A DNA stretch of 64,000 nt from Candidatus Latescibacterota bacterium (GCA_965217585.1 OZ244561.1:4128001-4192000), one strand, 5' to 3'; positions 1-64,000 are shown, numbered from the stretch's first letter. The notes: generated by a model not told the origin, from the sequence alone. Translations and numbers: made by a program.

Positions 1-1737
1 GACGGCGTCCACGATCACATAGTGGGTCTTCCCGCTGACAGCAGAAGGCGAGACTTTCTTGAGATCGTCGTGGTCGAGTGTGCGCGTGCCACGGCCCTTC
101 ATCTGCTCGAAATAGTTGCGACTCCTCACGTCGCGCATGAAGAGCAGGCATTCGAGCGGCCTGACGTCAGTACCCGTGGCGATCATATCCACGGTCACAG
201 CGATGCGCGGGTAGTAGTCGTTGCGGAACTGGGCGAGAACAGATTTCGGGTCTTCTTCGGTTTTGTAGGTGACCTTCTTGCAGAACTCGTTGCCTTCGGC
301 GAATTCCTCGCGCACGGTCTGGATGATGTCGTCGGCGTGGCTGTCGGTCTTGGCAAAAATAAGTGTCTTCGGGACTTCGTCGCGGCCCGGAAATATCTCA
401 GACAGTTTGTCGTGGAAGGTACGGACGACGGTGCGGATCTGGTCGGGGTTGACGACGGCACGGTCGAGCTCCTGGGCACCATAGGTGAAGTCTTCGTCTT
501 GGATCTCCCAGCGCTTTCGGCGGGTCAAGCGCTCGCGCTTTTCGACCTGCTGGCCGGTTTCGAGCCAGCCGCCGTGCTTCGTCCGTTTCGTATCGATGAC
601 GTAGATCTCGTTGCCGACATTGACGCCGTCGGCAACGGCTTGCTCATGGGTGTACTCGCTGACGATGTTCTTCTTGAAGAATCCGTAGGTGCGGTTATCC
701 GGCGTCGCGGTCAGGCCGATGAGATAGGCGTCGAAGTATTCGAGGACTTGACGCCAGAGGTTGTAAATCGAGCGGTGGCATTCGTCGATGATGATGAAGT
801 CGAAGAACTCGGGTGGAATCTTGTCGTTATAGACAACCGGCATCGATTTTTTTGGGCTAGCCATTTCCGCCGGATTGATCTCTTCGGTGGATTCGTCCAA
901 CTCCTCGCCCTTCAGGAGCGAATACATGCGCTGGATGGTGCTGATGCAGACTTGGCTGTCCTTGGCGACGTAAGACGATTTGAGCCGCTGGACGTTGTAG
1001 AGCTCGGTGAATTTCCGGTTGTCGTCACTGGGTACGTAGGCCATGCATTCCTGCTCGGCCTGTTCGCCCAGATGCTTGGTGTCTACGAGAAAGAGGATGC
1101 GCTTGGCGTCAGCGTGTTTGAGTAGCCGGTAGATCGAGGTGATGGCGGCGTAGGTCTTGCCCGAGCCAGTGGCCATCTGAATGAGGGCGCGTGGACGGTC
1201 ATTTTTGAAGGATGCTTCGAGCTTCTCAATGGCGTTGACTTGGCACGCTCTTAATCCGGAGGGGTCTAAACTCGGGAGCCCTTGGAGCCGCTCACGAAGC
1301 GAGGCCGACTGAGTGAGCCAGTCCTGTATTGTCTCTGGCCGAGGAAAGCTGAACACCTCCCGGGAGCGGGGCTTCGGATCGCATGTGTCGGTGAAGCGCG
1401 TGAGCACACCGGTGCTTTCGTAGATGAACGGAAGAGGCTCGGTATTGCTCACCCACTTGAGGTTGGCTGCGGCGTAGCTGCCGGACTGTTCCTCGACCGT
1501 CGTGATCCTCTGGCCCCAGTCCTCCGGCTTGGCCTCGACGACGCCGACGGGTTTCTTGTCGACGAAGAGGATATAGTCAGCGGGGCCGACAGATGTCTGA
1601 TACTCACGAACAGCGATCCCGAGGCCAACGCTGAAGTCGATTTTGTTGTAGTCCTGAACTATCCAACCCGCATTGGCTAGCTGTTCGTCGATTTTGTCTC
1701 GCGCCGCCTGTTCTGGCGTCTGATTTTCACTCGGCAT
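1..1737 (-). CDS. hsdR: Type I restriction enzyme R subunit (5' part; runs off window start)
   Basis: Manual minus-strand translation from ATG 1737: MPSENQTPEQAARDKIDEQL...GPADYILFVDKKPVGVVEAK (nuclease motif), QMATGSGKT (Walker A), IIIDECHR (DExH), GLTATP, VDMIATGTDV, EQMKGRGTR. Missing from the ORF track because it has no stop within the window. Confidence 0.95.
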   Translation of the reverse strand, partial: MPSENQTPEQAARDKIDEQLANAGWIVQDYNKIDFSVGLGIAVREYQTSVGPADYILFVDKKPVGVVEAKPEDWGQRITTVEEQSGSYAAANLKWVSNTEPLPFIYESTGVLTRFTDTCDPKPRSREVFSFPRPETIQDWLTQSASLRERLQGLPSLDPSGLRACQVNAIEKLEASFKNDRPRALIQMATGSGKTYAAITSIYRLLKHADAKRILFLVDTKHLGEQAEQECMAYVPSDDNRKFTELYNVQRLKSSYVAKDSQVCISTIQRMYSLLKGEELDESTEEINPAEMASPKKSMPVVYNDKIPPEFFDFIIIDECHRSIYNLWRQVLEYFDAYLIGLTATPDNRTYGFFKKNIVSEYTHEQAVADGVNVGNEIYVIDTKRTKHGGWLETGQQVEKRERLTRRKRWEIQDEDFTYGAQELDRAVVNPDQIRTVVRTFHDKLSEIFPGRDEVPKTLIFAKTDSHADDIIQTVREEFAEGNEFCKKVTYKTEEDPKSVLAQFRNDYYPRIAVTVDMIATGTDVRPLECLLFMRDVRSRNYFEQMKGRGTRTLDHDDLKKVSPSAVSGKTHYVIVDAV

Positions 1738-2016
1738 TCAGCTCATCCGCCCTTCGCCTGTGGCCCGGAGCGCATGCGAGGATCATCAGTAAGGAACTCC
1801 CGGTGATTGCCGATATGTCCGTATGAACTCATAGTGCACTTGGGAGGCAGGTGTGCTCGTGTATAGTATAGATTAAGGCGTATATAAGGCACCTTTTTGG
1901 CCCCCCTGTCAAGACGCTGAGCGCATGCAAGGCAAGAGTCTGGTAAGAAGGAGAATACGGACCGAAACAGAGCGCGAGAGGCGGCGGAACAGGTCGAATT
2001 CGATTGCTGGAGAAGT

Positions 2017-2063
2017 TAAAAAACACACGTCTCTCCGGAGAATCACCCCGGAGAGACGTGTGT
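2017..2063 (-). terminator. Rho-independent terminator downstream of tmRNA
   Basis: 16-bp inverted repeat ACACACGTCTCTCCGG (2023-2038) / CCGGAGAGACGTGTGT (2048-2063), followed by a T-run on the minus strand. Confidence 0.8.
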
Positions 2064-2074
2064 GTGTGGAAGAA

Positions 2075-2433
2075 TGGTGGAGGCGGCGGGAATCGAACCC
2101 GCGTCCGAGACCGGTTCTACCTAAATATACTACGTGCGTAGTCGGCCTTAGTTATCTCGCCTGTTGCGCTGCCGGCCGACGGGCCTCGCAACGAGCCAGC
2201 CCGAAAAATCTCGTCCCATTCCCTCGGGCGAAGGTTTGGGACCAGCCTGCTAAGAGATGTCATCGGGGCCTGCCGCGCAGGCTCAACAGACCCCAATGGG
2301 CTGCGCTAAATTTAGGCAGCCAGAGCGTACGTGTTAGTTTCGTCGCTTAATTGTTTCCCGAGGATTTACGAGGTGTCGGGACCTCGGCACGCAATTTGGG
2401 CTTCTCCGACCCCGTCGAAGCCAAGTCGCCCCC
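2075..2433 (-). ncRNA. ssrA: tmRNA
   Basis: 5' GGGGGCGACTTGGCTTCGACGGGG; 3' T-arm and acceptor GCGGGTTCGATTCCCGCCGCCTCCACCA; internal tag frame (2344-2312) encodes DETNTYALAA-stop. Confidence 0.97.
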
Positions 2434-2440
2434 TTGGAGC

Positions 2441-2470
2441 ATAATAACCGAAAATCGCGCGCAATGTCAA
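2441..2470 (-). promoter_or_regulatory. Sigma70-type promoter of ssrA
   Basis: TTGACA-18 nt-TATTAT, ending 7 nt before the mature 5' G. Confidence 0.7.
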
Positions 2471-2477
2471 CGCTCGC

Positions 2478-3434
2478 TCAGTTCACCACGTTAATCGGCG
2501 CGCCGTCCAGAAAGGCCCGCACGTTTTCTGCCGTCATTTGCATCAGTCGCTTGCGCGCCTCTAGCGTGGCCCAAGCCATGTGCGGCGTGATGAGCAGATT
2601 CGGTGCCTGCAAGAGTGGGTTGCCGCTGGCAATCGGCTCGATCGAAGCCACGTCCGTTGCCGCGGCCCGGGGCTTGCCGGCGCGCAGTGCTGCCAAAAGG
2701 TTCTGCTCATTGACGAGTGCCCCGCGCGCTGTGTTGATGAAAAGCGATCCTTCCTTCATGGTCGCCAACAACTCGGCGTTGACAAAGCCGGTGTTGTCGG
2801 GCGTCTGCGGGCAGTGCAAGCTGACCACGTCGGCTCCGGCAAAAATCTCCGCCGTGCTCTTGAGGGCAAACGGCGCGTACCCCGGCGGGTCCTTTGGCGA
2901 CGGCGCATACGCCCAGACTTCCATGCCAAAAGCGTGAGCCAACTCGCCGACGCGCTGGCCGATGCGCCCAAAGCCCACTAGCCCGATAATTTTCCCCGCT
3001 AGCTCCTTCAGCGGCGTCTCCCAAAAACACCAATAGCCTGATTCAGCCCAGCCTCCTCGATGCACCGCCGCGTCGTGATGCCCTATTCGATGGCACAGCT
3101 CCAGCAGCAGCGCCATGGTGTATTGAGCGACCGAGTCGGTGCCGTACACTGGAATATTTGACACTGAGATGGCGCGGGCGTGCGCAGCCTCCACATCGAC
3201 GATGTTGTACCCGGTGGCCGTAACCGACACAAACCGCAAGTTGGGTAGCTGGGCAAACGTCTCAGCCGTCAGCGGCACCTTGTTGGTCAAGATTACGTCG
3301 GCGTCCGCAGCCCGCTCCAAGATCAGGTCGTCTGGAGTTTTGTCGTACACCGCAAAGTCGCCCAACGCCGAGACCGGATCCCAGGGGTTGTCGCCGGGGT
3401 TTAGGGTGTGTCCGTCTAGTACTGTGATTTTCAT
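2478..3434 (-). CDS. D-2-hydroxyacid dehydrogenase (glycerate dehydrogenase/HprA-like)
   Basis: MKITVLDGHTLNPGD start, GLVGFGRIG Rossmann motif, SLHCP, INTARG, ITPHMAW. Confidence 0.9.
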   Translation of the reverse strand: MKITVLDGHTLNPGDNPWDPVSALGDFAVYDKTPDDLILERAADADVILTNKVPLTAETFAQLPNLRFVSVTATGYNIVDVEAAHARAISVSNIPVYGTDSVAQYTMALLLELCHRIGHHDAAVHRGGWAESGYWCFWETPLKELAGKIIGLVGFGRIGQRVGELAHAFGMEVWAYAPSPKDPPGYAPFALKSTAEIFAGADVVSLHCPQTPDNTGFVNAELLATMKEGSLFINTARGALVNEQNLLAALRAGKPRAAATDVASIEPIASGNPLLQAPNLLITPHMAWATLEARKRLMQMTAENVRAFLDGAPINVVN

Positions 3435-3451
3435 GGGATTCCTTTTGTTGT

Positions 3452-3481
3452 CGTAGGGGCGACCGGCCGGTCGCCCCTACG
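3452..3481. repeat. GTAG-type REP-like perfect palindrome
   Basis: CGTAGGGGCGACCGGCCGGTCGCCCCTACG, a 30-bp perfect palindrome between two genes. Confidence 0.75.
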
Positions 3482-3492
3482 TGTTGGTCGCC

Positions 3493-4443
3493 CTATTTCT
3501 GTAGTTGTCCTACGTCCCGCACGGCCCCGTGCGCCGCGCTCGTTGTCAGCGCGGCATACGCCTGTAGCGATTGGGGGATGTGGCGTTGGCGGTTGCGGGG
3601 CCGATAGGCGTCTATTTTCTGGCGACGCGCGGATAGCTCGGCGTCTGCGATTAGCACGTCGATTTTGCGATTGGGAATGTCGATGCGAATCCGGTCGCCG
3701 CTTTCCACTAGGGCTAGTGCCCCGCCCTCGGCTGCCTCTGGGGAGACGTGACCAATCGACAGCCCGGAGGTCCCGCCGGAAAAGCGGCCGTCGGTCAACA
3801 GCGCACAATTCTTGCCCAGCCCCATGGACTTGAGGTACGACGTTGGATAGAGCATTTCCTGCATCCCCGGTCCGCCCTTGGGTCCCTCGTAGCGGATCAC
3901 TACCACGTCGCCGTCGCCGACCTTGCCGCCGAGGATGCCCTCGCATGCTTCGTCCTGCGACTCGAAGATCCGGGCCGTGCCCTCAAAGACCCAGATCGAC
4001 TCATCGACGCCAGCCGTCTTCACGATGCAGCCTTCTTCGGCGATGTTGCCGAAAAGCACGGCCAGCCCGCCGTCCTGTGAATTGGAAATGCAGACGAGGG
4101 CGTCGGCCTTGTGGGCCTGCACCATGTACTCGACGCTGTCGGCGATTAGCTCGCGGCTCGGCAGGGAGTAGAGCATGCCGTCGTGGCCCATGGCAATGCC
4201 GTCGTCCACGGCAATGGTGTTGAACTCCACGCCGTAGCCGCCGTGCTGGTCGATCACTTCTTTGACCTGTTGGCCGATGGGCTGCAAATGCACGTGCCCG
4301 GGGACGAACTGGGTAAAGGAGTTGGCGATGGCGACGATGGGCTTTTGGAAGTCCTCGGTCTTCATGCCGGTGGCGCGCCACAGGGCACGCGCTCCGGCCA
4401 TGCGCCGCCCCTGTGTGGTGGTACTGCTGCGAAATGATTGCAT
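3493..4443 (-). pseudogene. ilvD: Dihydroxy-acid dehydratase with large in-frame internal deletion
   Basis: IlvD N-terminus ([10 protein letters not shown]...[10 protein letters not shown]...ADALVCISN) joins directly to the C-terminal domain ([12 protein letters not shown]...[11 protein letters not shown]...TDGRFSGG). The CDK and PTCGSC motifs are absent; 316 aa versus ~610 for full-length IlvD. Confidence 0.85.
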
Positions 4444-4484
4444 AATAGTTCTTTCAAAAAGCTGCCGTCTGGCGGCAGTGGGTT

Positions 4485-5345
4485 TCAGGTGGCAAAATCA
4501 ACTTCTAGCGCATCCCCCAAAGGCACGTAGCCGATTTTCGCATAGATGCTGTTGGAGGTTGGATTGGATAGATCGGCAAATAGGCTGCAAAACGAATAGC
4601 GCTCGGAGAGCAGTTTCTTGGTCAACGACGCGACGCATGCAGTGGCATATCCCTTGTTGCGCTGCTCGGGCGGCGTGTACACTGCGTTGACTGTTACGCC
4701 GTTTCTCATCGGGCGCGCCGCTTTGGCCATAGAGACCGGCCCATTGCAATCCCAAATGTGCAGGTGCCCATCGGCAATGAATCGCGCGGCGCTTTTCTTG
4801 GCTCTGTCGAGATCGGCTGGCTCCCCTAACGCCTCTTGCGAAAAGGAGTCCACCCACTGCGCCATGAGCGGATGGTCGTCCATGCTGGCCAAGCGCAGCG
4901 CCCCCGCAACAAGGGGTACGTCGGCGACCGTGCGTGCCTCAAATACGCGCATCCGCATGGTCTCCCTAGGCGCGGCGCTTGGCACGGCCTCGGCCCAGCA
5001 AGCGGAAAAGGCTTGTGCTGCGGACGCTGGCCCGACAACGCCAGGGACGGGCGCATCCGCTTCAAGCAGGTAGCGAACGAGATGGGTCATTGATCCTTTA
5101 ATATGAGCAACGAACTTGCTCAGGATGATTCTCCTCGGCGGCGTCATTACGGCCACGCCGACCACTTCACCTTGCTCTAAGACGCTCAATAATAGCGGTG
5201 GCTCGGGCCCGTAGCGCTGGGGATCTTTGGCGAGCGCGTACGCAAGGCCGATCGGCAAGTTGTTTTCGCTCTCATGTAATTCGAGGCAAGCACCTGCAAG
5301 CGCAATTAACTCGCTGGCGTCGGTGTGATGTATTATTTCGACCAC
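4485..5345 (-). CDS. GNAT family N-acetyltransferase
   Basis: C-terminal [13 protein letters not shown] acetyl-CoA motif and [19 protein letters not shown]. Confidence 0.88.
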
Positions 5346-7406
5346 TTAAAAAGCCTGACCAATGGAAAAATACAAGCGAAATCCGTCGTTGAATGCTACG
5401 TCGAGCCGGAGGGGAAAGCCCAAAGCGTAGCGCAGCCCCATCCCATAGCCATCGACCATGCGCCGCAAGGTCGCTTGGCCTGGCTTGCGCCAGACCTGTG
5501 CCCGGTCCCAAAAGCCAACGAGGCCGAAGTTGCTTCGCTGATAGCGCAATTCCCCGCGCATGTTCAGTCCGAGGCGTCCGCCGCCCGGTACGTGTATGGC
5601 GTCGTGTTCAACGCCGCGCACGGATCCCTCGCCCCCGTACGCCTTCCAATACTTCTGCGGCAGCCGCCGTCCCTCGCGTAGCGAGGCCGCCCCTCCCCCT
5701 TGCAGGGCTAGGGCCAACATCAGGCCGCGTTTAAGTGGCTGGTAATATATGAATTCGGCCTCGCTGTCGATCACATAGGTCTGATGTTGTCCCAGAATGA
5801 ACGAGGAGGCGTAGAGTCCGGTCAACTGCAAGAGCGCGCCGCGCGTGGGGGCAAAGGGGTCGTCGCGCGAATCGCGCAAAAACTCGGTCCTCAGTTCGAT
5901 CGACCGAGTGCGCTCGGTCAGAATCTGTAGCCAATCCGCAGTCACGGGGATCTTGCCGTCGCTATAGTCTATGAACTCGTCTTGGGCAAAGAAATTGCCT
6001 TTGCCAGAGAAATCGAACTCGTCATCGTCAAATAGGTCTTCCGCGTCGGTCGGCTCATCGCTGTCACTTCCTGCTCCTGCGTCTATGGTCGGTGAGTAAG
6101 CGATGCGCTCGCTCGGATCGGGCCGGGTGCGCGAGTCTTCTCCGCTAAGGGAGACTTGGGCTTGGTATATCTCGCGCCAGTTCTTGGTGAGCGCTACCTC
6201 GGTTTTCCACAAGTGCTCGACCGCAAGGTATCCGAAGGTGGCCGTGTTGATGTACTCTCGTGCGTTCGCTTCCCCGGAAAATAATAAGAGGCCGTTGAGC
6301 GCCGAATCGTTGGCCGTCAAAAGCGCGAATTGACGCCGGTCGTTCGAGTTACCCAGCGCCTCTTTCTCGTCCCATTCGTCGGTGACCCCTGCCGACAACA
6401 CCAAGTCAGCACCCGTGCCTAGCAAGTTGCGCTCGGTAAAGGACGCGGTGATGCCCTGCTCTGGCTGCCCCCAACTGGCGTCGAGGCTTAGCCGGGCACC
6501 GCGGCCCAGCCAGTTGTTGTGCTGCACGACCCCGGTCACGCGCGGCTCAATGTTGCTGAATAGGACTTCGGTACTTAGGGAAATGCGCTTTTTTTCTTTT
6601 AGGCGAACCACGATCGGCTGCAAGCTGTCGCCCGTCTCGGGAGTGAGCAAAAAGACCGAGCGGAACAGGCCGGTCCTCGCTAGTTGCTCGCGGCTTTTGG
6701 CTAGTTGTTCGGGATTGTACAAGTCTCCCTGCTCAAAGTGCAGATAGTGCTCGATTAGCTCCCTGCGCGTGTATAGCTGGTCGAGGTTTTCGACTTCGAC
6801 GGCACCGAAGTACATCTTGCGCCCGGGATCGATGTGGAAGACGACTTCGGTGCTGCGGTTGGCGCGGTCGTCCCCCATCCACTCGTTGCGCACTGCTGCG
6901 TGAGGGTAGCCGCGTTGATTGAGGAAGACCTGTAACCGACGCTCGCCTTCGAGCACCTTGCCGTAGTCGAGGGGCGCGCCGGCGCGCAAGCCGACCTGAG
7001 CGCGCAGGGTGTCGGCCGCAAAGGACGCGCCCCCTACGAGCGTTAGGGCGCGCACGGTCCACAACGCGCCGCTGTCTATTTCAATGTGAATGTGGACCCG
7101 GTTTTTGGCATCCAAGCGCAGGTATTTGCGGATGATCGCGGCGTCGCGATAGCCCTTGCTGTAGTAGAGATTGACCACTCCGCTCAGGTCATTTTTGAAG
7201 AAGCGACGATGGAAGCGCTTCCCTTCTTGGGTCAGCATGGCCGAGCGCAAGATATCGCCTTTGATGCGCTTTGCTCCTCGGTGAACGAAGCGTATCTGAG
7301 ATACTTTGTGACCATCGGCTTCGCGGGCCGATATTTCGCGCAGATCCTCTTGGGCCAAGGCCGTCCCGGCGAGGGCCAGACAGAGCACGGCGGCGAGCAC
7401 GTTCAT
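5346..7406 (-). CDS. Omp85 family (TamA/BamA-like) outer-membrane protein with POTRA domains
   Basis: Signal peptide, about three POTRA-like repeats (YYSKGY, LNQRGYP, LARTGLF), GGEGSVRG lid motif, C-terminal YFSIGQAF. Confidence 0.88.
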   Translation of the reverse strand: MNVLAAVLCLALAGTALAQEDLREISAREADGHKVSQIRFVHRGAKRIKGDILRSAMLTQEGKRFHRRFFKNDLSGVVNLYYSKGYRDAAIIRKYLRLDAKNRVHIHIEIDSGALWTVRALTLVGGASFAADTLRAQVGLRAGAPLDYGKVLEGERRLQVFLNQRGYPHAAVRNEWMGDDRANRSTEVVFHIDPGRKMYFGAVEVENLDQLYTRRELIEHYLHFEQGDLYNPEQLAKSREQLARTGLFRSVFLLTPETGDSLQPIVVRLKEKKRISLSTEVLFSNIEPRVTGVVQHNNWLGRGARLSLDASWGQPEQGITASFTERNLLGTGADLVLSAGVTDEWDEKEALGNSNDRRQFALLTANDSALNGLLLFSGEANAREYINTATFGYLAVEHLWKTEVALTKNWREIYQAQVSLSGEDSRTRPDPSERIAYSPTIDAGAGSDSDEPTDAEDLFDDDEFDFSGKGNFFAQDEFIDYSDGKIPVTADWLQILTERTRSIELRTEFLRDSRDDPFAPTRGALLQLTGLYASSFILGQHQTYVIDSEAEFIYYQPLKRGLMLALALQGGGAASLREGRRLPQKYWKAYGGEGSVRGVEHDAIHVPGGGRLGLNMRGELRYQRSNFGLVGFWDRAQVWRKPGQATLRRMVDGYGMGLRYALGFPLRLDVAFNDGFRLYFSIGQAF

Positions 7407-10400
7407 CGGAATTCTCGCTTCAGGCCGATGCCCAGTCCATAGTGATCGTGCTTGCTCTGCGCCAAACCGACGATGGTCAGGAAGGACTTGATTTTGTGCT
7501 CGACCCGCACCTCTCCCTCAGCCATCTCTTTTAGCATAGCTTCGTATCGCACCCAGAGGGGCAGGGGCAACCCCCCGAGATACTTGCCCGCGCGCAGGGC
7601 GGGAGACCCAGGCTCGGCCCCGACGATCTCACTCGACGGCAGGACTGTGAATTCATTAAGCCCTACCTTCTCGACTTGCTTGCTCAATAGCTGGCCGGCG
7701 GTGGTGCCAAAGACTGCGGCGGCTGTACTAAAGGCCTCGCTAGTCGACTCAAAGGCCTGAGCGTAGTCGGGGTTGGCCATGTTAAAGGCCAGTAAGTTGA
7801 CGGTACTCCCAGGACCTAGCTGGTCCAAGCTCTCGTTCTCAGTTGGTTCCGCGGAAAGCCGCGGCACGCTTTTCTGAGCCGGCCCTCGCAACGTCAAAGT
7901 CGCGACGTACTTCTCATTGTCATTAATGTCTGTGATTTCGTCGGTCTTAGCCTCTAAATCGAGTGTGGGATTCAATTCGAGAGGATCGTACATCACGTCG
8001 AGGATCGATTTAGTCGGCGCTAGGCGGTTGAAGACGACGCGCCCTTGAGTGATGTTGAACTGCTGATTGAGTACGAAGATCTGCCCTTCGTCTATGATTA
8101 TGTCGCCTTGGAAAAGCGGCTTGTAGAAGGTGCCGCCTACTTCAACCGCGCCCGACGCTTCGACCTCGGCTAGCTCGCTATCGAGGGCAAGGCCGCGGAT
8201 ATCGACCTCGACGGCGAGGGCCATGTTCTCCAAAAACTCGTCGCGCAACGCCGCCGGTGGCGGTGGCACGGGAAGCGTGAGGACTACGAGGCTCGCTTCG
8301 GACTTCGGCTGGTCAATGCGGATGTGCCCCGCCAACTTGGACGCGCTGACTGAGCCGGCGAAAGACAGATCCATGTCGATGGCGTCCGCCTTAAACGACT
8401 GCCCAACGGCCTCGTAGTAGGAGGTCATCCGCTCGGCTTGGAGCCGCAGGTCAAAACTAGGGTCGTCGAGCCGCGATAGGTCGAGCCTCCCAGTGAGCGA
8501 CGCGCTGCGGAACCCTCGCTTAGGTTCTTTCTCGACAGCAAAACCCACTAACTCGACCTGCCGGCCATTGAATTGCAACTGCCCGTCGGGCAGCGCGTAA
8601 ATCGGCTCTAGGTCAAGCAGGGCAAATTCGAAGTCTTCGACCCCTATTTGGCCTTGCAATGAGAGCGTTGAGTCCAACCCCTCAGCCCGGAGATCCGCGC
8701 TAATCCGGCCGTCGAGATGATCCAGTTCGGCTATTAGGTCGCCAATGAAGAGAAGTCCGATGCCGTCGGAATGCGCCTCGAGCCAGCTCTCGTCTAAAGA
8801 GAGCGCACCAGCCTGCAAGTCCCAGGGCATTCGACCGATTACGGTGAGGCTGTCGTCGAGCAAGGTCGTCCAGTTCAAGTGCCAATCGCCGCCGTGTCGG
8901 TCGCCGGTGAGCTGGCCGTGCAACTCTCCCAAGTCTGCGGTTTCCACGGCTAGATCGACGGCAACTTGAGGAGCGGACGCCGTGCCGCTAACCTCGGCGT
9001 CGAGTTGGACCAGCCCCTTGGGGCCGCCGAAGAAAGCCAAGTCCACGTCTTCGAGGGCTAGCTCCACCTTTGAGGGCTTGGTGCCCTCCAGTTGGCCCGC
9101 CAGTTGCAAGGTGCCGGCTGGCTGCAGGGCGCGGCGGTCGCGGTCGTACCGCCGCAAGCCAATCGCCACCGAGTCTAGCGCCACGCGGCCCTCGCCGAAC
9201 GCAAACCGTCCGCCGGATAGGAGATCCAGCCGTAGCGAGTCGGCTGAAGCTTGGCTCTCGATGGCCAAGCCATGCACATCGATATGCCCGGACAAGTCCC
9301 GCCAGCTCGGCATGGAATCCCCTAAGGCCGCTTCTAAGTGCCCGTCGAGGTCGAGCCGCCCGTACAGCGGGCGTCCCAAAGCATAAGTGAGTACCGGCCC
9401 CAAGTCGGCCGCCATCGCCTCGATTGCGAGCTGCGCGGGGGCTTCCCCCGGCCCGAAGAGCTGCGCGGCTGGACAGGTGAGCGCGAGGCGCACACCGGCA
9501 TTGGCGCTGAACTCGGCTAGGAGCGAATCCGCCAGCGCGAGGCGCAGCCGAGCATTGCCGAGGGCGAGGGTGTCGAGGCGCATCTCCGCCAGCGTCACCA
9601 CGCCCTGTGCCTCTGGCCTCGCTAGGGTGCCGCCGACCCGCAGATGCCCACTGCCCGCCGCGCTGAGGTCGGGCAAGAGGTTGGACAGTTCAAGGGCCGG
9701 CAACTCCGCTGCAACGGAGAGCGAATCCCTCCCGACCCAACCCGAAAGGCCCACTAGGCCGACTGGCGTTTGCAGATGTAGCGCGGTGAGATCCAGACGC
9801 CCGTTGCCATAGTCGGCCTGGAGGGGACCGTAGTTTTGCAGCGCCCATTCCCCCTGCCGCAGCAAGAGCGAGTCGAGGGCGAGGTTCGCTTGGACCGCAT
9901 CTAGGTCATCCAGCGGACCGTCCCAGCGAAAAGTCCCGTCTAACGCGGCTACTGACCCATCTGCTCCTCGTAACAAGGTATCGGCAAAATCTGCTTGAGC
10001 CGTTAAGTGCCTGGCCGCATCTAGCTCCGCCAACACGTTCACGCCCGGTCCGCCACCGGCCCCCCGCGCCGTACCCCGGTCCCAGCCCACGTCCAGCGCG
10101 AGCTCGCCGGTCTGCCAATCCGCGTACTCTAGCGGCGTGGTCGCAACGCTCCCGGCCAGCCGTAGCGCGTCGAGCGATAGCCCACCCGCCCCGCGCAAAT
10201 CCGCGTCAAGCCGTCCGCTCAACCCAGACATGACCCGCGTCAGCGCTAGTCCGTTCACGGTCGCTACCAGCGTATCGATCTCGCTGCTTTCTATGTCGAT
10301 GTCCGCCCGCGCTACTAGGAGATCGCGCTCTAAGCGCAGATCGGCCGCGAGATAGCGATTGGCGAGCAGGTGTAGATCGGCCGCGAGCGGTCCGAACTCC

Positions 10401-11707
10401 TCGCCCAATTCACCGGGGAGATGGCTGGCCGTTAGCTGCAACGTCAGCGTATCGGGCTTGGCTTGCCCGACGATGGTTATGGGCGCTGCGCCGCGCAAAA
10501 AGGACGCGGCTTGCAACGCGCCCTTTAGTGCGAGGTCGTAGTCCCCCGCTAAGCTGGAAGAGCCGGTGGCCACCAGCTCCAGCAAGGGCGATTGCAGGTC
10601 GAGACGAGTCGCCCCATCGGGCCGGTGCCAAGCCGTTATCTCGGCGTCGAATAGCTGATTGGGAATTAGATCCACATCGCGCAGGAGGGCGGCAAAGTCC
10701 GCGGCATAGCGCTGGTGCTGCAAATGCACTCCAGCCGCTAGATCGAATTCCGCTCGTCCCGCAAAGGGGGCCGCTAGCGCGAGGTCAAATCCCTCGCCCC
10801 GCAGTTGGGTCTGTAAGCTGTCGCGAGTGAAAAAATAAGTCGCATCGCCCGTCAGGGTGCCGTCGAACAAAGAGACGAGCAGAGAATCCAGCACTAAGCG
10901 CGTGCTGTTGGTGCGCACGCACCCTTGCAGATCCACTGCCGAGACCGCTGGCGCGCTGCCCTGGCCCCTGAGCGTCCCGCGCAGTTGCAGTGGCGTCAAT
11001 GCCCCGTCTATCTCCGCTTCTAGGGAACCCCGCGCGGAATCGGCCTCTACCGTCGCCGTGGCGTCCATATGCAAAGGCCGCGGCAACTGTAGCCCCAAGG
11101 CAAACGAGGCGTGCAGGGCGGCCCTTAGACTGTCGCTAGCGCCCACGGCCCGGACCTCTCCGCGGTCAATGCGGTGTGGACTAAGCGCGAGATCCAGCGT
11201 TAGCGAGCGCAGCGGCACTCCCTGCAAATCGGACAAGGCCAGCTCTAAGTGCGCCGAGGTGTCTGCTACTGCGCGATATGCGCCGCGCCATTCCCGAGCC
11301 ACGATCCGCGTTTCGCCCAACTGCCAATCGAGCGCACCGGCTGTCGCGCTGAGGTTGGGGAGGAAGGCGAGGGGCAGTTCGATATCTGTGGCTGCGGCGG
11401 TCGAATCGACTGAGGTGCTTGGCTCAATCCGCACCTTGGGGGCCTGCAATTCGACGGCCCAAGACCACGGCCGCACGGCGAGGTGCTCGACATCGACGAC
11501 CACCCCCAGCGCGGGATTTTGGCAGCGTAAGTCGGAAAAGGAAAACCCGTAGATCAAGCCTCCCTCGCGACCGCCGATGGAGACCTGCCATCCTCCAACG
11601 CCGCGCTCTAGCAGGTGTGCGAGCGCGGCAGGCCCTATGGGCGTGAGCGCGACGAGGCCGAGGACGACACCCAAAATGGTCGCCGCCCCGAGCAGCTTCC
11701 TCTTCAT
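7403..11707 (-). CDS. TamB-like (DUF490) translocation/assembly module protein
   Basis: 1434 aa, N-terminal anchor, long beta-rich body, C-terminal ALRAGKYL...VRVEHKI...GIGLKREF; overlaps the Omp85 gene start. Confidence 0.82.
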   Translation of the reverse strand: MKRKLLGAATILGVVLGLVALTPIGPAALAHLLERGVGGWQVSIGGREGGLIYGFSFSDLRCQNPALGVVVDVEHLAVRPWSWAVELQAPKVRIEPSTSVDSTAAATDIELPLAFLPNLSATAGALDWQLGETRIVAREWRGAYRAVADTSAHLELALSDLQGVPLRSLTLDLALSPHRIDRGEVRAVGASDSLRAALHASFALGLQLPRPLHMDATATVEADSARGSLEAEIDGALTPLQLRGTLRGQGSAPAVSAVDLQGCVRTNSTRLVLDSLLVSLFDGTLTGDATYFFTRDSLQTQLRGEGFDLALAAPFAGRAEFDLAAGVHLQHQRYAADFAALLRDVDLIPNQLFDAEITAWHRPDGATRLDLQSPLLELVATGSSSLAGDYDLALKGALQAASFLRGAAPITIVGQAKPDTLTLQLTASHLPGELGEEFGPLAADLHLLANRYLAADLRLERDLLVARADIDIESSEIDTLVATVNGLALTRVMSGLSGRLDADLRGAGGLSLDALRLAGSVATTPLEYADWQTGELALDVGWDRGTARGAGGGPGVNVLAELDAARHLTAQADFADTLLRGADGSVAALDGTFRWDGPLDDLDAVQANLALDSLLLRQGEWALQNYGPLQADYGNGRLDLTALHLQTPVGLVGLSGWVGRDSLSVAAELPALELSNLLPDLSAAGSGHLRVGGTLARPEAQGVVTLAEMRLDTLALGNARLRLALADSLLAEFSANAGVRLALTCPAAQLFGPGEAPAQLAIEAMAADLGPVLTYALGRPLYGRLDLDGHLEAALGDSMPSWRDLSGHIDVHGLAIESQASADSLRLDLLSGGRFAFGEGRVALDSVAIGLRRYDRDRRALQPAGTLQLAGQLEGTKPSKVELALEDVDLAFFGGPKGLVQLDAEVSGTASAPQVAVDLAVETADLGELHGQLTGDRHGGDWHLNWTTLLDDSLTVIGRMPWDLQAGALSLDESWLEAHSDGIGLLFIGDLIAELDHLDGRISADLRAEGLDSTLSLQGQIGVEDFEFALLDLEPIYALPDGQLQFNGRQVELVGFAVEKEPKRGFRSASLTGRLDLSRLDDPSFDLRLQAERMTSYYEAVGQSFKADAIDMDLSFAGSVSASKLAGHIRIDQPKSEASLVVLTLPVPPPPAALRDEFLENMALAVEVDIRGLALDSELAEVEASGAVEVGGTFYKPLFQGDIIIDEGQIFVLNQQFNITQGRVVFNRLAPTKSILDVMYDPLELNPTLDLEAKTDEITDINDNEKYVATLTLRGPAQKSVPRLSAEPTENESLDQLGPGSTVNLLAFNMANPDYAQAFESTSEAFSTAAAVFGTTAGQLLSKQVEKVGLNEFTVLPSSEIVGAEPGSPALRAGKYLGGLPLPLWVRYEAMLKEMAEGEVRVEHKIKSFLTIVGLAQSKHDHYGLGIGLKREFR

Positions 11708-12531
11708 TCGGATTTGAGGCGGGTCAGGGCCTTGGACACGTGGAAGAGCGAGTCGGGCAACGGCGCGTACGCCATGGTCTTGATCTTGCGCTCTAAGCGG
11801 AACACTTGGCTGGACTTCTCTTTTCCGGGAAGCTTGACTGAAGCCGTTAAGGTCGAGCGCAGCGCGAAGCCTTTGAGTTCCTCGGCGTTTTCCAACTCGT
11901 CGCTCAGGGCTTCGTGGTCTTCCAGCCCTTCTAGCCCTCCGCCGATTAGCGACGGATAGGACGTGCTAGCATCCTGCAAGTCCATAAACGCTGCGATCTC
12001 CCGAAAGCCGGGGAATTGCTTGGCAATGCAGGCATCGTACGTGTAGCGGTTTTCGCGTCGCAGCTTTTGGGTTTCGGGGTCGAGGTAGCGGGCGCGCATC
12101 TGCGCAACGACCCGCCGACAGGGAATTCCAGCGATGCGCGCCGTGTCTCCTGGCACCTTGATCGCAAGGGCTCTCTGCGGCCCGCCGGGGGTGGCCTCTG
12201 GCTTGGCAACGGCCTTGTGCGCCGGGGCTTTCTGCTGGACGAAGGTCTGCGCCGTCAGATCGATTTCGTACACCTGCGCTTGGTCCAGCCGCAGGATGGT
12301 GCTGGTGTTGAGGGACTGGCCCTGCTGCCGGAGGGCCTTTGCCGTTTTCGCGTCGGCCTCAATTAGCTGTTCGACCCGCTGGCTCTTGCCCTTGATGTAG
12401 ATTTTGTTGGTCGTTTTGCGCGCGCCAACTTTGTCTTTGCCAAAGCCTCGGTTGACGATCTCTTCCTCGAAGTACACATCGGCACCGGCGCTCGCCGCGC
12501 TGGCGAGCAATGCACATAACAGCAAGATCAT
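11704..12531 (-). CDS. Exported hypothetical protein (DUF4412-like)
   Basis: Signal peptide; TILRLD..VYEID, GDTARIAGIPCRR and LPDSLFHV motifs; coupled to tamB by a 4-bp overlap. Confidence 0.6.
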   Translation of the reverse strand: MILLLCALLASAASAGADVYFEEEIVNRGFGKDKVGARKTTNKIYIKGKSQRVEQLIEADAKTAKALRQQGQSLNTSTILRLDQAQVYEIDLTAQTFVQQKAPAHKAVAKPEATPGGPQRALAIKVPGDTARIAGIPCRRVVAQMRARYLDPETQKLRRENRYTYDACIAKQFPGFREIAAFMDLQDASTSYPSLIGGGLEGLEDHEALSDELENAEELKGFALRSTLTASVKLPGKEKSSQVFRLERKIKTMAYAPLPDSLFHVSKALTRLKSE

Positions 12532-12659
12532 GCTCGCACTCTCCTGTGGTAGGGTGGAAGACGTGTGCCATATATAACACCATAGGGGAAGGAAAAAGAG
12601 TCCCCTTTTATTATGACGGCAATAGAAGCGTAATATAGCGAAACGCGGTTGCTATCCCA

Positions 12660-12696
12660 TAAATAAAAGGCCCCTACCCGCAAGGGCGAGGGGCCT
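12660..12696 (-). terminator. Rho-independent terminator
   Basis: AGGCCCCT...AGGGGCCT stem followed by TTTATTT on the minus strand. Confidence 0.7.
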
Positions 12697-12720
12697 CGGA
12701 GCTTCTTGTCGCGCCTACTG

Positions 12721-13377
12721 TTAGTCGTCTCCGCGCATGAGCAACAGACTCACTAGGTTTAGCACGGCGGTCGCGGCCGCTGCCACGTAGGTCATGGCCG
12801 CGGCGTTGAGCACCCGCCGGGCCGAGCGCACCTCGTCGTTGGCTAAGTAGCCCTGCGAGAGGATGGCCATGGCCCGCGAGCTGGCGTTGAATTCCACTGG
12901 CAGGGTGACGATTTGGAACAGCACCGCGCCGGCGAAGAACATGATGCCGATATTCATTAGGCCGGTGGCCGGAAAGAACATCCCCGCCAGAATCAGGGGA
13001 AAGCCCAGCGTTGAGCCCAAATTGGCGACGGGCAGGATCGCGTGCCGGAAGTTGAGCGGCATGTAGCCCCCGGCGTGTTGGATCGCGTGCCCGACCTCGT
13101 GCGCCGCCACGGCCAAGCCGGCTAGGTGGTGCCCGTGGAAGTTGTCCGAAGAGAGGCGCACGGCTTTGGCGCGGGGGTCGTAGTGATCGGACAGCATCCC
13201 GCCCGTCTCCTCGACAGACACGTCGTAAATGCGTTGCTGGTGCAGGATGCGCCGCGCGGTCTCAGCGCCCGAAAGCTGCGCGGCCGAAGCCACTTGGCTG
13301 TACTTCTTGAAGGCGCTGCGGACCCGCATTTGGGCCCAGGCGACCAAGATCATCGGCACAAAAAGAAACAGAAGCAT
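12721..13377 (-). CDS. Membrane zinc metallopeptidase (YugP/Zn_peptidase_2)
   Basis: LSDHYDP, AAHEVGHAIQH (HExxH), TLPVEFNASSRA, AAMTYVA. Confidence 0.92.
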   Translation of the reverse strand: MLLFLFVPMILVAWAQMRVRSAFKKYSQVASAAQLSGAETARRILHQQRIYDVSVEETGGMLSDHYDPRAKAVRLSSDNFHGHHLAGLAVAAHEVGHAIQHAGGYMPLNFRHAILPVANLGSTLGFPLILAGMFFPATGLMNIGIMFFAGAVLFQIVTLPVEFNASSRAMAILSQGYLANDEVRSARRVLNAAAMTYVAAAATAVLNLVSLLLMRGDD

Positions 13378-13482
13378 CTCGTCATCTCCTCAATATGCGA
13401 AGGGCTTCTATTGGGACGCGAAAGGGACGCCCTAAGTTTCTAGCAGAATAACGAAAGCACCCGAAAATCGCAAGAAAAGGGC

Positions 13483-14145
13483 TTAGATCTTCTCTTCTGC
13501 TTCAGCAGGCAGGGAAAGGGCCGGGGGCACGACGACGCCGGCCGAGACGATCATCTTTAGGGCCTCCTCGATGCTGAGGTCGGTGGGACGCAATTGCTCG
13601 GGCGGCACGATGAGCATAAAGCCGGTGGTGGGATTGGGTGCCGTGGGCACGAAGATGCTGTGCGCCGGTGCTGCTTCGGCCTCGCGGGGTACGTCGCTGG
13701 CCAGAAAGCCCAAGGTCCATATCCCGGTGCGCGGATATTCGACGAGCACGACTTTCTCAAAGCCGGCCTTGCCCGGGGAGGTGAGCGTTTCCATGAGCTG
13801 ATGCACGGGCGCGTAGATCGTGCGCACCAACGGCAGTCCCTCTAGCGTTTCGCGTGCGAATTGCCACAGGCTGCGGCCAACCACGTTGGCGGCGAGTGCG
13901 CCGACGACCCACAGAATGATAAAGGTCAGCACAAAGCCCAAGCCGGGAATGTGGAATTCGGGATAGCCGAACGGCTTGGCCACTTGGCGAATCAACGGCG
14001 CGGAGAAGCCGTCGGCCCAGTTGAACAGCGTCTTGAGCACCCAGCCGGTAACCCACAGGGGCGCGATGATCGTCAGGCCGGCCATTATCGTGCGCCGAAG
14101 CCGCTGTAGCCGAGTGGGGCTTTTGCGCGGAGGCGTTTCACTCAT
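13483..14145 (-). CDS. DUF502 membrane protein
   Basis: PLVRTIY, VLVEYPR, FVPTAPNPTTG, ALKMIVSAG. Confidence 0.92.
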   Translation of the reverse strand: MSETPPRKSPTRLQRLRRTIMAGLTIIAPLWVTGWVLKTLFNWADGFSAPLIRQVAKPFGYPEFHIPGLGFVLTFIILWVVGALAANVVGRSLWQFARETLEGLPLVRTIYAPVHQLMETLTSPGKAGFEKVVLVEYPRTGIWTLGFLASDVPREAEAAPAHSIFVPTAPNPTTGFMLIVPPEQLRPTDLSIEEALKMIVSAGVVVPPALSLPAEAEEKI

Positions 14146-14271
14146 AGCGTAAGATACCTTATATAAATTGACATTTTTTGAATATCCAACTGGGTCAAAT
14201 TACTGTCAATACAAAGGATGCGTCTTCGCGCAAGGCTTACGTTTTTTGTGCGGTGGCCTATCTTATCCTTT

Positions 14272-14946
14272 ATGACGATGACGGCAATTCTACTCAGCGG
14301 TGGCATGGACTCGACTACCTTGCTCTGGTGGCTGAAAGCGCGGCAACAAGGCCCCATCCACGCCATTAGCATTGACTACGGCCAGCGCCATCGCGTCGAG
14401 CTGGAATGCGCCGCCCGCCTCGCCCGCTGCGCCGAGGTCGCGGCCCACGAGACGCTGGCGTTGGATTTGGCGGTCCTAGGAGGCAATCCGCTGACCGATC
14501 CCACGCTGGATGTGCCCACCGCTGAGTCCAAACGCCAACGCGACACTGTCGTCCCCTTCCGCAACATGCTTTTTGCGACGCTAGCGGCGGCATATTGCGC
14601 AACAAAGGGTATTTTCGACCTGTATATGGCGCCGGTCAAAGACGACTATCCGGCCTACCGGGACTGCCGTCGCCCCTTTTACGACAGCCTCGCACAGAGC
14701 CTGCGCTTGGGGGCTGCCGACGACGCGCCTTGGGCGATCCACACCCCCTTTGTCGAGCTGTGGAAACAGGACATCGTGGCCATCGGGCTCAAACTCGGCG
14801 TTCCCTACGGGGAAACCCACACCTGCTATGAGGGCTTGCGGCCGGCCTGCGGCTTGTGCGATGCCTGCTGCGAGCGGCTCGCGGCTTTTGCGGCGAACCG
14901 AGCTTGTGACCCTTTGGCGTATGCCGCTAGTGAGAGGACGCCGTGA
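14272..14946 (+). CDS. queC: 7-cyano-7-deazaguanine synthase
   Basis: SGGMDS, YGQRH, VPFRN, YRDCR, C-x8-C-x2-C-x2-C zinc motif. Start moved to ATG 14272. Confidence 0.93.
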   Translation: MTMTAILLSGGMDSTTLLWWLKARQQGPIHAISIDYGQRHRVELECAARLARCAEVAAHETLALDLAVLGGNPLTDPTLDVPTAESKRQRDTVVPFRNMLFATLAAAYCATKGIFDLYMAPVKDDYPAYRDCRRPFYDSLAQSLRLGAADDAPWAIHTPFVELWKQDIVAIGLKLGVPYGETHTCYEGLRPACGLCDACCERLAAFAANRACDPLAYAASERTP

Positions 14947-15593
14947 CTGCCCGCGACACAATGCTGCACATGCCAGCCGAGGAGCGCGCCGAGCGCCTGC
15001 CGGTATGGAGCGACTCGGGGCACGTCCTACAGGTCAACGAGATTTTCTACTCCATTGAGGGCGAGGGTCTGCGCGTCGGCGAGCCTACGATCTTTGTGCG
15101 CTTGGCGCGCTGCAATTTGCGCTGTCCGTTCTGCGACACGGAGTTTGACCGCTTCACGCCAATGGACATCGGGGACATCGCCGCCGAGGTGGCGCGCCAC
15201 CCGGCCGAATGGGTGTGCTTGACCGGCGGCGAGCCGTTGGGCCAAAATCTCGCGGCACTGGCTGGCCGGCTCAAAGAAGCGGGCTACAAGCTCCACATTG
15301 AGACCAACGGCACGATCGCGCCCGATCCGGTGCTATTCGAGTTGATTGACCATTGGACCGTGTCGCCGAAATGCTATCCGGTCGTCGCTGGTTTTGCACG
15401 CATTACCGAGCTCAAATACGTCGTCGGCAGGGCGTTCCGCGAGGAGCGCGTCGAGGAGCACCGCGCCGACTACGTATATTTGCAGCCCGAATCCTCTGAG
15501 CCGCGCTACGTGCAGAAGGCCCTTGAGATACTTAAGCGCCATCCGCGCTGGCGTCTCTCCACTCGCATTCACAAGACGCTCGGCCTGCCTTGA
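14943..15593 (+). CDS. queE: 7-carboxy-7-deazaguanine synthase (radical SAM)
   Basis: EIFYSIEGEG, CNLRCPFCDT, TGGEP, IETNG, VSPK, C-terminal HK. Confidence 0.93.
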   Translation: MTARDTMLHMPAEERAERLPVWSDSGHVLQVNEIFYSIEGEGLRVGEPTIFVRLARCNLRCPFCDTEFDRFTPMDIGDIAAEVARHPAEWVCLTGGEPLGQNLAALAGRLKEAGYKLHIETNGTIAPDPVLFELIDHWTVSPKCYPVVAGFARITELKYVVGRAFREERVEEHRADYVYLQPESSEPRYVQKALEILKRHPRWRLSTRIHKTLGLP

Positions 15594-15616
15594 GAAGATG
15601 CCCTACTGCCCCCCCA

Positions 15617-15643
15617 CTGGATTCCTGCTTTCGCAGGAATGAC
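15617..15643. repeat. Solo palindromic half-unit of the repeat found inside the MITE-like elements
   Basis: CTGGATTCCTGCTTTCGCAGGAATGAC resembles CTGGATGCCTGCTTTCGCAGGCATGAC at 44329-44355. Confidence 0.7.
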
Positions 15644-15662
15644 GATACTAGGAGGAGATCCC

Positions 15663-16526
15663 ATGCCCGACGTAGCCGAAATTTACAAGTTCGACGAGCT
15701 TACTTGGCCCGAAGTCAACCAAGCCGTAGCCATGGGCAAAATTCCCATCATACCCACTGGCTCGGTTGAACAACACGGCCACCACCTCCCACTCAAGGTG
15801 GATCACCTGTGCGCCAACGCGGTGGCGACGGAAGCCGCGCGCCTAAAGCCCGAACTCGCCCTCGTCCTCCCGCCGGTGAGCTACGGCTATGTCCACCATG
15901 TGATGGACTTTCCGGGTTCGCTCAACATTCACTACGAGCACTTCGTCCAATACGTGCTCGACATCACCAAGAGCTTGGCCTATCACGGCTTTAAGAAGAT
16001 GATCCTCGTCAATGGCCACGGCTCCAACCACAACCTCGTGGACATGGTCGCGCGGCGCACGATAGTCGAGACCGACGCGAGCTGCACGTTTTGCTCGTGG
16101 TGGCATTTGCTCCGGGTCCATCCCGACTTCGACAAAAAGTGGCGCGAGAGCGTGTTCCCGGGCGGCTGTTCGCACGCGGGCGAGCTGGAGACTTCGATGC
16201 TGCTGTATCTCGCGCCGGAGAGCGTGCGCAAGGACAAGATCAAGAGCGAGATCGCCAAGACGAACAAGCTCGGCTCAAAGTTCTTGTACACCGACCTGTT
16301 CGGGCACGGGCCGATGGGCTTGATCGAGTGGACGAGTCAGTATTCGGATAGCGGGGTGATGGGCGAGGCGGAGAAGGCCACGGCCGAGAAGGGCAAAATC
16401 GTCTTTGAGGAGGCGAGCCGGAACTTGGCCGAATTTGTCGAGGAATACCACGCGATGAAGATTGAGCCGCGCACTCGTCATCAGGACCAAGAGCCGACTA
16501 TTCCGCTGTCGTTTCCGACGGATTAG
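15663..16526 (+). CDS. Creatininase family amidohydrolase
   Basis: GSVEQHGHHLP..D, NGHGSN, HAGELETS; SD GGAGGAG. Confidence 0.92.
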   Translation: MPDVAEIYKFDELTWPEVNQAVAMGKIPIIPTGSVEQHGHHLPLKVDHLCANAVATEAARLKPELALVLPPVSYGYVHHVMDFPGSLNIHYEHFVQYVLDITKSLAYHGFKKMILVNGHGSNHNLVDMVARRTIVETDASCTFCSWWHLLRVHPDFDKKWRESVFPGGCSHAGELETSMLLYLAPESVRKDKIKSEIAKTNKLGSKFLYTDLFGHGPMGLIEWTSQYSDSGVMGEAEKATAEKGKIVFEEASRNLAEFVEEYHAMKIEPRTRHQDQEPTIPLSFPTD

Positions 16527-16545
16527 GGCGCGGAAGGATTTGGCG

Positions 16546-16812
16546 ATGAAGAGAACATTGACCATTGACTACGGAGATGAGGTCCTACTGGCCTTGGGAT
16601 GTTCACCCAAGCAATTCAGTGAAGAGGCGAAGCTCCTCGTCGCCATCAAGCTCTACGAATTAGGGCGGTTGTCTTCGGGGGCGGCAGCCAAGTTAGCCGA
16701 TATACCCAAGCCCTTGTTCCTAATGAAGCTAGCCGACTACGATGTCGATTCCTTCCAACTGACCGAGGAAGACCTCCAACAGGACTTGGCTAGTGCCCGA
16801 CGTCATCTGTAA
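16546..16812 (+). CDS. UPF0175 family protein (putative antitoxin)
   Basis: AIKLYELGRLSSGAAAKLA...FL..L motif. Confidence 0.85.
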   Translation: MKRTLTIDYGDEVLLALGCSPKQFSEEAKLLVAIKLYELGRLSSGAAAKLADIPKPLFLMKLADYDVDSFQLTEEDLQQDLASARRHL

Positions 16813-16877
16813 TACTTCTCCGCCTAAACGCTAGGACGCGCCAGATGGTGCTGAAACGTGCCGGCGAGACGACGTGA
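16793..16877 (+). pseudogene. Remnant of DUF3368 (PIN-type) partner gene: only first ~10 and last ~19 codons remain
   Basis: A GTG overlapping the UPF0175 end gives MPDVICNTSP; a different frame then reads RLNARTRQMVLKRAGETT-stop. These resemble the typical N- and C-termini of DUF3368 proteins. Confidence 0.7.
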
Positions 16878-17179
16878 GAAGGGGCAGCGCATCATCCGCC
16901 GATAAAGCAAAGAGCCGACGTTTTCGCTGTCGTTTCCGACGGGTTAGGACAGGGCGATCTATCTTCCCGCTGGTCAGCCTTGCCTGTCCTTGCTGTCCCA
17001 CCTCCCACCGGATGTGGTCGTGCCCCGGCTCGTGCAGGACTTCTCTATTTACTTGGCAAGCCCTTTATTTATAGTGCTATCCGACCTACAAACACCAGAA
17101 GGCCGAACTGCTGCGGTCGGCGCACGCCATTTCCTGTCGGCAGCAGGCTGACGACTTAGCCCAAAATCAAAGGACGACC

Positions 17180-17794
17180 ATGCCAGCACCGAACATCTGC
17201 AAAGAGCAATCCTGCACCGAGAAAGTACGGGGAGATCACTATTTGTGCCGTGAGCACTGGGAGGACTGTCAGGAGGGCGTTATTGATGAGTGTCCCCAAT
17301 GTGGGGTGTATAAAGACGTAGGGTATCGCCTCTGCATCAAGTGCAACAAGAAAGCTAACGTGGCGAGCAAGAAAAAGCCGAAATCGGGGGAAAACAAGCA
17401 GAAGATCCGCAGGTACGACCCGGTCAGAGCCGGCACCTTCGACGAACGCGCCGCTTTACTGGAAGATGACCAGAAGGCACAGGACAAACGCCAATTGTTC
17501 CACGATCAGCAAGGCAAGTGCGTTTACTGCGGCAACGAGTACCAGTACGACGAACTCGAAATTGAGCACATGATTCCGAAGGCCCGCGGTGGCCCAGACC
17601 ACATCCGAAACTGCCAGTTGGCCTGTGGTAATTGCAACCTAGCCAAAGGCACGAAGACCGACATTGAATTCCGGCAAGAACACGCCAGTTATCTGCCGCA
17701 GAAAGAGAGGACGCCGGCCGACCCGCCCATAGATCCGAAACTGCTCAAAGCGCTAGCCCAGAAGCGCCGCTTCTGGCGATCCCAGCGTAGGTGA
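17180..17794 (+). CDS. HNH endonuclease with Cys-rich N-terminal region
   Basis: CVYCG...IEHMIPKARGG...NCQLACGNCNLAKG; N-terminal CxxxxC/CxxH/CxxC/CxxC. Confidence 0.9.
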   Translation: MPAPNICKEQSCTEKVRGDHYLCREHWEDCQEGVIDECPQCGVYKDVGYRLCIKCNKKANVASKKKPKSGENKQKIRRYDPVRAGTFDERAALLEDDQKAQDKRQLFHDQQGKCVYCGNEYQYDELEIEHMIPKARGGPDHIRNCQLACGNCNLAKGTKTDIEFRQEHASYLPQKERTPADPPIDPKLLKALAQKRRFWRSQRR

Positions 17795-17989
17795 TCTGGT
17801 GATCGATAGGATACGCAAAGCCCGCCATAGCATATCGACGGAATGCGGACACGATCCGAGGAAGCTAGTTGAATATTATATAAGGCGTCAGAACAAACGG
17901 AGATCGACGACATCATCAGCGGCAAGCAATGAAATGGTCCGGTCGGACGATGAATAACAGTGCCTATCTGAATTGTATAGGAGGCTCAT

Positions 17990-18292
17990 TTGTTCCAGCA
18001 TAAGTTTGAGTGGGATCCTAGCAAAGCAGAACAGAATCTCAGGGCACATGGTATTACTTTTGAACGCGCTGCTACCGTTTTTCGGGATCCACGAGCACTC
18101 TCCGAGTTCGACGAAAAACACAGCCAAGATGAGGACCGGTGGATCACTCTTGGTCTAGATCGGACAGGTAGCTTACTGGTCGTTTGTCATACGTACCGAG
18201 AAGAGACTGCCTCAAGCGACCGAATACGGCTGATCTCGGCACGTAAAGCAACCACGAATGAAACGAGGCAATACAATGAAACAGGAATATGA
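17990..18292 (+). CDS. BrnT family toxin
   Basis: FEWDPSKAEQNLRAHGITF, EDRWITLG, IRLISARKAT; SD AGGAGG before TTG. Confidence 0.92.
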   Translation: MFQHKFEWDPSKAEQNLRAHGITFERAATVFRDPRALSEFDEKHSQDEDRWITLGLDRTGSLLVVCHTYREETASSDRIRLISARKATTNETRQYNETGI

Positions 18293-19892
18293 TTTTTCTA
18301 AGGCTGTGAGAGGGAAGTTCTTCCGCGAGGGGGCCGAGCTACAGCTACCAATTTGCTCTGATAGAGGCTCTAATACTCATCAACGACCTAACCTCTTCGA
18401 TTATGCGACTTCCGAACTCTCGCAGGACGCCGTCATCTGCTGGCTCGTTGCCTGTGCCGCCGAATCCACTGGAGACCTCCAGGAGTGTGGGCGGGCCTTC
18501 GTTCGCGCTCTTTTTCGAGCAGGAGTGTCGGATGGAATCGAGGGTGTTCCGGTGCTAGGAGCTAATGGCAAACCGGCGACTCTCTACGATGGGCCATGCG
18601 ACGTGAGCGACGTGATCAATATTAAACGTCAGTATCACAAGATTGATGTGTACTTCCAGGCCAAAGTGGACGGGAAGAAGGTCTCTTTTATCATCGAAGA
18701 CAAAAAAGACTCACGGGATCACAGTAACAAATTGACGCGGTATATAGAGGCCGTCAGTACGGATGACGAGGTGGAATATCTAATCAAGCCCGTCTATTTC
18801 AAGACTGGATATGTGTTCAGTGATGAGAGAGAGGTCGTCGAATGTGCCAAGTATTCCGTATTTAAGGCGGAAGACATGGCGAGTTTCCTCGGTAGTCAGG
18901 ACGTAACTCGGGAGAACGAGATTCTGCGCCAGTACGTGGAGTATCTGGCCTGCCAGATGAAAACGAGAGCCGACGCCCAAGCGAATTGGGACCTCAATCA
19001 GGACCATGTGCAGTGGGAGTTCATGCGGAAGCTCCGTGATAGGCTGGAAAATGCGGCTGGCGAATGGCGGCCCTTTATCCCCGACGAATTGTCCGGTTCC
19101 CCGCTGAATTCGGACTGGCTTTGGCACGGCTTGGGCAGGGGCACAAATAGCGGCAGCCCGTGGACGCAGTACTGGTTCGCAAAACATCTGTTTTGGCGGC
19201 TTGATTCGTGGACACCGCGACTGCGACTGATGATTCACCTTGAAAACGCTGGGAGGAGCGTCGAGGAGAGCGATGGTATGGTAAGTGAATACCGGGACAG
19301 CTTCAACGAAGCCCTCCAGGAAGAGAGACTAGATGCCAGACGTTTTGTCCGGAGGAAAGGTAATGAATGCACCGTCGGATCCGTTGAGATTGCCAATTTT
19401 CAGGGTATGACGGTGAGCGAATTTCTGGATCGGGTGACGCGGGTGCATATCAGATTCCTTGATATGATTAGCGCAAAGGTTGAGTTAATGAAGAGGCTGT
19501 GGTGCGAGATTGATTCTGCGCTGAAAGAGGGGATTCGAGGTCTTCCCTCCAAATCCAAAGAACTCTCGGACGTATCCGAGGAGACGATCAAAGGGTTCAA
19601 AGAGCACGGCTTATACTATCCATTTGGCAGTGGAGCCGCCTCGCTCGGTGTTGTTCAGGAAGAAGGCAGGATTTTCTTTGGTGTCTATTATGACAAGAAT
19701 CAAGACGAGCACCGCGAACATGAGGCGGCATTAAAGGCGGTCTTAAAGGACGTGCCCGGTGGTGATAAACCAACCGATGAGTGGCTTTGGTGGGCGTGGG
19801 CCGATGGAGACCTCGAATCGTATGCGGAAAGAATCGCAAAAGGCTTGAAATCGGTTTGGGTGGCGATTAAACGAGCTGGTCTTGATCGGTAG
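18276..19892 (+). CDS. PD-(D/E)XK nuclease family protein with BrnA-type antitoxin N-terminus
   Basis: MKQEYDFSKAVRGKF...LPI (BrnT-partner antitoxin start) in frame with PNLFDYATSELSQDAVICWL...QYHKIDV...IIEDK. Confidence 0.75.
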   Translation: MKQEYDFSKAVRGKFFREGAELQLPICSDRGSNTHQRPNLFDYATSELSQDAVICWLVACAAESTGDLQECGRAFVRALFRAGVSDGIEGVPVLGANGKPATLYDGPCDVSDVINIKRQYHKIDVYFQAKVDGKKVSFIIEDKKDSRDHSNKLTRYIEAVSTDDEVEYLIKPVYFKTGYVFSDEREVVECAKYSVFKAEDMASFLGSQDVTRENEILRQYVEYLACQMKTRADAQANWDLNQDHVQWEFMRKLRDRLENAAGEWRPFIPDELSGSPLNSDWLWHGLGRGTNSGSPWTQYWFAKHLFWRLDSWTPRLRLMIHLENAGRSVEESDGMVSEYRDSFNEALQEERLDARRFVRRKGNECTVGSVEIANFQGMTVSEFLDRVTRVHIRFLDMISAKVELMKRLWCEIDSALKEGIRGLPSKSKELSDVSEETIKGFKEHGLYYPFGSGAASLGVVQEEGRIFFGVYYDKNQDEHREHEAALKAVLKDVPGGDKPTDEWLWWAWADGDLESYAERIAKGLKSVWVAIKRAGLDR

Positions 19893-19955
19893 CTCTCCCT
19901 CATTTGGCGATTTCCCGGCCCCATTCGCCCCGATCACAAGGGTCAGTTCAGCCAT
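19890..19955 (-). pseudogene. Truncated P-loop ATPase (zeta-toxin/AAA-like) remnant
   Basis: MAELTLVIGANGAGKS Walker A start overlapping the upstream stop; recognisable similarity ends right after GKS. Confidence 0.6.
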
Positions 19956-20151
19956 CGGCCCCTTCTGCATCCATCGGTTGGAACGGCTTTTTCTCGATTC
20001 GGCCGTCGGGCCATTCGGTTACAAGAAATTGATCGTCGTCGCTGAGATAGACGAACGCCTTGCCCTGTTCGAGCACCATGCGTCGGGTCGCTCCGGGGTC
20101 GGCCAAAGTCCGCTTGATCGCGGCGATTAACGGGTGTTCGCGGTTATTCAT
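19948..20151 (-). CDS. Small hypothetical protein (possible partner of the P-loop remnant)
   Basis: 67 aa, strong SD GGAGGT, 8-bp overlap with the next start. Confidence 0.6.
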   Translation of the reverse strand: MNNREHPLIAAIKRTLADPGATRRMVLEQGKAFVYLSDDDQFLVTEWPDGRIEKKPFQPMDAEGADG

Positions 20152-20244
20152 CGTCGTTGATTACCTCCATGAGAAGCCTTTTTAAGACCCGCGTTGGGCT
20201 GTGTTGAGTTTTCTTTTTTACGCCTTCAGGGCCGTCGGCTCGCC

Positions 20245-20811
20245 TCAAGGTAGCGGTCGCAGCCGCCCCGCTTCCTCCTCGTAGCCTGCGCCGCACTCCG
20301 CACACACCAGATTACCGCTCAGCGTGACGCCGCAACGGCAGACCCAGCCCGTCTGCCGCCCAGGCACGCCGGTTATCAGCGCATAGGCCGGCACGTCGCG
20401 AGTTACGACCGCTCCGGCACCAACGAGGGCATAAGCGCCGATTTCGACACCGCAAACAATGGTTGAGTTGGCCCCCAGCGAAGCCCCCCTTCGCACCCGC
20501 GTCTCTTGGAACTCGTGCCTGCGGTCGATAAAGGCGCGCGGGGTAACGACATTGGTGAATACCATCGACGGGCCGCAGAAGACCCCTTCTTCGAGCGTGA
20601 CTCCCTTGTAGATCGAGACGTTGTTCTGTATTTTGCAGCCGTCGCCGATCACCACGCCGCGATCGACATAGATGTTCTGGCCGAGATTGCAGTTTTGGCC
20701 GATCCGCGCACCGGGCATCAGGTGGCAGAAATGCCATATATGGGTTCCCGCGCCAATGGCGACCGGCTCATCGACGCAAGTGCTGGGATGGACGAAGTAT
20801 TCTTTTGTCAT
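20245..20811 (-). CDS. Hexapeptide-repeat N-acetyltransferase (WbpD/WlbB-like)
   Basis: IWHFCH, KIQNNVSIY, FCGPSMVFTN, GVP..Q.GWVCRCG, C-terminal CxxC. Confidence 0.9.
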   Translation of the reverse strand: MTKEYFVHPSTCVDEPVAIGAGTHIWHFCHLMPGARIGQNCNLGQNIYVDRGVVIGDGCKIQNNVSIYKGVTLEEGVFCGPSMVFTNVVTPRAFIDRRHEFQETRVRRGASLGANSTIVCGVEIGAYALVGAGAVVTRDVPAYALITGVPGRQTGWVCRCGVTLSGNLVCAECGAGYEEEAGRLRPLP

Positions 20812-20898
20812 GACGACCGAATATAAATTGTCCCTGTCTATTTACCAATGCACCGACCGAATGGTCGGCGCAGAAACCCTTTGCATACGGAGGAAACC

Positions 20899-21858
20899 GT
20901 GAAACTAGCCACGTACTCTGCCGCTGGCGAACAGCGCGTGGGCGCAGTCGTCGGCGACGACAATATCGTCGTGGATCTCGCCGCTGCCGACCGCGTCTTG
21001 GCCCGCCAAGAAAAGCGCAAAACTCATCCCTTCTTTACCGATATGCTGGCCCTGCTCTCCGCTGGTGCCAAGGGCCTGCGCGCCGCCAAACAGGCCGCGG
21101 CGTATGCCGAAGATAAAGAACCCAACGGCAAGACCATCCACGCCCTCAACAAGGTCCGCCTCCGCGCGCCCATGCCCAACCCGCGCAAGGTCTTCTGCTT
21201 GGCCGGCAACTACCAAGACCACATCGAAGAGGGCGGCGGCAAAATGGATGCCCAAGACAAGGAAACCCCTCGCGTCTTTATGAAGCCACCGACGACCACC
21301 GTCATTGGCCCTGGGGACCGCATTCTCATTCCCCCGATTGCCAATAGCATCGATTGGGAAGGCGAGCTGGCGGTTGTCATCGGCCGCAATACCAAGGGCG
21401 TCAAAGCCAAGGACGCGCTCAAACACGTGGCCGGTTACACCGTTATGAACGACGTATCCGAGCGCGAGTTGGTCATCAAGAAGCGCACTGACAGCCGCCC
21501 GCGCGACGAGTGGTTCGACTGGCTCAACGGCAAATGGCTCGACACCTTTGCCCCGCAGGGCCCTTGGATCGTCACTTCGGACGAGATCAAGGATCCCCAG
21601 GTTCTCGACATCAGCACGTTCATCAACGGCGAGCGCAAGCAACACAACAACACCGGCCAGATGCTCTACCCGGTTGATAAGATCATCGAGTACATCTCGG
21701 CGATTATCACCCTAGAGCCGGGCGACCTGATCAGCACTGGCACCATATCGGGCGTCGGCGCGACCACTGGCACCTTTATGAAAAAGGGCGACAAGGTCGA
21801 AATCGAGATCTCCGGGATCGGCGTACTCAAAAACTCGGTCGCCGAGAGCAAGAAATAA
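20899..21858 (+). CDS. Fumarylacetoacetate hydrolase family protein
   Basis: CLAGNY, FMKP, DWEGEL, NDVSER, GK..DTF.P.GP, PGDLISTGT; SD GGAGG before GTG. Confidence 0.92.
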   Translation: MKLATYSAAGEQRVGAVVGDDNIVVDLAAADRVLARQEKRKTHPFFTDMLALLSAGAKGLRAAKQAAAYAEDKEPNGKTIHALNKVRLRAPMPNPRKVFCLAGNYQDHIEEGGGKMDAQDKETPRVFMKPPTTTVIGPGDRILIPPIANSIDWEGELAVVIGRNTKGVKAKDALKHVAGYTVMNDVSERELVIKKRTDSRPRDEWFDWLNGKWLDTFAPQGPWIVTSDEIKDPQVLDISTFINGERKQHNNTGQMLYPVDKIIEYISAIITLEPGDLISTGTISGVGATTGTFMKKGDKVEIEISGIGVLKNSVAESKK

Positions 21859-21861
21859 CCC

Positions 21862-23082
21862 TTGGACTCAACATCCGCGACCACGGGCCAGGGAGGCGGG
21901 CTACTCAGCCGCGCCTTCCTGGCCCTTTGTCTTCTCTACTTTCTCAACAGCTTCCTCTCCGCCCCCTTCCAAGCGCTCTTTCCCGTCTATATCGAAGCCG
22001 ACTTGGCGAGGCCCCCGTGGTTTACCGGCTATCTGCGCGGGCTGATGCTGCTCTTGGGTGGCGTATTTGCCGTCGTCGCCGGCCGGCTCTGCGACCGCTT
22101 TGGCCGCAAGACGACTCTGATGATCGGCCTCGTCGGCAGCGCGCTCACCGGCTTGGTCTTTCGCACCGCAGACCCTTGGGGGCTGTCGTGCCTGCTCTTG
22201 GCGATGGGCGCGGCCAGCGGCCCTTGGTCCACCGCCGGGCAGAGCATCCTCATCACCGCCGTCACCCCTGCTCGACTTGGTTTGGGCGGTGCCCTCTACT
22301 TTCTCAGCAATACGCTCGGCAACTCGCTCGGCAGCCTCTGTACTGGCTTGGTCAAAACCACCTATTCCTTCGCCCAGATCGGTGCCACCATGAGCATCGG
22401 CATGGTCGCGGTAATCGCCCTAGCTTTTGCGCTGTTGCCCGGCGACGCGCCCTCCCCCACCACTGCTACGCAGGCGGCGCGCCTCAATACGTGGACGGCC
22501 TATCGCCCGCTTTTAGGCCGCGGCGATGTGCACCTCCTGCTCAGCCTGCGCCTGACCATCACCACCTTCTGGGGCATGGCGACGTTGGCGCTGCCCCTGC
22601 TGATCTACCGAGTCGGCGAAAGCGAGGCCCTGCCCGCGTACTTTGCCTCTCTCTCGCTGGTGGTGGCGGCCTGCTGCCAGCTCAGCGTCGGTTATCTCAA
22701 CGACCGCTTTGGCCGCACCGCACCGCTTCTCGGCTCGGCCGTGGGCATCTTCCTCAGTGCCTTGGGCCTTGCCCTTTGGCACGACACCCTAGTCGGCCTC
22801 TTTGCCTGTGGCACCGCTCTCACTGCTACGGCTTGGGCCGTCTCGACGCTGATTCCCCGGCTCATCAACGACGTCGCCGCGGCCGATGAAAAAAACCGCC
22901 TCGTCGGCTTAGGCCACCTCGCTTGGAGCGGCTCGATGGTGGTCGGCAGCCTGCTCGGCGGCTACCTAATCGAGATAAATGTCGCCCTACCCTTCTACAT
23001 CGGCACGGCCCTCAGTGCCCTCGGTGCCCTCGGCGCCTTTGGCCTCTGCCGCCGTCTGGACGGCGCAGGGGTTACGGCTTAG
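21862..23082 (+). CDS. MFS transporter
   Basis: About 12 hydrophobic segments; GRLCDRFGRK and GYLNDRFGR motif A. Confidence 0.88.
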   Translation: MDSTSATTGQGGGLLSRAFLALCLLYFLNSFLSAPFQALFPVYIEADLARPPWFTGYLRGLMLLLGGVFAVVAGRLCDRFGRKTTLMIGLVGSALTGLVFRTADPWGLSCLLLAMGAASGPWSTAGQSILITAVTPARLGLGGALYFLSNTLGNSLGSLCTGLVKTTYSFAQIGATMSIGMVAVIALAFALLPGDAPSPTTATQAARLNTWTAYRPLLGRGDVHLLLSLRLTITTFWGMATLALPLLIYRVGESEALPAYFASLSLVVAACCQLSVGYLNDRFGRTAPLLGSAVGIFLSALGLALWHDTLVGLFACGTALTATAWAVSTLIPRLINDVAAADEKNRLVGLGHLAWSGSMVVGSLLGGYLIEINVALPFYIGTALSALGALGAFGLCRRLDGAGVTA

Positions 23083-23091
23083 ACTAGGCGA

Positions 23092-24246
23092 ATGCAAAAA
23101 CTCCGGCTGTTCCTCATTACGCTCTCGCACTTTTGCGTCGATAGCTACGCCACGATGTTGGCCCCGCTGTTGCCCCTGCTCAAGGCCAACTTGGGGCTGA
23201 GCTTGGCGCAGGTCGGGTTTTTGGGTTCCATCGTTTCTATATGCAATATCAGCCAGCCCCTCATGGGCTTGTGGGCCGACCGCATGGCTTGGCGCTGGCT
23301 GATTGTCGGTGGCTTGGCGTTGACGACCATTTTTTCCCCGCTCATGGGGCTGGCACCCAATTACCTGACCCTCGTCGGCATCCTGATGCTGGGTGGGATC
23401 GGGGTCGCCGCCTTCCATCCCCAAGTCTTTTCGCTGGCCGGCGAACTCAGCGGTCCGCGCCGCTCCTTCGGCTTGGCGCTCTTTATCTTTGGCGGTACGC
23501 TGGGGCTGGGCCTAACGCCGCTATGGGCACCCGCCTACACCAACTCCTTTGGGCTTGCCGCCATGCCCTACCTTTCCATTCCTGGCCTGTTGTTCCTCCT
23601 GCTCATGTGCCGCGCGGTACCGCTGGGCAACCCCAACTTCGCCCACGGCAAAAGTACGGCCCAGTGGCGCAGTCTCGGCGACCAAGCTGGTCCCCTCGTG
23701 CTGATCACCGCGATCGTCATTTTGCGCTCGGTATCGGGACTGGGCTTTGGCACGTTTTTGACGCTCATGGCCCAGGAGCGCGGTCTCGGTCTCGTCGCTG
23801 GCGGCATTCCCTTGGGAATCTACAATATCGCTGGCGTGGTCGGCGCGCTCGTTGTTGGCTACCTAGCAGACCGCATCGATCCTAAACCGCTGGTCTGGGG
23901 ATCGCTGCTGTGCTCGGTACCGCCGCTCTACGCCTTTATCTATGTCGAGGGAATGCTGGCCAGCTACGTCCTGCTTTTTGTGGGCGGCGGTCTGTTGCTG
24001 TCTTCCAACTCGATTATGGTCGCCTTGGCCCAAGAGTTTTCGCCGGAAAATACGGGTTTGGTTTCCAGCCTGCCGCTGGGCTTTAGCTGGGGTTTGGCCA
24101 GCCTCGCACTGCCGCTGATCGGCCATTTCGGCGACCAGATCGGCGTCGCTGAAACCTTGAAATACCTAGCCTTGTTGCCGATATTGCCCGCCGGCTTGGC
24201 CTTCTTCCTGCCCAGCCGCCCAACCGCAAAGGACGCCATGCCATGA
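23092..24246 (+). CDS. MFS transporter (Fsr-like)
   Basis: HFCVDSY, QPLMGLWADR, GVAAFHP, GYLADR. Confidence 0.88.
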   Translation: MQKLRLFLITLSHFCVDSYATMLAPLLPLLKANLGLSLAQVGFLGSIVSICNISQPLMGLWADRMAWRWLIVGGLALTTIFSPLMGLAPNYLTLVGILMLGGIGVAAFHPQVFSLAGELSGPRRSFGLALFIFGGTLGLGLTPLWAPAYTNSFGLAAMPYLSIPGLLFLLLMCRAVPLGNPNFAHGKSTAQWRSLGDQAGPLVLITAIVILRSVSGLGFGTFLTLMAQERGLGLVAGGIPLGIYNIAGVVGALVVGYLADRIDPKPLVWGSLLCSVPPLYAFIYVEGMLASYVLLFVGGGLLLSSNSIMVALAQEFSPENTGLVSSLPLGFSWGLASLALPLIGHFGDQIGVAETLKYLALLPILPAGLAFFLPSRPTAKDAMP

Positions 24247-25025
24247 GCTTGCTCATTTTAGACCCCGAGCAGAACCAGTTCTTCGACGACAACGGCTACC
24301 TGCTGCTCAAGGGCTTTTATAGCCCTGCGGAGATGGAGCAGATGCGCTGCGAGTTGCACCGCTTGGTGACCGAGATCGAACACCGGCCCAAGAACGTCAA
24401 GTACTCCTTTATGGACGCGCCGGAAGGCTACGCGCCCGACCCCTTCAACCCGCACAATGTCGCCGGCATGATGGATCAGACGTTGGCTGGCGACTACTGG
24501 TTCGACCAGTTCACTGAGCCGCGCATTGTCTCGGTTATGGTCGATCTCTTAGGCCCCGACCTCGATTTCCACAACGGCAAGATCCGCAACAAACCCCCTG
24601 GCTTTGTCTGCACCCAAAGCTGGCACCAGGACTGGCCCTACGAGCGCCACACCGAGCCAGATTTGGCTGCGGTCATTACGTACCTCGATCCGAGTGCATT
24701 TGAAGCCGGGGCCACCGAGGTCCTGCCCGGCAGCCACCTCAAGGGCGAGTACCCCACCCTAGAAAACAGCCACACCATCCCCGACGAGCACATCCCCGCG
24801 GCCGAATGCGTCGTCTTGGAAGCCGAGCCAGGCGACGTGGCGATCATTCACGTTCTCGTCGTCCACCGCGCCGGCCATAACTACACCCCGCGCACCCGCC
24901 ACGCCATCATCAACGAGTACAAAACCGCGGCCACCATCGACCAATGGGGCAATTCCTGCGCCTTTGCCGGCTTGCCTCTGGCCCGCAATGGCCAACTCCT
25001 GATGCCGCGCGTTTACCAGGGATAA
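24243..25025 (+). CDS. Phytanoyl-CoA dioxygenase (PhyH) family 2OG/Fe(II) oxygenase
   Basis: FFDDNGY, WHQD, LPGSH, GDV..H..VVH.AG.N.T..R. Confidence 0.9.
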   Translation: MSLLILDPEQNQFFDDNGYLLLKGFYSPAEMEQMRCELHRLVTEIEHRPKNVKYSFMDAPEGYAPDPFNPHNVAGMMDQTLAGDYWFDQFTEPRIVSVMVDLLGPDLDFHNGKIRNKPPGFVCTQSWHQDWPYERHTEPDLAAVITYLDPSAFEAGATEVLPGSHLKGEYPTLENSHTIPDEHIPAAECVVLEAEPGDVAIIHVLVVHRAGHNYTPRTRHAIINEYKTAATIDQWGNSCAFAGLPLARNGQLLMPRVYQG

Positions 25026-25054
25026 ACGCGGCCTTGAAGTGCGCCCCGCCTTGA

Positions 25055-27022
<1,968 letters not shown>

Positions 27023-27062
27023 TCCCCGGCGACTCCTTTAACTAAACGGAAAAGAGAGGAAG

Positions 27063-28055
27063 ATGGACAAGATTCGCGTGGGATTTATCGGCTGTGGTGG
27101 AAATGCCAGCGGGCACCTAGGGCGGATGCTCGGCATCCCCGAGGCCCAAGTGGTGGCTTTGTGCGATGTGGATCAGGCCAGTCTGCAGCGGGCCAAGGAG
27201 CGCAACCCGCAGGCCGCGGAGTTGCCGGAGTTTACCCACTACCAAGAGATGCTGGAGCAAGTCGAACTGGACGCGGTAGAAATTTCCACGCCACACACAT
27301 TGCACTTCGAGCAGATTATGACCGCGCTGGACAAAGGGCTGCACGTGCTGACCGAAAAGCCGATGGTCTGTACTGTCGATCACGCGCGCCAAGTTATCGC
27401 CAAAGCAGAGGCGACCGGCAAGGTCCTGATGATCTCCTATCAACGGCACTTGGGGGCGCAGTACCGCTATGTGCGCAATCAGATCGCGGCCGGGGAATTG
27501 GGGGATATCCAGTTTATAGCGGCGCTCCAAGACCAGAAGTGGTATCGGGGGACGATTGGACTGTGGCGGCAGCAAATGGCGCTGTCGGGCGGCGGACAGC
27601 TCAACGACTCGGGAAGCCACCTACTGGACATCGTGTTGTGGATGACCGGGCTGGAGGTGGCAGAGGTGCAGGCCTACATGGAGCATTTCGACTCCGAGGT
27701 GGACATCAACTCGGCGCTGTCACTGCGCTTTGGCAACGGTGCGCTGGGGACGATTGCGGTGGTGGGCAACTCGCCGACCAGCGGGATGTGGGAGGACATC
27801 ACCATCTGGGGAACCAAGGCGGTGGTCTATATCCGCCAAGGACAGGTCTTTTACAAGACGCAGCACAGCAGCGAGGTGTATCAGGTAAATAACTTGCCCG
27901 GCTCGGCGACGCCCGACCAGAATTTCATCGACGCGATTCTCGGTCGCGATCAAGTGCAGGTGCCCCCCGAATGCGGTTTGCGGGTCATTGAGCTGACCGA
28001 AGCGGCATGGGCTTCGGCCGCCAGCGGGCAGCCGGTCAAAGTCGAGCGGCAATAG
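27063..28055 (+). CDS. Gfo/Idh/MocA oxidoreductase
   Basis: GFIGCG, STPHTLH, HVLTEKP, GGG...D.GSH..D. Confidence 0.92.
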   Translation: MDKIRVGFIGCGGNASGHLGRMLGIPEAQVVALCDVDQASLQRAKERNPQAAELPEFTHYQEMLEQVELDAVEISTPHTLHFEQIMTALDKGLHVLTEKPMVCTVDHARQVIAKAEATGKVLMISYQRHLGAQYRYVRNQIAAGELGDIQFIAALQDQKWYRGTIGLWRQQMALSGGGQLNDSGSHLLDIVLWMTGLEVAEVQAYMEHFDSEVDINSALSLRFGNGALGTIAVVGNSPTSGMWEDITIWGTKAVVYIRQGQVFYKTQHSSEVYQVNNLPGSATPDQNFIDAILGRDQVQVPPECGLRVIELTEAAWASAASGQPVKVERQ

Positions 28056-28059
28056 ACGA

Positions 28060-28088
28060 TTGACCCGGTTCACTAGCTCCTGTATATT
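28060..28088 (+). promoter_or_regulatory. Sigma70-type promoter
   Basis: TTGACC-17 nt-TATATT. Confidence 0.7.
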
Positions 28089-28094
28089 AAAAAT

Positions 28095-28397
28095 TGAGTC
28101 GAGTTCGGGGGCCACAAACCTCTGTTACCGCCACGCTGAGGCTCGAGGCTACGCGAGCGAGCCAACCCGACTTTGTCATTGGCCGCAACGACGCGCAGAG
28201 TTGGAGTATGGATTATGAGGCGCGCACTAGCGAAAGGAGGTGGTTCATTGAGTAGTAATTGTACCGCAGGGAGGTTGATCACTTGATCAACTCCAGGTGA
28301 TTAACTACCTGGTCAGGAGCACAGTCGCCTCGGCGGCATAGCTTCTGAGAGTACAGCCGGGCGCACCCCACCTTAGCGGGTGCGCCCGGTTTTTTTA
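28095..28397 (+). ncRNA. Candidate structured RNA or small-ORF transcript of unassigned family
   Basis: Lies between a promoter and a strong terminator; several pairable helices; AAGGAGGT followed by TTG ORF MSSNCTAGRLIT (28248-28286). Confidence 0.55.
28355..28397 (+). terminator. Rho-independent terminator
   Basis: 12-bp perfect stem CCGGGCGCACCC/GGGTGCGCCCGG followed by T7. Confidence 0.9.
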
Positions 28398-28461
28398 TTT
28401 GTGCTGCACTAGGTTGGTTCCCACACGGTATTTTGCCATATTGTCCGCGAGGAGGCCGTCT

Positions 28462-29433
28462 ATGAAACGCATCGCCAAGCCCGCAGGGGCTTATAACATC
28501 GTGGTAGAAGAAGTCGAGGTTCCGGCTATTGCCCCGACCGAGATTTTGATTCGCGCCGAATGTTCGCTAATCAGCCGAGGCTCGGAGATATGGCGGCGCT
28601 ACGTGCGCGAAGAGGCGATCGATCACCGCGCCATGGGCTACTCGCTGGTAGGCCGGGTCGCGGAGGTCGGCGCGGAAGTCGAAGAGTTCAGAACCGGCGA
28701 TTTGGTCGCGGCTCTCGCGCCGCACGCCGAATACGTGGCGGTCGAAGTCGCAGCCAGCCAGCACAAGCCTGCGGCCGTGCGCCTGCCAGCGGGCCTGTCG
28801 CCCGAGGCGGGCACCTTCTGGCCGCTGGGAACTAGCTCGGTCCTGTGGATGTGGGAGACCGAGGCCGGCCCGGACGATGTCATGGTCATCCAGGGGCAGG
28901 GCTTGGTCGGCAGCGGTTGTATGCAGGCGGCCAAAGCACAGGGCGCGGGGCGCGTCATCGGGATCGATGCCTTGCCCTTGCGCTGTGAACTGGCGCGCGA
29001 GTTAGGGGCCGACGTGGTGGTAGACGCCAGCGCCGGTGACTCTGTCGCACAGGTCTTGGAGCTGACGGACGGGAAGGGTGCCGATATAGTGGTCGAAGCT
29101 GTGGGCGGGCGGGCCGGGGCGCAGGCTTTTGCCGAGGCGCAGGACATGCTCAAGCGCGGCGGCCTCTTGCAGGTGCTGGGCCTATACGAAAACGAACCTC
29201 TGCCGCTCTACTCAGAAAAAATCATGGGCAAGCGCCTCGTGGGCAGCTATCTCGACGCCAGTCGGCGGCCCGCAGGATCGGCACGTACGCTGGAACTGTT
29301 GGCCACGGATCAGATCCAATTCGCCAAGATGATCACCCACCGCTTCCCCTACACCGAAGCGGCAGCAGCCTTCGATCTGCTCTATAACCGATTGGGCGAG
29401 ACGATGGCGGTATTGTTGACGTGGGACAACTGA
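28462..29433 (+). CDS. Zinc-binding (MDR) dehydrogenase-like protein
   Basis: SLISRGSE, MGYSLVG, GQGLVG, ITHRFP; SD GGAGG. Confidence 0.85.
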   Translation: MKRIAKPAGAYNIVVEEVEVPAIAPTEILIRAECSLISRGSEIWRRYVREEAIDHRAMGYSLVGRVAEVGAEVEEFRTGDLVAALAPHAEYVAVEVAASQHKPAAVRLPAGLSPEAGTFWPLGTSSVLWMWETEAGPDDVMVIQGQGLVGSGCMQAAKAQGAGRVIGIDALPLRCELARELGADVVVDASAGDSVAQVLELTDGKGADIVVEAVGGRAGAQAFAEAQDMLKRGGLLQVLGLYENEPLPLYSEKIMGKRLVGSYLDASRRPAGSARTLELLATDQIQFAKMITHRFPYTEAAAAFDLLYNRLGETMAVLLTWDN

Positions 29434-29448
29434 AGTCAGGAGACGACG

Positions 29449-30144
29449 ATGAGTAGGACTGTAGAGAAGCTCTTCCGCGCCCCTTATGGGGTGCCCAATG
29501 CGCTGCAAGTAGTAGAAGAAGGACTGTGGATTACCGACCAAATTACCGACCGGGTGGCGCTGATCGAAATCGCCGAGCCGTCTGAATACGGCGTCACCCG
29601 CCTGATCCGCGATATTCCCAGCGAGTCGTCCAATACCAGCGGCATGGCTTGGGGCGGCGGTTCGCTGTGGTTGGCGGCTAATGGGGCGGGTACGCTCTGG
29701 CGGCCCGCACGGCCGACGGACGCTGAGGAGGGAGAAATTTTTGAGGTTGATCCGGACACCGGCGCGACCCGCAATCGCTATCCGGTACCCGGCGGGGGTG
29801 GGGTTCACGGGATGGAGTACGATCCGTTTGAAGAGGGCCATGTGTGGATCACCACCCTCAAGAGCCAGACGCTGAGCAAAGTCAAGATCGCTGGCTGGTC
29901 GGTCGAGCACGTGCTGGATTTGCCCTACGGGCGGGCGCACGGCGTGGTGCGGGTCGCCGACGGCATCTGGGTGGTGCATACGTCCGACCGCGCAATCGTC
30001 AAGCTCGATGTGGAGAGCGGGGCCGAGTTGGATCGAGTTATGGTGCCCGACAGCGACCCCGAGCCGCATGGTCTGTCGATTTTTGGCGAGGATTTTGTCT
30101 ATTGCGACGCCACCTCTGGATGGGTCGTCAAAATTAGTCTGTGA
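29449..30144 (+). CDS. Beta-propeller repeat protein of unknown function
   Basis: Repeated G(M/L/V)xW/Y...(L/V/I)W blade-like units. Confidence 0.65.
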   Translation: MSRTVEKLFRAPYGVPNALQVVEEGLWITDQITDRVALIEIAEPSEYGVTRLIRDIPSESSNTSGMAWGGGSLWLAANGAGTLWRPARPTDAEEGEIFEVDPDTGATRNRYPVPGGGGVHGMEYDPFEEGHVWITTLKSQTLSKVKIAGWSVEHVLDLPYGRAHGVVRVADGIWVVHTSDRAIVKLDVESGAELDRVMVPDSDPEPHGLSIFGEDFVYCDATSGWVVKISL

Positions 30145-30151
30145 GGATGTG

Positions 30152-30967
30152 ATGACGCGCATAGCAACGTCGTCTTGGAGCTTGCACAGGACGTTGGGGG
30201 CGTCGATGTACCAGTGGCCTGACCCCAAGGGCGAGCCGGTGCTGGAAGGGGCCGGGCAGGGGGAACTCACCTTGTTAGAGCTACCGGAGCAGCTTGCCGC
30301 ACGCGGCATCGGTCTGTTAGAGATTTGCCACTTCCACTTCCCGCGACTCGACGATGACTATATCAGCCAGTTGCGTCAGGCACTTGCCGACAGCGGCGTC
30401 GAGCTCTTCAGCGTACTGATTGACGCTGGGGACATCGCGCACCCGGATGCGGCTCAACGCGCAAAGGAAGTAGCTTGGATACGCGAGTGGATGGAGATTG
30501 CCGCTCGCTGCGGTGCGCAGTGTGTGCGGGTGATCGCTGGGGAGGCAAGCGATAGCGAAGCCGTGCAGGTAAGTGCGGCGAATTTGCGGGCATTCGCCAG
30601 CTTTGGTCGCACCTTGGGCATTGAGGTAATGACGGAAAATTTTCGGGCGCTGGGCACGTCGGTCGGGGCGCTCAACGCGGTCCTCGACTTGTGCGACGGT
30701 GAGGTGGGTCTATGCGCTGATTTCGGCAACTTCAAGGGGCCGGACAAGTACCGCGATCTGGCGGCGATTCTGCCGCGGGCGACTTCCGTACACGCCAAGG
30801 CCGACTTCCCCGCAGTGGGCCAGATGGACCGCGAGGATTTTGTGCGCTGTCTCCGGCTGGCTAGTGATGCGGGATTCGCCGGGCCGTACTCGCTGATTTT
30901 TTCTAGTCGAGGCGACGAGTGGGAGGGCATAGAAAAGACGCGGGAAGTGGTCGAGGAATGGCTGTGA
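30152..30967 (+). CDS. Sugar phosphate isomerase/epimerase (AP endonuclease 2 TIM barrel)
   Basis: RVIAG, MTEN, ADFGNF, VHAK. Confidence 0.8.
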   Translation: MTRIATSSWSLHRTLGASMYQWPDPKGEPVLEGAGQGELTLLELPEQLAARGIGLLEICHFHFPRLDDDYISQLRQALADSGVELFSVLIDAGDIAHPDAAQRAKEVAWIREWMEIAARCGAQCVRVIAGEASDSEAVQVSAANLRAFASFGRTLGIEVMTENFRALGTSVGALNAVLDLCDGEVGLCADFGNFKGPDKYRDLAAILPRATSVHAKADFPAVGQMDREDFVRCLRLASDAGFAGPYSLIFSSRGDEWEGIEKTREVVEEWL

Positions 30968-30983
30968 AAGTGAAGGGAAAGGC

Positions 30984-31463
30984 ATGGCTGGCAAGTACTG
31001 GCTCGTCAAGTGCGAGTTCGACGAGTGCTCCTTTGACGAGTTGAAGCAGCGTTCGCAAAGCACGGGTTACTGGCGGGGCGTGCGCAACTATCAAGCGCGC
31101 AATCTCATCCGCGACAATATGGAAAAGGGGGACTTGGCGTTCTTCTATCACTCCAACTGCGACGAGCCGGGGATCGCTGGAATCGCGGTGATCGCAAGAG
31201 CGGGCTACCCCGACCCCAGCCAGTTCGACGACCAGCACCGCTACTACGACGAAAAATCCACCGAGGATGAGCCGCGCTGGTTCTCCTTCGACGTGAAATG
31301 GAAGTGCAAATTCAAAAGGTTTGTCCACCTCGCCGACCTCAAGGCCAACGACAAGCTCGCCGACATGCGGGTGGTGCAGCGGGGCCAGCGGCTCTCGATC
31401 CAGCCGGTCGCCGAGCAGGAGTGGAAGGAAGTCTGCAAGATGGGAGGCGTCAGTACGACGTGA
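30984..31463 (+). CDS. EVE domain protein
   Basis: YWLVKCE, WRGVRNYQARN, FFYHSNC, RLSIQPV. Confidence 0.93.
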   Translation: MAGKYWLVKCEFDECSFDELKQRSQSTGYWRGVRNYQARNLIRDNMEKGDLAFFYHSNCDEPGIAGIAVIARAGYPDPSQFDDQHRYYDEKSTEDEPRWFSFDVKWKCKFKRFVHLADLKANDKLADMRVVQRGQRLSIQPVAEQEWKEVCKMGGVSTT

Positions 31464-31530
31464 TGCGCTGCGAGCGCAAAGAGGAGCGTATGAGGCGGTT
31501 TGAACATGGCGACTAGCAGAACCATTTGCA

Positions 31531-31809
31531 ATGATTCAGTCCTTCGCAAATCGAGATACTGAGCAACTATTCTATACCGAAAACAGCCGCCGTTTTGCGG
31601 CCATATCTCGCGTTGCGTTGAGAAAGCTAATACAGATGAATCAAGCCCGTACTCTCAGCGACCTTGCCATGCCGCCAGGTAATCGCCTAGAAGCTCTCAG
31701 AGGCGACTTGTCTGGTTTTCACTCGATTCGGATTAACGACCAATGGCGCATCATCTTTCGGTGGACCAATGACGGGCCGGAACGGGTGGCCATTGTAGAC
31801 TACCATTGA
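31531..31809 (+). CDS. higB: HigB (RelE/ParE superfamily) toxin
   Basis: [33 protein letters not shown]. Confidence 0.93.
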
Positions 31810-31834
31810 CAAGCCCCTTATAACGTCATAGGGT

Positions 31835-32140
31835 GTGGACATGGATGACCCAATTACACCCGGCGAGATCCTACTAGAGGAATACCTCAAGCCCATGGGG
31901 ATTTCGCAGAATGCTATGGCCCGCGCCATCGGTGTCGCCCCACGGGCAATCAACGAAATCGTTCACGCTAGGCGTTCGATTACCCCTGCGATGTCCATTC
32001 GCTTTGGCGCGTTCTTCGATCAGTCCGACGAATTTTGGTACGGGCTTCAAGTCGAGTGCGACTTTCGCAAACTAGCCCGAGAAAAGAAGAGGCTTACCGA
32101 CGGCATCCGTCCGGCTTCGACGCTGAGCCAGACGCGCTGA
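31835..32140 (+). CDS. higA: HigA antitoxin
   Basis: [33 protein letters not shown]. Confidence 0.93.
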
Positions 32141-32394
32141 CTGCGCGACGGTCTCCGGAGGTCAATCGGTCGTTAAGCAGAGCTTCGAGGCTGCCTCGGC
32201 CACGCTACCTACCTGATTGAAGAATGGGAACGACGTTTCCTCGTCGAATTGTCCGCAACTTCGCGGTCTCTTTGTTAGCTAGCTATAGACACGATGACGC
32301 GATTCTGGGCTATCTGCCTAGAGACGGGATGTCCGGCATTTTGCGTTGCCGTTGATAAGCAACCACAGAGATCCATAAGCTAAGGAAAGGCGAA

Positions 32395-32979
32395 ATGGCT
32401 AATTTGCCCCTCGTCGTCCTAATCGGCGACTCGATTCGCATGGGTTATCAGGACCATGTCACCAGCCAGTTGGCGGGCCGAGCCGAGGTTTGGGCACCCG
32501 AACCAAACGGCGGCGATAGCCGCAATGTGCTCGCGCATCTGGACCAGTGGGCTCTCTCTCGCCAGCCGGACCTGGTACACGTCAATTGTGGGTTGCACGA
32601 TTTGAAGAGGGCCTTTGGCGCAGAATCCGAAGTTCCCTTGGCCGAATACGAGGGCAACGTGCGGCAGATACTACAAAGGCTGCAACGCGAATTGAACGGG
32701 GCCGTCGTTTGGGCCTCAACCACGCCGGTGGACGAGACTTGGCACCACCAGAACAAGGGCTTCGACCGCTTGGAGACCGACGTAGAAGCCTACAATGCTG
32801 CTGCCCGCGCCGTGGCGGAGGACTTGGGCGTGCCGATTGACGACCTCTTTGCCGTTGTCCAACGCGAGGGGAAGACGCGGCTTTTGACCCAAGACGGGGT
32901 GCATTTTACCACGGAGGGATCGCAGCTCTTGGGACGTGCAGTGGCCGAGTGCATCTGGGGGCATCTGTCAAACCGCTAA
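32395..32979 (+). CDS. SGNH/GDSL hydrolase
   Basis: IGDSI, NCGLHD, DGVHF. Confidence 0.9.
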   Translation: MANLPLVVLIGDSIRMGYQDHVTSQLAGRAEVWAPEPNGGDSRNVLAHLDQWALSRQPDLVHVNCGLHDLKRAFGAESEVPLAEYEGNVRQILQRLQRELNGAVVWASTTPVDETWHHQNKGFDRLETDVEAYNAAARAVAEDLGVPIDDLFAVVQREGKTRLLTQDGVHFTTEGSQLLGRAVAECIWGHLSNR

Positions 32980-32981
32980 CT

Positions 32982-34856
32982 ATGGAAGCAACCGCAGCGC
33001 AATTAGCACAGACGCGGCAGGAGCGAGCGCAGCAAATCGCCGCAGCCGGGGATATTGGGGTGCTGGGCCGTCGCATCGACACTACGGTATCCGAGGCGCT
33101 AGTCTTGGGGCTTTGGTTGCAAGGCGTCAGGACCTTTTTTTGCGTCTTCGGTCACGGCTCGACCGAGATCGGCGAGGTGTTGCGGATTTATCAGGACGCG
33201 GGGTTGGTGCGCGTCTGTGGGGTCCGCAGCGAGATTGAGGCGTCACACGCGGCCGCGGCGCTGCGCTGGGTGCGCGGCGAAAAGGCCGCGGTCGTCACCT
33301 CGATCGGCCCGGGCGCACTGCAAGCGCTGGCGGCCTCCATTGTTCCGCGCTCGGACGGGTTGGGCGTCTGGTATCTGCTCGGGGACGAGACGACCCAAGA
33401 CGAAGGGCCGAACATGCAGCAGATCCCCGGGAGCGAACAAAACGCCTTCCTGCGGCTGTTTGGCACCATGGCCCGGACGTACTCGCTGCACACACCGCTG
33501 GCGCTTGCCACCGCGCTCCGGCGCGGACTCAACGCGGTGGATCATCCTCATCAGGCCGAGCCGTTTTTCTTGCTCTTGCCGCTCAACGTGCAACCGGCGG
33601 AACTGGCCCGATTCAATTTGGACGAGCTGCCTGTGGGTGCGCCGCCGCCGTTGGGTCCGGCCGCGGATGAGGGTCGCTACGCAGAGGCGGCAGCCGCCAT
33701 TGCCGCGGCTGAGCGCGTCGTCGTCAAGGTTGGCGGCGGTGCGCGTGGGGCCGGGGCGGAGTTGGCCGAATCGCTCGAACTAGCCGATGCGGTAGCGGTG
33801 ACTAGCCCCCTAGTCTCTGGCGTCTTGCCGTACGACCATCCGCGCAACATGACCGTCGGCGGCAGCAAGGGGTCGATCTGCGGCAACTATGCGATGGAGG
33901 AAGCCGACTTCTTGATCGCCGTTGGCTCGCGCTTTGTCTGCCAGTCCGATTCGTCGCGCACGGGCTATCCGCGCGTGCAGGGAGTCGTCAATATCAACGC
34001 CGACCCAGAGACCGCCACCCACTACGGCAAGACCATGGCCTTGGTCGGCGATGCCGCGGGGACGCTGCGGAAATTGAATCACGCACTCAGGGCTAGTGGC
34101 GCACAAAACGGCTCCCCTTCGGCGTGGTTGCGGGCCTGTAGTGACAAGAAGGGGGAGTGGGCGGCGTTTAAGGCCGTGCGCTATCGGAAGTCGGTGCTGT
34201 ACGACGAGACGTGGGACGCGGAGGTGCTGACGCAACCGACGGCCATCAAGGTGGCCACGGATTGGGCGCGCGCCGGCGACGCCGTGTGTTTTTTCGACGC
34301 CGGCGACGTGCAGGCCAACGGCTTCCAAGTAGTAGAGGATGATCGCTTGGGGCGCACCTTTACCGAGACCGGGGCTAGCTATATGGGTTTTGCGGTTTCG
34401 GCGCTGTTGGCCACGGCGGTAGCTGCTGAGCCGTTCTACGGGTTGGCCATCAGCGGCGATGGTTCTTTCACCATGAACCCGCAGGTGCTCATCGACGGCG
34501 TAGAGCACGGAGCTACCGGGTGCATCCTGCTGCTGGACAATCGGCGGATGGGCGCGATCTCGGGTTTGCAACTGGCCCAGTACGGAGCTGAGTGTGGCAC
34601 CCGCGACCGCGTGGCCGTTGACTACGTGGCTTGGGCGAGTGCAGTGGAGGGCGTGGTTGCGTTGGGCGGTGGGTATTCGCCTGAGTCGCTGGAGAGGGCG
34701 TTGGACCAAGCGCGGGCGCACGAGGGCTTGTCGCTGATACACCTCCCCGTTTATTTCGGACCAGACGAGCGCGCAGGCTTGGGGGCCTTTGGCCGCTGGA
34801 ATGTCGGCAACTGGTGCGCCGATACCGAGGCGCTGCGCCACGAGATTGGACTTTAA
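32982..34856 (+). CDS. TPP-dependent enzyme, IolD-like
   Basis: VFGHG, TSIGPG, S.MGF, GDGSF...DN TPP-binding motif. Confidence 0.8.
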   Translation: MEATAAQLAQTRQERAQQIAAAGDIGVLGRRIDTTVSEALVLGLWLQGVRTFFCVFGHGSTEIGEVLRIYQDAGLVRVCGVRSEIEASHAAAALRWVRGEKAAVVTSIGPGALQALAASIVPRSDGLGVWYLLGDETTQDEGPNMQQIPGSEQNAFLRLFGTMARTYSLHTPLALATALRRGLNAVDHPHQAEPFFLLLPLNVQPAELARFNLDELPVGAPPPLGPAADEGRYAEAAAAIAAAERVVVKVGGGARGAGAELAESLELADAVAVTSPLVSGVLPYDHPRNMTVGGSKGSICGNYAMEEADFLIAVGSRFVCQSDSSRTGYPRVQGVVNINADPETATHYGKTMALVGDAAGTLRKLNHALRASGAQNGSPSAWLRACSDKKGEWAAFKAVRYRKSVLYDETWDAEVLTQPTAIKVATDWARAGDAVCFFDAGDVQANGFQVVEDDRLGRTFTETGASYMGFAVSALLATAVAAEPFYGLAISGDGSFTMNPQVLIDGVEHGATGCILLLDNRRMGAISGLQLAQYGAECGTRDRVAVDYVAWASAVEGVVALGGGYSPESLERALDQARAHEGLSLIHLPVYFGPDERAGLGAFGRWNVGNWCADTEALRHEIGL

Positions 34857-34873
34857 CAGCCGGAGGAAATCGC

Positions 34874-35887
34874 ATGAAAATTGCCATGTTGCACGGTCCG
34901 CGCGACTTGCGGATTGAGGATCTGACGCTGGACACGGAGAATTTGGAGGACGACCAGATTTGGGTGGAGACGGAGATTACGGGATTTAAGATCGGCACCG
35001 ACCGCGGCAACTACGAAGGGGCCGAACAGGTGCCCGGGGCACCGGATTTTCCGCGCTGGGTGGGCGACAGCAACCTAGGCGTGGTGCGAGGGGTCGGCAG
35101 CAAGGTCACCAAGTTCGCGGTGGGGGATCGGGTGGTGTCGCGGCATCCCCATCAGTCGGCGTATGTGGCGCGGGACAGCGAGAGCATCGTCGTGGTGCCG
35201 GACGGGGTTGCGGCCGAAGACGCGGTATTCGCCCATTTGTACGCCTTGAGCATGCATTGCTACAGCAAGGCGTTTTTCGCGCCCGGCGAGACCGTGGCCG
35301 TCGTGGGATTGGGCGTCTTGGGGCTGGGGGCGGTGGCGCTAGGCCCGCTTTTTGGCGCGCGAGTAGTGGGGCTGGGCAACAGCTCGGTGCGGCTGGATAT
35401 GGCGCGCGAGATGGGGGCGCACGAGGCTCTGTTGTCGGATGACCCCGAGCTAGCGGCCAAGCTGGACGAATTCACCCACGGGCAGGGGATCGACTTGGTG
35501 ATCCTGACGGCCAACCCTTGGCCGGCGTATCGCACGGCGATGGAAGTAGTCCGAACCAACGGACGGGTGTCCATCGTCAGCTTGCCCGGGCGGGGTGAAG
35601 AACCGCTGGATTTTAATCCGTTGGATATGCGTTGGTTTTACTTCAAGGGCGTTTCGCTCTGCGCCGTCAACGACCAGGCTGGGTCGCTCTTTCCACCGCC
35701 GGACGGAGACCGCTTTGACAACGACAGCCGCTGCACTCACGTGCTCTCGCTAATGCAGGAAGGCAAGCTCCAGCCGAGCCGCTTGGTCACCCACCGGCTG
35801 CACTACTCGGACATGGTGCAAGCCTACGAAATGGCATACCGCCGAGAGAAAAACATGCTCAACGTGGTATTCAACTGGAAGGACTGA
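34874..35887 (+). CDS. Zinc-binding (MDR) dehydrogenase-like protein
   Basis: LHGPRDLRIE, GLGVLG, LVTHR; SD GGAGG. Confidence 0.85.
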   Translation: MKIAMLHGPRDLRIEDLTLDTENLEDDQIWVETEITGFKIGTDRGNYEGAEQVPGAPDFPRWVGDSNLGVVRGVGSKVTKFAVGDRVVSRHPHQSAYVARDSESIVVVPDGVAAEDAVFAHLYALSMHCYSKAFFAPGETVAVVGLGVLGLGAVALGPLFGARVVGLGNSSVRLDMAREMGAHEALLSDDPELAAKLDEFTHGQGIDLVILTANPWPAYRTAMEVVRTNGRVSIVSLPGRGEEPLDFNPLDMRWFYFKGVSLCAVNDQAGSLFPPPDGDRFDNDSRCTHVLSLMQEGKLQPSRLVTHRLHYSDMVQAYEMAYRREKNMLNVVFNWKD

Positions 35888-35893
35888 AGCGCT

Positions 35894-36733
35894 ATGGAGC
35901 TGCTGCCGACGACCAATGCCGACGGGCGGGACGTCGTCCCGATGACCGGGGCCCAGAAGTACCTCTTCGACCTCAAGGGATTTATCGCGTTGCCCGCGCT
36001 GTTGAGCGAAGAAGAGCTGGTGCTGATTCGAGCTCACCAGCATAAGTTCCTCTACGAGCGCGAGTCCCTGCCGCCGGACGAGCGCGACAATCACGGCGGC
36101 CCGTCGCAGATTTTGCTCGACCACCCGGCGGTCGTGGGCGTGCTCAACGAAGTGCTCTCGCATCAGGCGCTGGCCAGCGAAGAGTGCTATGGGTTTCGCT
36201 ACGACCACACCTATACCAGCCATCGCCGAACTGGGCACGACAACTTCGGCCCGCACGGCGGCGGCGGGTACTTCAACTTTCGCGGCAACTCGCACATCTA
36301 CCAGATGCAGCAGGGCAAGGTGCATTCCGGGCTGACGCGAGTGGTGTGGGAGCTCAACGAGGTCGGCGAGGGCGACGGGGGCACGCTCTTTTTGCCGGGC
36401 AGCCACAAGGCCGCCTTCTCCCGGCCCGAAGAGCTGAGCGAGCGCGACAGCTCGCTGTGGGAGAGCTATACCTGCCCGGCTGGTTCGGCGGTGATTTTCA
36501 CTGAAGCCCTGTGCCATTCGGGCACGCGTTGGACCAACCAGCAGTGGGACCGGCTGACCTTGTTTACCTGCTACGACACAGTCAATTCCAAGTGGGGTAA
36601 AGGGTGCCCTGCGCCCGAAGTTGTCGCCTCGTTCCCAGAGAAGCGCCGCACGCTCTTCCGGGGCGTGTGGCACGGGATGAGCGACGTGCCCGGCATCAAC
36701 AAATACTACGAAGCAGCCAACCAAGCTGTTTGA
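35894..36733 (+). CDS. PhyH family dioxygenase-like protein
   Basis: YLFDLKG, PHGG, LPGSHK, IFTEALCH. Confidence 0.8.
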   Translation: MELLPTTNADGRDVVPMTGAQKYLFDLKGFIALPALLSEEELVLIRAHQHKFLYERESLPPDERDNHGGPSQILLDHPAVVGVLNEVLSHQALASEECYGFRYDHTYTSHRRTGHDNFGPHGGGGYFNFRGNSHIYQMQQGKVHSGLTRVVWELNEVGEGDGGTLFLPGSHKAAFSRPEELSERDSSLWESYTCPAGSAVIFTEALCHSGTRWTNQQWDRLTLFTCYDTVNSKWGKGCPAPEVVASFPEKRRTLFRGVWHGMSDVPGINKYYEAANQAV

Positions 36734-36753
36734 GCGTGACGAAAGAATCCTGC

Positions 36754-39480
36754 ATGAGCGAAAAAGTTCTCTTCCTGCTCGATGGCATGGCGTTGGTCTA
36801 TCGGGGCCACTTCGCCCTGATCCGCAACCCGCGCCTGACCTCGAAGGGCATGAACACATCGGCCGTTTTTGCCTTTGCCAACACCTTGCTCTCCATCATC
36901 GAAAAAGGCGCGCCAACGCATATCGCCGTCGTCTTCGACACACCGGAGCCTACCCACCGACACCACAAGTACGAAGAGTACAAAGCCCAGCGCGAGGCGA
37001 TGCCCGAGGATCTGAGCCAAGCACTGCCGTACGTATTTCGGCTCTGCGAGGCGTTTAATATCCCGGTCTTGCGCGAGCCGGGGTGGGAGGCCGACGACGT
37101 GATAGGCACGTTAGCCAAAAAAGCCGAGGCTGAGGGGTTTGCGACGTACATGGTCACGCCCGACAAGGACTACGGCCAGCTCGTTTCCGAGCGGAGCTTT
37201 ATGTACAAGCCGGGGCGCGGCGGCGACGAGGCCGAGGTTTTGGGGGTGCCGGAAATCCTCGCACAATGGCAAATCGAGCGGATCGACCAAGTGGTTGATG
37301 TGCTGGGGCTGATGGGCGATTCGTCGGATAATGTGCCCGGCGTTCCTGGGATCGGCCCCAAGACGGCGCAAAAGCTCATCGCCCAGTACGGTAGCGTCGA
37401 AGAGTTGCTGGCGCACTCCGACCAGCTCAAGGGCAAACAGAAACAGAACGTAGAGGAATACCGGGAACAGGCCCTGCTCTCCAAAGAATTGGTCACCATC
37501 GAGTGCAATGTGCCACTGGACGTGGGACTGGCGGATTTGGTCAAGGCCGAATGGGACCGCCAGAAGCTGGAGGCCCTCTTCACCGAGCTCGAATTCAATA
37601 CGCTGGGCCGGCGGCTCCTCGGCGACGAGTTTAGCGTTGAAAAGGAGCAGGCCCACGGCCCGCTCAAAGGGGTGGCGGATGTAGAGCACGACTATCAGTT
37701 CGTCGATACGCCCGACAAGCGGCGGGCGTTGATCGCGGCGCTGTTGGAGCAGCCAGCGTTTTGCTTTGACTGCGAGACCGATGGTCTCGACGCCCGGCAG
37801 TGCAACCTTATTGGCTTGGCCTTTTCGTGGGCACCGGGCACGGGCCACTACGTGTCAATGCCTAGGGCACGGGCCGAGGTGCTGGCTGTTTTGGAAGAAT
37901 TTCGCCCGGTCTTTGAAAGTGGAGCGAGTGAAAAGATCGGCCACAACCTCAAGTACGATCTCAGCGTCCTCCGTTGGCACGGCATGAGAGTGGAAGGGCC
38001 TTTCTTCGACACGATGCTGGCGGCGACCTTGGCCGAGCCAGAGCTGAGACGCAGCATGGACGAGCTAGCCAAGAGCCTGCTCTCCTACTCGCCCAAACCC
38101 ATATCCGAACTGATCGGCGAGCGCGGTGGTGAGCAGCTAACGCTCTTGCAGGTGCCGGTGGAGCAAGTGGCCGAGTACGCTTGCGAGGATGCGGATATCA
38201 CCTTTCAACTCGCCGCGGCGCTGCGGCCGAAGATCGAAGACATGGATCAGCAGCGCGTTTTTTATGAGGTCGAGGCCCCGCTGCTGCCGGTGCTGGTGGA
38301 CATGGAATTCGAGGGCATCCGCATGGAGACGGCGGCCCTCTCCGCGCTCTCGCGGCAGTTTGAGGAGGCCATCGAACAGGCTGCCGAGCGCGTCTTTGAA
38401 TTGGCCGGGGAGCGCTTCAACCTCAATTCAGGCAATCAGCTAGGCACTATTCTTTTTGAGAAGATGGAGCTGGACCCCAATGCCCGGCGGACGCAAAAGA
38501 CCGGCCAGTACCAAACCAGCGAACAGATCTTGCGTCGGCTGGCCAATCGCCACGAGATTGCGCGGCAGGTGCTCGACTACCGACTGCATACCAAGCTCAA
38601 GTCGACGTATGTCGATCAGCTCCCCGGCGCGGTCTATAAGGCCACCGGGCGCGTGCACACTAACTACGAGCAGCTAATGACCGCCACCGGGCGGATGAAG
38701 TCCGATCGCCCGAATCTCCAGAACATTCCGATTCGTAGCGAGCAGGGGCGGGAAATCCGCCGCGCCTTTGTGCCGCGCAGCAGCGAATACCTGCTCTTCT
38801 CGGCCGATTATTCGCAGATAGAGCTGCGGATCGCCGCCGCGCTCAGCAGTGACGAGGGGATGCTGGACACTTTCAAAAGCGGCGGCGACATCCACGTAGC
38901 TACGGCTGTAAAGATCTATCAAGTCGGCGAGGAGCAGGTGACCGACCAGATGCGCCGTCAGGCCAAGACGGTCAACTTCGGCATCATCTACGGGATCTCG
39001 CCCTTTGGCTTGGCCGAGCGACTCGACATTCCGCGCTGGCAGGCCTCCGAGCTGATCGATCAGTACTTTGACCAGTATCCAGGGGTGCGGCGCTATCTCG
39101 ACGAGACTGTGGAGTTTGCCCGCGACAAGGGGTACGTGGAGACGGTGACCGGGCGGCGGCGCTATCTGCGCGACATCAACTCGCGCAATGCCACCACCCG
39201 CAAGGGAGCCGAGCGCAATGCGATCAATACCCGCATTCAGGGCACGGCCGCGGATATGATCAAGCTCGCCATGAGCCGAATCCACCGGCTGCTACGCGAG
39301 GAAGGGTTTCGCTCGGCGATGCTGTTGCAGGTCCACGACGAGTTGGTCTTTGACTTGCACCAGGACGAGGTAGAGACCCTGCCGCCGCTAGTCGTGCGCG
39401 AGATGCGCGAGGCCCTGCAGATGGAGGTGCCGATAGAAATCGAGATGGGCACCGGCGAGAATTGGCTGGAGGCGCACTGA
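36754..39480 (+). CDS. polA: DNA polymerase I
   Basis: 5'-3' exonuclease (LLDG, EADD, GDSSDNVPGVPGIG), 3'-5' exonuclease (FDCET), polymerase motifs DYSQIELR, KTVNFGIIYG, QVHDEL. Confidence 0.98.
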   Translation: MSEKVLFLLDGMALVYRGHFALIRNPRLTSKGMNTSAVFAFANTLLSIIEKGAPTHIAVVFDTPEPTHRHHKYEEYKAQREAMPEDLSQALPYVFRLCEAFNIPVLREPGWEADDVIGTLAKKAEAEGFATYMVTPDKDYGQLVSERSFMYKPGRGGDEAEVLGVPEILAQWQIERIDQVVDVLGLMGDSSDNVPGVPGIGPKTAQKLIAQYGSVEELLAHSDQLKGKQKQNVEEYREQALLSKELVTIECNVPLDVGLADLVKAEWDRQKLEALFTELEFNTLGRRLLGDEFSVEKEQAHGPLKGVADVEHDYQFVDTPDKRRALIAALLEQPAFCFDCETDGLDARQCNLIGLAFSWAPGTGHYVSMPRARAEVLAVLEEFRPVFESGASEKIGHNLKYDLSVLRWHGMRVEGPFFDTMLAATLAEPELRRSMDELAKSLLSYSPKPISELIGERGGEQLTLLQVPVEQVAEYACEDADITFQLAAALRPKIEDMDQQRVFYEVEAPLLPVLVDMEFEGIRMETAALSALSRQFEEAIEQAAERVFELAGERFNLNSGNQLGTILFEKMELDPNARRTQKTGQYQTSEQILRRLANRHEIARQVLDYRLHTKLKSTYVDQLPGAVYKATGRVHTNYEQLMTATGRMKSDRPNLQNIPIRSEQGREIRRAFVPRSSEYLLFSADYSQIELRIAAALSSDEGMLDTFKSGGDIHVATAVKIYQVGEEQVTDQMRRQAKTVNFGIIYGISPFGLAERLDIPRWQASELIDQYFDQYPGVRRYLDETVEFARDKGYVETVTGRRRYLRDINSRNATTRKGAERNAINTRIQGTAADMIKLAMSRIHRLLREEGFRSAMLLQVHDELVFDLHQDEVETLPPLVVREMREALQMEVPIEIEMGTGENWLEAH

Positions 39481-39635
39481 GGATCTGGCAAAAAATACGA
39501 ACTACGAGCAAGGCCCATTCCCATCGCGCCGAAATGACGGAACCTGCATTGGATGGACCCTTGTGATTGCTTGACGGACCGACTAGACGACAACCGAAGT
39601 AGCTAAACACACAACAGAGAAAGGCACTGGTAATA

Positions 39636-40679
39636 ATGGGCGAGCGCATCCGTGGCTTTGGCAGCGACAATCACGCTGGGGTCCACCCCGAGGTCATGGC
39701 GGCCTTACACCGAGTCAACGTGGGGCACGTGCATTCCTATGGGGACGATCCCCACACTGTTGAAGCCGTCGCGCTTTTTCGGGAGGTGTTGGGATCGGAT
39801 GTAGAGGTTTTCTTTGCATTCAACGGCACCGGAGCCAATGTTACGGCCCTCTCCGCGCTCACGCGCTTTTACGACGCGGTGATCTGCTCTGACACCGCTC
39901 ATCTCCACATCGACGAATGCGGTGCCCCCGAACAGGTGGCCGGCGTCAAGCTCCTACCCGCGCCCGCACCCGACGGCAAAATCACTCCCGAGGGAATCGC
40001 CGCCCATATTGCGGCTCGGGGTGACGAGCACCAAGTGCGCCCCCGCGTGGTGTCGATTACTCAGGCCACCGAATTGGGCACCGTCTATGCGCCCAGCGAG
40101 ATCCGCGCCCTCGCCGACTGCGCCCATGAGCACGGGTTGCTCCTGCATGTCGATGGGGCGCGAATCGCCAACGCAGCCGTGGGCTTGAACTTGGAACTGC
40201 GGGAGGCCACTGGGGATTGCGGGGTTGATGTGTTGTCGTTTGGCGGCACCAAGAACGGCCTGATGCTGGGGGAAGCCGTGGTCTTTTTTCAGCCTGAGCT
40301 GGCCGCGCACTATCGCCGGGCGCGCAAGCAGGGGATGCAATTGGCCTCTAAGATGCGCTTTGTCGCCGCGCAGTTTACGGCCCTGCTGACCGACGACCTG
40401 TGGCGTCGGAGCGCCCAGCACGCCAACGCCATGGCGCAGGTGCTGGCCGAGCGAGTGCGGCCCATTCGCGGGGTGGAGGTGATTTACCCAGTGCAGGCCA
40501 ACGCCGTCTTTGCCCGGTTGCCGACAGAAGTGATCCCCATTTTGCAGCAGGAGTTCTTCTTTTATCCCTGGAATGCCACGCGAGGCGAGGTGCGTTGGAT
40601 GACCTCGTTTGACACTGAGGTAGAGGATATAGAGGCATTTGCGACGCTGATCGAAAAGTTTCTCCCTCCGACTGAATAG
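39636..40679 (+). CDS. Low-specificity L-threonine aldolase
   Basis: FGSDN, GTGAN, HVDGARIANA, SFGGTKNG (PLP lysine). Confidence 0.92.
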   Translation: MGERIRGFGSDNHAGVHPEVMAALHRVNVGHVHSYGDDPHTVEAVALFREVLGSDVEVFFAFNGTGANVTALSALTRFYDAVICSDTAHLHIDECGAPEQVAGVKLLPAPAPDGKITPEGIAAHIAARGDEHQVRPRVVSITQATELGTVYAPSEIRALADCAHEHGLLLHVDGARIANAAVGLNLELREATGDCGVDVLSFGGTKNGLMLGEAVVFFQPELAAHYRRARKQGMQLASKMRFVAAQFTALLTDDLWRRSAQHANAMAQVLAERVRPIRGVEVIYPVQANAVFARLPTEVIPILQQEFFFYPWNATRGEVRWMTSFDTEVEDIEAFATLIEKFLPPTE

Positions 40680-40722
40680 TCGGAACCAACGCTTCTCCCT
40701 CCGACTGAATAGTCGGAGCCAA
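40660..40722. repeat. Two-copy tandem repeat (33-bp period) with internal hairpin
   Basis: TTCTCCCTCCGACTGAATAGTCGGA(A/G)CCAA at 40660 and 40693; hairpin TCCGACT-GAAT-AGTCGGA. Confidence 0.85.
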
Positions 40723-40747
40723 AAACCTTGACAGAAAGGAACGCATC

Positions 40748-41581
40748 GTGATCATCGACACCCATACCCATTTCTACGATCCCACGCGGCCGGAAGGGGT
40801 CCCTTGGCCGCCAGCCGACAACGAGCTGCTCTACCGCACGGTATTGCCCGAGCATCACCGCGCCCTCGCCGCGCCCGAAGGGGTGACCGGGACGGTGGTA
40901 GTGGAAGCTAGTGCGTGGCTGGCGGATAATCAGTGGATTCTGGATTTGGCCGCCGCCGACCCCTGGATCGTCGGGCTGGTGGGCCACGTCGATCCCAACC
41001 GAGAGGAGTTCAAAGACGACATTGACCGCCTTGCAGATAACGCGCTCTTCCTCGGCATTCGCTGCGGCGGTGGGTATTTTGCCGACTTGGAGGCCGGGTC
41101 TTTTCTCGCCGACATGGAGCACCTCGTCGCACGGGACTTGAACCTCGACGTGCTGGTGGGGCCGGCGGACTTGGCCCAAGTGGCCGAACTGGCCCGGCGA
41201 CTGCCCGAATTGCGCATCGTCATCAACCACTGTGGCGGAGTAGGGACCGACGGCGGCGATCCCGGTCCGGCGTGGTTGGACGCCATGGCCCAAGCGGCCG
41301 AGCATCCGCAAGTCTTTATGAAGGTCTCGGCGATCATGGAGCAAAGCAGAGTGGATCCGGTGCCGGAAGGGCTGGACTTTTATCGCCCGATCTTGGACGC
41401 AATGTGGGATGCCTTTGGCGCAGACCGCGTGATCTACGGCAGCAATTGGCCCGTCAGTGACCGGGCGGGGAGTTTTAAGGCCGCCATCTCCATCGTCAAA
41501 GCGTACTTTGGCGAAAAGGGCGTGACGGAGCAGTATTTATGGAAAAACGGCAAGATCGCCTACAAGTGGTTAGACCGCTAA
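40748..41581 (+). CDS. Amidohydrolase (Amidohydro_2, sugar-lactonase-like)
   Basis: IIDTHTHF, VINHCG, MKVS, YGSNWPV. Confidence 0.88.
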   Translation: MIIDTHTHFYDPTRPEGVPWPPADNELLYRTVLPEHHRALAAPEGVTGTVVVEASAWLADNQWILDLAAADPWIVGLVGHVDPNREEFKDDIDRLADNALFLGIRCGGGYFADLEAGSFLADMEHLVARDLNLDVLVGPADLAQVAELARRLPELRIVINHCGGVGTDGGDPGPAWLDAMAQAAEHPQVFMKVSAIMEQSRVDPVPEGLDFYRPILDAMWDAFGADRVIYGSNWPVSDRAGSFKAAISIVKAYFGEKGVTEQYLWKNGKIAYKWLDR

Positions 41582-41591
41582 GGAGGCCATT

Positions 41592-42890
41592 GTGAAATTT
41601 TGGGTTTTCACCCACAGCGACCAGCCCCTCGAGCACTGGCTCGAAGGCTACCAGCAGCGCTTCGACGCTTGGGAAGAAGGCGGCGTAGAAGGCATTATCG
41701 TCGGCCGCATGCAGTTTAAGCAGGACGATGGTTCGATTATCTCCAGCTATCCGGCTAATCCCAAGCTCTACGCCGAGCACGGCGTCGAGCTGCCGGAGGA
41801 GACGCCCCGCGACTTAGAAAAAGAAAAAAAGCTCCAAGCCATGATGGACGACGCGGCGGCGCGTGGCTGGCAGATTATGACCTTTGGCATGGGGCGCGGT
41901 GGGGTGGTCGGGCTGGAGGACTTGATCACGTTCTACCCGCAGGTCCACGGCGTCATTATCGACGGCCCCGGCGAAAACCACTACGAGCTAGCGTTCCATC
42001 ACGGCGGGGAGCTGCTGGAACTCCGGCCCGGCGAGGATCAGCTCTTTGCCGGCATGGGAGCCGATGTCGAGCGGATACAGCGCGGCATCGATCATCTGCG
42101 GCAGGCCCTGTGTCGGCTGACGCCCCAGCGGGTGCGCTACCTCGCCCAAGGCGGCCTTTTTTCAGTGCTGAATTTAATCGACCTCGACGAGGATGGACTG
42201 TATTGGTTGCGGATGCGGCAGGAGAAGTCGCGCCGCTCCTGGGCAGACGCCCGCACAATCGTCGATCAGGCCTCGCGCAAGATCGAGTTGGGCGGGATTC
42301 CGCGCACGGCCGTCGTCTCTGGGTTGACTGGGCAGGATTACGAGCGGATGGCCGGGTATTTCGATTATATACTGCCCAAGCACTACTATTGGCATCGCGG
42401 TTTTGACGGTCTTTATGGAACACTGGCGCGCTGGGTGCAGACGCTTGGGGAGTGGAATCCGGGGCTAACGGAGGAGGACGCCTTTGCCGTGGTCCAGGCG
42501 CTTTTTGGTATCAAACTGCCTCAGGTGCGGACGCTTTTTGACTTGGAGGCGGGTTTCCCCGACGAGTTTTTCAGCGAGGTCGTGTACGGTGAGACGCGCC
42601 GTGCCTTGGAGGCGGCCGGTGCCGACAAGGTGATCTGCTGGGTTTCGACCGGTCGCACGCCGCACGCTGGCGACCCCATGCCCGCGCGCGATCTGCTCGG
42701 CATTTTGCGGGCGTCCGAGGCGGCTGGACTCAAGCGCTTCGTCTTTCATCCAGAGGTCATGGGTGCGTCCGAGTGGCGGGTTTTGACGGAGTTGTGCGGG
42801 ATGCCGTGGCGCGAGGATCCGAGCGGGTATTGGCCTTCGGGCACCGAGAAGCCAGATGCTTTTAATGGGGGACGTAAGAAAGAGAATTAG
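41592..42890 (+). CDS. Hypothetical protein
   Basis: 432-aa ORF with SD AAGGAGG and host-like codon style; no family recognised. Confidence 0.75.
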   Translation: MKFWVFTHSDQPLEHWLEGYQQRFDAWEEGGVEGIIVGRMQFKQDDGSIISSYPANPKLYAEHGVELPEETPRDLEKEKKLQAMMDDAAARGWQIMTFGMGRGGVVGLEDLITFYPQVHGVIIDGPGENHYELAFHHGGELLELRPGEDQLFAGMGADVERIQRGIDHLRQALCRLTPQRVRYLAQGGLFSVLNLIDLDEDGLYWLRMRQEKSRRSWADARTIVDQASRKIELGGIPRTAVVSGLTGQDYERMAGYFDYILPKHYYWHRGFDGLYGTLARWVQTLGEWNPGLTEEDAFAVVQALFGIKLPQVRTLFDLEAGFPDEFFSEVVYGETRRALEAAGADKVICWVSTGRTPHAGDPMPARDLLGILRASEAAGLKRFVFHPEVMGASEWRVLTELCGMPWREDPSGYWPSGTEKPDAFNGGRKKEN

Positions 42891-42901
42891 GTGAACGCAA
42901 A

Positions 42902-44035
42902 ATGACTCACACACTCGCAAAATCGCCTGACTACGCCGCATGGCTATGCGAGATGAAAGCGCGCATTCGGTCGGCCCATCTCAGTGCAGCGCGGGCGGTG
43001 AACCGCGATATGATCCTGTTGTATTGGGACATTGGGCGCGGGATCTTAGAGAATCAGAAGGAACAAGGCTGGGGTAAGTCAATAGTGGACAGGCTGGCCG
43101 CAGACTTGAGAAAGGCGTTCCCCCACATAAGTGGTTTCTCGGCACGCAACCTCTGGAACATGCGTCGGCTGGTCGAGGCGTATTCTAACGCTAGAGTCCT
43201 TGCACAAGCGGTGCAGGAAATAGGGCATTTGGAGAAAGATGCAATTCTGCGACAGCCTGTCGCATAATTAGAAAATGATCGCACGGAACAAGCCAAGGAA
43301 TTTCTGCAACAGCTTGTTGCAGAAATTCCTTGGGGACACAACATATTGATTTTAAATAAGATATCTGATTTCGACGCCCGCCTGTACTATCTCCGCGCCA
43401 CCGCCCAATTCGGCTGGACGCGCAACGTCCTGCTCAACCAGATCAAAGCCGGAGCCTATGAGCGCTCCTTGGCCGAAGGCAAGACGCACAACTTTCCGAG
43501 TACATTGCCCGAACATCTGGCCGAACAGGCAGAAGAAGCCCTCAAGAGTTCGTACAATCTCGAATTTCTGGGGATTTCTCACGCAGTAAAAGAGCGAGAG
43601 CTTGAGACTCGGCTCATCGAGCAATTGCAGGATTTCATCTTAGAACTGGGCTATGGCTTCTGCTTCGTGGGACGGCAGCATCGCCTGACCTTGGGCGACA
43701 AGGAGTATTTCGTCGATCTGCTGTTCTATCACCGCTTTCTAAAGTCGCTGGTTGCCTTTGAACTGAAAGCGGGACCATTCGAGCCAGAATACGCCGGCAA
43801 GATGGACTTCTACCTCAACGTGCTCAATGAGAAAGAGCAAGCCGAAGACGACAACCCTTCCATCGGCATCATCCTGTGTGCGGAAAAGGACAACCTCGAA
43901 GTGGAGTTTGCGCTCAAGAGCAAAACTAATCCCATCGGCGTGGCCGAATACCAGTTGCAATCGACTTTGCCGGAGGAATTCAAAGGCAAACTCCCGACAT
44001 CCCAACAACTGCGGGAAGCGCTGCGTCTGCCTTGA
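42902..44035 (+). pseudogene. yhcG: YhcG/DUF1016 PD-(D/E)XK nuclease-domain gene split by in-frame TAA (43265-43267)
   Basis: LYWDIG, GFSARNL..MR, IPWGHN, FILELGYGF, DLLFYHR, ELK, GIILC. ORFs 42902 and 43346 are in the same frame. Confidence 0.88.
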
Positions 44036-44189
44036 AAAACCGCAGAGAATAACCCATACCGAAACCGTCCAAGCCCGCATGAGATCTGCGTCAAAAGATC
44101 ATGTTCGCCATCTTTGCAGCAGTAGAAGACTTCGACCAAGTCGTCCCGATCGTGGATACGCTGTTGGCGCGGTTGGAGGAAGTTAGGAA

Positions 44190-44385
44190 CTGATGTTACG
44201 CAGCCCCTGCCTTCGCAGGGCAGGCTCTTATGCCACGTCTGCCGCTTGCGGCCTGTGGCCCCGTCGCCCGCCGTCATTCCCACGTACGCGGGAATCCAGC
44301 CTAACGCACTAGCCTCAAAAGGGCATCTCTGGATGCCTGCTTTCGCAGGCATGACACTGGGGCCGCGGCGGCTTTACACAGTGCG
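44190..44385. mobile_element. MITE-like element copy 1, right end lost at the IS4 junction
   Basis: Begins CTGATGTTACGCAG; internal palindrome pair 44273-44355; colinear with the reverse complement of the 49890-50088 element. Confidence 0.7.
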
Positions 44386-45336
44386 CTAAGTACACGACAG
44401 TAAAATCGGTTCATATTGCTGGACGTGTTTAGGTTGCTCTCGTGCTTGGTGTATGATCTGTGTGAGTTGGTCGAGTCCACGTCGAAAGAGGCTTATGGCT
44501 GGTCGTCCATGTTTTTTTCGCGGGATGGGTTTTCTTTGATGCAGATGCTCGCCCACCAGCAGCGCCCACAGCAGCGTCCACGCCAGCAGCCCCAGCAGCA
44601 GGTGCCAGCGTTGGGGGTGGGTCAGATGGGTGTCCTCGAGGTTAAATCCTCTCGATTTCAAACAAGCAAACGTCGTTTCAATAGCCCAGCGCTGGCCATA
44701 GACCTCAAGCACCTGTTGGAGGTCGGTTCGGTTGGTGATCAGCAGGAGCCGTTCGCCGTGGGTAGGGCGGTGCCACACCAGATGCAGGGTCAATCCGTCC
44801 TAGAGGGTGGTCTGGGGATAGTATCGGGTGGTGCCTCGGGGCATGCGTGCATTAAAGGTGGCCGCATAGCGCCGACGACCATCCTCGAGCGTGATCCAGG
44901 TGTTGCCTCGCAGGCGAGTGACTCAGATCGGTGCGACCCAGCTTCCAATGGGTGCGATCCATGACCAACACCTGGGGCTGGCCGGATACAACCAGCTTGG
45001 AGACGATCAACTCGGTAAACACCGTCGGGGAGAATGCGCTGCTAAAAAAACGCTGGAGGCGGCGATATTGACTTGCAATTTGGGCCATGCCCGACAGACT
45101 ACACGCGAGTTTCTTCAGATTGACGGAACGCACTTGGATCAGTGCACACACCAAGCGACTAATCAGGTCGATACGGTGGCGCGTGAGGGATACCGGCCCT
45201 TGCCTAAGGGCTTTTTTGAGCGTATTAATAAGCATGGTGCGGCTCCTGTATTTAGGATTTAGATGCAATCTTGGGCGATTACAAATAAACCTAAAGCAGG
45301 GCTGCACCACAACTTAGGTTACTGTCGTGTACTTAG
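44386..45336 (-). mobile_element. IS4-family insertion sequence, decayed
   Basis: 18-bp perfect TIRs CTAAGTACACGACAGTAA (44386-44403 and 45319-45336). Transposase fragments MDRTHW and YGQRWAIETTF..LKSRGFNLEDT...LSCT; internal deletion/frameshift and a premature TAG. Confidence 0.9.
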
Positions 45337-46204
45337 CTCGATCGGTTAAAATAGAACTCCACTCAACCAAGTAAAAAATGTCTGATTGTAGGTTCTCAAC
45401 GACCTTACTTTTGAAAACCATATTATCATTTAAATAAAGCCCAGCATCATACTTCTGATACAATTCCAGCAACTTGTATAGATCGTCCTCTAGATTGAAC
45501 GGGCCGAACCCCAATAATTCTTGTAGATGCGAGGCATAATCGAACTCATCCAACATAGATGACCCGAAGCTGAAGGTTGCCGCAGAGCGCGCTGTCCTGT
45601 AACGCGACAGTCTGTCAAAAACAGGTTTTATAGAGATCCAGTTCTCCTTCACAATGTCTGAGCTGTCCTTCAAGCGCCTGAGTGCCTCTTTATGACTAAA
45701 GAGCCTATCTGCGTAAAAGAGTCCTCCTCGTAGAATTTCCGAGACAATATACCCATTCCAGTAACCGAAGTATGCTTCATAAGGGCGAAAGATAATGCCA
45801 TTCTCGTCTTTCAGATTATAATTTTTAATGCCTCTGTGAGAGCATGAATGAAGATCAACATAATCATGCTTAATTGACCCATCATAGTCAAAAGGATGCA
45901 CAGCGGCTTCCTCTGCTGTCTCAGGAATAGACATGTGAATAAATGATCCGTGGACTTTTGAAATGATTCTAGCCTCTTCATTAAGGCGTTCTTCAGGGAA
46001 TTTGACGAACAAATCTGGGGTAATTATATCGTGAGCAATCAAGTCCTCAATTTTTAATCCTTCCAGAGCTCTAATTCCAAAATGACTGTGCAGATAGTTT
46101 CCGAATAGACCACTACCCAATCCGCCATGCGAATACCATAGCAATCCAGCATTGAGGTATCTACACTGCATATCCAAAGAATTTACATTTTCATACCGCC
46201 ACAT
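45337..46204 (-). pseudogene. Lower-GC hypothetical gene, 3'-truncated by IS4
   Basis: AT-richer than its flanks; the ORF runs into the IS TIR (KYTTVT) to find its stop. Confidence 0.65.
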
Positions 46205-46309
46205 CGGAAATCTCTCCGCCTAAGAAATAAAATGCGTCGTCAAATGCAACCACTGCGGGCGCAATTTTACAGGGGGATGGCACGCACGGAACTGTGTCGC
46301 GTCCCGAAC

Positions 46310-46588
46310 TCAATTTTGCGAATGATCATCACCGTCGCGCTTGGGAGCGGGGTCTATCTGCGGGCCGGTCTCGTCATCGCTCAGGGCGTTGCGGGCGTCG
46401 TGGAAGCGGCGGATGCGACGCACGAAAATGAAGACCAAGCCCGCCAGTGCTGCGTAGAGCAAGTACTGATAGATCGGTTCGGTCCAGCCTAGCACCACGG
46501 GCCAGAGGCTGACGATGCAGAGCAAGATAAAAAGGTCTTCAATCAGCTTGTGTCTTTTTTCTCGCTGCTCTTCTTGTTCAGGCGTCAT
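46310..46588 (-). CDS. Small membrane protein
   Basis: Two hydrophobic helices; start overlaps the transglycosylase stop. Confidence 0.7.
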   Translation of the reverse strand: MTPEQEEQREKRHKLIEDLFILLCIVSLWPVVLGWTEPIYQYLLYAALAGLVFIFVRRIRRFHDARNALSDDETGPQIDPAPKRDGDDHSQN

Positions 46589-48722
46589 CGGATAGGGCCT
46601 TGTAAATGGCGTAGTTTTTGAGGACTAGCTTGACGTAGAGGCGGGTTTCCTTGAAGGGGATGCGCTCGACGAAGGCGTCCGGGTCCTCGGAGGGAAAGCT
46701 CTTGAGCCACCGGCGGGCGTTGTGCGGGCCGGCGTTATACGCGGCCAAGCCCAGTTCAAAGCCCAAATCCGCGCCCTGGCTGGCCGTGAATTGGCGCATT
46801 TGGTCGCCGAGAAAGTAACTGCCCAAGCGGATGGAGACGGCCGGGTCGAAGAGTGCGCGCAGCTCAAAGGGTTTCATCTCCAACGTCCGCGCGAGGGTGA
46901 GGCCGGTGTGGGGCATGATCTGCATCAGGCCCCTGGCGCCTGCCCGCGACACTGCGCTTTCGTTGAACGTGCTCTCTTGGCGAATTACCGACAGGACCAG
47001 AAAGGGGTCGATTTGGGCGGCGGCCGCGGCCGCGGCAATTTCCTCCCAGTAGTAAGTCGGGTAGATGCGCGACAGTTCCTCTGGGTCTTTCCCATCAAAA
47101 AGGCGCATCGACAGCCGCATGGCTTGGTCGCGAAAGCCGAGTGCCTCATAGTAGTCGCGGATGGCCTTTAGCGCGGCCTTCTGGCCCTTGTAGTCGCGGA
47201 CGGCTTGCTCCATCTCGGCTGCCGACCAATCCCTTAGCCCCAATTGGTTTAGCAAGCCGGCGCGCTCGAGGTGTGCCCTGTGCGCTAGCGCGGGGACGTC
47301 GTCTTGGCGGGGGTTGTCTGCGGGCCGCCCCTTGAGCTTAACCTGTTCTCTATGGCCCAACTGGACGGCGCGGGCCGAGTAGTAAGAGCGGGGAAATCCG
47401 GCGGCAGCACGGCGATAGAACGCGGTGGCGGCCTCTGTGCGGCCTAGCTGGGTCGCGCTCTTGCCGGCCCAGTACAGGGATTGGTCGATGATGTGGGGCT
47501 GGCGCGCCTGCTGACTCGCGCGCTCAAAAGCGGCGAGGGCTTCGGCGTATTGCTCTTGGCAATAGAGCGCGAAGCCGACGCTCCAACGCGCTTCGTCGCC
47601 GTAATCGGTTTGCGGGTAGTGCTCGGCTAGGCGTCCATAGAGCGTTTCGGCGCGGGCGAACAGGCTGTTGCGCTCGGCGGCTTTGGCGGCCTGCCACAGG
47701 GCATCGTCGGCCAAGTCGTGCTGGGGGTAGCGCTTGGCAAAGGCTGCATAGGCGGCAATGGCCTTGTCTTCGCGATTTTTGCGGACTGAGAGACTGGCAA
47801 TGCGATAAAGGGCCGCCGGGTTGCCGTAGCGGTCGTGAACCGTCCGAAAAACCTGCTCGGCCTTGGTGTAGTGTCCCGCAGATAGGTGGGCCCGGCCGAG
47901 CATGAAGTGCGCTTTGGCGACGCGCTGGTCACCGCTGTGCGTGCGGATGAAGTGCCGAAAGCTCTTGATGGCTTGGTTGAACTGTCTGTGGCTGTAATAG
48001 GTGTGAGCCTTGGCATAAGCCGTGCGGGCGTCGAGCTTCTTAGGCAGGTGCGACAGGCTATTGCGGGCGTGCTTGGAGTGGGGGTGTTTTTCCAGCAGTT
48101 CTAAACGCCACTTTTGCGCCCGCGGCGAATCGTGTTTTTGGCTGGTGGTCGCGAGCAAGTAGAGGACCCGCGCTGGGTCGGCGTCCTGCCCAAGCTGCTC
48201 CTCGTACAGGGCGAGGGCCTTGGCGGGTTGGCCAGCGGTCCGGTAGAGAGAGGCCAAGCGCAGGCTGGCCGGGTTGCGGAGGATCGGGTTGGGCGAAGTC
48301 GCTAGAAAGTTTTCGTACTCGGCGATGGCATCGTGCGTCTGGCCCATGTCCTCTAGGGAACGGGCCATCCAGAAGCGGCGGTAATCGTCCAAGGCCGGTA
48401 GGTCGAGGTCGCGCAAGCGATCATACGCGCGGCTTGGCTCTTTGAGTATGCGCTCGCAAAACGCCCGCTGGAACTCGATGTGCGCTTGAGCGGTCGGCTC
48501 GTGTTGGATCGCGTCTAGCGCAGTGAGTTGGGGATAGGCCAGATCGCAGCGGTCTTCGGCGATCAGCATGGCAATGGGGCTAGGCGGCTCCGGCGTGGGG
48601 GCCTTGGGGTGAGGCTCGGAGGGAGTCTCAGTGAGATCCGAAAAGTAGAAATAGCCTGCTGGTAGTAGGACCAGCAGGCTCAGGAATAGCGTTGTCCAAG
48701 CCCATTTGGCTTTGTCGGTCAT
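46578..48722 (-). CDS. TPR-containing soluble lytic murein transglycosylase (Slt-like)
   Basis: N-terminal TM, TPR repeats, IRQES, GARGLMQ, AAYNAG, ETRLYV. Start moved to ATG 48722. Confidence 0.92.
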   Translation of the reverse strand: MTDKAKWAWTTLFLSLLVLLPAGYFYFSDLTETPSEPHPKAPTPEPPSPIAMLIAEDRCDLAYPQLTALDAIQHEPTAQAHIEFQRAFCERILKEPSRAYDRLRDLDLPALDDYRRFWMARSLEDMGQTHDAIAEYENFLATSPNPILRNPASLRLASLYRTAGQPAKALALYEEQLGQDADPARVLYLLATTSQKHDSPRAQKWRLELLEKHPHSKHARNSLSHLPKKLDARTAYAKAHTYYSHRQFNQAIKSFRHFIRTHSGDQRVAKAHFMLGRAHLSAGHYTKAEQVFRTVHDRYGNPAALYRIASLSVRKNREDKAIAAYAAFAKRYPQHDLADDALWQAAKAAERNSLFARAETLYGRLAEHYPQTDYGDEARWSVGFALYCQEQYAEALAAFERASQQARQPHIIDQSLYWAGKSATQLGRTEAATAFYRRAAAGFPRSYYSARAVQLGHREQVKLKGRPADNPRQDDVPALAHRAHLERAGLLNQLGLRDWSAAEMEQAVRDYKGQKAALKAIRDYYEALGFRDQAMRLSMRLFDGKDPEELSRIYPTYYWEEIAAAAAAAQIDPFLVLSVIRQESTFNESAVSRAGARGLMQIMPHTGLTLARTLEMKPFELRALFDPAVSIRLGSYFLGDQMRQFTASQGADLGFELGLAAYNAGPHNARRWLKSFPSEDPDAFVERIPFKETRLYVKLVLKNYAIYKALSDDA

Positions 48723-48839
48723 TGGTCTTATCGTGGTTTGAGGTGGGTGGTTATTCGGGCGCGCTAGCGGCTTCTCATAAAAATACATATAGTATCGCAG
48801 GGGGCAACAGTAGCGCAAGGGGCCAAGCGGAACAGTGAA

Positions 48840-49893
48840 AGAGGCTCTTTTTGAGGTTGCGTCGCTGCTAGGCTAAAGCGTTCTTGGCTGGTGCCTCAGA
48901 AGCCGTCTGAAAATTCCGGTCTCCGTCCCTTTTGGCCCTTGACACTTGGGAAACCCTTTTAGAGAAGTATCCCGAATCTGAAGAAGGCAAGCGAGTTGTT
49001 GGAGGGATTGGTTCGCTGGCTGCGGATATGTGGGATTTGTCGCTAGAGATTGTTGAGAACTCTATTGCGAGGTCTTATCTGCAAAACGCTGAATTTTGGG
49101 CTTCAGGGGTAAGGAATGACCGTTGGACTATCGACAGCAGTTGGTTGGATCAGATTAAATTGGCGTGTGAGTGGTACGACAGGGTTATAGCAGAATTTCC
49201 GGGAACGCCTTCAGCGAGGTTGGCCTATATTGAAAAATTCAAAACAATATTGGGGAAGACGGGAACCGAACCTTATGGCGTTGGAAAATCTCACGATAAG
49301 TATATTGACCCTCTTATGAACACCTACAAAAATCTTGCGAAAGAATTTCCCAACGACGAGTTTTTGCCTGCCTTGAGGTTTCAAATTGCCCAAATATTCT
49401 GGAGGCGGGATCGTCTAGCATTCGAGAGGCAAGTTGACGAGGCTAGCAATCCTGAAAGTTCTCTTGCCCCTGACAGCATTTCTGGCTACGAAACGACCGA
49501 GCAGTGGTTAAGGGCGATGTTGGAGGGGGATTCAAATAGCTTCTACTCGCAAGTCGCGAGGTCAGATTGGAAGACATAGAAGAATCTCGTCAACGTGGAA
49601 TGGAGACGGCTCGAACGGGAAGAATGCAAGACCGGTTGGAGAAGCTCCGTTCCTCTCCTTGGATTTATGATGTCACTCCCTCTCCAGGATTTACCCGTAT
49701 CGCTAGCACATACCACCGCCGTTTCAACAAGGGGGAATTTACTCTCACTGACAGCACTATTACTATTCACTACAGCAAACCGCCGCTGATTGTTCGTCCT
49801 ATTGAAGAGTTTGACAATTTTGACGGACCGGCATTCGATTTTATTGAAACAGCTATAAAAGAGGTTAAAGAGGAGCTAAAAAATTCTCACTGA
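48840..49893 (+). pseudogene. Lower-GC TPR-like gene fragments, frameshifted
   Basis: ORFs 48932-49579 and 49567-49893 join by a 1-base shift near 49560. Helical-repeat motifs (EKYPES, AEFPGT, KEFPND); no good start. Confidence 0.55.
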
Positions 49894-50088
49894 TGTTACG
49901 CAGTTTTACGAGCGCTTGGTCTATGTCCGGTCGGTCATGCCTGCGAAAGCAGGCATCCAGATTTACCCTCGGAGGTTCGGCGGAGCCGGCCGAAGTCCGC
50001 ATCGTGCGCGAGGCTGGATTTCCGCGTTCGCGGAAATGACAATGGGGATGGCAGGAAGCTGCAGAAGATAAAGGCTGCGTAACATCAG
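49890..50088. mobile_element. MITE-like element copy 2, complete (199 bp)
   Basis: 14-bp perfect TIRs CTGATGTTACGCAG; flanks ATTCTCA / ATTCTTA (imperfect 7-bp TSD); internal palindrome pair. Confidence 0.8.
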
Positions 50089-50240
50089 ATTCTTAGTCCG
50101 ATGAGAGATAGCCAACCTCGTCGAGGCAGGCGCGTGGCGCTGCTAGCGGCTACAAAACCAAAAGAAGCGGCGAGCCTTGTAACCCTTCTCGCTCTCGCCA
50201 TATGGCGGTTCGAAAAACAAGCCAAGGAGGGCCATGTAAA

Positions 50241-50954
50241 ATGAAGAAGCGCGATTATGCGATTCTGTTGCACCGCCTGCAGGCGGTGGGGCCAACACAG
50301 CTAGTGGCTGAATGCGGTGGATACCCGATTTACGCCATAGAATTAGGAAGCGGTACTGAGGCACGAATCCTGCTGACAGCCGGGTTGCATGGGGACGAGC
50401 CGGCCGGGCCAGAAGCCGCGCTGCGCTTTGCCGAGGGGTTGAGTCTGCACCTCGCCCAGCGTTGTCAGTTCCTGATCTTGCCCTGCCTCAATCCGCACGG
50501 CTATGTCCACAATACCCGCGAAAACGAATCCGGCGTGGATTGCAATCGGGAGTTTGGCGGCGATGCGGTCCCGCTGGTCGCGCAGGTCAAGGCATTGCTG
50601 AGCGGCCGGCGCTTTGATTGCGCGCTGGACTTTCACGAGGACTGGGAGGCGTCGGGGTTTTACTGCTATGAGGCCGAGCGCGACGAGCAGTGGCTCGGGC
50701 CGGCCATCGTCGAGCAAGTGCGCGAGGTGATGCCCATTGACGGAGAGGCCGGCGAAAACGACAAAGTGATTGCTGAAGGCGTCTTCCTCATTGACCCAGA
50801 GTGGGGCGAGGCGGGGTTGGCACCCTACTTGTACGCGCACCATACCGAGCACGCGTTAATCAGCGAGACGCCCAGCGAATGGCTGCTAGCGGTGCGAGCA
50901 GAGGCGCATCTGAGGACGCTGGGGGTCGCGCTTCAGCGGCGTTTGGGCGCGTAG
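50241..50954 (+). CDS. M14 metallocarboxypeptidase / succinylglutamate desuccinylase family
   Basis: AGLHGDE, NPHG...R.N...D.NR, LDFHED, ETP. Confidence 0.88.
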   Translation: MKKRDYAILLHRLQAVGPTQLVAECGGYPIYAIELGSGTEARILLTAGLHGDEPAGPEAALRFAEGLSLHLAQRCQFLILPCLNPHGYVHNTRENESGVDCNREFGGDAVPLVAQVKALLSGRRFDCALDFHEDWEASGFYCYEAERDEQWLGPAIVEQVREVMPIDGEAGENDKVIAEGVFLIDPEWGEAGLAPYLYAHHTEHALISETPSEWLLAVRAEAHLRTLGVALQRRLGA

Positions 50955-52348
50955 AGGTGCGCGCTCTGGCCGTAGTGACTTTCGGCCGCTTCCATGAGGG
51001 TTTCGGAGAGCGTGGGATGGGGATGGATCGAAAGCTGGACATCCGCTGCGAGAGCGGCCATTTCCACGGCTAGGACGCCTTCGGCGATAAGCTCACCTGC
51101 GCCGCTGCCGGCGATGCCCACGCCTAGGATCCGGTCGGTCTGGGGATCGATGAGCAGCTTGGTGAGACCGTCGCTTGCGCCTTGGGTCGCGGCGCGGCCA
51201 GAAGCCGACCAGGGGAAGCGCGCGACCGCGACGGAGCGGCCCTGTTTTTTGGCCTCTTCCTCGGTGAGGCCGCACCAGGCGATTTCCGGGTCGGTATAGA
51301 CGACGTTGGGGATGGCGTGGGGCGCGAAGACCTGTTTGTCGTGGCCGGCCACGACCTCGGCGGCTAGGCTCCCTTGGTGGGCGGCTGTGTGGGCGAGGGC
51401 TGCGCCTACGAGGTCGCCAATGGCGAAGATCGAAGACTCGGCCGTGCGCAGTTGGTCATCGACTTGGACGTAGCCGCGCTCGTCGAGGCCGACGGCGGTG
51501 AGGTCCAAACCCAAGTCTTCGCTGTTGGGAACCCGGCCAACGGAGAGCAGGATTTTGGCGTAGGTCTTGGAAAAGCTCTGGCCGTCGCTGTTCTGTAGGT
51601 GTACCGCTAAGCCATCGTCGCTCTCTGCGAGCGCGGTCACTTGGGTGTTGAGCATGATGTCGTCGAATCGCTCGGCGGCCTTGTTGTGCAGCGGTTTGAC
51701 CAAGTCGCGGTCGGCCGGAGGGATCAGCCCGGGGAGCATTTCGACGACCGAAACCTGGGTCCCCAGTGCCGCATACACCTGCCCTATCTCCATACCAATG
51801 ATGCCACCGCCGACGACGAGCATGGAGGCGGGTATGTCGCCGAGTGCGACGGCTGCGGTCGAATCCATGATGCGGTCGCTCGGCTGGTCGAAGAGCGCCG
51901 GCACGGCCGGGCGCGACCCGGTAGCGAGGATGGCGTGCTCAAACTGCAACGCGCCCTGGCTGCCGTCGGTTTTGTCGATTTGCAGGGTGTGGGGGTCGAG
52001 GAAGCGGGCGTGCCCCTGCACGTAGGTCAGCTTGTGCGCCTTGACGAGCTGACCCAAGCCCCGCGTCATCTTGGCAACGACCTCGTCCTTCCACGTCCGC
52101 AACTTGTCGAGGTCAATATCGGGCGCGGCGAATTGGATGCCCCAGTGTTCGGCTTCCCTCGCTTCGTAGAGGAGCTTGGAAATGTGCAAGAGGGCTTTGG
52201 AGGGGATGCAGCCTCGGTAGAGGCAGACGCCGCCTGGATGGGCTTCTGGATCGATCAATGCGACATCCAACCCCAAGTCCGCGGCCTTGAAGGCGGCGAC
52301 GTAGCCGCCCGGGCCGCCGCCGATGACCGCTAGCTGGGCCTTGTCCAT
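50933..52348 (-). CDS. lpdA: Dihydrolipoamide dehydrogenase
   Basis: GGGPGG, GGVCLYRGCIPSK, HPHPTLSE. Confidence 0.97.
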   Translation of the reverse strand: MDKAQLAVIGGGPGGYVAAFKAADLGLDVALIDPEAHPGGVCLYRGCIPSKALLHISKLLYEAREAEHWGIQFAAPDIDLDKLRTWKDEVVAKMTRGLGQLVKAHKLTYVQGHARFLDPHTLQIDKTDGSQGALQFEHAILATGSRPAVPALFDQPSDRIMDSTAAVALGDIPASMLVVGGGIIGMEIGQVYAALGTQVSVVEMLPGLIPPADRDLVKPLHNKAAERFDDIMLNTQVTALAESDDGLAVHLQNSDGQSFSKTYAKILLSVGRVPNSEDLGLDLTAVGLDERGYVQVDDQLRTAESSIFAIGDLVGAALAHTAAHQGSLAAEVVAGHDKQVFAPHAIPNVVYTDPEIAWCGLTEEEAKKQGRSVAVARFPWSASGRAATQGASDGLTKLLIDPQTDRILGVGIAGSGAGELIAEGVLAVEMAALAADVQLSIHPHPTLSETLMEAAESHYGQSAHLYAPKRR

Positions 52349-52355
52349 AGCCGCC

Positions 52356-53660
52356 TCAGCCTTCCAAGAGCGCGATAAAGGGATCTTCCAATGCCGTGCA
52401 GATCCAGCGGAGGAAGCGCGCGCCGTCAGCTCCGTCGATCAGGCGGTGATCGTAGGACAGCGACAGGGGCAGGAGGGTGCGCGGCTGGAGTTGGCCGTCG
52501 ATATAAGTGGGTTCGACTTGCGAGCGCGCCACTCCGAGGATCGCCACTTCGGGCGGGTTGACGATGGGCGTAAAGGCGGTGCCGCCCATGGTGCCGACAT
52601 TGCTGATGGTCATGGACCCGCCCTGCATGTCGGCTGGTCCGATCTTGCGCTCGCGCGTCTTTTGCGCCAGCTCGCTCAGCTCGACCGCCAATTCGATGAT
52701 GTTCTTTTGGTCCACGTCGCGCACCACCGGTACGAGCAGGCCGTGGGGGGTATCCACGGCAATGCCGATGTGGAAGTAGCGTTTGTACACGACTTCCCGC
52801 TGGGCCATGTCGACGCTGGCGTTGAACTGCGGGAAGACTTTGAGGGCAATACCGAGCACCTTGATGAGAATCGCGGTCGGCGTCAGCTTGCCACCGGCTG
52901 CTTCGGCCTTTTTACCGTATGCTGCGCGCCACTTTTCCAAGCTGGTAATGTCGGCCTTGTCGAATTGGGTGACTTGCGGGATGGTGGCCCAAGCCTGCGC
53001 GAGGCGGTCGGCGGTTATCTCGCGCACCTTGGTCATAGGCTGACGCTCGACAGCACCCCACTGGCTGAAGTCGGGTAGTGGGGCGGCTGCGGCCGGGGCT
53101 GCGGCTCGCGCTGCGTGCAGCTTTTTTGAGTGAGCCTTGACGTCGTCGATTGAGATCCTGCCGCCCGCTCCCGTGCCTTGGACCTGTGCAATATCGACGC
53201 CGATTTCGCGGGCTAGGCGGCGCGTCGATGGCGCGGCTGGAACGGGATCGTCTGTAGATATAGGTGTAGGCGCGGGAGGGGTTTCTTCGTCGGGAGGGGC
53301 GACCCTACTAACTCGGGTGAGGTCCTCGTCGAAAGAGACTTCTTCGTCGGGAGGGGCGACCCTACTAACTCGGGTGGGGGCCGGTTCCTCTGCGGCCGAG
53401 GCTTCGCCCGCCTCGACTTCGAGGATGGGCTGCCCGACGGTGATGGTGTCGCCCTGTTGGACGAGAACCTCGGTGATGGTGCCGTCTATGGAGGAGGGCA
53501 CCTCAATAACAGCCTTGTCAGTTTCGAGCTCAATGACGGTCTGGTCTTCGGCGAGGCGATCGCCGACATCGACGAGGATGCGGATCACATCGCCGCTTTC
53601 GATGTTTTCTCCCAAGTCGGGCAGTGCAAATTGTACGGGCATAGCGTGGTCTAAGCTCAC
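52356..53660 (-). CDS. aceF: Pyruvate dehydrogenase E2 (single lipoyl domain)
   Basis: LETDKA lipoyl site, PSTRRLARE..GTG..GRI, SYDHRLIDGA. Alternative ATG at 53642. Confidence 0.93.
   Translation of the reverse strand: MSLDHAMPVQFALPDLGENIESGDVIRILVDVGDRLAEDQTVIELETDKAVIEVPSSIDGTITEVLVQQGDTITVGQPILEVEAGEASAAEEPAPTRVSRVAPPDEEVSFDEDLTRVSRVAPPDEETPPAPTPISTDDPVPAAPSTRRLAREIGVDIAQVQGTGAGGRISIDDVKAHSKKLHAARAAAPAAAAPLPDFSQWGAVERQPMTKVREITADRLAQAWATIPQVTQFDKADITSLEKWRAAYGKKAEAAGGKLTPTAILIKVLGIALKVFPQFNASVDMAQREVVYKRYFHIGIAVDTPHGLLVPVVRDVDQKNIIELAVELSELAQKTRERKIGPADMQGGSMTISNVGTMGGTAFTPIVNPPEVAILGVARSQVEPTYIDGQLQPRTLLPLSLSYDHRLIDGADGARFLRWICTALEDPFIALLEG
53283..53376. repeat. 37-bp exact direct repeat (57-bp period) in the aceF linker
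   Basis: TTCTTCGTCGGGAGGGGCGACCCTACTAACTCGGGTG at 53283 and 53340, encoding TRVSRVAPPDEE twice. Confidence 0.9.
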
Positions 53661-56314
53661 AGGTAAACGGGATTGGGTTTTGCCGGATCGATATCTAGGT
53701 CTTTCATGGCTTGAACGACGGCGTCGTTTTCGATCTGTCCCTCGCGTGCCAGCGCGCTCAAGGCGCCTAGTGCGATGAAGCGGTAATCGACCTCAAAGTG
53801 GTCGCGCAGGGCCTCGCGGGTCTCGCTGCGGCCGAAGCCATCGGTGCCGAGGGAGACGGGCGGGTTGGGAAACCAGCGGGCGATGGATTCCGGGAGGGCC
53901 TTGACGTAATCCGAGGCCATGACGTACACGCCGCGCTCCTTGGCTAGGCATTGTTCGATGTAGCTGAGGCGGGGCTTTTTGTCGGGGTGTAGGCGGTTCC
54001 AACGCTCGGCATCGAGGGCGTCGCGGTGCAGGGCCTTGTAGCTGGTGATGCTCCAGACATCCGCGCTGACTTGGTATTTTTCTTCGAGAATGCTCTGCGC
54101 TTTGAGGGCGCTGTTGATGATCGCGCCGCTGCCGAAGAGGTGGGCCTTGAGTGGGGCGCGCTTCTTGGCCGCGGGCTTGAACTTGTACATGCCCTTGAGG
54201 ATGCCTTCTTCGACTCCGGCGGGCATCTCCGGCATGGCATAGATGTCGTTTTCGACCGTCAGGTAGTAGAACACGTCCTCCTGCTCGACGTACATGCGGC
54301 GGATGCCCTCGCGGATGATGACGGCGATTTCGTAGCCAAAGGCTGGATCGTAGGCTTCGAGATTGGGCACTGGATAGGCCAACAGGTGGCTGTGCCCGTC
54401 CTCGTGTTGCAGCCCCTCGCCGTTGAGCGTGGTGCGCCCAGCCGTGCCGCCGACCATGAAGCCCTTGACCCGCATGTCGCCGGCTAGCCAGACCAAATCG
54501 CCGATCCGCTGCATCCCGAACATCGAGTAGTAGACAAAGAAGGGAATGGTGTTGATGCCGTGCGTGGCATAGGCTGAGCCGGCTGCGATAAAGGAGGACA
54601 TAGAACCGGCCTCGGTGATGCCCTCTTCGAGTATCTGGCCGTCTTTGGCCTCTTTGTAGTAGGTGATGACGTCTTTGTCAACCGGCTCGTATAGCTGGCC
54701 TAGGCTCGAATAGATCCCGAACTGGCGGAAGAGCGGCTCCATGCCGAAGGTGCGCGATTCGTCGGGGACGATAGGGACGACTAATTTGCCGATTTGCTTG
54801 TCTTGCATGAGTTTGCGCATGACCGCGACAAAGGCCATCGTCGTGGCAAACTCGCGCTTGCCCGAGCTCTTTTTGAATTCTTCCCACAGCGTTTCCGGCG
54901 GCATGACCAGCGGAGGAGCCATCACCTGCCGCTGGGGCACGTAGCCGCCGAGGCTTTCTCGCCGCTGGCGGATGTACTGGATTTCTGGGCTGTCGTCCGG
55001 GGGCCGGTAGAAAGGCGTCTCCGCGACTTCGTCGTCCGAGATGGGGATGCCGAAGCGGGTGCGGAAAAGACGAATCTCGTCCTCGTTGAGCTTTTTTTGC
55101 TGATGGGTGATGTTTTTGCCCTCGCCGGCCTCGCCCATGCCGTAGCCCTTGATGGTCTTGGCGAGGATGACGGTGGGCGTGTTCGTGTGGGCGATGGCTT
55201 GCTGGTAGGCGGCATAGACCTTTTCTGGATCGTGGCCGCCGCGCCGCATTTTCTGGAGTTGTTCGTCCGAGTAGTGCTCGACCATCGCGGCTAGTTTGGG
55301 GTCGGTGCCGAAGAAGTCGTGGCGAATGTAGCTGCCGTCGGAGACCGAGTACTTCTGGTACTGGCCATCGACAACCTCGTGCATGCGCTGGGCCAAGCTG
55401 CCGTCGGTGTCCTGTTCCAAGAGCGGATCCCAGTCGTCTCCCCAGATTACCTTGACGACGTTCCAGCCGGCACCGCGGAAGACCGCTTCGAGCTCTTGTA
55501 TTATCTTTCCATTGCCGCGCACGGGGCCGTCGAGGCGCTGTAGGTTGCAATTGACGACCCAGATGAGGTTGTTGAGCTGTTCGCGTGCAGCGAGGGTGAG
55601 CGCGCCCAAGCTCTCGGGCTCGTCGCACTCGCCGTCGCCCAAAAAGGCCCACACCTTGCTGTCGTCAGCGGGCTTGAGGCCGCGGTTTTCGAGGTAGCGG
55701 TTGAAGCGAGCCTGATAGATCGAAAGGATTGGTCCCAAGCCCATAGACACGGTTGGGAACTGCCAAAAGTCCGGCATCAGCCAGGGGTGCGGATAGGAGG
55801 CGAGGCCACCGCCTTCTTGTAACTCGCGGCGGAAGTTTTTCAACTGGTGTTCGCTGAGACGCCCTTCGAGAAAGGCGCGGGCGTATATGCCGGGGGAGGC
55901 GTGTCCTTGGAAGTATATCTGGTCGCCGGGATGGCCGTTGCTGGGGGCGCGGAAAAAGTGGTTGTAGCCGACCTCATAGAGGGTCGCCGAGGATGCATAG
56001 GTGGAAATGTGGCCGCCGAGGTTGGAGTCGTGATTGGCGCGCACGACCATGGCCATGGCATTCCAGCGCACGATGCTTTTGATCCGCCGCTCGATCTCGC
56101 GGCTGCCCGGATAGGGGGGCTGCTGGTCGCGGGAGATGGTGTTGATGTAAGGCGTATTGACGCTGAAGGGGGTGCCGACGCCGGCTTCGGCGGCGTGGGT
56201 TTGGAGCTGTTGCAGGAGCTTGAGGACCTGCGCGGGCGTCCTATGGGCCAGCACGTAATCGAGGGATTCGAGCCACTCGCTCATTTCGGCTTGTAGTTCT
56301 TGGGCGTTGCTCAT
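53657..56314 (-). CDS. aceE: Pyruvate dehydrogenase E1, homodimeric type
   Basis: TPYINTI, SYPHPWLMP, GDGECDEPE, EEGITEAG, GTDGFGRS. Confidence 0.97.
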   Translation of the reverse strand: MSNAQELQAEMSEWLESLDYVLAHRTPAQVLKLLQQLQTHAAEAGVGTPFSVNTPYINTISRDQQPPYPGSREIERRIKSIVRWNAMAMVVRANHDSNLGGHISTYASSATLYEVGYNHFFRAPSNGHPGDQIYFQGHASPGIYARAFLEGRLSEHQLKNFRRELQEGGGLASYPHPWLMPDFWQFPTVSMGLGPILSIYQARFNRYLENRGLKPADDSKVWAFLGDGECDEPESLGALTLAAREQLNNLIWVVNCNLQRLDGPVRGNGKIIQELEAVFRGAGWNVVKVIWGDDWDPLLEQDTDGSLAQRMHEVVDGQYQKYSVSDGSYIRHDFFGTDPKLAAMVEHYSDEQLQKMRRGGHDPEKVYAAYQQAIAHTNTPTVILAKTIKGYGMGEAGEGKNITHQQKKLNEDEIRLFRTRFGIPISDDEVAETPFYRPPDDSPEIQYIRQRRESLGGYVPQRQVMAPPLVMPPETLWEEFKKSSGKREFATTMAFVAVMRKLMQDKQIGKLVVPIVPDESRTFGMEPLFRQFGIYSSLGQLYEPVDKDVITYYKEAKDGQILEEGITEAGSMSSFIAAGSAYATHGINTIPFFVYYSMFGMQRIGDLVWLAGDMRVKGFMVGGTAGRTTLNGEGLQHEDGHSHLLAYPVPNLEAYDPAFGYEIAVIIREGIRRMYVEQEDVFYYLTVENDIYAMPEMPAGVEEGILKGMYKFKPAAKKRAPLKAHLFGSGAIINSALKAQSILEEKYQVSADVWSITSYKALHRDALDAERWNRLHPDKKPRLSYIEQCLAKERGVYVMASDYVKALPESIARWFPNPPVSLGTDGFGRSETREALRDHFEVDYRFIALGALSALAREGQIENDAVVQAMKDLDIDPAKPNPVYL

Positions 56315-56461
56315 GGCTGAAACAATTCCTTTGCGTAGGCCGTCTTATAGGTCGAAAAAAGATAATAATCACGTGTTTTCTTGGCAAAAAACCGTTTTGT
56401 TACAATCATTTATAGGTATTGCCACTCGCGCTGACAGGCGGCGCAGAAAGAGAGGCTCCCG

Positions 56462-58234
56462 GTGCATAGACACAGAACCGCCTATGTCTGCTTGCTGGCG
56501 TCGCTGCTCCTGCATCTGGCCACGCTTTACCTAGGGGATTTCCTGTGGCGCGACGAGTTGGACGCGGAAACCTTTCGCGTGCGTCTCGCCCGCATCCCGC
56601 CGCAGTTCAAGCCCCGCCGCCTGACTCCCCTGCCCCGCTTAGACCTAGAGGCGTTGAGCGTGGAGATGGAGTATCTGCGGGCCGACCAGCCAGCCGTGGA
56701 TGTCCGCGACCCCAATCTAGAAAGCGAGGCGACTCCGCCCGAGATAGAGGCCCCGACGGCCCCCTTGGCGTTGCGCGAGATGGCCGTCGGTGCAAAGGAA
56801 GATGAGCCGATTTTGGAGCGCGAAAAGATGATCTCCCCCTCGTCTTTGGGCTTGGCCGATAGCATGGGCATCGCCTCCATGGATCTCTTGCGGCTGGAGG
56901 ACATGGCCCGGGCCAACAAGGACCACGCCGCCGTCATCGGCAGTCGGGCGACTCGCCGCGACTTGTCTGGCTACGTGAACTTTACCCGGTTGCGCGTCTA
57001 TGGGGCCAGCTCGGGGCGCGGCGCGCTCGATGCCTTGAGCCGCTACTTGCGCGACCACACCCACCTGCTGGCGCAAGTGCGGGACAAGACCTACGAGTAT
57101 TTCCTGTCGGAGCAACTGCTCAAGGACCCCGTCCACTTCCTCTTCGAAGACTCCTTGTCTGCGTACGACGAGAATGTCCTGACCAAGTTCAGCCCGGAGG
57201 AGAAGGCGCTTTTGGGCCGCTATCTGCGCGAGGGCGGCTTCCTGTTTATCGAGGGCACCGGCCGCCGTACCAACCGCTATTTGCGCGAAATGAAGGACCA
57301 ACTGCGCGAGATCTTGGGGTCTGAGGCGCGCTTGGCACCCATCCCGACATCGCATCCGCTATATCACTCCTTTTACGAGTTCGGCGGTGGCTTTCCCGGA
57401 GAGGATAAATCGCGCATTGAGGACGCAGGAGGCAATCCCTCTTGGTATTATCCAGTCAACAATCGCTATGAGGTTTTGGCCGTGCAGGAAGCACAAGCAG
57501 CCACCGTCTCCGGGGCCGCCAGCGCTGTGGGTGAGGGGTTGCCACCGCCAGAGGGGCTGTGGGGAGTCGAGCTGGACGGCGAGCTGGTAGCCGTGATCAG
57601 CGACTTGATGTTGGGGGAGAATTGGCGGGCTAGCTTCAATACTGAAGAAGAAACCACGGGGAATTCGACCTACGCGCTGATGGCGGGGACCAACATCTTG
57701 GTCTATGCGCTGACGCGCAAAAGCGGCATCACGCCCCAATTGCCGCCGCCGACTTGGATGCCGGGTCAAAGGCCCGTAGCCGCGGTACAAGAGTCGCCGC
57801 TAGCTGTCGAGGTCGCCGCCGCCGACGAGTTGCTGTTCGACGATCTAGACGCTTGGCTGGCCTTAGTGGTGGCCCCGATCGGCAGCGAGATCACAGAGGA
57901 TCTCAAGGTGCGCTTGGACGGTCGCTACTCGCTCGAATTGCTCAAGCGCGGCTATCAGGGATTGCTTTTCCACAATCTGTCCGCCGGCGCGCACTGGATC
58001 GAATTGAGCTATGGAGGGCAGACCCAACAGGTGGAGGTCGATCTGAGGGGGGGCGAGGTCACCACGCTGACGTTTGCGCTCAATCGCTTTGCCTTTTTGG
58101 TGCGGCTGCGGATGCAGGAGCAGGAGGAACGGGCGGATTGGCAGCGCTGGTCTGCGGCCTTTGCCGACTTGGAGGTCGAGGAGATTTACTTGGCCGCAGA
58201 CCGCGATTGGTTGGAAGGCGGAGACGCTCCCTGA
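56462..58234 (+). CDS. DUF4159 domain membrane-anchored protein
   Basis: N-terminal SLLLH TM; L..YLREGGFLFI, HPLYHSFY, GTNILVYALT. Confidence 0.75.
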   Translation: MHRHRTAYVCLLASLLLHLATLYLGDFLWRDELDAETFRVRLARIPPQFKPRRLTPLPRLDLEALSVEMEYLRADQPAVDVRDPNLESEATPPEIEAPTAPLALREMAVGAKEDEPILEREKMISPSSLGLADSMGIASMDLLRLEDMARANKDHAAVIGSRATRRDLSGYVNFTRLRVYGASSGRGALDALSRYLRDHTHLLAQVRDKTYEYFLSEQLLKDPVHFLFEDSLSAYDENVLTKFSPEEKALLGRYLREGGFLFIEGTGRRTNRYLREMKDQLREILGSEARLAPIPTSHPLYHSFYEFGGGFPGEDKSRIEDAGGNPSWYYPVNNRYEVLAVQEAQAATVSGAASAVGEGLPPPEGLWGVELDGELVAVISDLMLGENWRASFNTEEETTGNSTYALMAGTNILVYALTRKSGITPQLPPPTWMPGQRPVAAVQESPLAVEVAAADELLFDDLDAWLALVVAPIGSEITEDLKVRLDGRYSLELLKRGYQGLLFHNLSAGAHWIELSYGGQTQQVEVDLRGGEVTTLTFALNRFAFLVRLRMQEQEERADWQRWSAAFADLEVEEIYLAADRDWLEGGDAP

Positions 58235-58241
58235 AGCAGCC

Positions 58242-59750
58242 CTACTTGTAGCGCTTCATCTCGCCGCTTTTCAGCCGGCCCCAGTACTCTTGCAGGCACG
58301 CCTTGATCTGCGGGCTGAGAATGACGCCGCCGATAATGTTGGGAAAGGCCATGCTCAAAATGAGCATATCGGTAAAGTTGAGTACGTTCCTAAGCGTGAT
58401 AATTGAGCCTAGGAAGACGAAACCGACGAAGATGATCCGGTAGATGAGGACGACGCGGCTGCCGCTGCCAAAGAGGTACTCCCACGCCCGCTCCCCATAG
58501 TATGACCACGAAATCATGGTCGAGTACGCAAAGAGCATGACGCCAATGGCGAGGACGTAGCGGGCACCAGGCAGGAATGAATCAAAGGCCGCGGCGGTCA
58601 TTTTAGCCCCCACTATGCTATCGCTTGATTGGAACTGGGGTTCGGTGTACACCCCGGTGATCATGCAGACCAAAGCGGTCATCAAGCATATCACGATCGT
58701 GTCTATGAACGGGCCGATCATGGCGACCATACCCTCGCGGGCCGGCTCGTTGGTGCGGGCCGCAGCGTGGGCAAAGGCCGCAGAGCCGAGGCCGGCTTCG
58801 TTGGAGAAGGCGGCGCGTCTGACGCCCATGACTAGGACGCCCAAAAAGCCTCCGTACATGGCTTGCGGCGAGAATGCCTCGCGAAAAATAGTCGCGATCA
58901 TGGCGGGCACTTGGGTGATGTTCGACAGGATGATAAGCAGCGAGAAGGCCACATAGAGCAGGCACATGAAGGGCACGATCCGCGAGGTGACGCTGCCGAT
59001 CCGTTTGATGCCGCCGATGATGACCAAGGAGACCAGCAAGGCGAAGAGGATACCGAAGGCCCAGTTGTAGTCCCCCACAGCCGGGGATACGGTGGTGAGG
59101 ATCTCGATCGTCTGGTTGACTTGGAACATGTTGCCGCCGCCGAGGGCACCGCCGATGGCGAAAATGGCGAACAAAATGGCGAAGACGCGGCCCAATGACT
59201 TGAGTCCTTTATTGGCAAGTCCGTGTTCTAGATAGTACATCGGTCCGCCAGAGATGCGGCCGTCGGGGTGAATTTTGCGGTACATGATGGCCAAGGTGCA
59301 GGAGGCCAGCTTGGAGGACATGCCGAACAAGGCGGTCAGGAGCATCCAGAAGACCGCACCCGGCCCGCCCAAGCTGACGGCAATGGCGACGCCGGCGATG
59401 TTACCAAGGCCGATGGTAGCCGACAGGGCGCTGGTGAGGGCTTGGAAATGGGAGATCTCGCCTGGGTCGTTGGGATCGTCGTAGCGACCGCGGATGACGT
59501 CGATGGAGTGGCGGAAGCCGCGTAGGGAAAGCCAGCCGAAGTAGAAGGAATAGTAGATGCCGCCTAGGACGAGCACCCAGATGATGAGGGGAATTTTCGT
59601 GCCTAGGTCAGCGAAGAGGACGGCACCCATCAGGGACACGATATCGGCGAAGAGACCGTCTATTGTTTGGATCCAGTTTTGTTCGGCATCTTGGGCTAGG
59701 GTGGGGGCAGTCGTCCACAAAATCAGGGCGGCGGCGTAGAGTAAGCGCAT
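58242..59750 (-). CDS. Alanine/glycine:cation symporter (AGCS)
   Basis: FQALTSALSATIGLGNIAGV, GGPGAVFWM, GGPMYY, FSNEAGLGS. Confidence 0.95.
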   Translation of the reverse strand: MRLLYAAALILWTTAPTLAQDAEQNWIQTIDGLFADIVSLMGAVLFADLGTKIPLIIWVLVLGGIYYSFYFGWLSLRGFRHSIDVIRGRYDDPNDPGEISHFQALTSALSATIGLGNIAGVAIAVSLGGPGAVFWMLLTALFGMSSKLASCTLAIMYRKIHPDGRISGGPMYYLEHGLANKGLKSLGRVFAILFAIFAIGGALGGGNMFQVNQTIEILTTVSPAVGDYNWAFGILFALLVSLVIIGGIKRIGSVTSRIVPFMCLLYVAFSLLIILSNITQVPAMIATIFREAFSPQAMYGGFLGVLVMGVRRAAFSNEAGLGSAAFAHAAARTNEPAREGMVAMIGPFIDTIVICLMTALVCMITGVYTEPQFQSSDSIVGAKMTAAAFDSFLPGARYVLAIGVMLFAYSTMISWSYYGERAWEYLFGSGSRVVLIYRIIFVGFVFLGSIITLRNVLNFTDMLILSMAFPNIIGGVILSPQIKACLQEYWGRLKSGEMKRYK

Positions 59751-59772
59751 GGTAAATTTTCCTCTCGAAGGA

Positions 59773-60669
59773 TTATCGATTCTTACCGTTATCGTTGAGC
59801 AGTTGGTCTAGTTGAGCGCGTTTTTCGGGGGCCATGTGCGCTGCGTTTTCGGCCGTGGGGAAGTGGCCTTCGGCGACTTCTCGGCAGTACGTTTTGAACA
59901 TTTCGAGCCAATCTTGGCGCGTTTGGCCGTAGGCTTTGGTCAGGATTAGGTCTTCTTCGTTGAGGCCGACGAGGTCGTGGACGATCAGCACTTGGCCGTC
60001 GCAATAGCGGCCAGCGCCGATGCCGATGACTGGAATTTTGAGCCGCTCGGCGACGGCTTGGGCGGCCTCTTCAGTGACCATCTCCAAGACCAAGGAGAAC
60101 ACGCCAGCGTCCTCCAAGCGCAGGGCTTGCTCGACGAGGGCTTTGGCCCCCTTCGGCCCCTTGCCGTGAAATTTGGGCACGGTGCCGCGCCGGTCGCTGA
60201 ATAGGTAGAATTCGCGGGCTTGGGACTGCGGGGTAAACCCGAGATGGCCGACGACTGGAATGCCGGCGTCAACGATGGCTTTTAGCTGCGGCAAGACCGG
60301 CAGGCCGCCCTCTAATTTGACGCCTTCGGCCCCGCCCTCCTGAACCAAGCGTCCGGCGTTTTTGACCGCAGTCTCGACCGACGGCTGAAAGGACATGAAG
60401 GGTAGATCGGCGAGGAGAAAGGCCCGGCGCACTGCCCGGCGCACTGCCCGCAGGTGGTGGAGGATGTCTTCCATGGTCACCTGCTGCGGGCCGCGATAGC
60501 CCAAGACGTTGGTGCCCACGGAGTCGCCGACCAAGATCACGTCGAGGCCGGCTTCGTCTTGCAGCGCGGCCGTGGGGTAGTCGTAGGCCGTCAACATGCA
60601 GATCTTCTGGCCCCGCTCCTTTTTGGACTGGAGCGAAGAAACGGTGATTTTATTGGTCGTCGTCGCCAT
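59773..60669 (-). CDS. panB: 3-methyl-2-oxobutanoate hydroxymethyltransferase
   Basis: LTAYD, LVGDS, VKLEGG, GHLGFTPQ, GIGAG..CDGQVL. Confidence 0.96.
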   Translation of the reverse strand: MATTTNKITVSSLQSKKERGQKICMLTAYDYPTAALQDEAGLDVILVGDSVGTNVLGYRGPQQVTMEDILHHLRAVRRAVRRAFLLADLPFMSFQPSVETAVKNAGRLVQEGGAEGVKLEGGLPVLPQLKAIVDAGIPVVGHLGFTPQSQAREFYLFSDRRGTVPKFHGKGPKGAKALVEQALRLEDAGVFSLVLEMVTEEAAQAVAERLKIPVIGIGAGRYCDGQVLIVHDLVGLNEEDLILTKAYGQTRQDWLEMFKTYCREVAEGHFPTAENAAHMAPEKRAQLDQLLNDNGKNR

Positions 60670-60781
60670 GGCAGCGGAGGAGCAAGTTTACAGGCGATAG
60701 TATAGAGCGGCGCACCTTGCGCGGCAAGCCTGTCGGCGGCTTACCTTGCCTAGGCGAATCATTTGGCACAGCTTCACTTTT

Positions 60782-61948
60782 ATGCAGGCGAAATTCGATT
60801 TTATTCACGCCGAATTGGCGCGGCGGCAACAAGCTGGGCAGATGCGGTCGTTGCGGACTTGGGAGCCGTGCGGTGGCGCGCGAGTTCGCGCCCATGGCCG
60901 CGAGTTGGTCAATTTTAGCTCCAATGATTATCTCGGCTTGGCGTCGCATCCGCTCTTGCAGGCGCGGGCCGTTGAGTTCGTTGAGCGCTACGGGACCGGT
61001 GCCACGGCCGCGCGCTTGGTTTGTGGCTCGCAGCCGGGCTTTGCACAGGTAGAGCAGACTTTGGCTGGGCTCAAGCAGGTCGAGCGGGCGCTGGTGCTCA
61101 ATTCTGGATATCAGGCCAATATTTCGCTGTTGCCGACGCTGGTCGACCGGCGTGCGCTTATCCTGCTCGACCGGCTCTGCCACAACAGTTTGGTGCAAGG
61201 GGCGGTTTTGGGGCGCTGTCGGATGCGGCGCTACCGCCACGGTGACTTGGATCACCTGTGCGCCCTGCTGGCGGAAAGCGCAGGGGCGGAACATTCGCGC
61301 CGGGTGATTGTCACCGAATCGGTATTTAGTATGGACGGCGACGTCAGCGACATCGACGCGCTCGTTGAGTTGGCTGGGGAATTCGACGCGCTGCTGGTCA
61401 TCGACGAAGCGCACGCCACGGGCGTTTTGGGCGAGCAGGGGATGGGGCTGACGTGCGGCAAGGCCGTGGACGTATGCGTCGGCACGTTCGGCAAGGCCCT
61501 CGGGTCTTTTGGGGCGTACGTGGCCTGCGGTGAGAAGCTGTGGGAGTACTTGGTCAACTGCTGCCCGGGGTTTATCTATACGACCGCGCTGCCGCCAGCC
61601 GTCTTGGGTGCAGTGGATGCGGCGCTAGAGCTGGTGCCGCAAATGGATGCACAGCGCCGAACCTTGCTCGGCCATGCCGAGTATTTGCGCGGCGCGCTCA
61701 GGGCGCAAGGCTGGGACACGGGCGCGGCGACCGCGCAAATTGTACCGCTGATGGTGGGTGCGGAGGACGAAGCGCTGGCCCTGAACGCCTATCTAGAAGA
61801 AAACGGCATCCTAGCCGCGGCCATTCGCCCTCCCTCGGTCGAGCCGGGCCGGGCGCGGATTCGCTTGGCGCTCAGCGCCCTGCACCAGCAAAGCGATCTC
61901 GATATGCTAATTGGATTGCTACAGAAGTGGCGCAATGGCCGGCGTTGA
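60782..61948 (+). CDS. bioF: 8-amino-7-oxononanoate synthase
   Basis: SSNDYLGL, SGYQAN, VFSMDGD, DEAH, GTFGKA. Confidence 0.95.
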   Translation: MQAKFDFIHAELARRQQAGQMRSLRTWEPCGGARVRAHGRELVNFSSNDYLGLASHPLLQARAVEFVERYGTGATAARLVCGSQPGFAQVEQTLAGLKQVERALVLNSGYQANISLLPTLVDRRALILLDRLCHNSLVQGAVLGRCRMRRYRHGDLDHLCALLAESAGAEHSRRVIVTESVFSMDGDVSDIDALVELAGEFDALLVIDEAHATGVLGEQGMGLTCGKAVDVCVGTFGKALGSFGAYVACGEKLWEYLVNCCPGFIYTTALPPAVLGAVDAALELVPQMDAQRRTLLGHAEYLRGALRAQGWDTGAATAQIVPLMVGAEDEALALNAYLEENGILAAAIRPPSVEPGRARIRLALSALHQQSDLDMLIGLLQKWRNGRR

Positions 61949-62576
61949 CGTGGTTGCCCAACACGGGTGGGGCTTTGGCGCTTGGAGTTGGAACCACTGG
62001 CGGGATCTCTTACCCGCTGGCTTTGTGCTGCACTGCCCAGACCGAGGGTATTTCGGTCCAGCAGTGGCGGTCGCGGCCCAGCCTCGCATCGTCTTGGCGC
62101 ACTCTCTCGGCTTGCACCTGTTGTCACCGCAGCTATGTGCGGCGGCGGAGTTGATCGTGGTCATCGGTGGCTTCCGCAGCTTTCACTCCCCGTGTGCCCG
62201 CCAAGCCCGGCGCTCGCGCCGCATGGTAGAGCAGATGCTCGCGCGCTTGGAGCGCGAGCCAGCGGCCTTGTTGGCCGATTTTTACGCCCGCTGTGGCGCG
62301 TTGCCCGACAGTCGCTGGCCCGGGACCATTGACGTCGGTAGTCTGCGCCGCGATTTGCAATTGTTGCAGGAGAGCGTGCTGGAACTAGCCGCGATACCGG
62401 TGGCAGCACAGGTACTCATTTTGCACGGCAGCCGCGACCGCGTGGTGCCCGTAGAGCGGGCCGAGGAGTTGTGCGAACTGCTGCCTAACAGCGCGCTTGC
62501 CATCGTCGCGGAGGCGGGCCACGCGCTGCCCCTGACGCATGCCCGTGCGTGTTGGGAGCGAGTTGAACGGGCTTGA
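61935..62576 (+). CDS. Alpha/beta hydrolase, probable pimeloyl-ACP methyl ester esterase (BioH-like)
   Basis: HGWG, AHSLG, HG..D.VVP, AGHALP; lies between bioF and bioC. Confidence 0.8.
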   Translation: MAGVDVVAQHGWGFGAWSWNHWRDLLPAGFVLHCPDRGYFGPAVAVAAQPRIVLAHSLGLHLLSPQLCAAAELIVVIGGFRSFHSPCARQARRSRRMVEQMLARLEREPAALLADFYARCGALPDSRWPGTIDVGSLRRDLQLLQESVLELAAIPVAAQVLILHGSRDRVVPVERAEELCELLPNSALAIVAEAGHALPLTHARACWERVERA

Positions 62577-63400
62577 CGCGGGATGCCGCCTGTATGAAGG
62601 AAGCGAGTTTCAAAGCGCGCGTCGTCGAGAATTTCTCCCGCAGCGCCTCGACGTACGACTGCCATGCTGAGGAGCAGCGCACTGGTGCCGCCACCTTGGC
62701 CAAATTCGCTGCCGAATGCGCCGAAAACCTAGTGGAGGGCCCCGTGCTCGAAATCGGTTGCGGCACGGGCTTTTTGAGCGCGTCTTTGGCCGCGCTCTTC
62801 CCCGAGCGGCGCTTGGAGCTGACCGACCTTGCGCCGGCCATGGTCGCGCATTGTCGACAAAAAATGGCCGCCGAGGCCGCCCATCCAGACATCCGCTACC
62901 GGGTCTTGGACGGGGAGCAGCTAGCAAGCGAGGGACGCTACGCCTTGATCTGCGCCAGCTTTGTGGTTCACTGGTTCGCCGATTTGCGCGCGGGCCTACA
63001 GCAGCTATTGGCCGCGCTCAAACCCGGCGGGCAATTGCTCTGCTCCTATCCGGGGGCGGGTTCATACGCCGAATGGCACCGCCAATGTGCGCGCCAAGGC
63101 ATCCCCTGCAGCGCCAATGCCTTGCCCGACTTAGCGTCCGTCGCCCGCGTGTTCGCCGCCGAGCCGGTCGCAGTGCGCCAATGGGAACAGGTGCTCGCGC
63201 TGCGCTTTCCGACTGCGCATGCCTTTTTGCGCCACCTCAAGCGCACGGGTGCCCACACGTCGGCGCAGCTGAGTGCCCTCGGTCCAGCGCAATTGCGCCG
63301 GCTCCTGCGCGGCTGGGATCGCGACTGCCCCAACGGCGTGGAGATTACATGCGCTGTTCATTATTTAGCTGTCGAGAAAGCGGGGGGCTGTGGCGGCTGA
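62573..63400 (+). CDS. bioC: Malonyl-ACP O-methyltransferase
   Basis: FSRSASTYD..A..Q, LEIGCGTG, LKRTGA; bio operon context. Confidence 0.88.
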   Translation: MTRDAACMKEASFKARVVENFSRSASTYDCHAEEQRTGAATLAKFAAECAENLVEGPVLEIGCGTGFLSASLAALFPERRLELTDLAPAMVAHCRQKMAAEAAHPDIRYRVLDGEQLASEGRYALICASFVVHWFADLRAGLQQLLAALKPGGQLLCSYPGAGSYAEWHRQCARQGIPCSANALPDLASVARVFAAEPVAVRQWEQVLALRFPTAHAFLRHLKRTGAHTSAQLSALGPAQLRRLLRGWDRDCPNGVEITCAVHYLAVEKAGGCGG

Positions 63401-64000
63401 ACTCCCCTCGCGCTTGTTCGTCACCGGCACGGATACGGGCGTCGGCAAGTCCTATGTCGCGGCCCTGCTAGCCGTGGGGCTGGAGGCCGCCTATTGGAAG
63501 CCCGTGCAAAGCGGAGCCGATGCGGACGCCGATTGGGTGCGGCGCGTCACCGGCCTACCGGCTGAGCGCGTCCTGCCGGAGACCTATCGCTTGCGCGCCC
63601 CCCTGTCGCCGCACGAGGCGGCCCGGCGCGAGGGCGTGCAGATCGAGATGAGCCGCTTTGTGCTGCCCAAGCGGAAGCGCTTGATCGTCGAAGGGGCTGG
63701 CGGGGTTATGGTACCGCTCGACGACCGGTATCTGATGGTCGATCTGATGGCTGCTCTGGGGCTGCCGGTGCTGGTGGTGGCGCGCAGCGAATTGGGCACC
63801 ATTAATCACACCCTATTGACGCTGGACCAATTGCGCCGCCGAGGTTGCTCGCTTTTGGGCGTGGTGGTCAACGGCCCCCCCAACCCAGCCAACTGCCGAG
63901 CTATTGCCCACTACGGAGAGGTGCCGGTGCTGGCCGCAATCAACCGCCGGGTAGAGCTGTCGCCCGCCAAGGTCCGGGCGCTTTTTGCTCGCTATTTTGG
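63390..64000 (+). CDS. bioD: Dethiobiotin synthetase (runs off window end)
   Basis: Manual translation from GTG 63390: LFVTGTDTGVGKS, YWKPVQSG, PLSPH, VEGAGG, LGTINHT. Confidence 0.95.
   Translation, partial: MAAELPSRLFVTGTDTGVGKSYVAALLAVGLEAAYWKPVQSGADADADWVRRVTGLPAERVLPETYRLRAPLSPHEAARREGVQIEMSRFVLPKRKRLIVEGAGGVMVPLDDRYLMVDLMAALGLPVLVVARSELGTINHTLLTLDQLRRRGCSLLGVVVNGPPNPANCRAIAHYGEVPVLAAINRRVELSPAKVRALFARYF

Follow-up and report, generated by a model that had tools for sequence, protein, structure and literature searches.

Several known classes of bacterial RNA share features with the RNA described here. In leader-peptide attenuators and regulatory uORFs, a short ORF is maintained with its frame and its position relative to a hairpin but not with its peptide, and the position of the ribosome chooses among mutually exclusive helices. 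Dual-function small RNAs combine a structured body with a short ORF in a stand-alone transcript; the peptides of SgrS/SgrT, RNAIII/delta-haemolysin and SR1/SR1P are 26-43 aa long and are conserved as proteins. In tmRNA, which is stable, abundant and present in a single copy, ribosomes engage a short internal frame, and 6S RNA is abundant, single-copy and of a small size class. Finally, an SD sequence may itself stabilise a transcript: in Bacillus, the SD-like element STAB-SD binds the 30S subunit and prolongs the life of the mRNA (PMC12970973), and ribosomes initiating at a strong SD block RNase J1 (PMC5737220). Such stabilisers have, close to a 5' structure, an extended stretch complementary to the 16S 3' end; STAB-SD is part of the leader of a long mRNA that codes for protein, and does not depend on a start codon.

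We analysed a locus on the + strand of a 64,000-nt window of a Candidatus Latescibacterota genome (GCA_965217585.1 OZ244561.1:4128001-4192000), for which an initial annotation, made from the sequence alone, had suggested a structured transcript with a strong SD and a very short ORF. The reading that we favour, if only slightly, is that of a free-standing, ribosome-engaging RNA in which the translation of the mini-ORF matters and its peptide does not.

Layout and expression of the locus

The RNA unit is about 300 nt long, roughly 225 nt to more than 300 nt in relatives, and is bounded by a sigma-70-like promoter at 28060-28088 and a strong terminator at 28357-28396. Both boundaries had been proposed in the initial annotation and both are borne out. 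The promoter, with a -35 box TTGACC (28060-28065), a 17-nt spacer and a -10 box TATATT (28083-28088), matches 10 of 12 consensus positions and is the sole such site within 27500-29000, where shuffled sequences gave a mean of 0.5. Of 44 distinct homologues, 26 have a pair of the type TTGNNN-16..19-TATATT ahead of the RNA and no more than 175 nt from the SD element described below (SD1); in some of the others it lies at a greater distance upstream. The intrinsic terminator, with the stem CCGGGCGCACCC.../...GGGTGCGCCCGG, consists of a G+C-rich hairpin of 13-14 bp (28357-28389) followed by T7 (28390-28396), and its stem sequence is unusually conserved between clades. A terminator scan of the locus returned none, probably because the loop as read is 9 nt long and exceeds the scanner's limit of 8 nt. 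The + strand folds at -126.8 kcal/mol (z of -3.68), a value equalled by none of 100 shuffles; the fold of the - strand stands less clearly above its shuffles (z of -2.0, 4 of 100 as good). The unit had also been described as free of long sense ORFs, a statement to be amended insofar as sense ORFs of 37-53 aa exist, and upheld insofar as 1-nt indels between species break their frames. An in-frame ORF of 37 aa at 28173-28286 was rejected as a candidate because such indels disrupt its frame in relatives.

Evidence for transcription came from RNA-library contigs, which cover the gene in three studies and carry neither strand nor transcript ends; part of the stretch is contained in contigs of six runs, and those of four runs (X16, X17, X19 and X20) were compared over 27000-29500. 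In X16, labelled as a sponge metagenome, a 258-nt contig lay as a whole at 28115-28369 with a depth of 1071, and contigs on both flanking genes had depths of 2-5. In X19, contigs at 28152-28240, 28211-28274 and 28245-28361 had depths of 25000, 7475 and 1360, respectively, and a contig on the downstream gene had a depth of 11.4. Contigs wholly within the RNA were thereby 100-2000 times deeper than separate contigs of neighbouring genes in these two independent studies, where each contig is an assembly with a single depth value that is unsuited to the ranking of genes. The X17 contig extended from 28115 to 29336, running on into the downstream gene, at a depth of 317 (upstream contig, 11.7), and X20 contained one contig of uniform depth, 165, across 27172-29366. 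Since the former enters the downstream gene and the latter spans everything, read-through or DNA carry-over may have contributed. The start at 28115 shared by RNA contigs of two studies is a weak hint at most at the 5' end. The RNA exists and, as judged from the depth of assembled contigs, is abundant; the locus is a free-standing, single-copy small RNA gene with an apparently very high level of expression.

The 5' domain (28095-28231), whose start was placed from the -10 box, varies in size with the clade from about 70 to more than 170 nt, and always ends with a G+C-rich hairpin and a short A-rich linker directly before SD1. It had been drawn as a multi-way junction, and we counted the helices concerned on 29 sequences of the same genus. 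The inner stems CGGGGG/CCTCTG and GGCTCG/CGAGCC hold up well, being paired in 99.4% and 100% of cases, respectively, with one pair of the second stem seen as UA in 13, UG in 9 and CG in 7 sequences. The closing helix 28097-28105/28164-28172 is weak (89% paired, one pair open in 17 of the 29 sequences and another in 8), and RNAalifold instead pairs 28164-28175 with 28194-28206 with no broken pair. The closure proposed for the 3' part, GAGGCG/CGCCTC, can indeed pair in 93.5% of cases, but it clashes with a local hairpin at 28313-28348 (P4; TCAGGAGC...GCTTCTGA, with an apical GTCGC/GCGGC stem) that shows compensatory changes. P4 is itself variable: it is absent in some clades, one species is without 20 nt of its tip, and in some clades only 1-9 nt separate the core from the terminator. 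The conserved core of the RNA is not this multi-way junction, but consists of SD1, the start codon, the mini-ORF and a long hairpin, P3.

Distribution and novelty of the RNA

One copy of the RNA is present in the closed, one-contig genome of 7.32 Mb. A DNA search of 61 relatives detected it in 28 of the 30 other genomes of the same genus, at 82-96% identity, and other genera of the family shared the central core only. The two genomes of the genus that gave no match are 58% and 75% complete. The blastn-type search had pointed to an element restricted to the genus, an idea that was rejected when a covariance model exposed the limited sensitivity of that search. This model (R1), built on the 94-nt core, matched 73 of the 132 genomes of the class, each of them exactly once, with 68 of 75 genomes positive in the RNA's own family (f1), 3 of 3 and 1 of 22 in the neighbouring families f3 and f4, and none of 31 in f2. 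The seven f1 genomes that gave no match are all drafts of 170-780 contigs. Across an even sample of the phylum, R1 matched 57 of 63 genomes of f1 and 2 of 2 of f3, and none of 85 genomes in twelve other families. A search for the exact pattern, run on one genome from each species, gave 35 loci, of which two (L036 and L044) matched the pattern, had nothing further in common with the rest and were dropped as chance hits; the others were true homologues. The genomes carrying homologues are labelled Candidatus Latescibacterota or Gemmatimonadetes/-ota. For the core alignment, 53 loci were fitted to R1 and yielded 48 distinct cores; a 54th match of R1, weak and on the reverse strand, echoes the palindromic hairpin.

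The initial annotation could not assign the unit to SRP, RNase P or a riboswitch, and searches of Rfam 15 gave no family for it. At the gathering threshold, the only match in the whole window was the genuine tmRNA of the genome at 2075-2433 on the - strand (197.5 bits). An E-value scan of 27950-28500 gave eight weak matches, the best of 23.6 bits against a cut-off of 45 bits, and these relaxed-threshold matches were rejected as being at chance level. Ten diverse homologous loci returned one unrelated tRNA and nothing else from Rfam. The open-access full text that our literature search covered contained no description of an RNA that sequesters 30S subunits by pairing with the anti-SD, and nothing relevant on small RNAs of sponge-associated Gemmatimonadota. 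We are nearly certain that the RNA represents a real and novel family.

SD1, the mini-ORF and hairpin P3

SD1, GAAAGGAGGTGGTTCA at 28232-28247, can form 16 contiguous pairs (14 Watson-Crick and 2 G.U) with the 3' tail of the genome's own 16S rRNA, the gene for which ends in ...GCGGCTGGATCACCTCCTTTCT. The strong SD that had been noted ahead of the TTG ORF, AAAGGAGGT, is confirmed. The first 13 nt of SD1, GAAAGGAGGUGGU, are identical in nearly all homologues, the exception being GGGAAGG in one locus (L104), and the same 17-nt sequence of the 16S tail was present in five of five genomes of other genera that were checked. The length of SD1 is extreme but not unique: of the 16,981 GGAGG sites in this genome, 31 attain 13 pairs and 6 attain 16 or more, five of them besides SD1. 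One of the six is the antisense of the 16S gene.

The mini-ORF, MSSNCTAGRLIT, lies at 28248-28286 as initially read, with a TTG start, 12 codons and a TGA stop at 28284-28286. An ORF at this place was found in all 48 distinct cores, beginning with UUG in 29, GUG in 11 and AUG in 8, and ending with UGA in 43, UAA in 3 and UAG in 2. The start lies 6-8 nt past GGAGG or, in four cores, 11 nt past it. Lengths range over 9 (4 cores), 10 (6), 11 (3), 12 (32) and 13 codons (3), and all of these changes stay in frame; in one clade, an extra base in the hairpin strand is offset by one G fewer upstream, which restores the frame. In each of the 46 rows that could be scored, the first base of the stop codon is one position ahead of the final paired base in the 5' strand of P3, and in the sequences with UAA or UAG that base pair is broken and the stop is kept. 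An internal SD-like motif, GGAGGT (SD2, 28270-28275), ends 8 nt before the stop codon, and the corresponding distance among the 48 cores is 8 nt in 37 and 9 nt in 10, with the motif not found in one. Read-through of the UGA and a second, overlapping TTG ORF were considered and rejected, as neither is conserved outside the genus.

The peptide itself might be what is selected. The locus would then be an ordinary mRNA for a small protein, with a long structured 5' UTR, a functional peptide of 9-13 residues and a strong SD for high output. The retention of start, stop and frame in 48 of 48 cores would be expected of such an mRNA, as would a very strong SD at ideal spacing and a high level of the RNA, and the peptides do follow a loose compositional pattern, with a Ser-rich start, a basic or Gly middle and a Thr/Ile/Val end. 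However, a check of peptide conservation came out negative: 36 different peptides occur among the 48 cores, with radical changes such as C, R or S at one position (examples besides the one given above are MSSSIPLRRSTT, MSSCIPAGGATT, MESTGRSIT and MIATTRRWVV). The conserved GGAGGU falls in another codon phase in one clade, where it encodes G-G rather than G-R or R-R, and the residues that are conserved map to the SD-like motif and to the strand of the hairpin. Third codon positions are no less invariant than first and second positions among ORFs of the same genus, which indicates a constraint on nucleotides. Codon use is also mostly non-preferred, 8 of the 11 sense codons having a synonymous share of 0.24 or less in this genome. 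A functional micropeptide is consequently an unlikely explanation. Since the peptide varies and frame, start and stop are kept, selection appears to act on the start, the stop, the frame and the nucleotides, and not on the amino acids. This pattern suggests that the RNA acts by engaging ribosomes, which is the reading that we prefer. Among the roles first put forward, a dual-function or ribosome-sequestering RNA pointed in the right direction, as the SD and the start, stop and frame of the ORF are the most conserved features of the RNA.

The second half of the ORF overlaps P3, a hairpin of 17 bp at 28267-28311 that was identified by covariation and minimum-energy folds. Its 5' strand is CAGG-GA-GGTTGATCACTTG (28267-28285), its loop occupies 28286-28293 and its 3' strand is CAGGTGATTAACT-A-CCTG (28294-28311). 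P3 is the minimum-energy fold of the core in the nine lineages folded, its 13-bp upper helix being set on a 4-bp base (CAGG/CCUG) by way of a small internal loop. The alignment of 49 distinct rows has 807 cells, of which 95.3% are paired; this percentage is inflated by the fit of the alignment to the model, but the compensatory changes are not. Ten of the 17 pairs change on both sides (58 cells), none of 500 column shuffles reached the observed covariation, and controls in which the strands were slid pair in at most 46%. The initial annotation had placed two small hairpins here (28274-28291 and 28293-28312). They can form, being paired in 100% of cases within the genus and in 98.8% of 24 sequences with 2 pairs changed on both sides, but they never vary within the genus and compete with P3. 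Since P3 has far more covariation, we keep them only as alternative pairings within it.

An SD-like 8-mer occurs twice in the RNA, once within SD1 and once within the 3' strand of P3; its complement is likewise present twice, directly ahead of the stop codon and at the 3' end of P3. A hypothetical alternative fold would pair SD1 with the segment before the stop (possible in 97.9% of cells) and form a hairpin within the 3' strand (89.9%). It lies 1.2-10.4 kcal/mol above the minimum-energy fold in the 10 lineages folded. This fold has no covariation beyond that of shuffles, 152 of 500 of which reach the observed percentage paired, which follows from the fact that SD1 never varies. The repeats may merely reflect a hairpin that contains an SD-like sequence. 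A long-range helix between the middle of the ORF and a segment before the terminator (GUAC/GUAC versus AUACC/GGUAU; -0.6 to -13.5 kcal/mol) is not claimed, being mostly no better than shuffles and beating shuffled partners at 5% in few of 46 sequences.

The 8-mer repeats could be taken to indicate a trans-acting RNA, whose anti-SD-like 8-mers bind and repress the SD regions of many mRNAs, with the mini-ORF gating their exposure. Two conserved copies closely resembling the 16S tail, both of which translation would unpair, and the high abundance of the RNA are compatible with this idea. In all lineages folded, however, the minimum-energy structure has both copies base-paired, P3 suffices to explain the conservation of both, and no Hfq gene was found in the genome. 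We therefore regard regulation in trans as improbable, more so than a functional micropeptide, and retain ribosome engagement as the preferred reading.

Genomic context, possible role and relation to known systems

The RNA is flanked on the + strand by genes for a GFO/IDH/MocA oxidoreductase upstream (27063-28055) and a zinc-type dehydrogenase downstream (28462-29433). The latter begins 65 nt past the terminator, and the arrangement resembles that of an attenuator; the RNA could then be a cis-acting leader, and the mini-ORF, when translated, would determine how often transcription passes the terminator into the dehydrogenase gene. The RNA contig that runs from 28115 into this gene, and the other that spans the whole region, would be in line with such a leader. 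Across 31 loci, though, a zinc dehydrogenase lies downstream in only 6 and a GFO/IDH/MocA gene upstream in 10, all in related genera. The neighbours elsewhere are unrelated and often on the opposite strand, and include an epimerase, ParA with a sigma-54 activator, MetRS with a phosphate-binding protein, an amine oxidase, a Na/H antiporter, a RIO kinase and a URO-D-like gene. The difference in flanks between genera indicates that the unit is a gene in its own right and not the leader of one particular gene. No antiterminator pairing that would compete with the terminator was seen in the folds, and the RNA contigs of X16 and X19 are far deeper than those of the gene. Attenuation of the dehydrogenase gene is thus very improbable.

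Still less probable is that the RNA is a divergent 6S RNA of the lineage, an open-promoter mimic that sequesters RNA polymerase, as the initial annotation had proposed among its options. Abundance, a single copy and a length of roughly 200-300 nt would suit a 6S RNA, and RF00013 had no match in the genome itself (E<=1) or in any of 61 relatives in the class (E<=0.01), in a search insensitive enough to be positive in only 4-5 of 14 control genomes; formally, the place of a 6S RNA in the lineage is thus vacant. The fold does not agree with this assignment. RNAalifold on 29 sequences gives a branched structure whose 5' and 3' ends do not pair with each other, with no end-to-end closing stem and a terminator hairpin at the 3' end, where a 6S RNA would form an extended rod around a central bubble; the conserved features are the SD and the ORF. 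Families without the RNA are also without a match to RF00013, so that the two distributions are not complementary and this comparison says nothing either way. A role as a sponge titrating CsrA/RsmA, the other initial option, has about five GGA motifs in its favour, but the conserved ones belong to the SD-like sequences in SD1 and the P3 stem and not to loops, and PF02599 (CsrA) had no match in the closed 7.32-Mb genome in a search that was positive in three control genomes, which, barring a CsrA-like protein outside PF02599, leaves this role with a negligible probability.

We also considered whether the RNA replaces a hibernation factor. This was rejected, as PF02482 was present in 119 of 132 genomes (66 of 75 in f1, 29 of 31 in f2, 3 of 3 in f3 and 20 of 22 in f4). 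Its occurrence in families both with and without the RNA yields no complementary pattern that would point to ribosome storage.

Returning to the ribosome-engaging RNA that we prefer, the mechanism that we propose has several steps of unequal probability. The stable 5' hairpin and the A-rich linker would present a 13-16-nt complement of the whole single-stranded tail of 16S rRNA, on which 30S subunits should dock very tightly. The start codon, at ideal spacing, opens an ORF of 9-13 codons, and it is very likely that ribosomes engage this mini-ORF. As the second half of the ORF is the 5' strand of P3, a translating ribosome would have to melt P3 in order to reach the stop. At the stop, the anti-SD of the ribosome could pair with the internal GGAGGU, at a spacing from the P site that is about that of initiation. 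The freed strands may refold and hide SD1 until P3 forms again. Translation would then act on the structure, in the manner of a leader-peptide switch, and binding of the ribosome would also stabilise the RNA. That translation acts through structure rather than through the peptide seems fairly probable to us. The output, more speculatively, could be the buffering or sensing of free or idle ribosomes instead of the control of a particular gene, although a role as a ribosome buffer is, taken by itself, doubtful. A more specific form of this proposal, and one that we hold with marginally less conviction still, is an RNA-based device for the parking of ribosomes, a decoy mRNA that captures 30S or 70S particles through the entire single-stranded 16S tail. 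Such a device might protect the tail against 3' exonucleases and, in slow-growing symbionts, act as a buffer for the pool of ribosomes that stand idle, with release and reset provided by the mini-ORF and the SD/anti-SD-like hairpin: the RNA would be translated once, refold and hide the docking site.

If the preferred reading is true, the RNA is of a new design, a stand-alone RNA at housekeeping level in which the conserved information concerns the engagement of ribosomes and neither a peptide nor a target seed nor a protein-binding motif. It would provide a test case for the effect of very long SD-anti-SD helices on initiation and on ribosome clearance, for whether internal SD-like sequences hold terminating ribosomes, and for whether cells buffer idle ribosomes by means of RNA in addition to hibernation proteins. 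For annotators, the covariance model captures a transcript that ranks among the most abundant of those without an explanation in a widespread, uncultured lineage.

How does the locus compare with the systems known? With leader-peptide attenuators and regulatory uORFs it shares a short, frame-conserved ORF that overlaps alternative helices, and the choice among mutually exclusive helices by the position of the ribosome may be counted as a shared feature as well. Unlike them, the RNA stands alone and is abundant, it comes with a promoter of its own and with a conserved terminator that looks efficient, and no downstream gene on the same transcript is conserved among the 31 loci. The likeness to dual-function small RNAs lies in a structured body and a short ORF within a stand-alone small RNA; the differences are the ORF of 9-13 codons, a peptide that is not conserved as a protein (36 variants among 48 cores) and no evident base-pairing seed. 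Abundance, a single copy and a short internal frame recall tmRNA, but here the frame has an SD and a start codon, there is no tRNA-like domain and RF00023 has no match at the locus. The resemblance to 6S RNA is confined to size class, abundance and copy number, with neither a match to the model nor a rod-with-bubble fold. Like the stabilisers of Bacillus mRNAs, the RNA carries a long complement of the 16S tail (13-16 pairs) near the 5' part of a transcript whose contigs are deep, and protection by ribosomes of the STAB-SD type would, by analogy, explain its abundance; in contrast to STAB-SD, its SD serves a conserved mini-ORF and the cargo gene is absent. The RNA is akin to leader-peptide switches, to dual-function small RNAs and to SD-based stabilisers, and is a member of none of these groups.

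6S RNA, tmRNA and 16S rRNA complements

Sixty-one genomes of the class, the source genome (G000) and 60 relatives, were searched with the 6S RNA model RF00013. This search is insensitive (the control detects 6S RNA in only 4-5 of 14 known genomes), and no match was found in any of the 61 genomes, among them closed ones (completeness 97-100%). The 6S RNA of this lineage is either strongly diverged or absent. Apart from the small RNA locus, the window also holds a full-length tmRNA gene at 2075-2433 on the minus strand (RF00023, 197.5 bits, E = 4.7e-79).

A conserved motif near the 3' end of 16S rRNA occurs only once in the 7.3-Mb source genome (C1, ~5647315, minus strand), suggesting that G000 carries a single rRNA operon. 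A genome-wide count of pairing revealed a small number of further sites outside the small RNA whose pairing with the 16S tail extends over 15-16 contiguous positions, including C1 5606635, 3766088, 4791525 and 7020374, among others.

Variant homologues and the X16 contig

The abundant RNA contig of X16, a library run labelled as sponge metagenome, contains an in-frame GCA insertion at window position 28265. Since this insertion is also found in the genome carrying homologue L004, the contig derives from a sister species and not from G000.

In a partial homologue, L138 (G103:C2:66678-66744; 27.5 bits), the match to the core was confined to its 5' two-thirds; L138 retains the SD and a 12-codon ORF and lacks the 3' strand of the hairpin. 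No terminator was found at this locus, which may represent a decayed or remodelled copy of the small RNA. At L047 (G099, 2676-2730, minus strand), the hairpin and A-rich linker directly 5' of the SD are present as a tandem duplicate. In one species of the genus (L025, G026), 20 nt corresponding to the tip of hairpin P4 (window 28313-28348) are missing (columns 233-252 of the same-genus alignment A1), and the tip is thus dispensable.

Terminator stem

The sequence of the terminator stem, CCGGGCGC.../...GCGCCCGG (window 28357-28389), was retained even in the most distant homologues, those of families f3 and f4. Such conservation of stem sequence is unusual in an intrinsic terminator, and hints at a second role for the stem.
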